DNA from: Lepidodermella squamata
Lineage: Eukaryota > Animalia > Gastrotricha
Direction: 5' to 3'
NCBI GenBank assembly: GCA_047495785.1
Contig: JBLDXI010000013.1
Span: 1,550,001-1,614,000, forward strand
Length of the DNA stretch: 64,000 nt
Positions 1 to 64,000 of the stretch are shown piece after piece. Positions within the stretch are counted from its first letter, which is position 1. Each line of letters opens with the position of its first letter. The notes under the pieces are model-generated. The model had not been told where the DNA came from. It searched no databases and saw only the letters and a list, made by a program, of their open reading frames with translations. Both the position numbers and the translations under genes were made by a program.

Positions 1-710
1 ATGTTCATTTCAGATTTCGTTGGGGCTGCTTTGATCACTGTCAAGTTGAATTGTTGTGCAAATTTAAAATAACAGCGAGGTTCTTTGAATTTAAAATACC
101 TCGGATATCGGATAAAGCCAACCATTGGTGGAATATTTCGATATAATAAGGCAAAGCTCTCTATTAATGGTGAAAAAGGCGGAATGATGGTTTGTGTGAA
201 AACCAAAGTTTACCGGCATAGCAGTGCCGACTGTTATCGATTCTCCAATACAGGGTGTTCATATGTAGCGCGCACATAAACCTGCGGCAAATGTTAAGGC
301 ATTATATGGTTTATGCGCTATTGAATTGCGTATTGAAGGCATACCTATGAAATGTGCTATAAGCGATATGTTTGATATGTTCATAACCGCACGTAACACA
401 ACAACAAAACTTCCGGAGTAGGTATACGCCCCAGAAATGTGAATATCACTAAGACTCTGATGTTAGCTCTGATTTATTTCTTGCATTCAGGTAACCTCAA
501 ATAAAGGTGAAAAAATAAAAAGATCCTGTTCGCTGATCAAAAATAGACTAAATAAATTGATATAAATTGATTGTTTCATTCGTATTTTACTTTGAGAGCC
601 GCTTATGAATTAATTCGACACCTTTGTGAAAAAAATGAGGTAAATACACCGATTCAGCTTTATTTCAAAATTATTGTCATTTCTCTCCATCCTTCCTGTT
701 TTTTACTTCA

Positions 711-3700
711 TTAGAATAGGAATTCGCGCTCGCCGAATGAGTCCGGACCTCCACGACGAATTGCCAATTTGCGCAGCTGGTCAACTACCATAAGGAAGAA
801 AGCGAATGGCATCGCAGGTAGCCACCAAAAACCGGAAATTGGAGCCATAAAAAATCTTGTTTGAAAGTATAGGTCTTTATGAATATTTGCCCTCGAGATA
901 AAGGTACTTACGCATCATTGATTCCAGGACAGTAACAGAGTAAAACTGCGATTGCGGTTTCGAAAAACATTCCGAAGAAAAGGTAATGGTTTCTCCCTTA
1001 AAACAAGATGAAAGTAATGCAAATTGAAGTTGGCAAACATTCTTACAGCCTTGATGGAACATTGACGATCTTCGTGTCTTGCACATTACGACACAAATCC
1101 ACTGCATTTCGACAATAGCGAGAAAGTATACTGAGTAGAGAGTTCTTTCAAGATGCTTTCGCTGCGAATAACTCCACTCTTGGCCGTAACTGTCCTCCAA
1201 ATCGTTTAGGCCTTTTGCCAATTAAAATCAGTAGAAAAAAGTTAGGATTGCCGTGAACATAGCTTACCTGGGCAATCCCAGCGGTCGGAAAGAGAGAATA
1301 TGTCCGAAAGTCTGAAACCATTTTCCGTCAAGCAGACAATGTAAGCCATAAAAGCTGCTGCTGCCTCAATCACTCCATTCTGCCCTAATAATGAAAACGG
1401 CAAACAGAAATGGGAATTGGAAAATTCATGTTGGAACCCACCGTAAGCTACTGACATCATTCGTCCTGTAATCATGGTATCTTTTTTGGGGTTCCGAGGC
1501 TTCCTATGCATTATATCTGATTCCGCGTGTTCGTAAGCCAACATAACCGCTTTGAAATTTTGAATTAGGACAGACTATATAGGAAATTTATAAAGCTAAA
1601 ACCTGGCGCCATGTCTGTGACCAAGCATATCACCAGCATAGCAATAGTGCCCATCGGTAGAGGAATTTCAAGAACAACGTAGGAGAGAGCAGCGGCAATT
1701 TGCGGAATATTCGCAACCAAAATGTAGCAAACCGTTTTTTTGAGGTTATCAAACAACAACCGACCCTCTTCGATAGCGAATACAATCGTTGCAAAGTTGT
1801 CGTCCAGCAAAATCATATCAGCAGCTTGCTTCGAGACATCTGACCCGGTGATACCCATAGCGATGCCTATATCGGCCTGTTTTAGAGCCGGCGAGTCATT
1901 CACCCCATCTCCAGTAACCGCCACGACGTTTCCGCTACGCTGGAAACCCTCTACGATTAGAAGCTTTTGCTGCGGAGAAGTGCGAGCAAAAACGATTTCC
2001 TGATAATTTGCGATGACGTCGTCGAGTTGGTTCGGTGACATTTCCCTTAAGCGATCGCCGGGAATGACAATTGCATTCGCTTTCTTGCCTGATGAATCAT
2101 TGCTAGCGATAATGTCCTCTTCAGTCACAGAATGGGGTGAGAAAATTCCGACCATTTTCGCTATTGCTTTCGCGGTCAAGGGATGATCACCCGTTACCAT
2201 GACCACCCTAATTCCGGCCTCTCGACATTTCCGCACCGCTTCTGGTACAGAAGGTCTCGGAGGGTCCATCAACGCGACAAGTCCGACAAATCGCAGACCT
2301 TTGAGTGGGAAATTCGGCTCTGGTTCTGTGGTGAAGTAATGATTCGGTGGATATTGATCGGCCGGGAGGAGCAGGTCTGCAAAGCCAAGAACCCTCTCGC
2401 CCATTCCGCCAAGTTCGCCATAGATTGCGTTGAACTTGGCCCGCATTTCTTCCGTGATAGGCAGCTCACCTCCATTAGCTTCGCCGAGCCACATTGTTGC
2501 ACACATATCAATGATTCGTTCCGGGGCTCCTTTCATCACAACCAAGAACCGTCGATCTTCCGTTCTCTTATGAACTGAGGCCTGAAATTTGGTAGCCGAG
2601 CTGAACGGTATTTCAGCTTGTTTCGGCCACTTGGAGCGGAAATACTCAACCGAGCCGATTGAAAGCTCGGCAAATTTCAATAGACCAGACTCGGAGCCGT
2701 CGCCAATACATTCTCGTTCCATAACATCGATTTCATCCTGGCCCTGTTTGAAAACGGCGCGGCTACATAGCGCAATAATGCGAATTAAGGAAGTCCAGCC
2801 AGTTTTTTCGGGATCCGCCATGTATTTTCGCGCAACTATCTGCTCTTTCGTAACATCAGCTATATGGATGTCATTGTTGAACCACAGATGCGCAACTGTC
2901 ATTTTGTTCTGCGTTAATGTACCAGTTTTATCGGAACAGATTGTTGATGTTGCTCCTAGCGTTTCGACTGCCTCGAGATTTTTCACCAACGCATTACGTT
3001 TAGCCATGCGTTTAGCTGCTAACGTTAAGCAAAGGGCTACTTCAATGATAACGCCTTCAGGAACATTGCCGATGATGATGCCGATCGAAAAAACCACTGC
3101 TCCGATCCAGTTTCGAGGATTTTTAACGAGGATCCATATAAGGAATATAACTCCCATAGTAATGGCAAAAGCTGTTAAGATCCCAAAGAAAAAAGGGTTC
3201 ATATCTTGAATTAAAACAAAAACTAACCGCAAATGACGTAAACAAAGAGTTCCAACTCTTTCGATAGCGTAGTTTTTTTCGGTTTGATACCGCTGGTCAA
3301 TCGGGCAATTCGTCCCATCACTGTGTTGTCGCCAGTTTCAGTTACAACAGCCGTCGCCGTACCCTCGACAGCAAAGGTCGAGAAAAATATGAGATTTTTA
3401 GTCTCCAGTGGGTTCTCATTGGTACACTCTGGAGATCGAACTTGAGGGTCGGACTCGCCTGTTAAACATGAGTTGTCAACTTTGAAACCGGAGCTTTTAG
3501 CGATTCTACAATCAGCTGGGATTTTATCGCCACCCTTCAGCACTACGACGTCACCAGGCACCAACTCTTCGACGGGAATTTGCTTGCTGGAATTCGACCG
3601 GATAACAGTAGCGAAAGAAGGCATGAATTTCTGGAAAGAATCCATGATTTTCGACGACTTGGCCTCTGGAAATAAGGTAGAAAAAATCAAGTAAAATTTA

Positions 3701-4475
3701 TTGATTAAAGCAAACCTTGATAGTAAGCAAAGATTGCTGTAATTATGACAACCCCAGACAATGCGCAACCAAGGTAAAGATTGTCACCGGGAACAAATTC
3801 GCTATTAGAATGTTGAATGCCGTACGCGATGAAGCACAGAGCAGAGCCTATCCATAGCATGACGTTGAAACCGCCAGCCAGATGACGCGCGAACTTGAAC
3901 CATTCGGGTAGAGACGGCGGCGGGCGGATTTTGTTCAACCCATACACATCGATTCGTTCTTGAACCTGGCTTTCTGTAAGTCCAGATCTGACCCTAGTTC
4001 CTAGCCGATGTTCAAGTTGATGTATGGTAATCCTGTGCCAATCAATGGCTGCCTCGTTTTTCAAGTCGTCGATTTCATCCTGCGCATTTTTCCCGCATTG
4101 CAGTAAACTTCCGCAGCATTTGTCGAGAAATTGCTGCCAGCATTGTTTTTGAACTTGTTGATGGGACATGACCGAGTTTTGTCGGGTGATTCTGCGGACA
4201 TGAGAGCCGCGGGGGCCATCCAACTCCTCGTCATTGGCGGCACTCGATGACAGTCGGGTTGATAGGTGGCTCGAACGATGCTGGTCGTCGACAGATTTGC
4301 GGCTTTCACTGTGCGACGCAAATCGGCTGCGCCGGGTCTCAGATGGACCGCGGTTCGCTCTCGGCCGGATTTCCTCACTAGCTGCTGTTGCGAAGACAGT
4401 AGGTGTTGAGTCCACCGGCGCGTTTATGGCGACGCCCTCGACCACTGTTGGAAGTTCAATCTTTACGTCAGCCAT
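711..4475 (-). CDS. P-type ATPase, type IIC (Na+/K+-ATPase alpha-like), divergent; multi-exon
   Basis: ORF pieces 3705-4475, 3223-3768, 1565-3232, 1242-1544 and 877-1221 join via short GT-AG introns. Motifs: TGES, NVPEG, CSDKTGT, KGAPE, MVTGD, GDGVND, CKTRR. The last exon, read manually, is FFMAPISGFWWLPAMPF...RRGGPDSFGEREFLF*, stop at 711-713. Confidence 0.93.
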
Positions 4476-4861
4476 GGAGGAATGGCTTTATAGCCCGAAT
4501 TCGACTCGTCTGCCGCGATTATTCAAACCTGCCAAAATACACTTCCAAGATCGTTTTATGTCCACGCTTTTGCGGAAGGACTTTGTGTAGTGCAAATCGA
4601 GCAAACATTCTGCGACGGTCTATAATGTGTACCATCTATTGTCCCATTAGGCAAGAGAGTCCTACTTACGCTCAAGATGTTTGCCATCGCGATGGCTGTC
4701 GATGACGTCATGACGAATCGGGTTAAATACCGCAAAATACCAGGCGATCTATTTTTAGTTACATTCACATTATTTATTATAATTGCAATCAAATCACGTT
4801 ATCATTACTCATTGGATCATCAATTGCTTTGATTCGAATGTCGACCTTGTGGCATTATCAT

Positions 4862-5356
4862 CTAATACCCAGTCGCTTTTTTATTAACAAGTAGTGATTT
4901 ATAAAGCGCACTCTTTCTTCGTTCGTGATGAACATCATCGCGGAGTTTTCGAATTTGTTCTCTCATTCTTGCAAATGTATCCATACTGTTGGCATCGCTA
5001 GCTTGATCGGTTTGAGTGGCCGCACTTTTGCAGGCTGGTTTGCATAAGATCGCTACGGACCTAGTCCGGTCCGAAAATGCGTCCTTTTTCATTTCGTTTG
5101 AAGTCTTGGGGATGGAAGACAGATCTTTCGCATCTTTCGATTCGAACAGTAAGAAACGATTTTCGAATGGCGGCTTGTTTTCAGGTAGCTGCTGGAGAAG
5201 CCGGGGCACTTTCCGTTTCCGGGCCAAAAGTTCTTTCACAGTCGGCGTTCTTCTGCGTTTTTCTGTTTTTGGCCATTCGACTTTCTCATCATTTCGTACG
5301 ATAATCACGTTGAGAGTCGTCGAAGTTGGGGCTGGAAAACTATCTTCAGAGAACAT
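4862..5356 (-). CDS. hypothetical 164-aa protein with a basic NLS-like patch and a C-terminal coiled coil
   Basis: ATG-initiated ORF preceded by an acceptor-like TTTAG. Contains KRRR/RKRK and a heptad-like C-terminus (MREQIRKLRDDVHHERRK). No family recognised. Confidence 0.5.
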   Translation of the reverse strand: MFSEDSFPAPTSTTLNVIIVRNDEKVEWPKTEKRRRTPTVKELLARKRKVPRLLQQLPENKPPFENRFLLFESKDAKDLSSIPKTSNEMKKDAFSDRTRSVAILCKPACKSAATQTDQASDANSMDTFARMREQIRKLRDDVHHERRKSALYKSLLVNKKATGY

Positions 5357-5989
5357 GTTTATGACTAAAGCGTTGTATACGAGTTAAAATTAAAAGAAAA
5401 AAGCCAAGGTTAAATGCTCAAAAAGTACGTAGATTGAGTGCCATCCAACGTTGGGTTTCTCTTCCAATGATGCAGGACCATGTGTTGCGTAATAATGAAA
5501 CGGATTTACGGGAGCTTATTAGTCCGAAGTCACAACTCATCGCAAAAAAATTGGGAAAATTAATCTGTGAGTGCTGTCGCTTGAGTCATTGCATGACGTT
5601 ACCTTGGAAGATAACTTTGATTAAGATGAAAAAATAGAGGTATTCTAGACTTCCCTTATAGAATTGTCTAACTTCGTCGACTTTTGGCTAGATAGAGCAT
5701 CTCTAGCATCAGTATAGTTGCTTGTGAACAGCAAATTTTCTGTTGCATTTTCGGCGAAATTCTCAATACCTGATCGAAATACGTTCCGCAAGAAGGAATT
5801 TGCTAGCTATTGGGAGGATTTTTCTAGCATAACTGCTCGTCAAATCAGCGTTGTGTTGGGACATGCTACCTCCATGTTAGACAAGTATAAGTATAAAATA
5901 ACATCAAGAGCATCATCATGGAGTCTGGAAGATTTTTACTTCAAAAAAACGCAAAACGGATTCATATATGATTTAATTCCCTTCGATGT

Positions 5990-7726
5990 TTAGCTACAGC
6001 AGCCATGAAGCACAGAGATTCCTAACAAATTGATTTGGTAAAGAGGCGAAAGTTTCTCAAGTCTCACTTCAACCTTGGTTAAATGCGATTTCGGCAGCAC
6101 ACAAAGCAGGCTATCCATCATAATCCCGCGGCGATTAACCAACGTCGGAAACGGCAGTTGAATCGCGATGTTTTGCTGAAACATCTCTGGTCGGAAATCT
6201 AGATTAATACGCGGCCATCGAACAGAGAACATTTCATTCGATGGCTTGATATAGGCCATTTTAATGTCAACAGCCAACCGGCCAACCTCTGATGAATTTT
6301 CACTCGGCGAGATACAGCCTTGTTTACACACCGAAAACAGCAAGGCTAATCGTGAAACAACCGGTTTAGACCCACACAAGCGCGTAGAATCAACCCGGCT
6401 AATCGGCAGTTGAACCTTGAAAACAGCTGGCAGTAATTCGCGGAAAGAAAATGCAATCAACGCGTCGTTTGCCACGTTAATGCCGTCGTAGGTTAAAATA
6501 TTCAAACTACGCCTGATATTATTCAACGTAGATTCTTCGCTGACAATATTTGACGCCAGTCGATCGCGAGACCGAAATCGTCTGTTGAAGGTCATGAAAC
6601 ACTCAGCGTCTTGCCACCGATTTGTATCGTTGAATAAAAAGGTATTCGGAACGTTGTAGCCAGCTAATTTCGGCGGTTCTTCGTAAAATCGATCGTCCAG
6701 ATCGACGCTATTCGTCTTCATTCGATCAATCAGCCGGTTAACGGCAATTCTGAAGTAATAAATCAAAAATTCAGCCGTCATTAGATGAGCAAGCGCCGAT
6801 GGGTGGTAATTATCGTTGCCGGCAAATAGGTCAAGCAAAAATTTTCCATTTATCGGGCCATCGCTGCTTGGGTCACAGAAAAACTGTTTCCATCCAATGG
6901 CTGGCAGTTGGTAATATTTAGCAACTCGAAGGTAGATGTCATCGGCCAAGTCGCATCGTTTCTCAGGTAAATACGCTGGGTTTGCTGTGAACATTTTCGC
7001 AACGTAAGGACTGTTCAATAGCACAATATGAATAGCTGGGTTACGGCGCCAAATAGTTCGAATGAGGTCTTCGAGATGGCGGCCAGGGCTGTCAGGCTGC
7101 TGGAAGCCTGGCAGCTTTTTATCCGTTGCCGCTCCGTCATTTACGGCGAATTCGATCATTAAAACATCTGTCTCATTCAGGTCGATGAATTCGGGCAGGC
7201 ATAAGGCGAAGAGCTCACTTCCCGTGCCACCCATAGCGCCGTTTTTGAACGACACCTCGACGCCTATAGGCTTGAAAATCGCCTCTAGCCAGTCCCAGAA
7301 TAGCGATGTATAGGACAGGGCGCTTTTCTAAAAAAAAGCGATTTTATATTCACAGTTTTTTTTAGTATTTTTTGTCACCGATAAACCGCCGCCTGTTGTA
7401 ATTGAACCTCCAACAGCAGCGACCCTGAGCGTCGGTTGTTTCGTTTCATTAGACCCATCACTTCTCTCTATAGTAGACAGAACTAATGTTTCTAGCAACT
7501 GGTCGAGTCGGGACGAGTCGCCAATCGTTTGCAGCGAACGGTTTACGAATTTCACCGTGTAATCGATCTGGGGAGCTGTTCGAAGAGCAGCTCTTAGCGT
7601 AGTAGCTAATGCTAATTGCTGCCTATTAACGGTGGCTGATTCTGCTGTTAAAAATTGATTTGTTACGGAGGCAACGAAGAGTAATAAAACTGGAAGATAA
7701 CTAATACTACGCCAATAATTAGACAT
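5990..7726 (-). CDS. secreted SGNH/GDSL-type hydrolase (paralog 1), 2 exons
   Basis: Signal peptide (MSNYWRSISYLPVLLLFVAS). SGNH blocks: VGGSIT, NGAMGGTGS, IEFAVND, DNYHPSALAH. 51-nt intron at 7328-7378. Clear similarity to 18927-20609. Confidence 0.85.
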
Positions 7727-8211
7727 TTTGTGGCAAATTAAATTATACAAACTTAATGATTCGGCCCTTCACCACAAAAGGTGAAGACTAATAAGCCACT
7801 GGTTTTATTAATATTATACGTGCAGACACCAGGTAGAATAGGCAGATTATTAAACGCTTTCAGTTGTTAATAAATTAAGATTAGTATAAAGATATTTATT
7901 TTTCGCCACGTGAGGCGGCCTTGTAACTCTTAGTTAACGTTTCTTAATGAGCGAATTCACGCTTCGCACGAATAAACATTTATATACTGGAGGAGTAATT
8001 TTCAATTATGGCGCTTCTCATTACTTCGTTCGTGTGGGAAAGAAAAAACTTGGGAAGCAATATGAGAGCATGGCAACGCCGTGATTTATATTCTCACTTC
8101 CACTTCGTGCCGTAACTTCAGGCAATTTTTGGCTGAGTTTTTTCGAGGATTAAAATAAGCGTGTTGATTCAGCAAACTTTGATATTTTGGGCCATGTTGG
8201 GGGGAAATATT

Positions 8212-8750
8212 TGACCGTTAACAAGAGTGATAAGTGGGAAATTGGCGAAATTTCGAACATCGTGAGATTTCGATGTCACTTTCAAGGCCGCAACAAACCA
8301 GGAGTCGAACGATGTCAGAAAGGTCGATAGTCATCAGGGTTGCTGAGAAAGCTTTCGAAAAATGCGCACTTAACAAATTAACTTTTTTTATTGCATCAAT
8401 TAATAATCACCACGCTATAAATTCTCATGTTATTTTCTTATTCGCAGTCGGCATTTTTTGAGGTAATCGAAGGTGAGGAGTCTAGCTAGATATTCAAACA
8501 TTTTTATGGCTCAAGCTAGTGCCTCTGCTTCAACCTAAATCGAAAGTTTTTTGGGCATCCCTTTGGGGTTACCCGTCTTTTAAGGAGGATGGGTGCCTCC
8601 CAGAGGTCTGAAATTTGAACATTTAAAAATCCTCAAGAAGAGATAAAATATCTTGCAATCTAAGAATCATCCCTCTTCAAGTCACATTTTGAGATTTGCG
8701 GGAAAATAAACAAAACTCGCCAAACCCCACTTTGCACTTATTGACGGTCA
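8212..8750. mobile_element. MITE family A, copy 1 (~540 bp, ~30 bp TIRs)
   Basis: Left end TGACCGTTAACAAGAGTGATAAGTGGG; right end CCCCACTTTGCACTTATTGACGGTCA. Internal sequence (GATAGTCATCAGGGTTGCTGAGAAA, TTTTATTGCATCAATTAAT) is shared with 17147-17712. Confidence 0.85.
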
Positions 8751-9600
8751 TTTCTGATCTGCAAATTTGGGCAACTTTACGAATTTTATCTGATTTTTGG
8801 CATTTTAAACCATTTTTGCGTGAAATTTGGCAGTTGGCGGGAAATCTATACGATTACCCCGGGTTACGGTAGGACTTTTTCCAAGCCATCACTGGGTTAT
8901 CTCTGAGACTGGAAAAATCTATCTTGTTCGTGTTTTTTCGAAAGTTGAAAATAGTCGTCTATCATTTTCACCCGGCATCACGTGATGAGCTTCCAGATCT
9001 GAGTTCAACGCAAGTCTCATATTTTTGTAAACGTTCTTTATTAATGAGGACACATAAATATCATTTGTAACCATGATTTGTCAGAAAAGATGCTCAGAAA
9101 AAATATATTCTAATAAGATCAACAGTTTATCCCATCGCAAGAATGCGTAAGATCATGAGAGGAGAGACGGAAAGACAAGGTAAACACAATTTGAGAAATG
9201 TCGTACATAAGCGTGATTGTTGACATTGCAGTCAGGAGTTACCGGAAGAAAATTAGGCTCTATATCAAAATGTCGTTCTGGTATTATAGGTATTCTTTGT
9301 CTTCGAAACAAAAATGAGAGCCGTGTGAATATTGGGACAATACATTTTCCCATCTCTATTCAACAAAGGTTTTATACAACGCCGGGCGAGATTTAAATGG
9401 GGTAGTATCGGACGGATGGTTAAAGCAGCCTTTTTTCTTTTATGGTAATAAACTTTCAAACATGAGGATCCACGGATGGGAACATTCGACGTCAAATGAT
9501 AAGCAAAAGGCTATTACAAAAAAATACTTCTATTTTGCGCATATAGAGAACAACAGAAATAGCGAATGCAATAAATTAAGCAAAAACTAGCGAAAAAAGA

Positions 9601-10197
9601 TCAACGGCAAGGTCCAGCGCCCATGCTGTGGCAACCGCAGTAGTTGGTTTCAAAGGTGCAATGGCAAGGAGCGCACTTGCAGCAGCTGAGAACTGGGCGA
9701 AATTCGAATCGCGCGCCTTGCAACGGGATCGGCGAGCCCGCCAGCCCGGCGGCGTAGTTCGGCGACACCTGGTAGCTGTAGTAGCACAGGTCGCAGCTGT
9801 CACAATTGCCCTTTTGTTGTTGTTGTTGTTTGGTTGCTTTTAGGACGCTGGAAGCGCCGTTCTTCGACCATACCCCGCGCTTGCTGGGCTGTGTCGGCGT
9901 CGTCTGGAAGCCGTCGTCGATCGACGAGTTGTTCATGAGTGTTGTCGACGACGCGCTCGAGTCGTCCAACATCGAGTTCGACAGGCTGTTGTTGTTGCTG
10001 CTAGACGATCCGTAACCGAACAGGTCGTAGCCGCGATTTTCATCGCCAAACCCGCCGCCGCAATTGGTTGTCGCTTGAATGACGTTGTCAATCAGCCGGT
10101 CCATCATCGGCTCCGAGTCATTTCGTGGTGAAGAACTCGCTGCAGGCCTAGGACCATCCAATGCCGGCGGAGGGGAGCCGACGTTAATCGTATTCAT
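9601..10197 (-). CDS. hypothetical low-complexity protein with a Cys-rich C-terminus (possibly the last exon of a larger gene)
   Basis: GC-rich coding-like block within ORF 9601-10362; first ATG at 10197 follows an acceptor-like CTTCTATAG. Ser/Asn/Gln-rich body, then CDSCDLC...CCKCAPCHC...CGCH. Confidence 0.55.
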   Translation of the reverse strand: MNTINVGSPPPALDGPRPAASSSPRNDSEPMMDRLIDNVIQATTNCGGGFGDENRGYDLFGYGSSSSNNNSLSNSMLDDSSASSTTLMNNSSIDDGFQTTPTQPSKRGVWSKNGASSVLKATKQQQQQKGNCDSCDLCYYSYQVSPNYAAGLAGSPIPLQGARFEFRPVLSCCKCAPCHCTFETNYCGCHSMGAGPCR

Positions 10198-13100
10198 TCG
10201 CTTTTGTGAGCCGCCATCAAGAAAAATAGATGTATCTATAGAAGGAAAACAGTATCTGTTAGGCCAAGAGTAACATATGTAAGAGATAGGCCGAAGGTTA
10301 ATAGGTGAAGAAGATTTCATAAAACGCGTGCTCTTGAAATTGTTCAATCGTGTGCTGGCCACTGTTAGAATTTTCCCGAAGCCTGGACACGTGATAAATG
10401 TTCAAGCATTTTCGATGCGTACACAACAGTGATCTAACATGACAACTTCTCGAGCTTGGAAAATGGACGTAAAATTTCCCTAAAAAGTATCCCTCACATG
10501 TCTAAAAAGGTCAAATCCTGCCTGGTCAAAAAATCGATTTTTCTATTTTTTATAAAATCCCTAATTGAGAGTGCAAAATTTCTCTATTGGCTATTGGTTT
10601 TATTAGTTTCCGATATCAAACGATGAGTAAAACAGGATGAAAAAAGCTACTAATGGTACATTTTCATTACAACCTAAATCCAGTTAGAAGGAAACATCCT
10701 CAATCGAAAATTCCTCAACCCTTGAGTTGAAATGTTTTTTTTATGTAAAAAAAAAGAGATGAATTGAAAAACAGTTTGATAGCGTGAAAGAAAATTGAGA
10801 GTAAAGAGTTATCTATTCGGAAAACCCTATTTTTACCTGACATTGCAAGAAAGGCAGAAAACCGCTGAGGCAGTAGACGAATTCTTGAAATTGGAATAAG
10901 ATTTTCACTGTGTGTAATCTTCTTGCTGCGACTCGGCTCAGTCAGGCCAATTAAGTAGTCGCTAGAAATTCGAAATAGCAAATCGGCGCGAGATCAGTTT
11001 TATTAAGAGGCTGATACAGTGTCCAGTTGTTTGAATTCGATTCTGGTCTGCGATCTTGACTTCAAACGCAGTAGCGTTTTGCTCCGAAGCTTCTTCTATA
11101 CTTCTTATAGAGAACTAGAGTTGATTGAAATTCAGATCAAGATCATTTCGAGGGCTAAACGACTCGGTCAAAGTTGAGATAATTCTTACTATAAGGTAAG
11201 ATAAAATTGACGTAAGAGTAAATTTTCAATGAATGAATGTTTTTTTTTACGTGCAAATACGGCGTTAACTCGAACGCCACGCGCGAGCGCGCCAGAATTA
11301 ATCGCGCGCGAATGAATTGCGTAATATAAATGGAAGAAATTTGCGCGTGTCTTAGATATGGACTAGGTGATGTAGGCACGCGATTACACACCGCATGGTT
11401 CACCTTAGTTGGACGCAGCACTTTGAAATGATAACTTTGATAACTTGGTGCAACACAGAAAAAGACCGCCAAGGCTGTAGAGCCGAAAAAACAGACAAAA
11501 ATCCTATGAAAAAAGTTGATCTTCAATCAGTTCAATCCTTCAATGTTGGACATTTAGTTATTTTCTCGAGAGGTCACAGGCAGCTGATATCGACCAATAA
11601 TCATTATTAAATACAACTCTCGAAACCGTACAAATGTTTGGCAACTCGGCAAATAAATTTTCGAATTTATCGAAATTTTTTGACATTGAATAGCTGCCTG
11701 TAATAAACCCCATTTTAATTCATTTAACATTTTTGTTGGCAATTTTGAAGCTGAATGAAGTAGAGGATTACAAATCGAATGGTAGAGTTGTGACTTTGAA
11801 CCTTCGAAAAATATTTCCGCTGTCATTAAGGGGACAAACCTGAAAAAATTGATTATTTAAGGCATACTGTGGTAGTTTCATAAACTCTCACTGGGAATTT
11901 TTAATCGAAAAATAATCTTTATTGCCACTCAGAAAGCAAATCAAGACGCATGATTTGCTGGCGCGCGCGGCCTTGGACGCGTGTATAAATTCGTGTAAAC
12001 AATACGGCCTCGATATTATAACAATATTGCAAAAACAGGACGCAATTTTCATCAGGTAATGATAGCAAAACAATTGATTGTTCGATACCACACTATTAAA
12101 CGCATTGTATATGTATCAATGAATTAAACCGCCGGAGAATTTCAAAATCGAGTTCTTGTAAACATCCACATTAAGCGACGCGCGAAAAGACGGCGCGGAT
12201 AGGAACAAAGGTCATCGTATCACCACCATCATATATATTATATACAAATGCGTAAAATATACACGCGCAGGTGAAAAAGAAGCCACGCTGTGATTAATAG
12301 ACTCGTGTGGCTCGTGAACGCGATGATGTTTGATGTGTATAAAACTAAGGTATTAAAAGGATACGATCTCTTCCGCTCTCCGCCTTTTGATACATTGATA
12401 CCAGTCATCGTCGTGTTTTGTTGATATGCCCAAGAGCGGTGAATGTATGCGATTTAGTGCCTTGCCGTCGCGCTTCGTGTCGCTTGTTTGCTGAAAGCCG
12501 TCCGCGGCAATTAAAAGTACCATATCCTTCCCCAACGTTGCCAGCAGAATTAAGCCACTTCATTTAATATATAGCCATGCCGGACGAGAGGGTGAGAGAA
12601 CGAGCAGCTTATCGTTACGGGTATTTGACAAGTAGCGCCCGTCATCGCGATGGGACAATAAGATATCCGCTGAGGATAAATAAACCCCAACAATAAGTCG
12701 TCAATACGCTCGAATGATACACTCTGTTTTTGTTTTGCCCACCCTTCTTTTTTTGTCAGTAAAATACACATCTTTGCCAATATGTATCAGGGCAAACACG
12801 ACATATTTTTCGCACATATTTTGTCCCATCTCGCCATAAGTGTTATTTCAGGCTGAGAGGACACTTTTATTGATCTTGCTAAATTTGAAAATTTGTTGTA
12901 CGTGCAAAATTTTAATTTTCTCTCGATTTATTTTCGACGCATCATGTTTACGGATGTAAATATTATCACAACAAAAATGCGAGATCAATTAATCCCAGGT
13001 TGGGATTTATCTCCGCGAGGCACGCGTGCCTTTGAATCCCGCACGCGCACGCGGGGCGGTCTTTTTGGGCACAGACGCGTTTTTTTTTGTAGGCCATTCA

Positions 13101-14850
13101 GCGCGCAATATCTGCCGCAGGCGAATTATTTATCATCACTGTATTACAGAACATAGTAACCGCTCAGTAGTTTTTGGGAAAACAATAAACTAGTAATAAT
13201 GCGCGAATTAATAATCTCACACGTGGAGACGCGGCAACTTTTTGTTTTTCGCCTTGTAATATATTTTCGATCATTTATATATTGTGTTGTAGAAAAACGC
13301 AAATCCCTTGGTGGCGGACAAATCTATATACTAATAATGTTTGATAACGTCATTCACATTTCTTTCGCATTTTTCTCAGTAGGAATTATATGCGTTGTTG
13401 TTATTTTTATTTTTCGCCAATATTACGCGCATGTAATTGTACGCGCGTTGCCGCGCTTTCTGTAAGGCAGGGCGGATAAATAAAAATAATCGACGGGATC
13501 AAAACGAACTACGCGTATCCAGTGCGATTGGGCTACTCGCATGCGTATTGTGTGTTTTTAGGCGCAGCAGCAACCTTAATCTTTTTGCGGTTTTCGTTAT
13601 TTTCGCATTGCCCATGCGGCGAATATTTTTCCTTCATTTTGCTATTGTTGTTATTATTATTTATCGAGCTCTACAACTTTTACAACTTTGCGTGTACATG
13701 AGATATCCGTTATATTGCGTTTAATTCGCCCATCACCGCTCCAATATATATCATTTTCGCGGGCTATAAAACGCGCAATAAAGCATCCCTCTTGGCACCT
13801 TAACAGCGCATGAATGACCCATTATCCATTGTGTTCAAGTGGGCCATTGTGACACATTTTTATTCGCTCTAATTTTCTCGCCAATGCACGAGAGGCTGTA
13901 ATTAAAATTACTCCACGCGTTTCTTTTAGCGAGAAAAAGGTGTGTGAAATACTACTACTTAACCGCAGTCTGCAATAGCATGAGAATTTTTAAACAATGA
14001 AATCGTGTTTATTGTTTGCAGTTGACCTATTGCGCGATTCCAAAGTGGGTAGAAAACAAACGTTTGAACTCGGGAGACCTGCTGGATTAATTTCTCGCGC
14101 CCACAATTGTAGGAGCTTCTTCTTGTGATTATATTTTTTTAGAAATAGCTATCACTGGCAATTTGCCATTCGCGGCTCATTTGTATAGGAAAGCCATGGG
14201 AAGTTGTTGGTTAACGCGAGATCATCCGCTAAATTAGCAAGATGCGGGCGCTTTGGATGTAGATGAAGGTAAATAACGCGCGTACCAGTTTTAAGAAAGT
14301 AAGGAACGCACAAATGCTTATGTTACAATTTTTGCGTTTATTCGGAAAACGGGGCACACGTCTACCTGGGCTTGTTGTTTTTATTGCCGAGTCACGTGTA
14401 ATTTATACTATATCAAACAACGAAACTCGCGCTCTCGACTCGAAACGCGCGCGCTTTTCGCCTCTCTTATTACAATAAACAACACCTGTTGAGATGAGTC
14501 TATTTGCCGTATTAACCACCCCATAGGCGGCTATATTAATGCTTGCGCTAGCCGGCTAGCTGGCCTCAAGTCATCATCATTATAAATAGACCGAAAGCGC
14601 GTCGAAAACAATGGCTGAGAATTGCAAATTGTTCGAGAGCTAAGTAGTGTAAAGGCCTTGTGGGATATAATTAATTACGCAGTGGTGTTGCCAATTTTCC
14701 ATGACGCCTCGTAAAAATAACCGTTTCCTTTTCTTGAAATAACAAAACCAGCTATTGCTCACCTTTCGCTGAATTTTTAGAGCCATGTAATAATACTTTT
14801 TTAAGCCATTGTTTTATTCGTAACGTTATGAGCCTGAGATTTTCCGGAAC

Positions 14851-17800
14851 ATGAAAACCTACGCGATTGAACATGTCCTGCGGAAGAAGCTGGCGTATTT
14901 ACCCGGCACAATTTCGAACATTGGCCGACTCCTCATGGTCATCACCCTTGACACCCAAACAGGAGCGACACCGCCATCGCCGAGATCGAGTTCGAATTCG
15001 GGAAATGCCAGTTCTGGGTCAAGCGGTAATCAACCCGCAGATAATTTCTTCGAATTGCAGCTGAATAGCGAATCAGACGATTTGGCGGTCACGCTCAACT
15101 TTTACGCGCAGTTGTTCCGCATGAATGAAATTCTTGAATTCAATATCTTGGCGATTATCGACAACCGATGTGGGAACTGGAAGCGATTGAGATCAGTATT
15201 AAAGATGATTAAGGTAAAATTGTTTTCTATTCCCACCTTAAAGTTCCTAAAACGTTTTTTCCAGATGTTTTTGCCGCAAATCGCGGTCGCCTTGGTTGTT
15301 AAATCTGACCACTCTTCGACCCCACTCAACGTTAAATTGTGGCTAAATCGAACGCGCCAAACAACCCGGCGCGCTTCGTTTGGCTCTGCGATTACTTTTT
15401 GCGGGGCTGGCGATGGGACGAGCGAGGCTGGTAAAGATGATAACATGTTGACAGCAAGCAATACCACCTCGGCATACTCAAACGTTACTACATCACTCGT
15501 CGCATCAATTCGCCCATCGACTGTCCTGGTTATCGGGCAATCTAAGCTATCAACTTACATCAGCGAAGATCAACTCCCTATAGATTTAGGCGGCTACTTC
15601 GATAGCTACGACCACACGTCTTGGCTATTAGCTCGGATCGCTGCTGAGCGATACGTTGATAGGGTTGAGTTGATGATTGCTCAGAGATTTATGAACGGCG
15701 ACGAAATGAAGTCCATTCGCGCTAGCCAGCAATCGCTAGCCGGCCACAGTGATTGGAGGGTTCGGCATTTACTGGCCGAATCTAACACAGACCCTGCCGA
15801 ATTTTCAACGCTCATGCTTCTTGGTAGTAAGATCGTCTCGAATTTAACGAAATTTAGCTGTGCTCGGGTGAACAAAGACCTGGTCTCCTCGGTTAAAATG
15901 GCGGTGAAATCGCTGGAGCCGATGACTTTGCTACAACCGGCCGCGAAACGGCCGGCGAGAGTCGTCATGTTTTCGAAAGCTGAGCCTAAGGTGAAAATCT
16001 ACGGCTGCGAACCAGGCGATGACGATGATTTGCCACTGAGCCGCGACGAAATCGAGTACGAAATAAATGCGATCCGGCGATGGCTTTCTAACGATGGCGA
16101 TCGTCTCATTATGTGCGAAACAGACGGTATAATTTCTCATTTCAAAAATTTTAAGGCGGATTTGTTTGATTTTTATTTCTAGTTGGCACTAGCCTGAGAT
16201 CAGCCGAAAGATTGGTCGACAAACACGAGTTGATCGAGCTCGATTGCGCGGAGACATTTGCCCGTTACACGCGGCTGATTTCCGCGCTCGATATGCTGAT
16301 GTCCCAACACGTTCTCGCTCACAACGACGACCTTGTTATCCAGCGATCCGAGCTAGAAAGCCTTCTACGAACCTTTGCAATGCGCGTTGATCGGCGGCGC
16401 ACTCTTCTACTGACTTGCGCTCGATTTTTCCGTCTACTTAAAAAATCGCTAGGCGCAGTTGCGGCTGTTACCCGAATTTTGGCAAAAGCTGGCGAGGAAA
16501 CTAACGATGACGACGGCCTAGGCGGTTGCTCGTTGACCGAAGCCCAGCAAATCTCGTTGGAAACTAACCGGAATCGAGCTGAAATTTTGGGGGCGAAAAC
16601 GTTTGAAGAAGGCGCGAGGCTTGTTCAAATGCTGGTTGTTGGAACAGGCCGACCTGACGTAGTACGAGACTATTCCTATGAAATCAACATCGTCGTTCAA
16701 TCTTCAGAGGCCCTGCGTAATGAACTTGAATCAATGGAGAGAATTTTTGCCAGTCCGATGCCTGGTGATGAAATCGACGAAGAAGAAGAAGAGAAAAGAA
16801 CGAGCGATTCTTTGGAACAAACTTCGAATTCTCTCACGTCGTCATCATCTGGCCATCAAAGCGCTCGCGATTCAGTCGCTGACAGTGACTCGGATCATAC
16901 GCATCAGCAAAATCTGGAAGATTTAATCAGCGTTTTCGTGCAAACGCTAGATCAACAATTGGTTGCGATATCGCAATTTGTTCGCTCTTTTTCGCTTGAT
17001 TTGGGCTCGGCTGGGCCTCGCGACTGTCGGCAGTTGTTGAATAAGTACCAGGCTACCTATTACGATCTCGAACACCAGTGCAATTTGATGAACCGCTGCG
17101 GACTCGATTTTGTCGGCAAAATAATCAAGTAAATTTAATTTCAAATTGACCGTTAACAAGTGAAAAGTGGGGTTTGCGAAATTTTCGAGATCGTGATATT
17201 TTTGATGCCGTTTTCAAGATCAATGAACGAGGAGTCGATCGATATCAAAACGAGGTTGATAGTCATCAGGGTTGCTGAGAAAATGGGCTTCAAAGTTTTC
17301 GGGTGAAAATGACTAATTTCGAGCAATTTGCGCTTAAAAAATTTAGTTTTTATTGCATCAATTAATTATTCGTCGCGCAATAAATTCTGCTGTTATTTTC
17401 TTATGCGCAGTCGAGACTGATAGAGGTAATCTGAGGAGGGGAATCTATAGCTATTTCTTCCACGTCAACCTAAATTAGTAAGCCTTTCCGGTGATACATT
17501 CGGGTCTCTAGTCTCTCGTCTTTTGGGGTGGATGGGGGCCTCCTAGATGATCATAGAGGTCCTAATTCAAAAAATTCTAAATCCTTAAGACAAACTGAGT
17601 GAGAACATCTAGGATCCCAAGAATCGTCCCGTTTCAAGTCAACGCACTTTTCGCCATTTGCTGGAAAATTCAGGAAATACGCCAAACCCCACTTTTCACT
17701 TGTTAACAGTTATTTTTTATTTTATCCTTTTCAACGTAATTTTAATCTAGGGCGCATTCCACTGTTGACCCTTCATCGCTAACTTCCATTGAAAACGCAA

Positions 17801-18348
17801 TGTTGGAGCTGAACCGCCAATTCAACCAAGTTCGAACGCTATGGAAGGATATTCAAATCAACAAAGTTCAGTCGGATATCGTGAAACTGCTCGAGGTCTG
17901 CTCAAGACGAACAAGCAACTCATCTTGGAGCATCAACTACGCCTCTTCAGCCAGCAACAACAGCACTGGGCTAAACAGCCCGCAAGTGAAAAAACTGGAA
18001 TCGACCAGTTACAGCAATAAAACCTACGTTCAAACTAGTCAAACTTTAGAAACGAGCCGGCAATCGTCGAGCGGCCTCGCGTCGTCAACCGCATCGAGCC
18101 CTGGTAACAAATCAATAAGTGCTCGCCACGCGAGTTCAAGTGCGTTCGAAGATATCGAAGAACGAGGCGAAGCGTCGAACAGTCTGCGCCGCTGTTTTAC
18201 GACAAGCGACGTCTCTCGATTGTTACTGTCCCCGTTGGACGAACAACCGAATAGCGACCGGCCAACTCAAGTGCCAAGTCCACTGCTGATCTCCGGCAAT
18301 TCAACGAAATGGCTATCTGATCCTGAGATACATTTCGGAATTGTTTAA
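14851..18348 (+). CDS. SEC14/CRAL-TRIO + spectrin-repeat protein (SESTD1/Trio-N-terminus-like), multi-exon
   Basis: N-terminus MKTYAIEHVLRKKLAYLPG resembles SESTD1/Kalirin ILKxKxAxLSG. Also IIDNRCGNW, LSTYISEDQLPIDLGG...YDHTSWL and spectrin-like FAMRVDRRRTLLLTCARFF. Introns at ~15213-15264, ~16128-16182 and ~17129-17750. Confidence 0.8.
17147..17712. mobile_element. MITE family A, copy 2, inside an intron of the SESTD1-like gene
   Basis: TIRs TGACCGTTAACAAGTGAAAAGTGGGGTTTG / CAAACCCCACTTTTCACTTGTTAACAGTTA. Homologous to 8212-8750. Confidence 0.88.
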
Positions 18349-18926
18349 ATTAACAAAAAAAAAACGTTTCTGAGCTTTCCCTTTTTGCTATACAAACAAT
18401 TTTTCCCACTGATTTTTGTAGTTACAACGCCCCTTTTTGTTATATGATTGCGATATGGCCTTGACTTGTCGTTTTAGCTTTGTCGCGATATTATACTGCC
18501 TAGCTCCATTTTTCAGTTGAATTCGATTGACGTTAATAGCAAAAGTAATTTGACGGCCGCTATCTCAACTAGTAAAAATTGCGTAATAAACTAATTTTGA
18601 TAAAACAAAAGGTGTTGAGTTTGAGGTTTTTTTCTTCCATCGGCTATAAAATTTTCGTGTTGACCATGCAGATTAAACTTTAGCCACGTTCGTATCTTAA
18701 CTTTTCACGCACTTCAGCATCATATGCGCAGTACTTCATCATTTTTTCATAATCGTTTTCAACGCGGCTGTTGCTGTCGTATATAACGCGTAAAAAGCTA
18801 TAAAAAACGTTGCAATTTTTATGTAGGAAAAAAGCTCAAGTAATCGGCTCGGTGAAAAAGTGGGCGGTTTGGTCCGTCGACTTGAGATGAGGTGCTATAA
18901 CTGCAGTACTTTTTCAATTTAACTGT

Positions 18927-20609
18927 ATGGCTTCACGTGTTATCTTCGCGGTATCATTTTTTCTTTACCTCAATCTAGCTGTACACTTCCTTGAAGTTGA
19001 ATCAGCTGATCAACGGTCACAGTATATCGCCGACACGCTTCGGAGAATCTTGAGAGCATCCCCTAATGTTGACTTTGGCCTAAAATTTGCTAACCGCTCC
19101 ATTCAAAGCATCGGATCTCAGGACCGCCTGGATCTAACCCTCCAAAAATTGATCCTATCTATTGCGGACCGGAAACCTGAAGATGAACCTCGATTTCAAA
19201 TAGCCGCTGTTGGCGCCTCTATTACTAAAGGAGGCGGAGTACCGGTAAATTCGTTAAAGACCTTAAGGAACAATTTTATCATTTTTTTAATTTAGAGAGG
19301 TCTGGAATTTCCGAGGATTCTTGCTGATTGGTTCAAGGAGGCGTTAACTCCACTTGGCGTTACAGTTAGATTGAAAAATGCCGCAATTGGAGGCACGATC
19401 AGCGAATTCTTCGCCCTCTGCCAACACGAGTTCATCGATTTTACAGAAACCGACGTTCTTCTCGTAGAATTTGCTGTAAACGATGGCGCAGCTATTGATA
19501 AGCAACTTCCGGGTTATGAGAGCAACCTTGACGCGGCGAGGCATTTAGAAGAGCTAGTTCGGGCTGTTTGGCGGATAAATCCGGCCGTTCACATTATCCT
19601 GGTGAACAGTCCTTACGTCGCTAGGCTTTTTACATCCACCCCGGCTTTCCCAGCTGAAAAACGGTGCCAATCAGCAGATGACATCTACCTCCCTGTTGTC
19701 CGATATTACCGTATTCCTACCATTGGTTGGAAACAAATTTTTTGCGATGACACTGAAATAGTTAATACTTCATCTGCAAACAAGCTATTTCTGGACCTTT
19801 TTGCCAGCTTTGACGATTACCACCCCTCGGCCCTTGCCCACTTGATGACATCTGATTTTTTAATTTTTTACTTTCGAACTGCCATGAAGCAGTTGGCAAC
19901 ACGGCTAGCATCAAGCAATTCAGCCGCAGTCGAAGCTCGATTTTTCGATGAAGGTATCCAGCCCGACTTGTGGCCACCTGAGCGGTATATTTTCAGCAGG
20001 TCACGACAAATTGTGGATTCTGAATGTTTCCTCGCCTACGAGAGACCCTTCAAGAAGAGCAGCAAACTTACGGAAGGGTTGTTAACAAGAGACGGCGACT
20101 CGTTTCGAAACGTATTCAACGGGAAAGTCCCAATGATAAGCGACGGGTCGGAATTCATGAAATTTTATGCCCTTCGCGAAATGTTGCCAGCAATTTTTCG
20201 GTTCCAGTTTGATGTGAAACAAGTCAAGGAACAAACTTGCCGCAATCAAAGCATACCGAGGCTAGCCCTGGCAGTTGCTTCATACAGATATAATGCTACG
20301 ACTGTTGTCACTGGCAAGTATCGGGTCGAAGTCAGGATGATTTTCGCGATACCAAGGACAAACATCACTTATCCGTACCGATGGCCCAGTTTTGACGTAG
20401 AAATGACGTCTGAAAGCTACCAACAAAATCATATCTTCAAACTGCCGTTCCCAAGTATGACAGCTCAGGACACTCAACCTGTAGAAACTGCTTTATGTGA
20501 AAGGACAACCTCTCATTTGACCAACCTTGATATCCGTATAGAAAAGCTGACTACAGCACATACTCTTAATTTGATAGGCGTAGTGGTGATTCATGAATGC
20601 TGCTCATAA
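18927..20609 (+). CDS. secreted SGNH/GDSL-type hydrolase (paralog 2), 2 exons
   Basis: Signal peptide. Blocks VGASIT, NAAIGGTIS, VEFAVND, DDYHPSALAH. 51-nt phase-0 intron at 19245-19295, the same position as in paralog 1. Ends HECCS versus HGCCS. Confidence 0.85.
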
Positions 20610-21295
20610 AAGGAGAGTTTCCAGGCTATCGATTTATGCATAAATAAAGGCTTTTTCCAGCTATTCGCCAATAAAATCGATTAAATTGTTATAATATACT
20701 TCAAAGCATTTTGAAAGAATAGCTTCTATACCGAGAAACTATTGAAGCATTGACGATTGGTTATACCTAATCGATAGCGGACAGTTTTTCGGTATAATTA
20801 ACCATTAATGAAACTAAAGTTTGGCGCGACGAGCAACGGGAAGATGAACAATTGGCATTTTGAGGCGCGCTATGGAGACGAGGAAAAATGTATTGTTAAT
20901 ACAAATGTTAAACAAAGTCGAACATCGAGATATCACGCTCGATTGGTTTCAATTATTTACTGTTTCGCACCACCATGCAGTTCTAAATGATGACTTGCTA
21001 ATCGAAGAAATGTTCCAACTAACTTGGCAAAATACGGCAAAATAGTTGACGCTTGGTATAAATGATTAATGCGCCCAACAAGTTTTTGACGTTTTATTGT
21101 TTTCTCAAAAAGTGCGTTATTCAAATTCACCCCGGGCATTGCAACATGATTCTCAGTGAGCGATTGCAAGAATGAACTGCCAACATTTTTGTGTGGCCTC
21201 GCTTTAAATGAATGGCTAGCGGAACTTTTCTAGTTTAACGTTTTAGCCCTCCGCAATCCTGGTTGCTATGCTCTTTAAATAAAGTAAGAATGAAG

Positions 21296-21606
21296 CCAGC
21301 TGGTACCAGAGGGTGTGACTTTTTTCATCCGACCAATGTCTTATTTCATCCGACAACCAAAAATGTGACTAAAATCATCCGACATGAAAATATCGATTTT
21401 TCCTCTTTTATGCACCCTATTTTGGCCCCTGAACCGGCAGAATTTTATGGTGAAAGATTTATGGTGATCCGAGATGTCGCTTTTTTGCTGTAATTTTTTG
21501 AAAATATGAAAAAATAAGTCGGCAGGTTTTAGTCACATTTGTGGTTGTCGGATGAAATTAGACATTGGTTGGATGAAAAAAGTTGTCCCCGTACCGGAAC
21601 CCTTGG
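21296..21606. mobile_element. MITE-like foldback element (~65 bp inverted arms with internal CATCCGAC repeats)
   Basis: 21318-21383 (ACTTTTTTCATCCGACCAATGTC...GTGACTAAAA) is the near-perfect reverse complement of 21518-21583. Outer ends are degenerate. Confidence 0.7.
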
Positions 21607-21851
21607 CTGATCCCACATTCTTGTGATTATTGCGCTGAGGAAGGAGTATTTTGAGGGTGAAAACGGGTTTTGGCAAGGCGCAAAACTCAGCAAAGTAGAT
21701 GTAGTAATCGGTAATCTTTCCAACAGAGTTGGGTCGTTGCGATACTTTAGCTCCCAGCCTCGAATGCGCAGGGCAGCTTCTGCAAGTCTTAATGCCCCTG
21801 TTTTTGTTGTTGAAAACACAGTTGAGGCACAAATTAGAATAATTACAAGCT

Positions 21852-24800
21852 ATGATTGCAAGAGTCGCCTTTACCATCTTTCTGGCAATTTCGACGGTTT
21901 CGGGGGGCCGCGTATACTCGCGCATCAATGGCCAACGTCCCATTGCTGTTACAAGCGGCGACTCGGTTTCCAACTACTTGCTAGCGTCCGTTGGCACTGT
22001 CGCATCAGAAAACCATTGCGCTTCGTCTTGTTCTCAAAATTCCAGCTGTTTATCGGCTTATTTCAAGTCGTCGGATAAAAGCTGCTCCTTATATTTGGCA
22101 TCGGTGAATGCTGGTCAGTTTCTGTCAGTATCAGCAAGCGGGGCTGGAGCCGGGGACGTGGTTTTCGACATGGTTTCGAGTCTCGCGAAGCCACAGACAG
22201 AGGCAGAGGCGACAGATTCAGGTGAACAATTTATGAAGGCTGTGAGAGAAACCATTCTTAAACCATGCACCAACATACTACCGATGGGAATAAGGACCTG
22301 GCAGGGTTCAGGCCCGGTATGGGATGATCATTCCTTGGCGATCAGGCATGATCAGTTGACAGGAGGAGCAGGCACTGTGACCTCTTATAACAGCACCAAG
22401 CCATGGTTTGGGCGGCTTCATCTATTCAGCGACTCGTTTCAGGCGGCATCTGGTACTGCTATGAACAATCTCTTTTTCTCCTCCTTGAATCCGACATATC
22501 CGGCGTCTTACTTCCAGATTTCCTTCGACGCGTTTGTTTGGCTGCATGGCTTTGAAATAATGACACTAGGTTACACTCGAAAGACATCACTAACTTACAG
22601 CTACGACGGTAACAATTGGTTGGAGTATCTCGACCGCTTTGGCGGCGTTCAGTTTTTCTCATCACCGGACCCTAATCGTAACCATACATACTACACATAC
22701 TCGTTGTCACCGCCCTTATTAACACACCATGTCAGGCTTCATGCGCGGGAACTGGACAGCGCTGCCAGCGGGGTATATCACGTCGAGTTTTACGGTTGTT
22801 CAGGGCAAACTTGCCGCGACCCTCTTGGTATCCACACTGGCGAAGTTCAAGAATCACAAGTTACCGCTTCATCATTCATGGGTCCGGCTTTCCGACCTTA
22901 CAATGGTATACTTGGCAGCAATTGGCTCGGCTGGATGGCGGCAACTTCAGGCAGCGAATGGATTCAGGTCGACTTCCTAGTCAACAAAATCGTAGGCTTA
23001 AAACTAGTCTACGAATTTTAAACTTTACATCTTTCATGGGTATAGGTTACTGGAGTTGCAACTCAATTGGCAAAAGAGGCTTGGCGAGCCACTTCTACTC
23101 CAGCTATCCCCTCCTCCGTTGTAACGCAATTCACTATTTCATACTGCAGGGATCCAAATTGTGGAGACAAGCCTGCTTTGAACTTATTGCTGGACCGAAA
23201 TGGGAACCGAATGTATTTCAGCAACTCCAACACAGCGTCACAACAAACCATTACGCTGTTCAGTGAACCGATATTGGCAAGAGTTCTCCGCCTTACACCG
23301 ACAACATTCACTGGGAATCCGGGGATACGGTGGGATCTTTTAGGATGTAGACATGTGCCTAGGTTTCCGAATAAGCTGTTCAAAGACTTGGCGTTGAACC
23401 GCTCAGCTGTCGGGTCGTCGTCACCGATGCCAGCTGTTTTCGGCACTCAGACTAGCCGCCTTACTGATCAACCGAATCGTGATGAAGCCGGCGTCTTTCA
23501 TTCTTGCGTTCGTGTGGATCCTGATCCGAACAATGCTTCTTACGTAACAATTGATCTTGGTTCTTCGCAGCAAGTTAGCGACGTAATTGTCACACCGACT
23601 CGCCTATACAGCAACTTAGACCCGATCGGGCTATGGCTCTTCGATCTTTTCACCATGGCGTATGATCTGAGCGGGAATGGCATGGACGGTGTCGTTGGTC
23701 CTAATATCAGCTTGGTAACTGGCCCGTTCGGAAAACCGAAAAGCGCTTTCCAGTTCAACAAAGAGAATACTTATGATGCAGTAATGTTCCCATCACCCTG
23801 GCCAAACAATCCTCTCTATGATCCAACCAAAGACTATTCCCATTTTTTCTGGCTATACGTTGTCAATGATGGCACCACTGGAGATGTCATCCATTTGTCA
23901 CTTCACGAGATGAATGACTTTAGCGTAGGGTTGGCGTGCATTTACGCCCAAATAGATGCAACTGACCCTAACCTATTCATGATTGGCATGACGAACGATA
24001 ACATTAAGTAAGATTACCTGTCGCCAAGACGAACTGAATGATATTCCTCTCTTTCCTCAGTCCTCTCAGCTATATAAAGCTTCCCGCGAACACATGGCAT
24101 TTCGTTGGCGTCTTGTATGATCGAACTCGGAACTTGATTCAAATGTATGCGAACGGCGTTATGATTGGACTTTTCCCCATCGCTGGTTCTGGGGTTAGCA
24201 GCAATTCGCAGCTTGTCATGGGGTTTTATCGTCCTAGTCAAAGCTTTAAGAAACACACAATTAGGATTGCATGTCGGCAAATTTACAACCGATTACTCAC
24301 CAGAGAAGAGATCGACGATGCCGCTTCATGCCCCTGGCAATGTGAGTTAAATTCTTCCGTTAAAAAAGTATAAGAAATATTTGGGGAAAAAATGAGAGAC
24401 TAATCCGACTTGCTTGTAGCAAATTTCATTGTTCGAAGACGAATTGATTGATACAAATTTCCAATTATAACAGCGCCTACTCCGATAATGCTCTGGCCAA
24501 TGGATGATGTGTACGGTATTACTGATGCTTTCGGAGGCAAGGTTAATGGATCGAACCCTTATGTCACATTTGCGCATGTGTCGACCTTTACAACGGGCAC
24601 AGCTGACTACGCCGGCAAAGCTTATTACGCAGATTACAACACTTACAGAGCTTACGTTGAATACTCAAACACGCAAGGCGACCTGGACGCCCCGTACGCG
24701 TTTTCAATAAGCGCATGGGTGTTATCGACCAGAGACAATGTCATTTGGAGTTTCAAGGGCGCCGGTAACTATACTTTGGCAATGTGGTCTCGAGCAGATG

Positions 24801-27800
24801 GGCACTACATCTTCGCCGCCCAATGCCGCAACATGCCGTACAAAATCGAGTTCGCAGTCAATATGACAAACCGCATCGTAAACGTGGTTGTTATGCAGCA
24901 TGTTGTTCTTACTTACCACTATTCCCACGGTCGAATGACAGTTTACACAGACGGTGAAGTTGTTGCAGTTCGCCAAATGCCGGTAGGGTGTGAGCTTGAC
25001 ACTGTTGCGGGGCGGGTCTTCCGGTTCGGCTCACATGGCGATTATTACAGTGCGTACGCTAGAATTGCCTGTTTGGGTATTTTCCGGCACGAGCTGACAG
25101 CTCGACAGGTTCAGCAAATTTCCAGATGCCCCATTACTGGCATTAAGTCCATGGCCTCGATTGCTTTTAGCAAGTATCACGGGGTTACTGATTTGTTCGC
25201 CAGACCAGGTTATACCATGGCTTTATCCGGCTCAGTGACCCAGGTGAACGGCTTAAGATCGACGCAAACCGCCTACAACGTGGCCAACGGTGCCTCAATG
25301 GTATACGACAACTTGACTGCGCCTGATCAGCAATTGGTGTCGAATAACGGAGCCTTCACAATCATGGCGTGGTTGAACGTTGGTGCCGCAAATACACTGC
25401 GTGATTGTATCTCTACGACTACTGTCGAAGGCCAGTATAGCGATTACTTATACGACTTACTTACTTACTTACTTATTGCTTACAGGCATAGCCAGCGTAG
25501 TGATTGGAGCTACGACTAACAATAGATGGCGCGTGAAATATACTTGCGCCAGTAGCTCATCTTATGAACTGATTAGCGATATTAGCGCCCAGGCTACTCC
25601 AGGTACATGGACCTACGTTGCAGCACGATACACTGGCACAAATGGCACATTGTCTCTCTACGTAAGCGGGGCTTCGGTACCGTTAACATGGCAGACCAGT
25701 GTAGCTTGCGTGCCTGGCCCGCCGACTGTAACTGGCTTCCGATTTGGATCGGAAGCTTATACCGGACAGACAACAGTCGGATTCAGTGTTGCTTGTTTCA
25801 ATGTTTTCAACGATGATATAACAACCACACATATGCATCAATTTGCAAACGGCTGCCCGGGGAAAGCGGAACCATCGCACACACCTTGCGAGTACCCACT
25901 TCAACATAATTTGGATTATAGGCTTGAGTATTCGCCTACGAGCCCTGGGACATTATGCCCAGAACGGGCTTACGCCACGCAAGGGACCTGTTATTGGCGC
26001 CCGGTGAATAGTACCGCCAGTACTAATTACTTTTGCATGTCTTTTCTGGACGACTACGAGATAAGATCGATCGTTACCGCGGGGCATCCTGGTACTTCGA
26101 ATGAGTGGATCAAAACTTTCACCGCAGCATGCCAAGCTGGGCCAAATTTAGCTGACACTCAACCAAATGCAGGACCTATTATGGATCCTTTAGGCAATAT
26201 CAAGATATTTGTCGGAAATAGTGACAGATCAACACGTTATGAGAACCGGCTGCCCTATCCTATAAGATGTCGAAACTTATGCATTTATCCTCAGACATTC
26301 AACTCGTGGCCGACAGCTCGATTAGGCGTGAAGGGATGCAGGATACGGCACAGTTGCTCCCGAAGAATCAACTTCAACTACGGCAATTTGTACGTCTCGG
26401 ATTACACGTCCTCCTGTACAGCCCATCCTGCTTTCTACCCCGAGAATCTGGATGGATTGTGGTACTACGCTCCTCCCTCGCTTGACGTCACAAATTTACC
26501 TTACCTTCAACTCGACCTTGGCAGACTTTTCAAAATCACCCGCATACAAACCGCTGGTTCGAAAGGAAAATGCGTGGCTTCGGCATACGTCGTCTTTTTC
26601 AAACTAGCTTATAGTTTCAACGCAGAACGATGGCTATTCTACAAGAAAGCTGATGGTATGGTTCGCACTTTCGCGGCAAACGTCGACGCGACTAATCTTG
26701 CTGACATTCCGCTTTTGACGCCGCTCGTCGCTCGTCACGTACGCGTCGTCGTTGAAGGCTTTTCAACGGCCATCGCATTTCGATTCTACCTGTTTGGTTG
26801 CCAAGTCGATAGCTTAGATTCGCAATTTCCTGCAATCAATGTGACACTTGGTGACAAACCTGTTAACAATGTTGTCGACGCAGCGTCTAATCCACTGATC
26901 GCTTACACCCTATCTCCGTCTGAAGTAGCTGATCGTCAACCGATTCGGCTATCGGCTCTCCCGAATTCGAAGCCCGGTCGCTACCTGTCCGTCTTAACTC
27001 GCCAGAAAAATGTGCCGATGGAGATATGCCAGGTTTCAGCTTACAATTCTCCGAGCAAAAACTGGGCCTTGAAAAGGAACGTCGTTCTATCAAATGCATT
27101 CGCCGCCTCTGCAAATCAAACTCGAGCAGTTGTAACAGATGGTGTGTCTTCGGCTCTTGATGCTTCAGGTGGTGCGACCGGGCAGGTCTGCGTTGTAGGC
27201 CAACCAAATCCTCTGCCCTCAGAAATGCCAAGTAATGACATTCAAGATGTGACAGCAGCTACGGCAGGAATGGTTGGGTCGGTCCCTCCGTCGAATTGTA
27301 CAGGGACTGTCATTCAATGGGAAGTGATTTTGCGAGTGATTCAGTCGCAGCGACAGGCGTATTATCCAGACTCGGATCGATCATGCTTTCTGCAGAATTT
27401 CCGAAATATTTCCGACGATACCCTGAGCATGGCTGGCGTTGTTCCATTCCGCATTCATTCGTATTCGCAACCTTTCCGAAAACTCACCTTGTAAGTGAAT
27501 ACATTATATAAAGTAAAAGCGGCATTTATTCTATTTAAAAACAGGGAATTTAACGGAACGAATGGCTTGAAAGTAATCGCAGGGGACATATTCGGCTTCT
27601 ATCAGCCTCCCAACTGGATTAGCTGCGCGTTCAGCTTCGTATCAGCCGATGAATACGGCGCACCGCCTGGCTGGACAGCTCCGACAAATCCGCAGACATC
27701 GTTCGACCTGCCTTGGCCTGGCGCCACAGTGCCAAGCCTACAATCAGGATCTGGCGCTTGGTTGACTTCAGGTGTCAACATGACGGCCTCGACGAGCGTT

Positions 27801-28204
27801 CGTCATCAGCTTGCCAGAGGATACGTAATAGGTAGGATGACGAAACTAATCAAAAAGGCAAAATAATTCTTTTTTAATTTTCAGATCCTTCGGCGGAAAT
27901 GTGGGTGGCTGTGGATCTAGGACTGCGAACGGTAGTAACTCGCGTTTTAGTCTACCAAGCTGCCGATCGATTCGGCTACTCGCTCGCCGATTCAGAATTG
28001 CGAGTCGCTAACACGCTGTCGACCAATGTTGCAAGCTGGCGCTACTGTGACACGATCGCATTAGTGCGCGATCTCGACGAAAGATCGCCGAACCGGCCGT
28101 ATGAATTGTTCTGCCTGCCGCCTGCACTCGGGCGGTACGCTGTAATTCGCCGACGCACACCTGGATTGCTGCCTATCGCTGAAATTCTGGTATATTCGCT
28201 ATAA
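21852..28204 (+). CDS. large secreted mosaic lectin-like protein: signal peptide, PAN/apple, 4x F5/8C (discoidin), 3x LamG/pentraxin-like, 2 split F-type lectin folds
   Basis: ORFs 21852, 23067, 24038, 24488, 25380, 27495 and 27899 are joined by short introns. Motifs: CASSCSQNSSCLSAYF (PAN); CRDPLG, EWIQVDF, GIRWDLLGC, YLQLDLG (F5/8C); NTWHFVGVLYD, TWTYVAARY (LamG); DLAL..., WVAVDLG, GRYAVI...IAEILVY (F-type lectin). Confidence 0.85.
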
Positions 28205-29311
28205 ATGTCGAATACGCCAAGATTAACACTAGACAATTATTCGATCTGACTCGGCTGTGATATAATTGATATGTAGAAAAGAATCATCAAAAATAGATGC
28301 TTCTTCGACGTTTCAAAGACAAATAATCCGGTTCTCAACTCGTGATTGGCATGTCATTGCAAAAGATTATTTACAGATTCTTGAACAAAACAAGGTCTGC
28401 AGCTTGTAAATTTTATCACAGATACCTTTGAAAATGATCATATCGAGTTGCAGTGAGAACTGCTTCTTTAGCGCAGAAGTACCTGCATTTTCGTAAAATT
28501 CAGTTGAATAAAAAATATTAATTTTAAGTTTGCATTGTATTCCAATGGGCACATGTTTCCTTGTTGCGTCATTATGGAAGTTATCACGAAAAAAGATGTC
28601 ACACAAAGCCATAGCACAAAACTGTAAGACGTAACCAGCGTTTTTTGTTTGGTGATCGCGCGTTAGCAACAGCACAGCCCCAATTTTATTGAGCTACTAA
28701 TAAAATGTGCCGCCGAATGTGGCACGCGCCGCCACCACATCACAGCACGAGCCTCATGCTTTTAGTTGTTTTCTTTACTGCCAAGTCTAGAACTATTATT
28801 GGCTGGTGTTTTAAAATCGCAATACATTTCACGTTCGTTTCTCTTTATTCTTTGCTATCATGACTTCTTACCTGGAGAAAAGCCGCGTCGTTTTGTCGAC
28901 TGCAACGACTTTAAGTTGGGCAAAAACCTAAAACTTCACTTTTGATACCATTACTTGAAATTCTTTCTCAGTTTTGTTTCAGCTGGTTGTTAACTTCAAT
29001 CGTTCTTTCTGGCACTTGCCAACAATGGCATCAACCCGATTTTTTACGGTATCGTCGAATTGCGTCCCATTGCAACCGATATTGATATGCCGACTGGTGC
29101 GGCTGTCGATTTTCTGCTTTAAAGATGCACTCAAACCAGCCATCCATTTTTGCGCCTCGTGAACTGCTTGCTGCTATGGCAGGTCAACTATTCGCTATTC
29201 TACTGATTGAATTGGGTCTTATAATCGCTCTTGATATCAATTTTATGCGCCGATTTTTTTCGGAAGCAGGATGTTTTTATTTTATTTTTTTTATGTCTGG
29301 GTTTATCTTAT

Positions 29312-29798
29312 TAGAGCCCTAAATTCGGCCACTTTTCGAGTTTTTCCTAATTTGCCAGCCAGGTGAATTTTCAGAAAATATTCGGCAAAAACAGAATTAT
29401 GGAGGAGTTCTTGGGCTATCGAATGCCTGTTTCCGCAAGTCCGGACGATTTTACCTTGATTTATTGCTAATTTTGAAGTCAGCTAACTTTGATACCGTTA
29501 AATTCGTCTCGACAAGCTTAGTGTGGAAATCGCCTTTGTCGCTTTTTACATGGGAGCTTTTCCTTGACGATGTAATGCCTGAAACTCTGGTGTTTATGGT
29601 ATCGAGAAGCTACGTGACCCCCTCGGCCGCATTTAGAATTTTTTGCGATCACGTGGGTAAAAAATCATGAAACAGATTGGTTCATCGATCATCGACAATG
29701 CAAATTTCTTGAATTGCGTGCAAAAAACTGCTGCACAGCACTTGGTGTCCAAATTTCGGCCGAAGTTAGGTCGCAGCGGCCGAATTTAGGAAGCTCTA
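29312..29798. mobile_element. MITE (hAT-like TAGAG termini)
   Basis: TIR TAGAGCCCTAAATTCGGCC at 29312 versus GGCCGAATTTAGGAAGCTCTA ending at 29798. Subterminal AAATTTCGGCCGAA repeat. No clear TSD. Confidence 0.65.
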
Positions 29799-29953
29799 TT
29801 CCTTTATAATTATTCTAAATTTTAGATCAAATTTCCCTCAGAAGCTTGACGATTTTGCTAGACTTAATCATGCGTGCATTTCTTCGCGCTTTATTCCTGA
29901 ATTTCACTATATCGCTTTTCAGGTCTCGAATTCCTTTGATTTTTTAGAAATTT

Positions 29954-32482
29954 ATGGCTTGTTCTATTGGCTCCGATCAGCACCCCCATGGCCAGCGTCG
30001 TCTGGTCGATTGCAATTACGTCAAGCTAAGAATTCATTTGCTAAATGACGAACTTAAACAACCATCACCTGGAACGATTAGCGTCAAAGTTTTCTACATG
30101 CCACCTGAATCAGCCCCGCCACCCCCGCCTCCGATCGACGAAGATGATGAGAAAAATAAGAAATCGTGTAGGTTGCCTGAGCCTGTAACTTCAGCGCAGA
30201 TTCAAGCCACGCTCAAGCGATGTCATGCCGAAATTCAAAAGGACGGCAAAGTTAATTTCCTCACAAAGTCTTACATCGATCCAAAGGCGATTGACCCTAA
30301 ATCGCTGCTGAATTTCAACGCGATTTTCGATCGAGAGCTACCAGCTCGTGAGGCTTCGTCAATTTTCGCAGATATCAACCTTCGCCATCCACTTCGAATC
30401 ATCGCGGTTGAGGTGAAAGAGCGTAACTTGGCTCTGGGTGCTCGTCTAGGTTTGATTTCAGCCGGCCGGAAGTGGAATATCAACGACGCTTGCCTGGCAA
30501 ATAGCAATCCCGAGGACGTGGCAAATGATCGTTACAATTTGCTGTGGGATCCCGCCTGGACTCGTCGAGTCGATCAGCGCCACAGCCGAAATCAAGAGTG
30601 GCTGGTCAAGGAAGACGAAGATGGCAACATTACCCGTCAATACACGATTTACGCCCCAGAAACGGTGAAAGTCGAGAAGGAAGGCGACGAATTGCTGTTC
30701 GATAGCGACGTTATTAGATTCCAGCTTAATTTCGACCCTGAAATGATAAAACACCACAACCCTGTCTCATTTGGCAAGTTGGAAATGTGGACAAAACCTG
30801 AATTCAAAAAGCAAATATCAGTTCCAGTAAGCGAGAACCGCCACGATGAGACGCCTGCTTCTGAGTACCGTGAATTGCCGGATTTACCGGTTGAAATATG
30901 GCAGCAGATTCTGCGTTCCGTTCCTTGTCGAATTCAAGCTTTATTCGCTTTATCAGGCGCTTGTCAAAAGTGGCGAAAGTTTTTCGCTAATCCTGTTTTC
31001 TACGAAATCGTCGACCTCCGCCCAGTTGCTACAATGGTTGATCGAATGAAGATGGAAGCTCTCGAATTTCTGAAACAGCGTTGTGCTGATTCAGGAGCAA
31101 CCCGTCATCTTCGTGTTTCGTGGGTTCCTGCAATACGCGGCCCAGCGGCGAAGTGGTACGACATCAGTGATCTAGTGAATTTTGTAGCTAAACCCGCCAA
31201 TTTAACGACGTTTGTTGCCGAGCGATGCGGCGCTATCGATATTTCCAGTCTTCAATACATTGCTAAATCACAGCCTGAATTGGAGGTTCTGAGCTTGCTG
31301 GGAAATCTCTCGCTTAATTCGACCTACGAAGGCTACATGTCTATTCCAACTTTGACTAAGCTGCGCCGGCTTCAAATTGCGATAACGTCATGTGTGTCGA
31401 ATTTTTTGACGCATAAGATCCAAAAGTACTGTAAAAAATTGGAGGTCTTTTCGCTGTGGAGCGTCTCAGTCCATGGCGCTGAATGTTGGGACAGCCACCG
31501 GGACAGCTGGTTCGGACCTGAGAAAGGCGAAGATGACAAGGATCCTGATCTTCGCAGGGAATCTCTACCCGATGGCCTGCGAACGTGCCTGAAGCGACTG
31601 GCGACCCGGAAACCACTTAGGGCTATGAGGTATTACAGCACCCAGGAGAATTCGTTGTTTTCCTCATTTCCCGAAGTCATAAATGGCGATTTGTTGTCAT
31701 TAGCGGAAATTATGCGGGCTTGCGGGCCTTCTCTCGAGGAATTATTCCCCCCTGGAGATGGATTAAAGGCGGGTGATTTACTGAAAATCTGCCGTTATTC
31801 CGGCGTTGATACCATCGCTAAACTTTGCCCAAATATTCGCCGAATTTCAGCTCTAAAAATCAAAGATCGCAGCGAGGAGGATGAAAATGATGAAATTGGC
31901 GTAGATCCCTATGAAGCAGCAACGAATGGCCCTCCAAGGGGGAAGAAAATTCGCACGCCTGTCGGGGAGAACATGTTCAAGCAAACTGTTCAAGTTCTAA
32001 CCGGCTTGAACAATCTTGAAGAACTTGTTCTCAGTATCAAACAAGAAAATCCTCCTGTCAGCGTTTTGGTCAGTTTTTTTACGTTTCTCGCAATATTTGT
32101 TATTAAAAATTGCTGCTAGGATGTGGCGGAGTTGATTTCAAAGTTGCCAAATTTACGCCGCCTGTATATGTGGAAGAAAAGCTTTGATGATAACGATTTG
32201 AAGATTTTACGGGACCGATTTCCGAACTTGTATGTTGAACTGAAGGAGCAAATTAGTCGTGAAGACCTCGAGCGTTGTTACGCCATGCCGCCCCAGCTTC
32301 AACAGCTTCTTAGCAGATTGCAGGGACTTGGCGGAAGCCGTGGTCTTAGCGTCATGGGCGCTAGTCTTGATGAAGATGACACTTCGGATAGCGAATTTGA
32401 AGATGCCGGTGAAATGGAAGAGGGCGAGTCTGAAATCAGCTCAGAAGAAGAAGAAGCCGAGAACTCAGAGAATAAAAACTGA
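29954..32482 (+). CDS. F-box/LRR protein, FBXL4-like (paralog 1), 2 exons
   Basis: F-box LPDLPVEIWQQILRSV...SGACQKWR, followed by NPVFYEIVDLRP...ALEFLKQRC...HLRVSW, which matches the FBXL4 pattern DPLQYIHLNLQP...SLEFLQSRC...LNLSW as I recall it. Long N-terminal beta domain, LRRs and an acidic tail. Intron 32069-32119. Confidence 0.8.
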
Positions 32483-33569
32483 TAATAGTCTTTCTGCATG
32501 CCTGTTTGAACGTGATACCCGGTTCTGATGAAAACATTTTGAAACAAATTTTGAATTGCATGATGTTATTTGCCGTGTTATCATATTGCCTCTTTCCTAG
32601 GGTTTCATTTATTACGGGGATTGATCAACTGGATTCATGTGCTTCAATTAGATAAAAGGTAAGCTTATTTAATAGCTTCTTCTTGGGTTTTATAAATTTA
32701 ATGATCGAGGCCTATACGTGCTGAAGTAGTGCACCTAGTCAAAAGTCGCTTGTCTGACCTCCTTGGGACTAGCTGGGCGATTCAGAACTCACAAAGTCCA
32801 TTTTTGAGAGAGATTGAGGGCGCGTATGTTGGAACTCACTTGAACATTCCTCAAGTTTTACCAAGTTCGGCTAAACCTTGAACCGAGATTTGGCTAAAAA
32901 CTCAGTCATTTCGAGACACTTTTCTATTAATTTTGAACCGTTGAAGTCCCTTTTTGATTTCTACAGTGTCATCCGGAACAAACTATTCGCGATTTAGGCT
33001 AGCAAATTTTCTACGTAAAAAATACAGAAAAAATTGAGCCGAGTTTATTTATTCACAGCGCAATCATTTCGGCTCCGATTCTCACATATCTTATACCATT
33101 GGAAAGAAAAATCGTTTATTCTCCTAAAATATCGCTCAAGGGGTCCTGCTTGAATCCAAAGTGTCGAGCTGGTTGCTGAAAATCACGTAATTTTATGTTA
33201 TAACTGCGAGTTTTGAGATCCATTGAGCTCTAAAAAAGTCCCTATTCCAACTGGGCTAGCTATAAAATGATACAATATCCTTGAATCTGATGAAAAAAGT
33301 CATTTTCCGCCAAATTTTGTGGCAAAGGAGACTTGCGCAAGCATGCTACGGATTACATGCTTTAGATTTCACTTGCTTGCGAGCTTGCTACGTGTGTTCG
33401 TTCGCCAAACTGTATCTCGAATAAAATATCTCTATATAGAAATTGACAAGGATTCCCTGCACGTCTATGGGCTATTTTATTGTTATTTAATGAGGATTAT
33501 TAAAGGAAGGTAAAGGAAGGTTGGAAAATTGCCGGAAAAATGGAAATCACAAATATCTATTGTTTTGGG

Positions 33570-34640
33570 ATTTATCCTCATTTGGCGAATTCTCAATTCG
33601 TCTTGTGTTGTTCCAATGGTGACGGTTGTGGTAGGAACTGGATTCGTCGCTGGTAGATCAGTTTGAGGCATTGATGGTGCGATGGCTGTCCTGGCAACCT
33701 GCCAGGCCTGCAGCCACGGTGGTTGTTACCATTGTGTTGCCAGGGCGGCATTTGCCACCCCTGTGGGTACCAGGTTAACTGCTGCGGTTAAGGTTGTGCT
33801 ACGGCTGAAGGCAGTTGTAGAGGTGTACTGGGTGGCTGTGCAGGCTGTAACAGTGTACTAGGCGGTTGATGGCTGGGCGTCTGTTTGGCGCGCTTTTCTT
33901 TAAGTGCGTCGAAAACTAGGCCAAGGAACTCGACCCACGTTTCTAATTCGTCCGTGCTAGTCGGTATTGTAGGCTTGATTGACTTTTCGCAGCGTCGCCA
34001 CGTCGGAGGCGGCGTGCGAGATCGACTGGTAGAGGCTTGGCTCCTGCACCCACTGGAGCTAGCTGTAGCAGCTGTAGTCGAGCAACGAGGCCATGAAAAT
34101 GGCTTTTCTTGACCGCGCGGTAGTGGAATTGTTTGAATGTTAAGTGAACGTCGATATGTTATAATTTCAAAGGTTTCGAAGCCGCAAGAAAGAGTATGAC
34201 GTAGTTGTGAGCTTGGGTGAAATCAGATAACGCTTCATATCGACAATCGCGTAATTTTGTGACTAGAAACATTCGGCTGCTTGATGTTACACGTACTTGT
34301 CTCTCCAGCAGTATTGCCAGCTTGTGTCAGCTTTCAATGAAAAAAGAACTGCAATTCAATTAAGCATCGGCAGTTCCTTCTCGCTGCCCAGCTCCGCCTG
34401 TAGAGCGGCTAGGTGGGGTCATAGCACCTTTGCGACAAATTTGATTGACAAACAACTGGCCAAAACTTCGATGCACTTTGCAAAACTTCGCAGACTGTGT
34501 AAGCTCTGTGTAGCAGGTGATCGCAAATGCTTCAGTTTCTACTGAGGTCCGATCAATACCTTTATTGTGAGATAGGGTATATGGGTAAAGGGTCGTTGGT
34601 ATCATCAAACAGCCTGGTTTTTCAAGAAGTTTAAACGTAG
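33570..34640 (-). pseudogene. degenerate coding-like relic (Pro/Gln-rich), possibly TE-derived
   Basis: GC-elevated block. A reading frame IQTIPLPRG...DELETWVEFLGLVFDALKEKR...QP*PQQ is interrupted by stops. No recognisable domain. Confidence 0.3.
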
Positions 34641-34922
34641 TCATTAAAAATATGTTTCGTTTTATTTTAAATCTGAATCATTTTTCAATTTTAGGTTGTT
34701 AAATGCATTCAGCAATTCGAAGTCGATCTCTGCAAAATTATTGTCGGCGGTTAACTTATTGGATTTCTGAATACTAGTCACATCGATTTGAGACCCGAGA
34801 AAGTATGATTCGAGTTCATCGTGGATTTTTTGTATTTTATCTGGCAAGATGGTGCAATTTTTTTGTTACTGTACTGGTTTTTATGCTGATTTTCATGTTT
34901 TGTTGTAGCTTTTTTATCGATA

Positions 34923-37406
34923 ATGGCTGACTCATCTGACAGCCAGCACCGTATGCTGCATTGTCGTTACTTAAAGCTCAAGATTCACCTTCTAAATGAC
35001 GAATTGAAGCAACCATCTCCCGGCACAATTAGCACAAAAATTTATTACCTGCCCTCAGAAATTCCTTGGCGTAACTCTGGAGATGCTTCAAACGATACAC
35101 CTGTGGTTTTTCCTCATGAAATTTTCGACACGTTGAACAGAGGCAATGCAGAAAAGGAGAAAGACGGCGAGGTCAACTACCTGGCTCAGCTTCCGAGCAA
35201 TTTTTTCGCCGACGACCCATCCTCGCTGCTGAATTTCAATTCAATTTTTGATCGAGAACTGCCGGTGCGGGAAACCTGTTCGAATTTTGTCGATATCAAC
35301 CTTCGTATTCCTATTCGAATCGCCGCAGTCGAGGTTAAAGAAAGCAACTTGCAATTTGGAGCAAGAGTTTCGTTGATTGCAGCCGGGCTAAAAAGTGGCG
35401 ACAATGACTCATGCCTATACAAAGACTATGGTTCGGATTCGGATAGCGACAGTGATTCAGCTGGGAATCTGGTCTGGCGCCCAGCTTGGACCCGTAGAAT
35501 TGATACTGAAACCGGCCGCTTTCAAAGAAGAATCGCCAAGGCGAATGATTCGAATTCAACACGGCGTTTTCGAGTTTTTGCCGCAGAAACGATTAAAATT
35601 GAGAAAGACGGCGATGAATTGTTGTCTAAAAGCGACGTGATTCGTTTTCAACTGGACTACGACCGTGAACTAATTCGACACCATAATCATATTACGTTCG
35701 GAAAACTTGAAATGTGGGCTGAGCCGAGGTTTGAAAAAGAAATAGGAATTCCCACCAGGGAATCCAGCCAGGCCAAAACAACACTTGAAATCGGCTGTTT
35801 CGATTTGCCTGATCTTCCTGTCGAAATCTGGCTTCAAATTTTGCGCTCGCTTCCGTGCCGAATTCAATCCCTATTTGCCTTATCAGGAACTTGTAAGAGA
35901 TGGCGGGATTTCTTCGCTAACCCTTTGTTCTACGAAGTCGTTGATTTTCGGCCCGCTGCTACCATGGTTGATCGATTGAACCGCCAAGCCCTCGACTTTT
36001 TGCGCGAGAGATGCGTTAAATCGAAAGCAACGCGTCATCTTCGCTTGTCTTGGATCCCGGAATACAGCCCTCCACAAGAAGCCAAGGAATACAGCCGCGA
36101 CCCATTCGGCCATTTAGTTGCAAATTTGGCTGCCCCGGGACGCCTTATTACTTTTGCATCGGAAACAAGTGGCGCAATGTTTGAAATTGATAAAATTATC
36201 AAGACGCAGAAGAACATCGAGATTTTAAGCTTGAAAGGTAAGGCTTCGATTTCTTAGTTCCGCATCAAATTATAATACAAATGGACCATGTTATTTAAAA
36301 TTGAGTCCACATATTTTCGATGGCTTTCGATTTTTCAGCGTTTTGTGGCTCATGATTTTCGCGTTTTTCGCAGGGAATTTATCGCTTACATTGGACACTG
36401 ATGAGCCGTACTATTTAGTGACTAGTCTGAAGAAACTCCGCCGCTTGGAAATTGCCGACTCACCCCGTATTTCGAACCTCCTTTTGTTCAAAATTCACAA
36501 AGAATGTCACAATCTCGAGGTTTTCTCAATGCATGGCGTTTCCGATAACGGCGTTGGCATATTTCGCCGAAGTTGTATGTGTGACGACGAGTATCAGGAC
36601 CCGGATTGCGACGAAGATCACGATTTTTATGGCAACGGGCCCTTGATGGATGGTATTCTGGACTGCATGAAGAACTTGGCGGAGAGAAAACCGCTGAGAG
36701 CTATCAGATTCGGAATATATTCACAAATGAGCGGAATTTCGCCTGGCGTAGACCTTTGTAATGATTACTTGATGACGCTTGGCAAAGTTATTGAAAAATG
36801 CGGCCCAAACCTCGAAGAAATTATTTCGCCGCCTTTCGGAGCTATTGAACTACTCAAACTATGTCGCTATTCAAATGTTGACTCGCTAGCAAAAATTGCC
36901 CCGAATCTTCGAATAATTTTTGATTTGAGAATATCTGATAAGGGTGAAGACGAAGATGAAGACGATTCGGCCTTTGACCATGAGCCATTTGCTGATAAGC
37001 CGCTTGGTCAGAATATTTTCCAGCAAGTTGCAACGTCTTTGGAAGGCTTGGAACGCCTTGAAAAGCTGGCTATCACTGTCGAACAAGAAATACCACCTGT
37101 CGCAATTACTGTAAGTCTAAGCTTTTTTATGTTTTTTTAATATTGAAATTGTTGTAACATGAATTGTTCTACGGTCATGCACCTGTAATTCTATTATAGG
37201 ATATTGCTGACTTCCTATTGAAACTTCCCAATCTTCGTCGAATTTACTTGTGGAAGAATACACTGAGTGGCGAAGATGTCGATTTCCTGAGGAATCGGCT
37301 TCCAGGTCGCCACGTCGAGTTGAAAGCGCCGATCAGTCCTGAAGACATTAAAAGGTGCTGGTTTCCTCCGCCGGCTTTGCGACCAATTTTCGAACTGGTT
37401 TCTTAA
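34923..37406 (+). CDS. F-box/LRR protein, FBXL4-like (paralog 2), 3 exons
   Basis: Shares IHLLNDELKQPSPGTIS, SLLNFNxIFDRELP, SDVIRFQL and the F-box with 29954-32482. Introns at ~36238-36373 and ~37111-37199 (the latter position shared with paralog 1). Confidence 0.8.
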
Positions 37407-37577
37407 ATCACAGAAGACTGGTAGTCAACCATTGTGCCACCTTAATGCTTTTTGTTACATTCCAAAGTGTATGATAGCGAGAGGATTGTATTAAGCAACA
37501 TTTCATATTGTGCAGCTTATATACGATAAAGGAAATTTTTCAAGAAGCTTCAGGCCCGAACATTTAACTGATAATCC

Positions 37578-37802
37578 CATAGAGAACAGAAGAACAGACC
37601 AGGACTTTATTTACGTTAAAAATGGAAGTCCGATTTAAGGTAGTACAGAAAGATGTTTCCGAAAATTGGTGGGTTTGTGCAAGAGAAGTGTGCTAAAAAA
37701 ACACGCGCGCTTTGTGAAAGATCCAGCTTAAAGAAAAGTGCTTCCAATTACTGTTACAAGTTTCCAGCGCGAGTTCCCTCTCTTGTTCTTCTGTTCTCTA
37801 TG
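37578..37802. mobile_element. short MITE (~225 bp), hAT-like
   Basis: Perfect 19-bp TIR CATAGAGAACAGAAGAACA / TGTTCTTCTGTTCTCTATG. Flanks GATAATCC and GATAATTT resemble a degenerate 8-bp TSD. Confidence 0.75.
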
Positions 37803-39279
37803 GATAATTTTTGTCAATAGAATTGTATTTATTTCATGGACAGTTCTTTGATCCTCTATCGGCTTGATGCAGCATATTGGTAAGCAAACCAGGCGCTTGA
37901 TCCGCATATAATTTTAACATTTTCTTTGTAATTTGCAGCGTTAGCAAGGATGAAATAGCTGAAAATAATCGGTTCAGGTTGCTGATGCTCTGTGTTTGGC
38001 GAGCGGTTACTGAAAATTGATCACCTTATTACCAACCGGCAGAAACAACTGTATTCTATCTATCATGTAGCAGGTGAGTAAAACACTTCAATATTTTATT
38101 ATGCAATGGCCGAATCATGCATTTTTACGTGGCAAAAAACACAAGTAAACATTTATTTCGTCGAAAATACAGCAATAAGACAGCAAAGTTTCTAGTCTTC
38201 CGGTATAATGATAATGAGAATAAGAATAATAAGAATGATAATCGTATTGAGCTATGGCCAGTGATCTCGAATAGCCAAGCTCTGGTGGGCGTGTCAAAAA
38301 TCCCGACATAACAGAAATTATAAAACAGAATTCGGCCCCCGAGACGCTGGCTCCTCTCGTTCAGTGTTCTAGGTCGAAATTATCGGCGCTATGGGTCTCA
38401 CTATCGTCGGAGTCGAAGTTATCGGCGCTATAGCCAGCTCGCTGGCAGTATTGACGGAAACAGTTTGCAGCGCATGCGAGGCAACTGACGGTAGTGAATA
38501 CGACCCCGTATTGCTGGATAGAACCCTGTTCGTCTCACTCATTGGTATTTTCAGTCAGAGTCGAAAAACATAAAATTCATTAAGAAGGTTACGACTTGAG
38601 GCTAAGTGTTTATCAGACTTTAAGATACAACGCGCGTTGTGTAATCATCGAATTGGGAGTTATCACTCAGACGAAGAGGCGTTGCGGAAATTCTTGAGCC
38701 AGTTGCGGACGATTTCGTCCAGTTAGATATGATAGGAAACTGCCGAGTTGTTTTGACGAGGTTTGGTTTTTATAAGTCAACGTAGAGAGGCAGGCCGCAA
38801 TCGAGAAACTTCTCCGAGCCGACAAAGGATCGAAAAGTAGTCATTTATTTCGGACGTACTTTTTTTTGAATGTGAAACGCTGATGAATGGATTTATAAAA
38901 GTCTTCCTTGGATTTTATCAGTTTATCGGCCTTCAGGCAATTGTACATTTTTTCGAAGGCTTCCCCCATCAACAACTCCTGGCGTAGCTGCAGAGATTTG
39001 AGGTGAGTGGACACCTTGGTCACCCTTGACTTGGAAGAAAGTTAGCAGGGCTTCGTTACATGATTTTCCAGACGGATGTAGCAGCCTTAACCTTCAGCTC
39101 CACAGTTCGTGTACATCTCAAATTTTGCTGGATCGTTGGAGCCGACCCCGCCAAGGTGCAAATTAAACAAGTTCGGTAGCTTGGCCCAGAATTAGTGATT
39201 GCAACTATTTCTTCGAGCCAATGAGTTTTTGCTGCTATTGGGGTTCTTGCAAATTATGAGCCGCAGTTTTCCTCCGAGG

Positions 39280-39918
39280 TGAGTCATGAAGTGGCTGTTG
39301 GTGCAGGTCTATCAAACACAATTAGGACACTGCATCCAGTGTTTTGCATCTTTATCTTCGAAATCCTTCAAACACTATCGACACACTTTTCGGTCGACCG
39401 ATTATGGAATCAGAGGTTTTTCATTAGGCACCAAGTCGTCTGCTGTCTGATGAAAATAGCAAGAAAACAAAAGTTCGCAGCGGGCGACTTTGTCCCTTTC
39501 TTTCTTTCTGTCGCTTTCTTTCGTCGGATTATACTCTTTTGAAGAGACCTTGCAGTTGCTTGATAGTTCGACCTACAGTCGAATCGAGATTTTGCACGTT
39601 GAAATTGGCAGTTATCTCTTCCCATCTGAGCCTTTCTTCTCCTGTCGCGAGCCCCGTTGAGATCCTGGCGCCGGTCCATCACTAGATTGTAGACACGATG
39701 AAATCGGCAGTGATCTCTTCCCATATCTAATCCTTTCTTCTCCTGTCGCGAGCCCCGTTGAGATCCTGGCACCGGTCCATCACTAGATTGTAGATTATCT
39801 CCTTGTCCTCCGCGCTGAAGTTAGGCATCCATGCGTCCTCGGAAAAATCCGCGAAGTCGTCCTCTTCATCCAGTTCGATAAAATCGTCAAAGAAATCGTC
39901 TTCCCGAATCACAGACAT
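39280..39918 (-). pseudogene. disrupted Myb/SANT-like DNA-binding ORF (Harbinger-ORF2-like) with a PHD-like remnant
   Basis: PNFSAEDKEIIYNLVM...WEEITANFN...RTIKQLQGLFKRV fits the Myb/SANT-like pattern. Downstream CR*CLKDFEDKDAKHWMQCPNC is PHD-like. Stops, frameshifts and an internal duplication. Confidence 0.55.
39595..39794. repeat. tandem duplication, 2 x ~100 bp
   Basis: 39595-39693 and 39694-39794 are near-identical (CACG.TGAAAT.GGCAG...CCATCACTAGATTGTAGA). Confidence 0.9.
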
Positions 39919-40261
39919 GAATCGTAGCGATGATCGATAAAATACTCGCAAGTAATGAAAATCGACGTGAAATTGTGATAATGTTTAGCGAGAATTGAAC
40001 TTTGAAACTGAAATTGCTGAATGGCTTCGAATTATTTCAGTGTTTCCGAAAAAAAATTTGAAAAAAATATTTTCTCTTCTTTTAGGCTGTGTTTTTTCAT
40101 GGAACATGATCGCGAGATACCGTAAATTGGGGCAAAATGGCCGCGGGAAAAAAATGACCCCCTGTTTTTTTCGCATTTTTACACGTTTCAGGGGGTCCTG
40201 ATTCCGATTTTATAGGAAGCTCATTTTGCCCCAGGTTTGGGGCAAATTGGACAGGTGTTTT

Positions 40262-40446
40262 GGGGCTAATTGGCCACCCTTATCCTTATAATGGGTTTTT
40301 AATATTTAGTGATTGTGAGGGTCGAATGGTCGAGTGGTTGTAATGCGTCATCAGAACTTGTGTGATCTGATGAGCGAGGGTTCGATTTCTCATAGAGTCG
40401 CATTTTTTGCGTCGCTTTTAATTTTTTTAATTTTTTTGTTAATTTT
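40262..40446. repeat. left arm of a 185-bp perfect inverted repeat (partner 43441-43625)
   Basis: By eye, the base-for-base reverse complement of 43441-43625. The IR continues imperfectly inward to ~40466/40559. Confidence 0.92.
40320..40408 (+). ncRNA. tRNA-derived (Leu/Ser-like) Pol III cassette; not a canonical tRNA
   Basis: A box TGGTCGAGTGG (40327-40337), B-box-like GGTTCGATTTC (40379-40389), 8-bp stem TCATCAGA/TCTGATGA, T6 terminator (40403-40408) and TTATAA ~30 nt upstream. The acceptor stem does not pair. Confidence 0.6.
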
Positions 40447-40620
40447 CCACTTTAATTATGTTTAATTATTGCATGCCACGTATCCCAGGCAGTTTTTGTT
40501 CGGGATACGTTTAAAAATTTATTCAGCAGTAAAATTACGAAAACAACGAAGAAACCAATTTAAAATAATTAAAATGGAAAATTAACAAATGTTGTTTATG
40601 AAACGTAACGCATTTATTCG

Positions 40621-40664
40621 AATTCCAACGTTTCGGTTACACTCGATAACCATCTTCAGGGATT
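40621..40664 (-). ncRNA. minimal type I hammerhead ribozyme in the PLE 3' pLTR
   Basis: AATCC-CTGAAGA-T-GGTTA(TCGAGTG)TAACC-GAAA-CGTT-GGAATT: CUGANGA and GAAA cores, 5-bp stem II, palindromic AACGTT stem III, AATAAA just downstream. Minimal HHRs are known features of PLE pLTRs. Confidence 0.85.
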
Positions 40665-40746
40665 AGTTAGGAAATTAAATCGAAATTTGAAGTTAACATT
40701 AAAATTAAGGTTGATGTTTTTAGAACATATTGAAATTATGATCCGA

Positions 40747-43176
40747 TTAGCTTTTCATCTTCTTCTTGCACTTCTCATGGAATATCGGCTCCGTAAATAA
40801 CTTAGCTTTGATCGAGTCGTTTTGTTTGTTGAGATTAGGCTTAAGCTTACGAATGTAGAGCATTTCGAGAATAAGGCAGTCCCATTTAGTTTGTCCTTTA
40901 GCGAGCACCGTGAAATACTTATCAAGTTCGTCCTTCCCAACGCCATGCTGATCCATATGTTTGCCGACTTCCGTGTATCGATGACCTTCAACGCGTTGAT
41001 GTAAGTGTTTGGATGTCATCCCAACATAATCAGTTTCGCACTGATCACATTTAAAGTGATACACAACACGTTGCTGGTTAACGATTTGCGGCTTCGGCTC
41101 CTTGGGGCGGAAATTGTCGATGACTTTCTTGCTAAGGAATATTGGTTCGACAGACAATTCTATTTTGTTACTTAGGTCTCGAAGTTGACGCTTCACCACT
41201 TGTGACGCTTTTTCATCAATAAATGGCATAGTTATGCGAATCGGTTGATTTCCATCCTTCGATTTCGGTTGATTGAATTCGCCATTGACAGCTCGCTCAG
41301 TAAATCTAGACACGATCGAATCAAATTGTTCAGTAGGATAATTCAGGTTCTTAAAGACAGTCCGCAGTCGCTTCACTTCAATATCGAAAAGTGACCAGTC
41401 TGATGAAAGATGATATGCCCGGTGTAACATAGTCTTAATCAAGCTCCGTTTGTACCTAGGATCAACATGACTATCATAATGCAGCAACAGACCAGTGTCA
41501 GTAGGCTTCGTATAGCAGCTTGTTCGAATAGAGTTACCAGACTTAGTAAGCAACATTCCACAAAAGGGCAGTCCCTTTTCATTACTCATTTCCATAGTGA
41601 ATTTTATCGCAGGGTGGCAGTTATTCAGGGTTTCACATAGGTTTTCAGCGGCTTTCACGCTTGGCATGACTACAAAAGTATCGTCCACATATCGTTTATA
41701 GATGGAGGGCAGTTTTTCATCGTTGGCTAATTTCGATTCGATTTCAGACATGAAGACATTCGCTAATAGAGGACCAAGGGGGGAACCCATAGCTACACCA
41801 TCAATTTGCTCATAGAGTTGACCATCAAATTGGAATAGTTGGTTCTTCGCAGCTAATTGAAGTAATTCTCGAAGTCCTTCGCGTGTGAGTTGAAGTTGGT
41901 GAACTTGGTTGAACCAGTTGTCTTGAAAGGCCCTATCTACTAAAATATCAATTGTTTCATCGACTGGTACATTCGTAAATAAAGACGACACATCATATGA
42001 AACTAGAACGTCCTCAGCCTTGATTTCTAACTTGCGAACATCGCTGGCAAAATTAAGGATGTTTTGAATAGAATAATCATTAATAGCTAGGGGTTGCAGC
42101 TTTTCTTCTAGCCATTTAGCAAGCGGATAATTGTAGGCGTACTTAGCAGATAAAATCGGTCTCATTGCCAATATCGCTTTGTGGATTTTCGGCAAACCGT
42201 ACAAGTGAGGTAACCTGGATCCTTTTTGAACCACTTTCTTTGCTATATTTTTTGGTAGTATACGATTCGCTGCGTTGATAATCAAGCTTTCTTTTTTGAG
42301 AACAGGGTGGTAATGTTTCGGCTTGGGACCTCTTGTTACTGGACGTTCTAAGCTAACAGGCGCAAATTTTGTCGAGTCTTCAACGGAGGCTTCTTTTAAT
42401 AAACGAGAATAATCGTCCTTATTCATAATAACAATGCCAGAACCTTTGTCAGGTTTCGTGATTATAATGTTATCACACTTTTTGAGTTGACCAATCGCTC
42501 TTAGTATGAATTTTGGCGCTGATTTTCCGACTTTTTCGATGTAGTTCAGAGCAATTGATTTGAGACTGGCTTTCGTTAGTTGTTGCTTATTTACATCTTG
42601 TAACTTCTCTTCTATTTTCCAATACGCCTTTTCAAAACAAGCTTGAATCTCACGTGAAGATGCTTTTGCTGGGAATGAGAATCCAAGACCCCGACATAGT
42701 GCGAGTTTTTGGAAGAATGTAGGTCGAAAATTTGAAATATTAATGATGTACTTATCAATATCGGTTTTCTTAGATAAGAGCCGTGATAACTTGCTGCAGT
42801 GTGTATCCATTTGTTGTCGAAACCAAACTGTTCTGTTTTGAGACATAATAGACTGAATCCGCATGAACCGAATCGTTGAAACTTGACATTTCATAGTGTT
42901 TAACAGCTGCTGAGTTTCTGCTTGAAGAGATGTTGCTAGTTTTGATTTTGACCGAAGTTCTTCCTGAATCACTTGTTTTTCATAGTCTTCGCTGGATCTT
43001 CTCCACTTAAGTGCCTTGCTGTTTCCTGCTTTCGCGAATGTGGGGATAACTCCAAAGTTTTGACATAATTTCAGAAATTCCATTGAGGCCAAGCAATTTA
43101 TGAGTTTCTTGCTGACATGTTCCAGATCTCGAAACAATGTTAGCTGGCCATCGCGTTTGATATGCCGTATTACAAG
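40747..43176 (-). CDS. PLE polyprotein: reverse transcriptase + GIY-YIG endonuclease (N-terminus displaced by inversion)
   Basis: Motifs KPDKG, LYGLPKIHK, SYDVSSLFTNVP, GVAMGSPL, RYVDD, IKFTME, YTKPT; GIY-YIG VVYHFKCDQC..YVGMT...QRVEGH. Open frame extends to 43176 (LVIRHIKRDG...) with no ATG at its 5' end. Confidence 0.95.
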   Translation of the reverse strand, partial: LVIRHIKRDGQLTLFRDLEHVSKKLINCLASMEFLKLCQNFGVIPTFAKAGNSKALKWRRSSEDYEKQVIQEELRSKSKLATSLQAETQQLLNTMKCQVSTIRFMRIQSIMSQNRTVWFRQQMDTHCSKLSRLLSKKTDIDKYIINISNFRPTFFQKLALCRGLGFSFPAKASSREIQACFEKAYWKIEEKLQDVNKQQLTKASLKSIALNYIEKVGKSAPKFILRAIGQLKKCDNIIITKPDKGSGIVIMNKDDYSRLLKEASVEDSTKFAPVSLERPVTRGPKPKHYHPVLKKESLIINAANRILPKNIAKKVVQKGSRLPHLYGLPKIHKAILAMRPILSAKYAYNYPLAKWLEEKLQPLAINDYSIQNILNFASDVRKLEIKAEDVLVSYDVSSLFTNVPVDETIDILVDRAFQDNWFNQVHQLQLTREGLRELLQLAAKNQLFQFDGQLYEQIDGVAMGSPLGPLLANVFMSEIESKLANDEKLPSIYKRYVDDTFVVMPSVKAAENLCETLNNCHPAIKFTMEMSNEKGLPFCGMLLTKSGNSIRTSCYTKPTDTGLLLHYDSHVDPRYKRSLIKTMLHRAYHLSSDWSLFDIEVKRLRTVFKNLNYPTEQFDSIVSRFTERAVNGEFNQPKSKDGNQPIRITMPFIDEKASQVVKRQLRDLSNKIELSVEPIFLSKKVIDNFRPKEPKPQIVNQQRVVYHFKCDQCETDYVGMTSKHLHQRVEGHRYTEVGKHMDQHGVGKDELDKYFTVLAKGQTKWDCLILEMLYIRKLKPNLNKQNDSIKAKLFTEPIFHEKCKKKMKS

Positions 43177-43192
43177 TTATTACAAGTATTAC

Positions 43193-43440
43193 AAGCTAAG
43201 TTATTTACGGAGCCGATATTCCATGAGAAGTGCAAGAAGAAGATGAAAAGCTAATCGGATCATAATTTCAATATGTTCTAAAAACATCAACCTTAATTTT
43301 AATGTTAACTTCAAATTTCGATTTAATTTCCTAACTAATCCCTGAAGATGGTTATCGAGTGTAACCGAAACGTTGGAATTCGAATAAATGCGTTACGTTT
43401 CATAAACAACATTTACTCAAAGAAACTTGTAATACGGCAT
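43193..43440 (+). repeat. inverted pLTR of the PLE (ORF 3' end + 3'UTR + HHR + ORF 5' start)
   Basis: 43193-43414 is the reverse complement of 40587-40808; 43424-43441 is the reverse complement of 43161-43178. Confidence 0.93.
43337..43380 (+). ncRNA. minimal type I hammerhead ribozyme in the inverted pLTR
   Basis: Identical to the 40621-40664 motif. CTGAAGA at 43342-43348, GAAA at 43367-43370. Confidence 0.85.
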
Positions 43441-43625
43441 AAAATTAACAAAAAAATTAAAAAAATTAAAAGCGACGCAAAAAATGCGACTCTATGAGAA
43501 ATCGAACCCTCGCTCATCAGATCACACAAGTTCTGATGACGCATTACAACCACTCGACCATTCGACCCTCACAATCACTAAATATTAAAAACCCATTATA
43601 AGGATAAGGGTGGCCAATTAGCCCC
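43441..43625. repeat. right arm of the 185-bp inverted repeat
   Basis: Reverse complement of 40262-40446. Confidence 0.92.
43479..43567 (-). ncRNA. second, identical tRNA-derived Pol III cassette (convergent with the first)
   Basis: Mirror image of 40320-40408. Confidence 0.6.
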
Positions 43626-44552
43626 CATTATCGAGTTTTCCATGGGGTAATTTGGCCTCAATCACCTAGCCATACCTGTGCATCGCCTGGGGTCGCGGTT
43701 TTTTTTGCTGTCATCTACGACGAAGATGGTCGAAGGAAAAATTGTCAACTTATCATGAAACCTTGTGATTGGCTCCAGGTAATTCAATTAAAAGGGGTCA
43801 TTTTTACCTCCCTAAACTCACCGTTATACAACAACATGCTGTGACCTCATTTTGGGACATACCTGGCTAAAAATTTGCAGGTTTGTAAAGGGCTTCTTGA
43901 TAATCCTCCCCGTAAATTTTTGTAGAGTTTGATCTTGTAGTTTTAGAGCCATCGATAAAAATGTGAAAACCTCAATTTCTGGCCAATTAGCCCCAAAGGT
44001 TCATTTTGCCCCAAATGACGGTATGCCTTTCTAGACACATTTCTAGACAGCAATCTGGACCACCTGGGCGGATTTTATTCGAGAAGATCTCGCAAGTTTT
44101 CAGCCTTCCAGCCGATTCTTATTATGGCTTTAAATAACTATTTTATTTAGTCTTCGAATTTTTGCTAAATATACCCAATTGTGACCAGTCTTCGCCTTTT
44201 TGAATAAACGTGCGCTCGTAAAAGTACCGAGAATGACTTATGTAGTAAATATTACGTGGGAGTTCTGTGCGGCCTTAGTCACCTTAAATTGCCTGCTCAG
44301 TCTTTTATCGTGCTCGTAAGTATCGCGTATAGCATAACGCGCCGAGATAAGGAAAAAACTGTTTGATAAGTGTCACACACGCAATGATAGAGGTGTAAAA
44401 TTAGGTCGGTATTTATTGCGTTATTATTAATATACGACTCGGACAGCTGCCTCAGTAATACTATGAACAAAACGTAACATTTTTTATCGGAAACAATTTG
44501 CATGGTCAGCTCTCGAGTTGTATTTCCCTGCCGAATAATGCGTGTTTCGAAA

Positions 44553-47099
44553 ATGCCAGCGATCTTATGGACGATTCTTTGGAGTTTGATCTCACTATCA
44601 CACCAGCAATCCATGTCACCTAGGACTATAGCCTATAAGCTAGACCCTCCTATTTTGACTTACAACAAAACCGCAACCTTAACATTTTTACTGGGACCAT
44701 CATGCGGGGCGGATAAGGTGAAATTCGATCAAATCAACGACATAACAGACAGTTTGATCGAATGGACGTCACGCAGTGAAAATGTCATAGCTAGTGAGTC
44801 ATCCTTTACCATTCAGAAGGCGGCCTTTCCTCAATGGGGCAATTACTCGGCGAGGTGTTTGGATTTGAAAAACTTCTTCACGTACCAGCCGAGCCCGTTA
44901 GCGGTTCCGATCCCGGTAAATCCGCGGATTTTTCACGTTAATTTCAGCCGGTTGGTTGACGAGATAGTCACTACTACAACTACGACGCCGATTCCGGATG
45001 AAAACACAACAACCCCGCCGTTTATATGGCCAGACCCGGTCGATGAGGTGAATGACCCGACGATTTTCGAATTTGCAGTACCATTAGGTCAAAACGTTGA
45101 AACCTGGCTGTTGAAATTTGACGTTGGCGATGGCTATTACCCATATAGTGAAACTGCGAGGTTTAACCTGACTGGGTTGGAAAATTTGACCCTTAGCCAG
45201 CAACCGGTAGCCCCGGTTTGGCACCCCTATACTGTGCCTTATTTCGGTTTCCCGAACGGAACTACCTATCGCTACACCTTCGACTTATCGCAAGATCAAG
45301 CTGCGTCTAAACTACCGTCAATTTGCGATTTTCCTATTCACGCATTCGCCTCGATGAAGTCGAACCTGGCCGCGTCCTACCATGGTTTCAATCTAACGCT
45401 GAAGCTAAAATACCCAGCTCAACAACCGAGTCTATCAGCCCGGCTTGATGGTTCGACATGCGTGCTACGATGCGCCATCCGTTCTGCCTGTCCGTTGGTT
45501 GACAGTTTGCAGTTGAAAATTGACGAAGCCGGTATTTACCAGTTCCCATCGGTCAGCACGGAAAAAAGTACTGTTGTCGAGATCAGGATCACGCCGCAGG
45601 ATTGCGAGACTATCGTTGGGCTTTACAATAACAACACCGGCGTAGTCAAATGCATCGCGAAAAATGAAGCTGGAACTGTGACCTATGTCCTTCCTATTAG
45701 GGAGGTACCGGGAATTCGTGAGTCCTTTCAAGCATTTTTCGCTTAATTTTTATTTGAGGTTTTTTCAGAAAATCTGCAGCGAAATATTAACAAGATAGTA
45801 AAAAGTGGCGGCCTTCCGACTTGGGCGATAATTGTGATAGTTGTCGCTGCAATTCTTGTTCTGATCCTCCTCATCTCCATCATCGTCCTATGCTGTCAAA
45901 AAAGTCGAATAGCTAAACAGAAAAAGCGCCATTCCCAGGCATTGGCAGCTGCTGCGACCCAGAACGAAACTCTGAAAAATGAAAATCAGTCACTGGCGAT
46001 GATGTCGATGCCGCCGAGGGCCAATATGCTGCCGGCAACTCAACCCCAACCGCAGCCTATCTCAGCCCCGATTCACAGCACTCCGCCACGAACTGCAACT
46101 GGCTATCGCGGGCCGATCGCGACTCATGGTCAGACATATCGCCTGCCGGCTGAGGAAAGGTATCATCAATATTGGCGTCGGTAAAAGTCGCCGTAATTCT
46201 CTATAAATTAACTGAATTTCTATTTCCAGCATTTCTGATGACGAGGAGCCGTACAGCCCGATGCCGGAACCGGTCGTCCTACCTCCAGCGCCTGTTCGCG
46301 GATTCGAGAGTTCGTTTTCCTACACAGCCCCGCCGCCTCGCCAGCCTGTCTCGGTCGCCCCTGCTCCTGTGCCTATTACGGTGGTGAAGACCGGGTCTCG
46401 CGAAAATTTAAATCCGCAGCCTAGGCAACCGGCGCCTATCGTTCCTATAACGATATCCTACACAAACCGTTCCGCTGAATCCGATGAAAGCCTAGTCGCA
46501 CCCCCGAAGCAACCAGCTGTTACCAAAGCACCGGCAACTGCTGCCCGTCCTAGGGCGGGTTCGCAGGACAATCTGGCTTCGAAACCTGTTGGCAACTCTC
46601 GAGAAAATTTGGCCGCTAAACCGCCTACAGGTTCGAAAGAGAATCTGAATGCTAGAGGCTCACGCGAGAATCTTTCGGTGCTGACTGGTCCGAATCGCCT
46701 CGCCGGTTCGCGTGATAATTTGTCGGGCCGGCCGAGTGGGTCACGTGACAATTTGAATGTTCGCTTCGTTGAACCAGAACCTAGCGCCGCATCTCGCCCG
46801 CCTCCTCCGGCTTACACTGCCCCTCCTGATATCGGAGCAATTCCACCGGCTTCTGCAAATCAGCCCGCACCTGCTTCTAATCTTAATCGAGAAGACAGGT
46901 ATAGTTTTATTTTCCGAGTGATTTTTTCATTGTTATTTTTTTCAATTTCAGTTACGTCCAAGCTAATCGACGAGCAGCGGCGCGCTATCTGCCGCAACCT
47001 AGTGTATCCCCGTCAAACTCGCCGAACCTTAATCGAAGGAATCCGCCTGCAGCAGCCAAGCCGGTCTACAACCCTAATAGCTTTGGTTCGGATGTTTAG
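44553..47099 (+). CDS. type I membrane protein: signal peptide, Ig-like domain(s), TM, Pro-rich tail with GSRENL repeats, PPxY and C-terminal SDV
   Basis: Signal MPAILWTILWSLISLS; Ig-like CVLRC...GVVKCIAKNEAG; TM WAIIVIVVAAILVLILLISIIVLCC. Last exon, read manually after intron ~46899-46950, ends NPNSFGSDV* (47097-47099). Confidence 0.78.
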
Positions 47100-47301
47100 A
47101 GATTCGCTTTGAAATTATTAGCCTCGTATTTTATCGATTATTTTTGTACCAGACAATCGTTGTGGGCTTGTTAGAACGTCAATAAAAAAAGCGTGACAAA
47201 ATACGTTTTTATTTTTCTGAAAAAAACATAGTCCGCCAGGCAATAATGGGTCGCGAAAGAACAACAGGGCGTTTGATTGACAAATAATTTCTAGCCGGGA
47301 A

Positions 47302-49200
47302 TTAATTATCGCTGCGTTGTAAATTCGGTGTGCCGGGCTTTGACTGGTTGACGTTTTGCGGCGTCAGAATAATGAAAGGTTGCACATCTCGATACATTTC
47401 ACCAATAGCGACCTTAAAATCAAAAATTTACTAAATATTCCGAGATTCGAAGGCTGGGTGACAAACCTGTCGCTTCAGCATGGCCAAATTCGATTTCCCT
47501 TCGGCTATCAGTTTCGAAATGTCAGCAGCATTTTCCAATTTTTGATTTTCGCGAAAGCCAGCCTTCACGCGACGCAGGCCGTACTCCCTTATAATAACAT
47601 TCAAAACAATAATAATACTCGAAATAACAATAAGCACATTAAATTTCAAGTCCTAAGCTGTTATTATTATTTTTTAAGGAAGATTCATTTTTGCGACGCA
47701 AACTGATCAGCTTTTGTACCAACAGCGGCGGTGACGTTCGAAAATCCGTTCTTCTCCAACTCAGCCTCAAGTTCCCGCTTGATTTTATTGACAACCGGTG
47801 GGCCTTGGTACATCAAGGCCGTGTAAAGCTCGACTAGCGAGGCACCGGCCGTGATTTTTTCATAAGCGTCCTGGCCGCTGGAGACACCGCCAACTCCGAT
47901 TATCGGCATTTTACCACCGGTTAACTTGTAAAGCCGAGCAACCTGAGTTGTGCTCATTTTGCTCAGCGGCTTTCCGCTCAAACCTCCCGTTTGCTTGACT
48001 AGATCTTCGGGGGATTTCAACGTATCAGGCCGGCCTGTTGAGGTATTTCCCATTATTAAACCGGAAACCACACGATTTTGCCATTTCAAGGCAACTTTGG
48101 CGATAGCGGCCAGTTCTTGCTCGGTAAGATCTGGCGCGATTTTTACCAAAATTTTAGGTCTGGCACTGAGAGATGACGTTGTTTTCGACAAATGAGCATC
48201 GATTCCTTTCAGCAACTTCTCGAAATGTTCCTCGCTTTGCAGCGACCTTAAACCAGGTGTATTAGGGCTTGACAGATTGACAACGATGAAATCAGATTTA
48301 TCGCTGAAATTATCGAGACCAGACGCGTAATCGGCAACAGCGTCTTCAGATGTTTTATTTTTGCCCAAATTAACTGCCAAGACACATCGATCGTGAGGCG
48401 GTCCGGTCAGAAAATCGAATAGTCCACCGCTTGCCATGTTGGGCGATGGGAAGTTGATATTCAAAGAGTTTCTCGTATCGTTACCCACAATTTTCATATC
48501 ATGGCCTTTTGTTAGGTTTTTAAGCCGAAGTGAGACGAGAGCCACGCGAAAAGCTTGAACTCGTTTCACGACCTCATCAGCACCCTCGCTGTTGAATCCG
48601 TAGCGATTAATCACAGCTTCATCCTCGACTAGGCGGAAAACGCGTGGTTTTTCGTTACCAGGTTGCGGTAGTGGGGTAACAGATCCGACTTCGACGAACC
48701 CGAAACCCATTCGAAACATCGCACCCATCGCCTTGGCGTCCTTGTCGAAACCAGCGGCTAGCCCAATCGGGTTTTCGAAGTCAATGCCGAAAACTCGGGT
48801 TGACAGTCGCTTCAGCGGTTTATCATCTCGCCCAGCGAACCGCGGGCCGATGCCCCAACTCGCGAGGCAAATCGCAACTTGATGCGCAGTTTCAGGGTCC
48901 AATTTACGCATAAATGGCATCACGATGTTGGCGTAGAATTTCTCCTCATTTATCAGCGCCATATAAGCGAATGAAGTCAATGTGCCGCCCGTAATCATGA
49001 TGAGCGAGCCCCCGTATTTACGCGCTTGACTCAAAGGCATTGTCAAGCTTCAACTCTTCGACGTTGATATTTCGTTATTACATAAATCCTAATTAATTAT
49101 TACAAAGTGTTAAATCGGCTCACCTGAAATTATAATGCGGAAACTTGGCGGCCTCTCGCAGTAGGGCGCGGTAGAGTTTCAAAACTTCCACTTTCGACAT
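47302..49200 (-). CDS. LYRM4: LYR motif protein 4 (ISD11), 102 aa; exons 49124-49200, 47467-47587, 47302-47412
   Basis: Spliced product MSKVEVLKLYRALLREAAKFPHYNF-R-EYGLRRVKAGFRENQKLENAADISKLIAEGKSNLAMLKRQ-VAIGEMY... matches ISD11 ([33 protein letters not shown]...IRRQVHIGQLY). GT-AG junctions are phase-compatible. Confidence 0.92.
47685..49040 (-). CDS. DHODH: dihydroorotate dehydrogenase (quinone), class 2, mitochondrial; intronless
   Basis: Motifs DPETAH, NPIGLAAGFDK, GSVTPLPQPGNEKPRVFRL, INRYGFNS, NLGKNKTS, VNLSSPNTPGLR, KIAPDL, GGLSG, IIGVGGV. N-terminal TM. ATG at 49040. Confidence 0.97.
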   Translation of the reverse strand: MPLSQARKYGGSLIMITGGTLTSFAYMALINEEKFYANIVMPFMRKLDPETAHQVAICLASWGIGPRFAGRDDKPLKRLSTRVFGIDFENPIGLAAGFDKDAKAMGAMFRMGFGFVEVGSVTPLPQPGNEKPRVFRLVEDEAVINRYGFNSEGADEVVKRVQAFRVALVSLRLKNLTKGHDMKIVGNDTRNSLNINFPSPNMASGGLFDFLTGPPHDRCVLAVNLGKNKTSEDAVADYASGLDNFSDKSDFIVVNLSSPNTPGLRSLQSEEHFEKLLKGIDAHLSKTTSSLSARPKILVKIAPDLTEQELAAIAKVALKWQNRVVSGLIMGNTSTGRPDTLKSPEDLVKQTGGLSGKPLSKMSTTQVARLYKLTGGKMPIIGVGGVSSGQDAYEKITAGASLVELYTALMYQGPPVVNKIKRELEAELEKNGFSNVTAAVGTKADQFASQK

Positions 49201-49235
49201 TAAAAATTACTAGAAATGTAAAGGAATGTTTTATT
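49201..49235 (-). promoter_or_regulatory. AMDHD1 poly(A) signal followed by an unpaired 3' splice acceptor 9 nt before the LYRM4 ATG
   Basis: On the minus strand: AATAAA at 49235-49230, then TTTACATTTCTAG with the AG at 49211-49210, then TAATTTTTA ATG. Confidence 0.55.
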
Positions 49236-49365
49236 TCAAGGTTTTTGAGCTAGAGGTAGTTAAAATATCACTGGAAGATAGTATTGCTACAAAAATAATG
49301 AAAGGCATAGAAGGTTTGAAAGGATTTATAATCGTAAAAATCAATGAGTTAACTTTCTAGTTTAG

Positions 49366-50978
49366 TTAGTCCTGCTTGTTGTAGACAACTTTTCCAGCTT
49401 TAACAACGTTGCGAATAAGTTCGTTAGAGCAACCGACTTTGTATATCAGGTTTTCCCATTGGGGTGTATCAAGTATGATCAAGTCAGCCAGTCTTCCGCA
49501 CTGAACAGCGCCAACTTTATCGGAAACACCAAGGGCAGCAGCCGAGTTCAAAGTTGCGGCGCAAAGGGCTTCAGCTGGCGTCATTCGTAACAGAACACAA
49601 GCCATATTCATTACTAAGGGCTAATAAACAAAATATGTAAAAATGATTTGTTTGAATTTGAAAGAAATGCATACCATATTGTAACAATATGCATTAGGGT
49701 TGAAATCGCTTCCGAGTGCAACGCAAGCACCAGCATCAATCATTTGACGAGCAGGAGGCATTTTCAGACGTAAAAGATAAGCTGTAGTTGGCAGCAGTAC
49801 ACCTACAGTAGGCTGACCAGTCTCTGCGGCTTTAGCTAAGGCTTCTATACCGGCCTCAGATATCTCCTCCAGATGCGAAACCGCTCGACAGTTGGTTTCG
49901 GCAGCAAGCTAAATCCCATCAAGCCAAATGAATGTGTACAAGACGCTGTTTCATAAAATTACCTCAGCAGAATTGGTATTTGAGAGCTCATCGCCGTGAA
50001 AATTTCCTCTCAACCCAGCTCTACTCGCCGCTTCAAGAATTCGGCGCGTGTGACCATTCTCAAATATTCCTTTCTCGCAAAAAACGTCCACTCCGCCGTC
50101 TACCTTGACCTCTCCATTTTTCACAGCGTCCAACACAGCAGGTAACATTTCGGTAACAACTCGATCAGTTGCACTCACAACATTATCATCTCTGTTAGCG
50201 GTATCAGTAGAATAAAATAGAGCATTTGATCAGAATTATTACTGAGGGACTGCGTGAGCACCACAAAACGTTGCGACGATTGACATTTTACCTGCGAATT
50301 CTTGGCTCGCACGGTGTATTACTCGCAGCATTTTTAATTCAGTAGCTGTGTCCAAACCGTAGCCAGATTTGACTTCAACTGTTGTCGTGCCACAAGATAA
50401 CATTGATTTCAATCGGCTCTTCAGATCACTTAATAACTGATCTTCCGATGCCGCCCTTGTGCACCGAACGGTGTAGTGAATACCGCCACCAGCTTTGTGT
50501 ACCTCCAAATAAGTCGCACCTTGCAGTTTCATTACAAATTCTTTCAGACGGTCCCCAGCATTACACGCATGTGTATGGCAATCGACAAAGCCTGACAGTA
50601 AATCAAATTAAAAAATAAGCCCAATAATAACGGCGCAATTTACCAGGAATTACACTACAACCCCGCGCGTCAATGACGGCGTCAAACACTTCCTGAAATG
50701 GCAATCCCCGACTGTACTTCTTCTCAACGAGTGATTCAGGACCTATCTCAATTATCGTGCCATGCCTTAGAAGAATGGATGTGAATCGAATACAAAACAC
50801 AAAAAATGACGCTCACGAACTTATCAACAACAACGTCAACTCCATCATCTTCATCTTGGATGACTGCAACATCATTCATTTCTTCTTTTCCATGTTTGAA
50901 AAGCTTTGATGATTCATGTCTACCCAGTATACACACAACTTGCCGAGCATGCCGAATAAGCAATGAATAGTTGGTCAT
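49366..50978 (-). CDS. AMDHD1: imidazolonepropionase (HutI), multi-exon
   Basis: Motifs GFVDCHTH, GATYLEVHKAGGGI, EVKSGYGL, TFCGAH, DVFCEKG, FHGDEL, SHLEE, ALGSDFNPN, ATLNSAAALG. Confidence 0.95.
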
Positions 50979-51826
50979 TTTTCTAGAAAACAAACAAAAC
51001 ATGAACAAACGGAATTAGAAGCGCGATCAACTTCGAGAACATTTTCAAGGTATCAAGAATATTGCAACGGTCTTGAAAACTGTTTGGGTGCAAGCTTCTA
51101 AAGCCAGCGACCCAAAAAACCCGCCAGAAAGCAGCAGTTTGACTGGAGACCTGGTCAAAGATACCGCGGGTCGCCTCTGGAAGATCGCCGAGATTTGAAA
51201 AAGCATGTGCCAAGTTTAGCGCGTAAAACTTTGACATATATATTTTACAAAAATACACTTGATTTTATAATTTATTTTAAAAGGCATTTAACTGTTTCTA
51301 TGTAACCTTGGATACTTAATCCAGGCCATGCCTTTTCTGGCCGAGGAAGGATGCGACGTGGAACATCCGCAGCCAAAATCATGAAAACTCCAATGCTCTT
51401 AACTTTCAGAGGGCAATGAACTTAAAGAAACAACATCAGCTTGTTCTCCGCTTTTGTTGTTATCGATCAGAGCTAGTTATTAGCGTTCACAATGTAAACA
51501 ACTGTGTTATCGGGACAGTACATCAAGACGGAGACTTATTATGTTCGGGCGTATTTCCTAGAGCGTAAGCTCGCGATTTTCTCACAAGTCCAGTCAGGGC
51601 GAGGAGAAATCGTCACTTCGTGATCGTGATCATGAAGACAAAATGACGATTTTCTGGCTCGTGAATTTACTTTCGCTCACAAACCATTTGCCAGAATGAA
51701 ATTACCCCTACACCACTCCATCCGTGGCGTCCATCGTCCATGTGCGACTCAAAATGTGTTCTAATATTTGAGTATTGTGATTTTGTTAGCTGTTATCATG
51801 TATATGCATCTCTGATACTCGGAATA

Positions 51827-54800
51827 ATGGCTCAGAGAAAGTCAAATGACGCCAGTGGTAATGAATACGTTTCTCATGGTGAGTCGGATTTCTCACTTAT
51901 AATTGTAAATTTAACAACTGTTTTTGTGATCAATCAGCTCTAAAGTATGAGTCGGATTTGTTGGATTTGATAAAAAATCGCAGTGGACTTGAAAATGCCG
52001 AACTGATCGTTCAACATGCTTTCAACGTACTCGATCGATGGTAAATATTTTCACATTTGAACCATCCAGGAAATTAACGTTATTCTTATTAGTATTCCAG
52101 AGTTGGGCCAATTTGTTAGAGTTATTCAGCTTATTCGAGATCAATTATTCGGTTAACAATTTTATTGCGTTGCCTTCAGCTGAGCTAATGTTGTCGCATT
52201 TCTAGATGCGGTATATAGCGAAAAATTCACAGAATGTGGCGGGAAGGTCGCTCGCCTGCCATATTTCAAGATAATTGAATCTACGGAGGTCAATGCAGAA
52301 AAGAGACTTGATCTGAAATCTAAAGATGTCGATACAATCACTAGAAGGTAAAATCATTGACTATTGCACAGTTACGTGATATTTTATTATCTTCGGATTT
52401 GCAGACTGTTTGAAAAGCAATTGGAGTATGAAAGCCTAGAGGCCGAATTCGCCTCAGCAGGCAGTCAAATTCGCTCGCTGCAAAACTCGCTATCCGTCCA
52501 AATTGATCGCAACGATGATCTGTTGAAGAAAATTCAGGAATTAGAGGACAAATTGATAGCACAGGAGGATCGTTCGGATGAAATAATTCGGGAGCTGCGT
52601 TTGAAAATTGCTGAAATGAAACATGAGCTTGAAGAAAAGCAAACTTTGATTAATGACCTCGACAAATACAAGAAGGGTTACATGGCCTTGGATTCAAGTA
52701 TGTAAATAATTACGGCATAGATATAGCTTTCATGCAGTTGAAACTTTTAGCTTTCTTTAAATGGCCAATGAATATTACTACGCGAGTGATGAAAGAGACT
52801 GATGCAAAATCGATCATCTATGGCCAACCAAAGCCGTTTAGAACGTCGACTCAAGCTGGTCGGCATGAGGCAGCTCTCACAATCAGCTCAGCCTTAACAA
52901 AGCAAATAGAAGAGCTAGAAAAGCAGTTAATAGACGGTTCGTTTCCCAATTCTGCTGAAGTGTAGAAAAATTGAATAAACGAAATTACAGCTTTCGAGAA
53001 TGAATCTTCATCAGTAAAATCAGCCCTTGTCAATCGCCGTCTGATTACGGACAATCTGGATCCTGGCATTGAAGCTGAGGAAGAAGAAATGGTCATACAA
53101 GCCAAAAAGGTTGTTCTATTTTCTCATCTTATTTTTTATTTCACCGAATAATGCTATTTCAGGCAATCAAAGCTGAACGTAGTTTCACTGGTTTCATGAC
53201 GATCGCCTCACGTGAACTCGACTTGCTGAAAGAGCATGAAAATAACATGAATTCTTTGATATCGTCGCGAATTCTCAAAGAAAAGCAAGAAAAAATCGAG
53301 AAGCAAATCGACCCAGATGACCGTTCGCAAGATATTGTCCCTTCTGAGCCAGTAACTGAAGCTGCAGAAAACCCATTCATCCCAAATGAAGTTGTGCTGT
53401 CTAAATACTCGATAATAGTCCAAGTTTCTCAAGATGGTCTGCATTTCTATGACTTACCTGTCAATGAGCCTTGTGGCATGTGTGGGGTAAGGAATCGTGA
53501 TTAGCTCGAGCGATTATCTTAATTTTGATTGTTTTTTATTCAGCTGACTGCTGTGCTCGTCTGTCCCCATCGAATTCTGTCGCGGCAAATCACTATTCCC
53601 TTGACCCCTAATACGTTGTATATGAGGATTCTTCGGCCTACTTTGAAGAGCTCAACATCCGAAATAGTCGCACCTCCCACTTCGGCTGATAATGTTCGTC
53701 CTCCAACTCCTCAACTGAACAAACTTGGCAAATTTTCGAGCTCTAGCGATATCAGAGACAATACCAGCACATCTGGGGTTCAAATGGCGTTCGGACGGCC
53801 AAAACCCAAAGATCTTGCCGAAGATAAGTCTCTGGAACGCTTCACTGCAGCTGTCGAGCAGCGAATTGAAGCAAAACTTCGCGAAACCAAGCCTCGCCTT
53901 CTCACCGAGGAGCAGATGTACGCAGTCTGCGAAGAAATTATCGGACACCTACTGGCGATCGAATACGCCACTCCTCATAAACTAGCGTCTTTGGTCGACA
54001 ACTTTTTCGGCCAAGTTGAACTTTCTTACCGGTCAAAAACAGCGGCTCATTTAGTGGCTGGTGACGTTTTACACAACCTGCCAATGGGTGTCGATAAAGG
54101 CGATCGTTACCTTCAACTGTTTTGCCTAATGCTAAATGGTACCATTGACTCTTCGCTAATTAAATACGCAAGTTTACTAGCCGATGCTACGCTAACGATC
54201 GATTGGCGACATCAAAGTGATTATTGGGCTTTCGCGCTGGTGGTCTATCCGTTTTTGGATGAAGAAGACGCGGATATCGTTCAGATGAATTTCACATCAT
54301 TCTCTGAGGGCCGAATCAGCACTGCCATTGTGCTTGAATACCAGTTATTTTGCCTACTCCGCGGAACTGAACAGCGCTATCAGCAGATGTTTGAGCAGCT
54401 GCATGAAATGGCATCGGGCCAGCCGAGTTTTACTGAAGATGAATTTATCAGGGCTGTGAGAGATATCCTGCCGAAAAGTTCGTTCGATTTCAACAAAGCC
54501 AAGGCTTTGTATCAGGAGGCATATCAGTCTACGCTATTTTGGGCTGATTTTCAACCGACCGAACAACCCCCTAGTGGTTCAGTTCGAGCTCAGGCTGCCA
54601 AATCTACAAAAAATAATGATCCGTTATATGCGAAAGCTGTTAATTATTACAAGGATGCGATCTCAACGGAAAGAGCTGCCCGTAATTACTTTTCAACTGA
54701 TCGAAAATTTATCTTATTTGATTTTTTTTAGAAATTTTGTGCTATTTGGACCTTCTCGGAATTATCGATAGCATCAAAGAAAATCTATGGACGCGAGTAC

Positions 54801-55036
54801 TAGAAATGCGGACTTCATCTTCAATGCTTGCTCATGAGAAATTGGGTGTTCCAGAGACGACAGAAGGCGAACCAAGGCATCGCACGATTGTTCGCTACGC
54901 GGATGTCCACAAATTGGCTATTCAGAACTCGAAGTTCAAGCGCTTCAAATTACGTGAAAATTTGGAATACGACGAAGAACAGTTGAATCGCGGCAGCAAA
55001 GGAAAACAATCTCTTAAGGCGAATGCCAAAAAATAA
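51827..55036 (+). CDS. uncharacterised coiled-coil protein, multi-exon
   Basis: Consecutive + strand exons with short GT-AG introns; long heptad segment at 52406-52700; ORFs 53151, 53529 and 54737. No family recognised with confidence. Confidence 0.65.
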
Positions 55037-56102
55037 TTGTTATATTTCACAGCGATATTTTTGACAGGTGAATAAAGGTTTATTATTTTGAAATGCCACT
55101 CATCTTAATCCGAGATGAGATTATGAACTTCGAATTTTGCGTCAATTGAGTAAGAAAACGCAATGAAATCTTCCAAATTTCCCTCTTCTTTGAGAGAGCA
55201 GCTGAAAACTTTTCACAGCCTTCAGGATGGCAGTAAAAAAGTTGGATTGAAGCATGATTGAAGTATTCCAACTTGATTCCAAAATAAATACTTACTCGAG
55301 AAATGCACTGGTTGAGAATAGATTTCAAATAATGATTTTAACAACTCCAAAGTTTTCCGGATTATACGACGCAATCTCATTTGCTGGAATGTTGGGTATT
55401 TATTGTCCAAGCAATTTTTTGCGAAATTCTTGCACATTGGTGTTAGGAGCTGGTGGAGCTGGTAACGTTTTTTCATGACAGGTACGCCTAGGGAATTACG
55501 AAAGAATTAAAAAGCACACCTTTATTTCAAATTTCCCTGAGTTTATAAGGCTCATTAAAATAACGGTTTTTTGCCGGCCACACGTGGCTATAACGTGGCG
55601 CAAGCCCTCACCTCTCAGTGTCTTCTCACTGACCACTCAAGATTGAAATCCTGATTATTACTATATATGACTTTACAATACACCTTTCTACTACAGGCTG
55701 ATTTTTTTTCATCAAAATCTTATTTCTAGATCACACATGCTCTGGATAGCTACAAGGCAGAACCTGCAATTAGCTTATAGGGCCGTGTTTCTAAAAACAG
55801 CACCCTTTCATGCAAATGGACCCTTGATTTAGTTGCCGGTCAACTTCGAACAAAAGAATGTGGCGTGAGATCATGGCAGCACCTTTTTTCTCAATAAACC
55901 CCGTAAAAAATGCAAGTGGCTCATAAAAGCGAGTGCTTTTCACAGTATCGTTTTTTTTATGAATGGAAATGCCGCAGATTTGCCACAGAAAAAAACGGTT
56001 TCCATGTCGTGTTTACCCACTGTCATTATTTCGAGTGATTGAAGAATTGCTCGGCTGTTCTTTAACATTCTTTGTTTGCTCTAGGAAAATTGTTCGCTTC
56101 GT

Positions 56103-58142
56103 ATGGCGATATTTAGCATTGTTCTTATTTTAAGCTTTGCGGCACAGTTCGGATTCGCAGTTGATTTCCCATATAAGGCCGTTTCTCCGCTTCATTTTGC
56201 TGCAGCTTACGGCAATGTCACCGAAATTACTCGCCTACTTGATGCCGGCGCTTTTGTTGACGAACGAGACTGGGTAGGGCATTAATTTTGTATAATTTTA
56301 AGAATTACTTCAAAAAATTAATTCAGGTTGGCCAAACTCCATTACACATGTCAGCAAAATTTGGGCGGGTTGCTGCATGTCGTGTCCTATTAGAACGTGG
56401 TGCCGACCCAAAGGCTACAAATGCCGAGTACAACGAAACTCCTCTTCACAATATTGCTAAAACTGGAATAATACCGATTTTCAAGATGTTATTAGACCGC
56501 GGTGCCCTTGTGAATGCCCACGCGAATATCGGCGACTATTCAGGCGGAACGCCGCTAAATTTCGCGGTTATGTTGTCGAATTCAGTCGAGGCTGTGAAAT
56601 TTTTGATTGACAACGGCGCGAATGTCAACGAGCCGGATTTGTTTCAACAAACGCCCCTCCATCAAGCGGTTGAAAACGAAAATATCGAAATGATTAAACT
56701 TCTGTTGTCACGTGGCGCTGATATTAAGGCGAAAAATTCGCTTGGCAACACGGTGCTGCACATCGCCGCAGCCAACGAAAATCCGTTTGCTGCGACTGTC
56801 AATTTTTTAATCGAAAAAGGCGCGGATATTAACGCGAGAAATAACGAAGGCCGAACGCCGTTGCATATAGCTGTTCGACGCCTCCGCTTCCCCCTGGTTC
56901 GATTGCTCCTCGAGGCAGAAGCAAAGGTAGATACCAAAGATAACACGAATGAGTCGCCGATGGATATTGCAAGTAAATTTCGGGTTGAATATCGCGACAT
57001 AATGACGCTGCTACTGAAAGAACCAGCCAGTGTGTTCAATAGGATCACACAGGTGCAACCGATTCACATGGCTGTTAGTAATTGCAACCTAAATTGGCTG
57101 ACTGGGCTTTTGTATAATGTTGGTAACCCTGGTCGGTATATTAACAACAACACGCTGGACGAATTGGATCGAACAGCTCTTCACACAGCCGTTCATTTTC
57201 AGCAAATCGAATGTGTTCGAAAACTGTTAGAATTCGGAGCGAATCCGAATGCGCGGCAAAAAGATGGATTCACAGGTAACCATGGCTATTTGTCCAGTTT
57301 CATGTTTTATTGCCTAGTATTTCATAGCTCTTCATTACGCTGCGAAAACTGGTAATTCAGCGATAATTCAATTGCTGATCGATAACGGGGCCAATGTCAA
57401 CGCCATGAGCAATGTGGGCTCGCCTCTTACGGTTGCAGCTGAGCATGCTACTGCTTTCTACCCGGCTTTTCAAACCCTTCTTCAAAACGGCGCTTCAGTT
57501 ACTGGTAGTGCTTCAGGCGGTGACCAAGCTATGCAAAAATTGATCATCCATCAGAACATGAAAATTGCCGAATTGCTGATAAGTAATGGCGCTGGGCTGT
57601 ACACCCGTACCGGCTACGTCGCTCCTTTGTCCGAACTCATGCTATCAGGCTGTTGTTACCCGCAAATACCTGTATTAGGCTGGCTGATAGATAATGGAGC
57701 TGATGTTAACGCGAAAGACGCGAGTGGCCGTACTCCTTTAATCAACGCAATTTACGGACGCAAACGTCCTGAAGTTATCGAATATTTGCTGTTCAGAGGC
57801 GCTTACATCGATAACCAAATGTGTCAGGCCCCGTTATATGTGGCTGCAAGAATGGCGGCGAATGGTCTTGAACGAGGATCCATCAACGTAATGGCGCCTA
57901 ACGGTACGTATTTAGTGGCTGAAGTTCTCATCAAGTACGGCGCTGATCCTAACATGCCGGATACTTGTTCGAAAAAAACACCTATACAACTGGTTGAAGG
58001 GCCAACTAGAATGGACCCGGCCGCTAAACAGGACCTACTCCGAGTACTACGCCAAGGAGCTGGTAGCAACAACTCAACCAGCTATTCTGCTATTCGACAT
58101 GTTGCAGCCTTCGCCGAGGAACAAAATCCCAGCAATTCTTAA
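56103..58142 (+). CDS. ankyrin-repeat protein with an N-terminal signal peptide, 3 exons
   Basis: MAIFSIVLILSFAAQFGFA followed by ~14-16 ankyrin-like repeats (TPLH...LLxxGAxVN). Introns at ~56274-56327 and ~57276-57327. Confidence 0.88.
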
Positions 58143-58598
58143 CGTCATGTTCAGATTCCTTAACTTGCCAGCCACCCTGTCCCGCTATTTATTCCCGTAT
58201 CCGGTGGTTTTCTATTCATACTTGGAAATCGCGGTCTCCAATCCGGATTTAAATTGAGATATATATTATTCTATAGACAGACTGTTACAAATTTATGTAA
58301 TGTCTGGAGATTTTAACTCAGCTATTTTTCTACCTTATGAGCTATTTTTGCGATTTATTATATTTTGCTATCGAGATTTAACTGCCTTTTTCTACACTGA
58401 ATCGTTCATTGGTCGGAGAACAAATAATGGAGAACAATAAATACTCCTTTCTAGCTATTATGCTTCCTCAAAAAGAGTTTGTTTAACTTAAGCACAGGTG
58501 GTGCCAAGTTCAAACCATTTGCTTGTGAGTTGAAGCAAAATATTTTTCGTTTAAAGAAGGTTTAGGTTGATTTTTTCGAGGGTTTTCTTGCTAACTCG

Positions 58599-60436
58599 AT
58601 GGCCAAGTCGATGGAAGACATTGTTAGAGACTGTCCCGATGCTGCGGCACGGATTCTTCTGCTCCTTGAACCTGAGCAAATTTTCCTCGATTGCGGATTG
58701 GTCAACAAAGCTTGGCATACGTTCGTCCAAAGTGACTTGTTCCTTGAAAAATTTCTAAATGATCAATTCGGCAAAGAAAAGGTCGGAAGCTACCTCGATT
58801 CTTTCAAGGAGGAGGGTAAATCGGTGGCGATTGAATCACTTCGAAAGACGCTACAGGAAGATCCAGCTTTCCGTTTCGGCCACAGTTTCAAGTCTGAAGA
58901 TTATAAAATCGACTGGAAACCGGAAGTTAACGCAGATTCAGTTCCTCAGCTCGTCCACAAATTAGCTGAAAATCGCGAAATAGATGGGCGCGAAATAACT
59001 GCCGTAGAAAAACTACCTGCTCACGATCTAAACTTGCACTTCTGGTTATTTGATCTACACGCTAAAAAGCGAAAAGCAGTCATTGATAAGCTGGAAATGC
59101 CTCTTCAAATTCTATTTGACAAGAAATCATCATCTCAATCAATAGTCATTTTGGATGATGAATTTCGTTGTGTTACGGAAACAGCTTGGCCTGGAAAGGT
59201 AGAGATTTTGTTAACTCTCACTGAACCTTGATTTTAAGCTCTAATTTTAGATAATGACAGGTTCTTCTACCTGGAGTTACTTGGCAAAATATCCTTCGAA
59301 CGCGCGATATTTGGCTTTACTTGAATCGAACACTTTGCATCTTCGTTTTGTCCTCCCCAGTTCGGTTGAACGATACGAAAGGGTAAATTTTACCATATTT
59401 TATGAATCAGCTTATAACCAACTATTTTTTTATATAGTTGATGAAAATCGCCCAAGTCGCTGAGTGTGGCAAATCCAAAGAAATTGAAGATCTTCTGGAC
59501 GCCGATCCTTACGGTAAAAGTATTGTCAACTACTACTGCAAGCCCCTTCATGGCCGCCCGCTGGATTTGGCTGTCTCGAAGGGTGATCAAAACATGAAAG
59601 CTATTCGTACGCTTCTTGATTGGGGAGCCTATGTTGACAAAAGAACCCTGGAAGCCGCGATGAACGCCGGCCAATTCGATACGCTTCGCTTACTTCTGGA
59701 AAACTTTGCTGCTAATACGCCGGAAAAAGCACGTAAAGAGATTTTGTCGAAATTGCTGGTCGATGCCGTAATCGCGAATGGTCCGACAGTTTGCCACATC
59801 GCTGGGCTTTTAATTGGTATAATTTATCAAAAAATTGAAAATATTAGCTATGGCTTTCTATTTATAGAGCGTGGTGCTGACATTAACGCCGTCACGGCTG
59901 CGACTGACAAAAATCCCGATGAGCTTGACGAGGAGAACTTGCTGATGATCGCTGTCTACTACCGCCGACCTGACCTCATTTGCTTTTTGCTCACTCGTGG
60001 CATCAATGTTAACTACGTTTCACCCGTTCGCGGCCTTTGCGCTCTTAATTATGTCACGACGAATCGCCGCGGCGTTCGGGATCAGATGAAAAACGAGCAG
60101 GAAATCGCGTACATGCTCATTTCAATCGGCCAAGCTAACGTCAATGTTCGAACTGGGCCGAAGCGAACAAGCACGCCGTTGATCGATGCTACCAAAGCTC
60201 GAAACCCCGAGGCAGTCAAACTGCTGCTGAAAAACCGTGCCGATACGAGTTTGGTGGATGAAGAAGGCATGACAGCTAGGCAGATGGCTGAAAAGCTGGA
60301 AGATGCGGCTTTGCTGAAGGTTTTCGACGATATTGCAAATGAAAATCGGCCACCAGCTGCTGCGTCAAAAAAGCGCACTATGAAAGACGCGGATGTCAAG
60401 TCTTCGGATAAAAAACGATCCGATGTGGATGTTTGA
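58599..60436 (+). CDS. F-box + ankyrin-repeat protein, multi-exon
   Basis: N-terminal F-box-like CPDAAARILLLLEPEQIFLDCGLVNKAW. C-terminal ankyrins (RPLDLAV...LLDWGA, TPLIDA...LLLKNRAD). Confidence 0.75.
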
Positions 60437-60783
60437 ACTAGTTTGATCATTCGATGAACATGTTTGATTTCAAGTTGTTTGTAGGGACATTTCTCAATAA
60501 AAATGTTTTTGCTTTGAAAAGAAACCTTGAAAACTGTAATAGGGATTCCATGGTATGAATAGAGGAGACCAGAGATTTAGACGCTAGACATCAGCATAAA
60601 AATCAGCTATAATCGATTAATCACTTATTGCTGCCATTTTCGTTTAACCCAATAATTAGGAAACTATTTTTCCGAACATAACAAGTAACATTTTCGTTGC
60701 AAATATTACTGTTTCGAAGCATCTGTCATTATTAGTTATAAAATTGGGGCAAGCTGGCAGAAAATTCTGTTTGTTTCCAGTCT

Positions 60784-63170
60784 TTACCAGGGTTTGCTCG
60801 GACAAGCACCGGTAGGTCCTTGCGGAACCGATGAAGTTGCTATATGAAATTCAAAATAAAATCCCGATTAATGGGTCCTATTTAAGGACACTTACGGCAT
60901 CGCGGATATGATGAGCTCGATTCATATCCAGTTGATGAAACTTTGCATGCTATCGAAAGCGAAAGTTTCCTTCTTAGGATTTAATGCATTAACTTGATGA
61001 CCTACTTGACGTTAGACCTGACGCTAAAGTCGTCCCACAGGTAGCGTAAGCTGTTAGCTGAAATCCAGTGCCACCCTTGCCCCCGTTTCGCGTGTTGGAG
61101 CTTTGAAAATAGACATAAGCTTCCTTTCCATCCACGTTAATTCGAGTCTTGCTGTTATCACATTTGCAAAATCTAACGTTGATATGAAAAATGTGAGAAA
61201 TCTAAGATCATAAACAGTTTGAAAGATCACATTTTGCCCGGCATTGTCATCAGCGAAGAATTGGTCCTGATCTCAACATATTCAAGGCAACTGTCAGCTG
61301 GATTGCACGACATGTCAGGTTGCTTTTCGAAGGCGAAAACCAGCCCACAGCTCGCGGTCTATTGAATGATGAATATTCATCCGATTTCAAGTCATTTTAA
61401 AGGCCTAATACCGTGACTTTCCAAGTGCAAGTTGCGTCGCTCGGGAAACTTTTCGGGTAGGTAGGCAGCTGGATGGTTTGCATCGAGCAACTTGGAACGA
61501 CGATTGTCCCTCCACAAGGCGAAACATTAACCGCCGGGGCAATGGCCTCGCAATACGTTCCGCCGAGACCAGGCGGGCAGCGGCAACGTTGGCAATTCTT
61601 CGGATCTTGATAGCCACCATTCTGACACGGCTGGCCAAGTTTGACAGCAGAACACTTTGACTCTAAGTTAAATTTATTTTGAACGCGGTTTGGAAGGTTT
61701 GAAAATCATACGGATGCAATTGTAGTAGTAGTTGATCCGCTTTACATCGAAGAACGACAAAATAGTTTGACCACCAATCGCCGTGATTTGATTTGAAGCA
61801 TATGGAACCATGGTTCGCTTCTTCCCCCAGTAATCAGTGCTGAAGCCAAGCGAGTCATAGTGCATGACCTTTTGATTCAAAATAAATCGTTGGAGCTTTC
61901 GAGAACATTTTTCAGAAATTATACCGATGTAACTTCGTAATGGGTGTTGCCGTAGTCAACGTCCTCATTAGGCTTTTTCAACTCAAACGCATACTCCCAA
62001 CCTCTGTTACGAACATGAAATTAACATCGACCGATTTATATGAGATTTTGGATCATCTTACGAGATAACATTTTCCCAATTGATTTTGAGGCTAAAGACA
62101 AAAAGATGCAAGGCTCTTTATAGTGAAATGAAATTCTTCCTAGCTTACTATGAGTCACGATCTGGTCGCTGATGCTCGTGGTTCCTTTGAAAAAAATTAG
62201 ACTTTATGATTTCAAGACATAAAACTCTGATTGTTACAGAGCAAGGGCATGACCAATCTCGTGGGCTGGCGTTCCAGGCTAAAATTTATATACTGATTAG
62301 ATGGTTCAAGCATTCTAATTAAAACTTGCTGTGTTGGTACATCCGGATCCCAATGATAGCTGTTGGCCATTTTGGAAGGCAATGCCTTGATAGGACCAAC
62401 ATCTGATGTTTTGACAAAGATCTTTAGTGATCGATTAGTGACTTTGAAGTTAATAATACCCGTCGCCCTTGATGATTTTTAGGTGAGGAGAGGCGCCGAT
62501 TGAAGATGCACTCGAGTATTCCGTAAAGGTGGCGCAAGTGTTGTCAGTCCACCATTTAATTCCATCCCGAATTATTCCCTTTTCGTTCTCGGCTTTATTT
62601 CATGAAGAAACATTTCAGACCTAGAAATATTGCCTACATTTACTTACTATGGGTGCTTTCGAATACGTATTTGATTGGAAACGTCCATTTGCTGTAGTAT
62701 GGATAGATTCCGTAATTTCTGAAAACGAGAGAAAATCCGAGTTTGCAATGACCAGCTGCCAGTATTAAATTTACGTTGGTCGCTCAACAGGGAGGCCATA
62801 TCTTTGCTTGACTTCGGTTAGCCATGCCCTGGCTTGATCCGGGGTGTAACGAATATCGTCGTAGAAAAGACGAGTTCGAGCTTCGGATTCTTCGTCAAAA
62901 TTAACTCGCTTTGAAAAATGACAAGCGAAATGATTATTCATTTGTCAAAACCGGGAATTTACCCTGTTGATTCGCGTCAAATTTCGGCGAAGTCTGATTA
63001 TTTCGTTGATTTGCTCGAGGATTGCCGTAACTTCTGGATCTCGTCCGTCATTTTTCGGAAAAGGCTGGAAAAATTGTCTTTATCACTGAATTATGTCCAT
63101 CAGGATAACATACCAGAGCGAAAGTCTGAACAACAAAAGCGGAAACCAAAATTACTGCGGATAAAATCAT
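60784..63170 (-). CDS. astacin-family zinc metalloprotease (signal, pro, catalytic, EGF, CUB), many small exons
   Basis: Manually spliced: MILSAVILVSAFVVQTFAL; PAHEIGHALALNHEHQRPDRDSY; Met-turn SVMHY; LSFFDVKRINYYYNC; EGF CQNGGYQDPKNCQRCRCPPGLGGTYCE; CUB CGG...CTW...EYVEIR...VYFQSS...GFQL; ends CPSKPW*. Confidence 0.88.
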
Positions 63171-63691
63171 CACTGTTTGAACTTATTTCCCTGCCAGGGA
63201 ATTTCAGAGGAATGGTGTGTCAAAAATGCGACGGCCTGCTCTCGAGCCTTATCTCGCGTCTTTTTTATTGCCGCTTATTACGTACACTCAGGTTCATTAA
63301 AACGGCGATAAAGGTCGCAGGTTATAACTCGGAGGATAATCCTAAGTAGGACTATCTCGGGACATCGTAAGGGGCGGAATTAATTCTGCTATCTGCTATA
63401 TCTCGGGAAAATTAGCTTCAACATTTTATTTGACCCTTGCGAAAATCATCGCCCTACATGTCGATTGAAACTTCGACATTTTGAGAGGCTTAATGTATCT
63501 CGTAAACGGTGTGTAAAATGAATAAAAAAACCAAGAGCTTATTGATATTCATACTATTCATAATAACTTCAAAGAATCAACCCATGCTATCTGAGAAAGG
63601 GATTGAAAGAACGGTATCCATTCGTCAAAAAGCTCGCTCTTCTCGCAGTTCTCAAGTTGACTGCACTCAAGGAAATATTTCAGAAACTAAT

Positions 63692-64000
63692 ATGACCAAG
63701 CAAGACTTATTTAGCAGCATCGCCAGGCGATTTCCCCACATCCTTCAGCAAATTCTTCTCCTGATCGAGCCGGAGCAAGTTTTCCTCCGGTGCACCTGCG
63801 TTTGCAAGGCTTGGAACTCCGCAATTCGAAGCAGTGGTTTATTTGATTCTCTTTTAGAGAAACAAGCAGGCTTGAGAACTCTTCAGCGAATTTCTACCTC
63901 TCCCCTTTATCCTGACATTCGCTCGGCAATACTCAATGATCCGATATTTCGAAAAGAATTCATAATTAACGCCACTGATAATTTGGTCGATTTGGACCCT
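63692..64000 (+). CDS. F-box protein, 5' part (runs off window); paralog of the 58599 gene
   Basis: MTKQDLFSSIARRFPHILQQILLLIEPEQVFLRCTCVCKAW...LNDPIFR aligns with ILLLLEPEQIFLDCGLVNKAW...LQEDPAFR. Confidence 0.75.
   Translation, partial: MTKQDLFSSIARRFPHILQQILLLIEPEQVFLRCTCVCKAWNSAIRSSGLFDSLLEKQAGLRTLQRISTSPLYPDIRSAILNDPIFRKEFIINATDNLVDLDP

Follow-up and report, generated by a model that had tools for sequence, protein, structure and literature searches.

The complete gene for dihydroorotate dehydrogenase (DHODH) lies wholly inside one intron of LYRM4 (ISD11), on the same strand, in our gene models for the gastrotrich Lepidodermella squamata and again in those for a distant relative. We consider it probable (about 0.65) that the two genes are an old, conserved host and nested pair that works as a single unit of overlapping transcription, with one 3′ end for both. 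The window, which is the whole stretch of 64,000 nucleotides (nt) that we analysed, comes from contig JBLDXI010000013.1 (positions 1,550,001 to 1,614,000); positions are counted from its first letter, and all genes described here are on its minus strand.

Gene models of LYRM4 and DHODH

We modelled LYRM4 with three exons. Exon 1 (49200–49124, 77 nt) begins with the ATG at 49200, is coding throughout (25 codons plus 2 nt), holds the L-Y-R motif and ends at the donor CAG/GTGAGC. Intron 1 (49123–47588), defined by sequence and phase, is a GT..AG intron of 1536 nt in phase 2 with the acceptor ...TTATAAG/G. Exon 2 (47587–47467) carries a match to PF05347 and doubles as part of the DHODH 3′ untranslated region (UTR). 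It is followed by the 54-nt intron 2 (47466–47413), which is removed in RNA contigs from runs X1 and X3, and by the coding part of exon 3 (47412–47302, with the stop TAA at 47304–47302), which matches exon 3 of the relative in tblastn. The joined coding sequence is 309 nt long and encodes 102 amino acids plus stop in an unbroken frame.

Several comparisons address the identity of the host gene. Positions 2–22 of the Complex1_LYR profile (PF05347) fall in exon 1 (E = 3.7e-8) and positions 24–59 in exon 2 (E = 9.6e-7), and the break between them is placed exactly on the exon 1/exon 2 junction. Residues 5–69 of human LYRM4 align with exons 1 and 2 without a gap (E = 5e-14), and the L-Y-R tripeptide forms residues 9–11 of the joined product. 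Among solved structures, human LYRM4 supplies all of the best matches to this product (E = 5e-14 to 1.6e-13); the next-best LYR protein is the MIEF1 uORF protein (E = 2e-5), which places the product nearer LYRM4 than other members of the LYR family. By family criteria we assign the host gene to LYRM4/ISD11, a predicted Fe–S assembly factor that would bind NFS1 and acyl carrier protein. A protein search of a large protein collection with joined exons 1 and 2 found no candidate.

Intron 1 is about 28 times as long as is usual here, five RNA-supported introns nearby being 51–54 nt, and 88% of it is occupied by an intact, intronless DHODH open reading frame (ORF; 49040–47685, 451 amino acids plus stop). 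The ORF covers positions 2–291 of the 291 in PF01180 (E = 4.5e-83) and matches mitochondrial DHODH of human and rat with E values of about 1e-103 to 7e-106 (human 7e-106). Its catalytic loop NLSSPNTPGLR aligns with human NVSSPNTAGLR, in which SSPNT is conserved; residues 11–60 align with the human N-terminal segment, with a hydrophobic stretch at residues 11–30, and an extra insert of about 50 residues lies at 165–216. The protein groups with animal DHODHs in a tree and is predicted to be a class 2 (quinone, mitochondrial) dihydroorotate dehydrogenase. RNA contigs cover the ORF and contain no splice joint inside it. Among the N-terminally extended DHODHs that we examined, none has a LYR domain.

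Little of the intron is left on either side. The DHODH ATG stands 83 nt past the LYRM4 donor (leader, 49123–49041) and the stop 97 nt ahead of the exon 2 acceptor (spacer, 47684–47588). An earlier note, made from the letters of this DNA, had described exon 1, its in-phase joining to exon 2 across 1536 nt, the intronless DHODH within that intron, flanks of ~80 and ~97 nt and a spacer free of AATAAA; all of this holds on the minus strand, and the only related hexamers in the spacer are two copies of AATAAT (47671–47663). The spacer also contains an (ATT)n microsatellite (47617–47608) and a possible AU hairpin that would pair 47604–47617 with 47662–47675. In the leader we located, as described before, an AG at 49090–49089 and an ATG-TAA upstream ORF (uORF; 49083–49078), and there are further AGs at 49056, 49054 and 49048. 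The common 3′ UTR (47301–47194) has AATAAA at 47213–47208 and its poly(A) addition site at 47194.

At the other end, an intergenic gap of 165 nt (49365–49201) separates the LYRM4 ATG from the stop of a conserved neighbour, an amidohydrolase-family gene (PF01979, E = 5e-11) with its last exon at 49620–49366. The gap includes AATAAA (49235–49230) and a candidate unpaired TTTCTAG acceptor that ends at 49210, 9 nt before the LYRM4 ATG. Rfam found nothing in the whole window. Base pairing between the ends of intron 1 (11 nt at 91% in the window, 9 nt at 100% in the relative) was rejected as a feature of the locus; it does not exceed chance, which gave 20–31 similar pairs in each region.

The nesting is shared with a distant relative

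The relative, known from metagenome contigs, is distant: its DHODH is 58% identical, with synonymous sites saturated, and forms a 100/100 clade with that of the window at 1.09 substitutions per site. It has the same nesting, with LYRM4 exon lengths of 77 and 121 nt, the same phases and the same upstream neighbour gene. Its equivalent of intron 1 measures 1469 nt; the DHODH ATG stands 46 nt past the donor, and 92 nt lie between the DHODH stop and the acceptor. In LYRM4 exon 1, 20 of the 26 residues (77%) are identical (pN 0.15), and length, phase and position are the same. The same architecture in so distant a relative is beyond chance, and the comparison indicates a genuine nesting of great evolutionary age. 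Collinearity with the relative extends over about 10 kb around the locus, so the conserved order is not specific to the LYRM4/DHODH pair.

The 46-nt DHODH leader of the relative contains no AG and no ATG, and we found no noncoding conservation between the two species in the DHODH leader or the spacer. The relative's spacer has a canonical AATAAA about 50 nt ahead of the acceptor, by way of which its DHODH may end inside the intron. Ahead of its LYRM4 ATG are ATTAAA, then ATATAG, then 13 nt, and an unpaired TAG 9–13 nt before the LYRM4 ATG appears conserved at the sequence level. We rejected a retrogene inserted into the intron, because the relative's ortholog, in the same place, carries a 56-nt intron and the arrangement predates the split of the two lineages. 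In this synteny comparison the nesting was recovered in the distant relative, and no LYRM4 exon was found near DHODH at 39 other metagenome DHODH loci, in Lingula or Lineus, or in six Logan contigs. A search of 1.8 billion representatives gave no closer DHODH relative.

RNA crosses the spacer and reaches the LYRM4 poly(A) site

We examined RNA-derived contigs, not raw reads, from runs X1 and X3 of two studies. Both represent cDNA, with SMART adaptor letters present and all five short introns removed. On the plus strand, poly(T) loose ends of T20 (X1) and T21 (X3) stand directly before 47194 and mark one poly(A) site. An X3 contig (47194–47410/47465–47617) leads from its T21 through the 3′ UTR, exon 3, the spliced joint and exon 2 into 30 nt of intron 1, and overlaps contigs at 47588–47762 that extend into DHODH coding sequence; with 30 letters in the intron, it falls one letter under the 31 that the bridging rule of the mapping tool requires. 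Of the two 3′ ends considered for DHODH in the earlier note, a poly(A) site of its own and read-through to the LYRM4 site, the RNA thus points to the second.

Contig depths agree with this picture. Intron 2 is removed in contigs with depths of 130.5 (X1) and 29.8 (X3); spliced contigs alone reproduce exactly the bins 47170–47303 and 47304–47437 (171.7 and 131), and intron 2 is without depth. The spacer is covered in X1 and X3 at roughly the depth of the DHODH coding sequence. For X1, where each depth is one mean per contig and two bins near the acceptor hold unaccounted excess, the exon 2/3 contig stands at 130.5, the part crossing into the spacer at about 81 (at 47607, 163 minus 82.1), both spacer alleles together at 82.1 and the DHODH coding sequence at 75–80. 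Within the spacer, the contigs of both runs have no depth drop and no poly(A) loose end, and no poly(A) site belonging to DHODH alone is visible in L. squamata. Because depth is level across the spacer and intron 2 is removed, the spacer-containing RNA is mature, and not nascent RNA or DNA. At the exon 2 acceptor, both runs show a depth step of about 40%, which would fit a spliced form, the junction itself lying outside the contigs. Contig-depth arithmetic suggests that exon-2-containing RNA is roughly 40% spliced (LYRM4) and 60% unspliced (DHODH).

Since polyadenylated RNA continues unspliced from the DHODH 3′ end across the exon 2 acceptor and, with intron 2 removed, reaches 47194, DHODH messages use LYRM4 exons 2–3 as their 3′ UTR, a statement about overlapping contigs, which cannot establish a single molecule spanning the DHODH ATG to 47194. 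In the overlapping unit that we favour, RNA bearing the 3′ end of DHODH remains uncut in the 97-nt spacer, continues through LYRM4 exons 2–3, loses intron 2 and is polyadenylated at the LYRM4 site, so that coding exons of one gene would make up the 3′ UTR of the other. Removal of intron 1 would then give the LYRM4 message, and keeping it the DHODH message; as the messages overlap, a single primary transcript would yield only one product. Such either/or processing had been proposed in the earlier note. The overlap of the messages and the common 3′ end bear it out in part; a common pre-mRNA or 5′ end did not show in the RNA contigs.

The 5′ side of the DHODH message

The 49124/47587 joint is absent from the X1 and X3 contigs, which cover neither exon 1 nor 49081–49123, and the junction predicted earlier draws its support from the split of the Pfam profile, phase and the relative. 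The gap in RNA contigs extends from 49081 to about 49405 and also takes the upstream gene's conserved 3′ end. For this reason it looks technical and decides neither way, and we rejected it as evidence against intron retention. From the DHODH side, contig coverage ends at 49080, where cDNA-adaptor letters follow. We rejected 49080 as a cap site, given the wrong orientation of the adaptor and the lack of a template-switch GGG; a like adaptor junction occurs at 47169, where no RNA ends, which leaves 49080 an unproven cap site. An 8-nt match within LYRM4 exon 3 caused the cDNA primer to mis-prime at 47319. If the RNA did begin near 49080, the ATG-TAA uORF would fall outside it.

We weighed three origins for the DHODH message. 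The leading candidate, to which we give somewhat less than an even chance, is a start common with LYRM4, on an intron-retaining RNA that would be translated by scanning past, or reinitiating after, an exon-1 ORF of 26–33 codons. Next comes a separate site inside or just after exon 1, which is quite conceivable. Addition of a spliced leader within the 83-nt leader seems improbable.

Alternative readings of the locus

A bolder form of the favoured reading, less likely than not, makes the locus bicistronic on a conserved 'splice it or keep it' basis, with a transcript from the LYRM4 5′ end whose giant intron would be removed for LYRM4 or kept for DHODH. LYRM4 might here lie downstream of the amidohydrolase gene in a common operon, and translation of DHODH would depend on ribosomes that scan leakily past the short exon-1 ORF or reinitiate behind it. 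The LYRM4 start has T at −3, a weak context, and the comparison of weak with strong start contexts could be read as support for leaky scanning. We downgraded this argument because a pyrimidine at −3 is found in 4 of the 8 other putative starts within the window, so that the LYRM4 context is undistinctive. A functional link between Fe–S assembly and pyrimidine synthesis, also drawn in the earlier note, is speculation.

It is unlikely that DHODH is an ordinary nested gene, with a promoter in or just after exon 1, a poly(A) site of its own at the spacer AATAAT (47671–47663) and independent processing. The PAS-like hexamers in the window spacer and the canonical AATAAA in that of the relative would suit such a gene, but depth stays level (about 82, 81, then exon 2) and poly(A) loose ends are missing from the spacer. 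RNA crossing the acceptor would have to be minor read-through or unspliced LYRM4 precursor, yet intron 2 is fully gone in the same RNA population, which marks the crossing RNA as mature. Similarly, DHODH-side coverage ends at 49080 beside adaptor letters, but in an orientation wrong for a template-switch 5′ end and with a like junction at 47169. That same-strand nested genes of Drosophila are mostly single-exon and are treated as separate units (PMC3814207) agrees with this reading.

Still less probable is a spliced leader added at an intronic acceptor (49089, or 49048 close ahead of the ATG), which would free DHODH from a LYRM4 or operon precursor and destroy that precursor for LYRM4. AGs are present at both positions, and a TAG lies 6–14 nt ahead of the ATG at several putative gene starts in the window. 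Against this, an RNA contig passes 49048, 49054 and 49056 to reach 49080 and then shows adaptor letters and no leader, and 49089 is preceded by an A-rich tract that does not resemble the five confirmed introns' acceptors. As the relative's DHODH leader is without any AG, trans-splicing at an intronic acceptor cannot be a conserved mechanism. The acceptor at 49089 suggested earlier for trans-splicing is thus not conserved, and no spliced leader was seen at 49088; the ATG-TAA uORF to which the earlier note had drawn attention is missing from the relative.

Splicing of exon 1 to the AG at 49089 would remove 35 nt and leave an ORF that ends 2 nt before the DHODH ATG. We rejected this as a conserved mechanism, since this AG is missing from the relative and the confirmed introns measure 51–54 nt. 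Exon 1 would also join in frame, in both species, to a GAG in DHODH codons 3–4 (introns of 94 and 57 nt); this is a poor acceptor, with G before AG, and no joint to it is seen in RNA.

That annotation has produced a false nesting, with the LYR-like ORF of 77 nt a relic or chance match and the true first exon of LYRM4 lying elsewhere, is very improbable: 49124–49200 is without an RNA contig and no joint was found, but the Pfam profile splits exactly at the junction, human LYRM4 aligns without a gap, the spacer offers exon 2 no in-frame ATG, and the exon is 77% identical at the amino acid level, with its length, phase and position kept, in a relative with saturated synonymous sites.

Discussion

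In the cholinergic locus, unc-17/VAChT sits in the first intron of cha-1/ChAT in C. elegans and other animals (PMC3875643). As here, a same-strand gene occupies the first intron of its host and is kept across distant species; its products serve related cell biology, and one precursor becomes one message or the other (PMC3875643). The cholinergic locus differs in having a common 5′ exon that is non-coding and is spliced to the exons of the nested gene, which has its own 3′ end, whereas LYRM4 exon 1 is coding and has no conserved acceptor toward DHODH, and the 3′ end is common instead. Upstream of DHODH, the sole candidate intron for an acceptor of the cholinergic type is 35 nt long, lacks an AG in the relative and has no RNA joint.

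Single-exon genes account for 72.5% of same-strand nested genes in Drosophila (PMC3814207), and such genes in Drosophila and mammals resemble DHODH in being intronless and wholly inside a host intron. Typical nested genes are young and narrowly expressed, each with its own promoter and terminator and ample intron around it. By contrast, LYRM4 and DHODH are two housekeeping mitochondrial genes in an ancient arrangement, in which the nested ORF fills 88% of the intron, leaves only 83 and 97 nt of flank and shows no separate 3′ end. Nor does DHODH behave as a separate unit, as its RNA runs to the host poly(A) site and the spacer holds no poly(A) end.

CPNE1 and RBM12 share a promoter and 5′ exons, are separated by alternative processing and are conserved as a pair among species (PMC2568002). 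Theirs, too, is one locus for two unrelated proteins, but they share 5′ non-coding exons and the promoter by splicing, and the sharing seen in LYRM4/DHODH is at the 3′ end. In intronic polyadenylation/splicing switches and intron-retention isoforms, a retained or terminated intron alters the C-terminus or the abundance of one protein. The outcome there, as in our locus, hangs on whether the intron is removed or kept, and the AATAAA before the acceptor in the relative would pit cleavage against splicing, as in intronic-polyadenylation switches. LYRM4 intron 1 is unlike those introns in carrying a complete, unrelated and conserved enzyme gene.

For annotation, gene finders are likely to overlook the 77-nt LYRM4 exon 1 or to score LYRM4 as absent in this lineage. 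The usual view of same-strand nested genes is that they are young and travel independently in introns with room to spare. The present pair consists of two essential mitochondrial genes with housekeeping roles, interlocked since a time before a very deep split; fewer than 100 nt of intron remain on either side of the nested ORF, and the 3′ UTR of the nested gene reuses coding exons of the host. If the 5′ end is also common, a single choice in splicing would apportion output between two unrelated proteins, and the locus would be a compact natural case of intron retention expressing a whole second gene. Were it bicistronic, the splicing efficiency of a 1.5-kb intron in a 50-nt-intron genome would set the ratio of an Fe–S assembly factor to a pyrimidine enzyme linked to the respiratory chain.

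LYRM4 and DHODH gene models

LYRM4 (ISD11) is encoded on the minus strand in three exons. Exon 1 (49200–49124, 77 nt) opens with the ATG start, reads MSKVEVLKLYRALLREAAKFPHYNF and ends in a strong donor (CAG/GTGAGC). Intron 1 spans 1,536 nt to the acceptor TTATAAG/G, which opens exon 2 (47587–47467), and a 54-nt intron 2, removed in the RNA contigs, precedes exon 3 (47412–47302), which ends the joined coding sequence. Joined, the exons keep an unbroken reading frame of 309 nt, encoding 102 amino acids plus a stop. A profile search showed that the Pfam LYR profile divides exactly at the exon 1/2 junction (profile positions 2–22 and 24–59), and residues 5–69 of human LYRM4 align to the joined exons without gaps (E = 5e-14), a far better match than that to any other LYR protein. 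From the DHODH stop to exon 2, the window sequence contains no in-frame ATG, and LYRM4 protein thus requires exon 1.

Intron 1 is 28 times the local norm (51–54 nt), and 88% of it is occupied by the DHODH ORF (49040–47685, minus strand, 451 amino acids), which starts 83 nt past the donor and stops 97 nt ahead of the acceptor. The product, a class-2 dihydroorotate dehydrogenase, matches PF01180 at E = 4.5e-83 and human mitochondrial DHODH at E = 7e-106. It has the catalytic SSPNT loop and a hydrophobic N-terminal segment, and carries an additional insert of about 50 residues. Animal DHODHs are its nearest named relatives, at only 44–50% identity, and large collections contained none closer than 54% apart from the metagenomic relative described below. 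The RNA contigs report no joint within DHODH, which is therefore intronless in the window. The earlier note had described DHODH as nested within LYRM4 intron 1; exon phase, the split LYR profile and the gapless human alignment confirm this. The small signals that it listed were all found: an AG at 49090–49089, an ATG–TAA at 49083–49078, a spacer (47588–47684) without AATAAA and a poly(A) signal near 47210.

The same nesting in a distant relative

Searching with the C-terminal third of DHODH returned one standout match, the protein P0121 (E = 5e-53; runner-up, 1e-43). Its contigs (L003–L008) come from metagenome assemblies and represent a single species at an identity of at least 99.5%. On contig L003, an amidohydrolase-family gene is followed by LYRM4 exon 1 (5231–5307, 77 nt) with its donor, by DHODH (ATG at 5354, 46 nt past the donor; stop at 6684; one 56-nt intron), by 92 nt leading from the DHODH stop to the LYRM4 acceptor, and by a 121-nt exon 2, an intron and exon 3. 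The synteny check that the earlier note had called for thus recovered the same nesting, amidohydrolase neighbour included.

The two species are 58% identical in DHODH and 55% over the first 84 residues of LYRM4; 20 of the 26 residues of LYRM4 exon 1 are kept, with synonymous sites saturated. Both genes have remained intact under purifying selection. A DHODH tree places the two in a 100/100 clade with a long stem and 1.09 substitutions per site between them, about the distance that it shows from one animal phylum to another. Such deep divergence with the same layout means that the nesting is old, and it rules out DHODH as a recent retrogene. Around the locus, about 10 kb (44600–54970 versus L003 167–9344) are collinear in order and orientation across at least five genes with saturated synonymous sites, and the conserved order is therefore nothing peculiar to LYRM4 and DHODH. 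The nesting did not recur at 39 other metagenome DHODH loci, in Lingula or Lineus, or in six other Logan contigs.

Compared with human DHODH, the insert occupies 48390–48545 (residues about 165–216); at this spot the relative has a shorter insert and its 56-nt intron (L003 5909–5964), which is absent from the window. From the LYRM4 exon-1 donor, an in-frame splice to an AG in DHODH codons 3–4 (Leu-Ser, ..TGAG/T; 49030–49031 in the window and 5363–5364 in L003) would be possible in both species; it would remove introns of 94 nt and 57 nt, respectively, and yield an LYRM4(1–25)–DHODH fusion. The acceptor is poor (GAG), and the joint was not seen in RNA contigs.

DHODH and LYRM4 share a 3′ end

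Runs X1 and X3, taken from separate studies, are cDNA, as judged by SMART adaptor letters and the removal of all five short introns in a 4-kb stretch; X2, which is genomic DNA, independently confirms the locus layout and carries two alleles about 5% apart. Poly(T) loose ends immediately ahead of 47194 in both X1 and X3 place a poly(A) site there, 14 nt past AATAAA (47213–47208), and LYRM4 intron 2 is spliced out in both runs. A single X3 contig reads T21, 47194–47410 and then 47465–47617. Polyadenylated, intron-2-spliced RNA thus runs unspliced past the exon-2 acceptor for 30 nt, one letter below the 31-letter bridging rule. The contig breaks at 47617 owing to (ATT)n length polymorphism, not a splice site, and overlaps contigs (47588–47762) that reach into DHODH coding sequence. 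No poly(A) loose end was found in the spacer among the RNA contigs. DHODH and LYRM4 have a common 3′ end in Lepidodermella squamata, and the suggested read-through of DHODH RNA to the LYRM4 poly(A) site is supported by the contigs that cross the spacer and by polyadenylation at 47194.

Two X1 bins (47170–47303 and 47304–47437; 171.7 and 131) are matched to the decimal by three contigs without intron-2 coverage, and the RNA is therefore mature and DNA-free. X1 depth is 130.5 for the exon 2/3 contig, about 81 for the spacer-crossing piece, 82.1 for the two spacer alleles summed and 75–80 for DHODH coding sequence; taken as one mean per contig, it does not drop over the spacer and steps by about 40% at the exon-2 acceptor. 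X3 shows a similar step there (about 31 versus 17). Indirectly, these depths fit two 3′-coterminal RNAs, a spliced LYRM4 form accounting for roughly 40% of the RNA that contains exon 2; this estimate is limited by the single mean per contig and by unexplained excess in two bins near the acceptor.

The spacer alleles differ by the (ATT)n length polymorphism (47607–47617) and a 2-nt deletion at 47667, both present in all three runs and just upstream of the exon-2 acceptor. Runs labelled organisms A and B both show two variants of 47910–48120, which suggests one clonal, highly heterozygous line. Within the spacer, 47604–47617 could pair with 47662–47675 (14 nt, 93% complementary, AU-only), folding an AATAAT-rich stretch onto the T-rich tract ahead of the acceptor; this may be mere low-complexity complementarity. 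A convergent plus-strand gene has an RNA contig end at 47169, and AATAAAAAAA lies on the plus strand (47181–47190) between this and the LYRM4 poly(A) site, so that the two 3′ ends abut or overlap.

Where the DHODH message starts

No RNA contig joins 49124 to 47587, and none covers 49081–49405, exon 1 included. The upstream gene, which is necessarily expressed, loses its conserved final 40 coding bases and its 3′ UTR to the same gap; the gap is therefore technical, and is uninformative, for or against, on exon 1 or intron retention. It is likely to stem from tip clipping, allelic bubbles or filters. The DHODH-side contig stops at 49080, followed by 25 adaptor letters. We rejected 49080 as a mapped start: the adaptor is wrongly oriented for a template-switched 5′ end and lacks GGG, and a similar junction at 47169 is not an RNA end. 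In LYRM4 exon 3, CAACGCAG (47312–47319) matches the SMART cDNA primer over 8 nt, and an abundant mis-primed X1 product begins there (loose end 47319), a trap for reading 5′ ends in that library. One X2 contig diverges from the window beyond 49313, continuing in 255 letters that do not match it, which suggests a haplotype structural difference just upstream of LYRM4.

We favour a 5′ end shared with LYRM4 for the DHODH message, at a probability of about 0.4. In the relative, the 46-nt DHODH leader contains neither AG nor ATG, and just 123 nt separate the LYRM4 and DHODH ATGs; ahead of the LYRM4 ATG, both species have the upstream gene's poly(A) signal followed by an unpaired TAG 9–13 nt from the ATG, a look that recurs at several other putative gene starts in the window. 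These three features leave little room for a private DHODH promoter, and for this reason the shared end ranks slightly ahead of an internal start site, itself a serious if tentative candidate. They also count against trans-splicing within the intron: addition of a spliced leader at 49089 or 49048 is improbable and ranks last, as the relative's leader offers no AG. With a shared start, the exon-1 ORF of intron-retaining RNA would stop ahead of the DHODH ATG, by 78 nt in the window and by 24 nt in the relative. Both species have T at −3 for LYRM4 and A at −3 for DHODH, a weak argument given how common pyrimidines are at −3 in the window.

The amidohydrolase stop lies 165 nt from the LYRM4 ATG in the window (49201–49365) and 175 nt in the relative (L003 5056–5230), with a poly(A) signal about 20 nt ahead of the unpaired TAG (AATAAA at 49235–49230; ATTAAA at about 5190 in L003). 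This gap looks like an operon junction, at which 3′ end formation and leader addition would nearly coincide. Several long ORFs in the window (21852, 29954 and 34923) begin 6–14 nt past a TAG with T-rich sequence before it, an arrangement that would fit widespread leader trans-splicing and very short 5′ UTRs.

Comparison with known systems and proposed working

The closest model is the cholinergic locus, in which cha-1/ChAT carries unc-17/VAChT within its first intron, on the same strand, the two sharing a 5′ exon (PMC3875643). In both cases one precursor would give one of two products, and conservation is deep; at LYRM4/DHODH, however, exon 1 encodes protein and has no conserved acceptor to join, and it is the 3′ end that is shared. 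In Drosophila, 71% of nested genes lie antisense to their hosts, and most of those on the same strand have a single exon (PMC3814207). Compared with nested genes in general, LYRM4/DHODH is unusual in pairing two housekeeping genes, in its extremely tight fit within the intron, in reusing host coding exons as the UTR of the nested gene and in its age. A literature search turned up no paper that connects DHODH with LYRM4 at a single locus.

The earlier note had proposed a processing switch, with one pre-mRNA giving LYRM4 by cis-splicing or DHODH by trans-splicing or intron retention. Support for it is partial: it extends to the mutual exclusivity of the two products and to RNA reading through to the LYRM4 poly(A) site; the single pre-mRNA is a putative one, and the trans-splice site at 49089 is disfavoured by the AG-free leader of the relative. 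We propose that removing intron 1 would yield the LYRM4 message and keeping it the DHODH message, whose 437-nt 3′ UTR would comprise the spacer, LYRM4 exons 2–3 and the LYRM4 3′ UTR and would also bear a spliced intron 220 nt past the DHODH stop. In a genome tuned to tiny introns, an intron at 28 times the norm would probably be removed slowly, and a large unspliced fraction would thus naturally be left.
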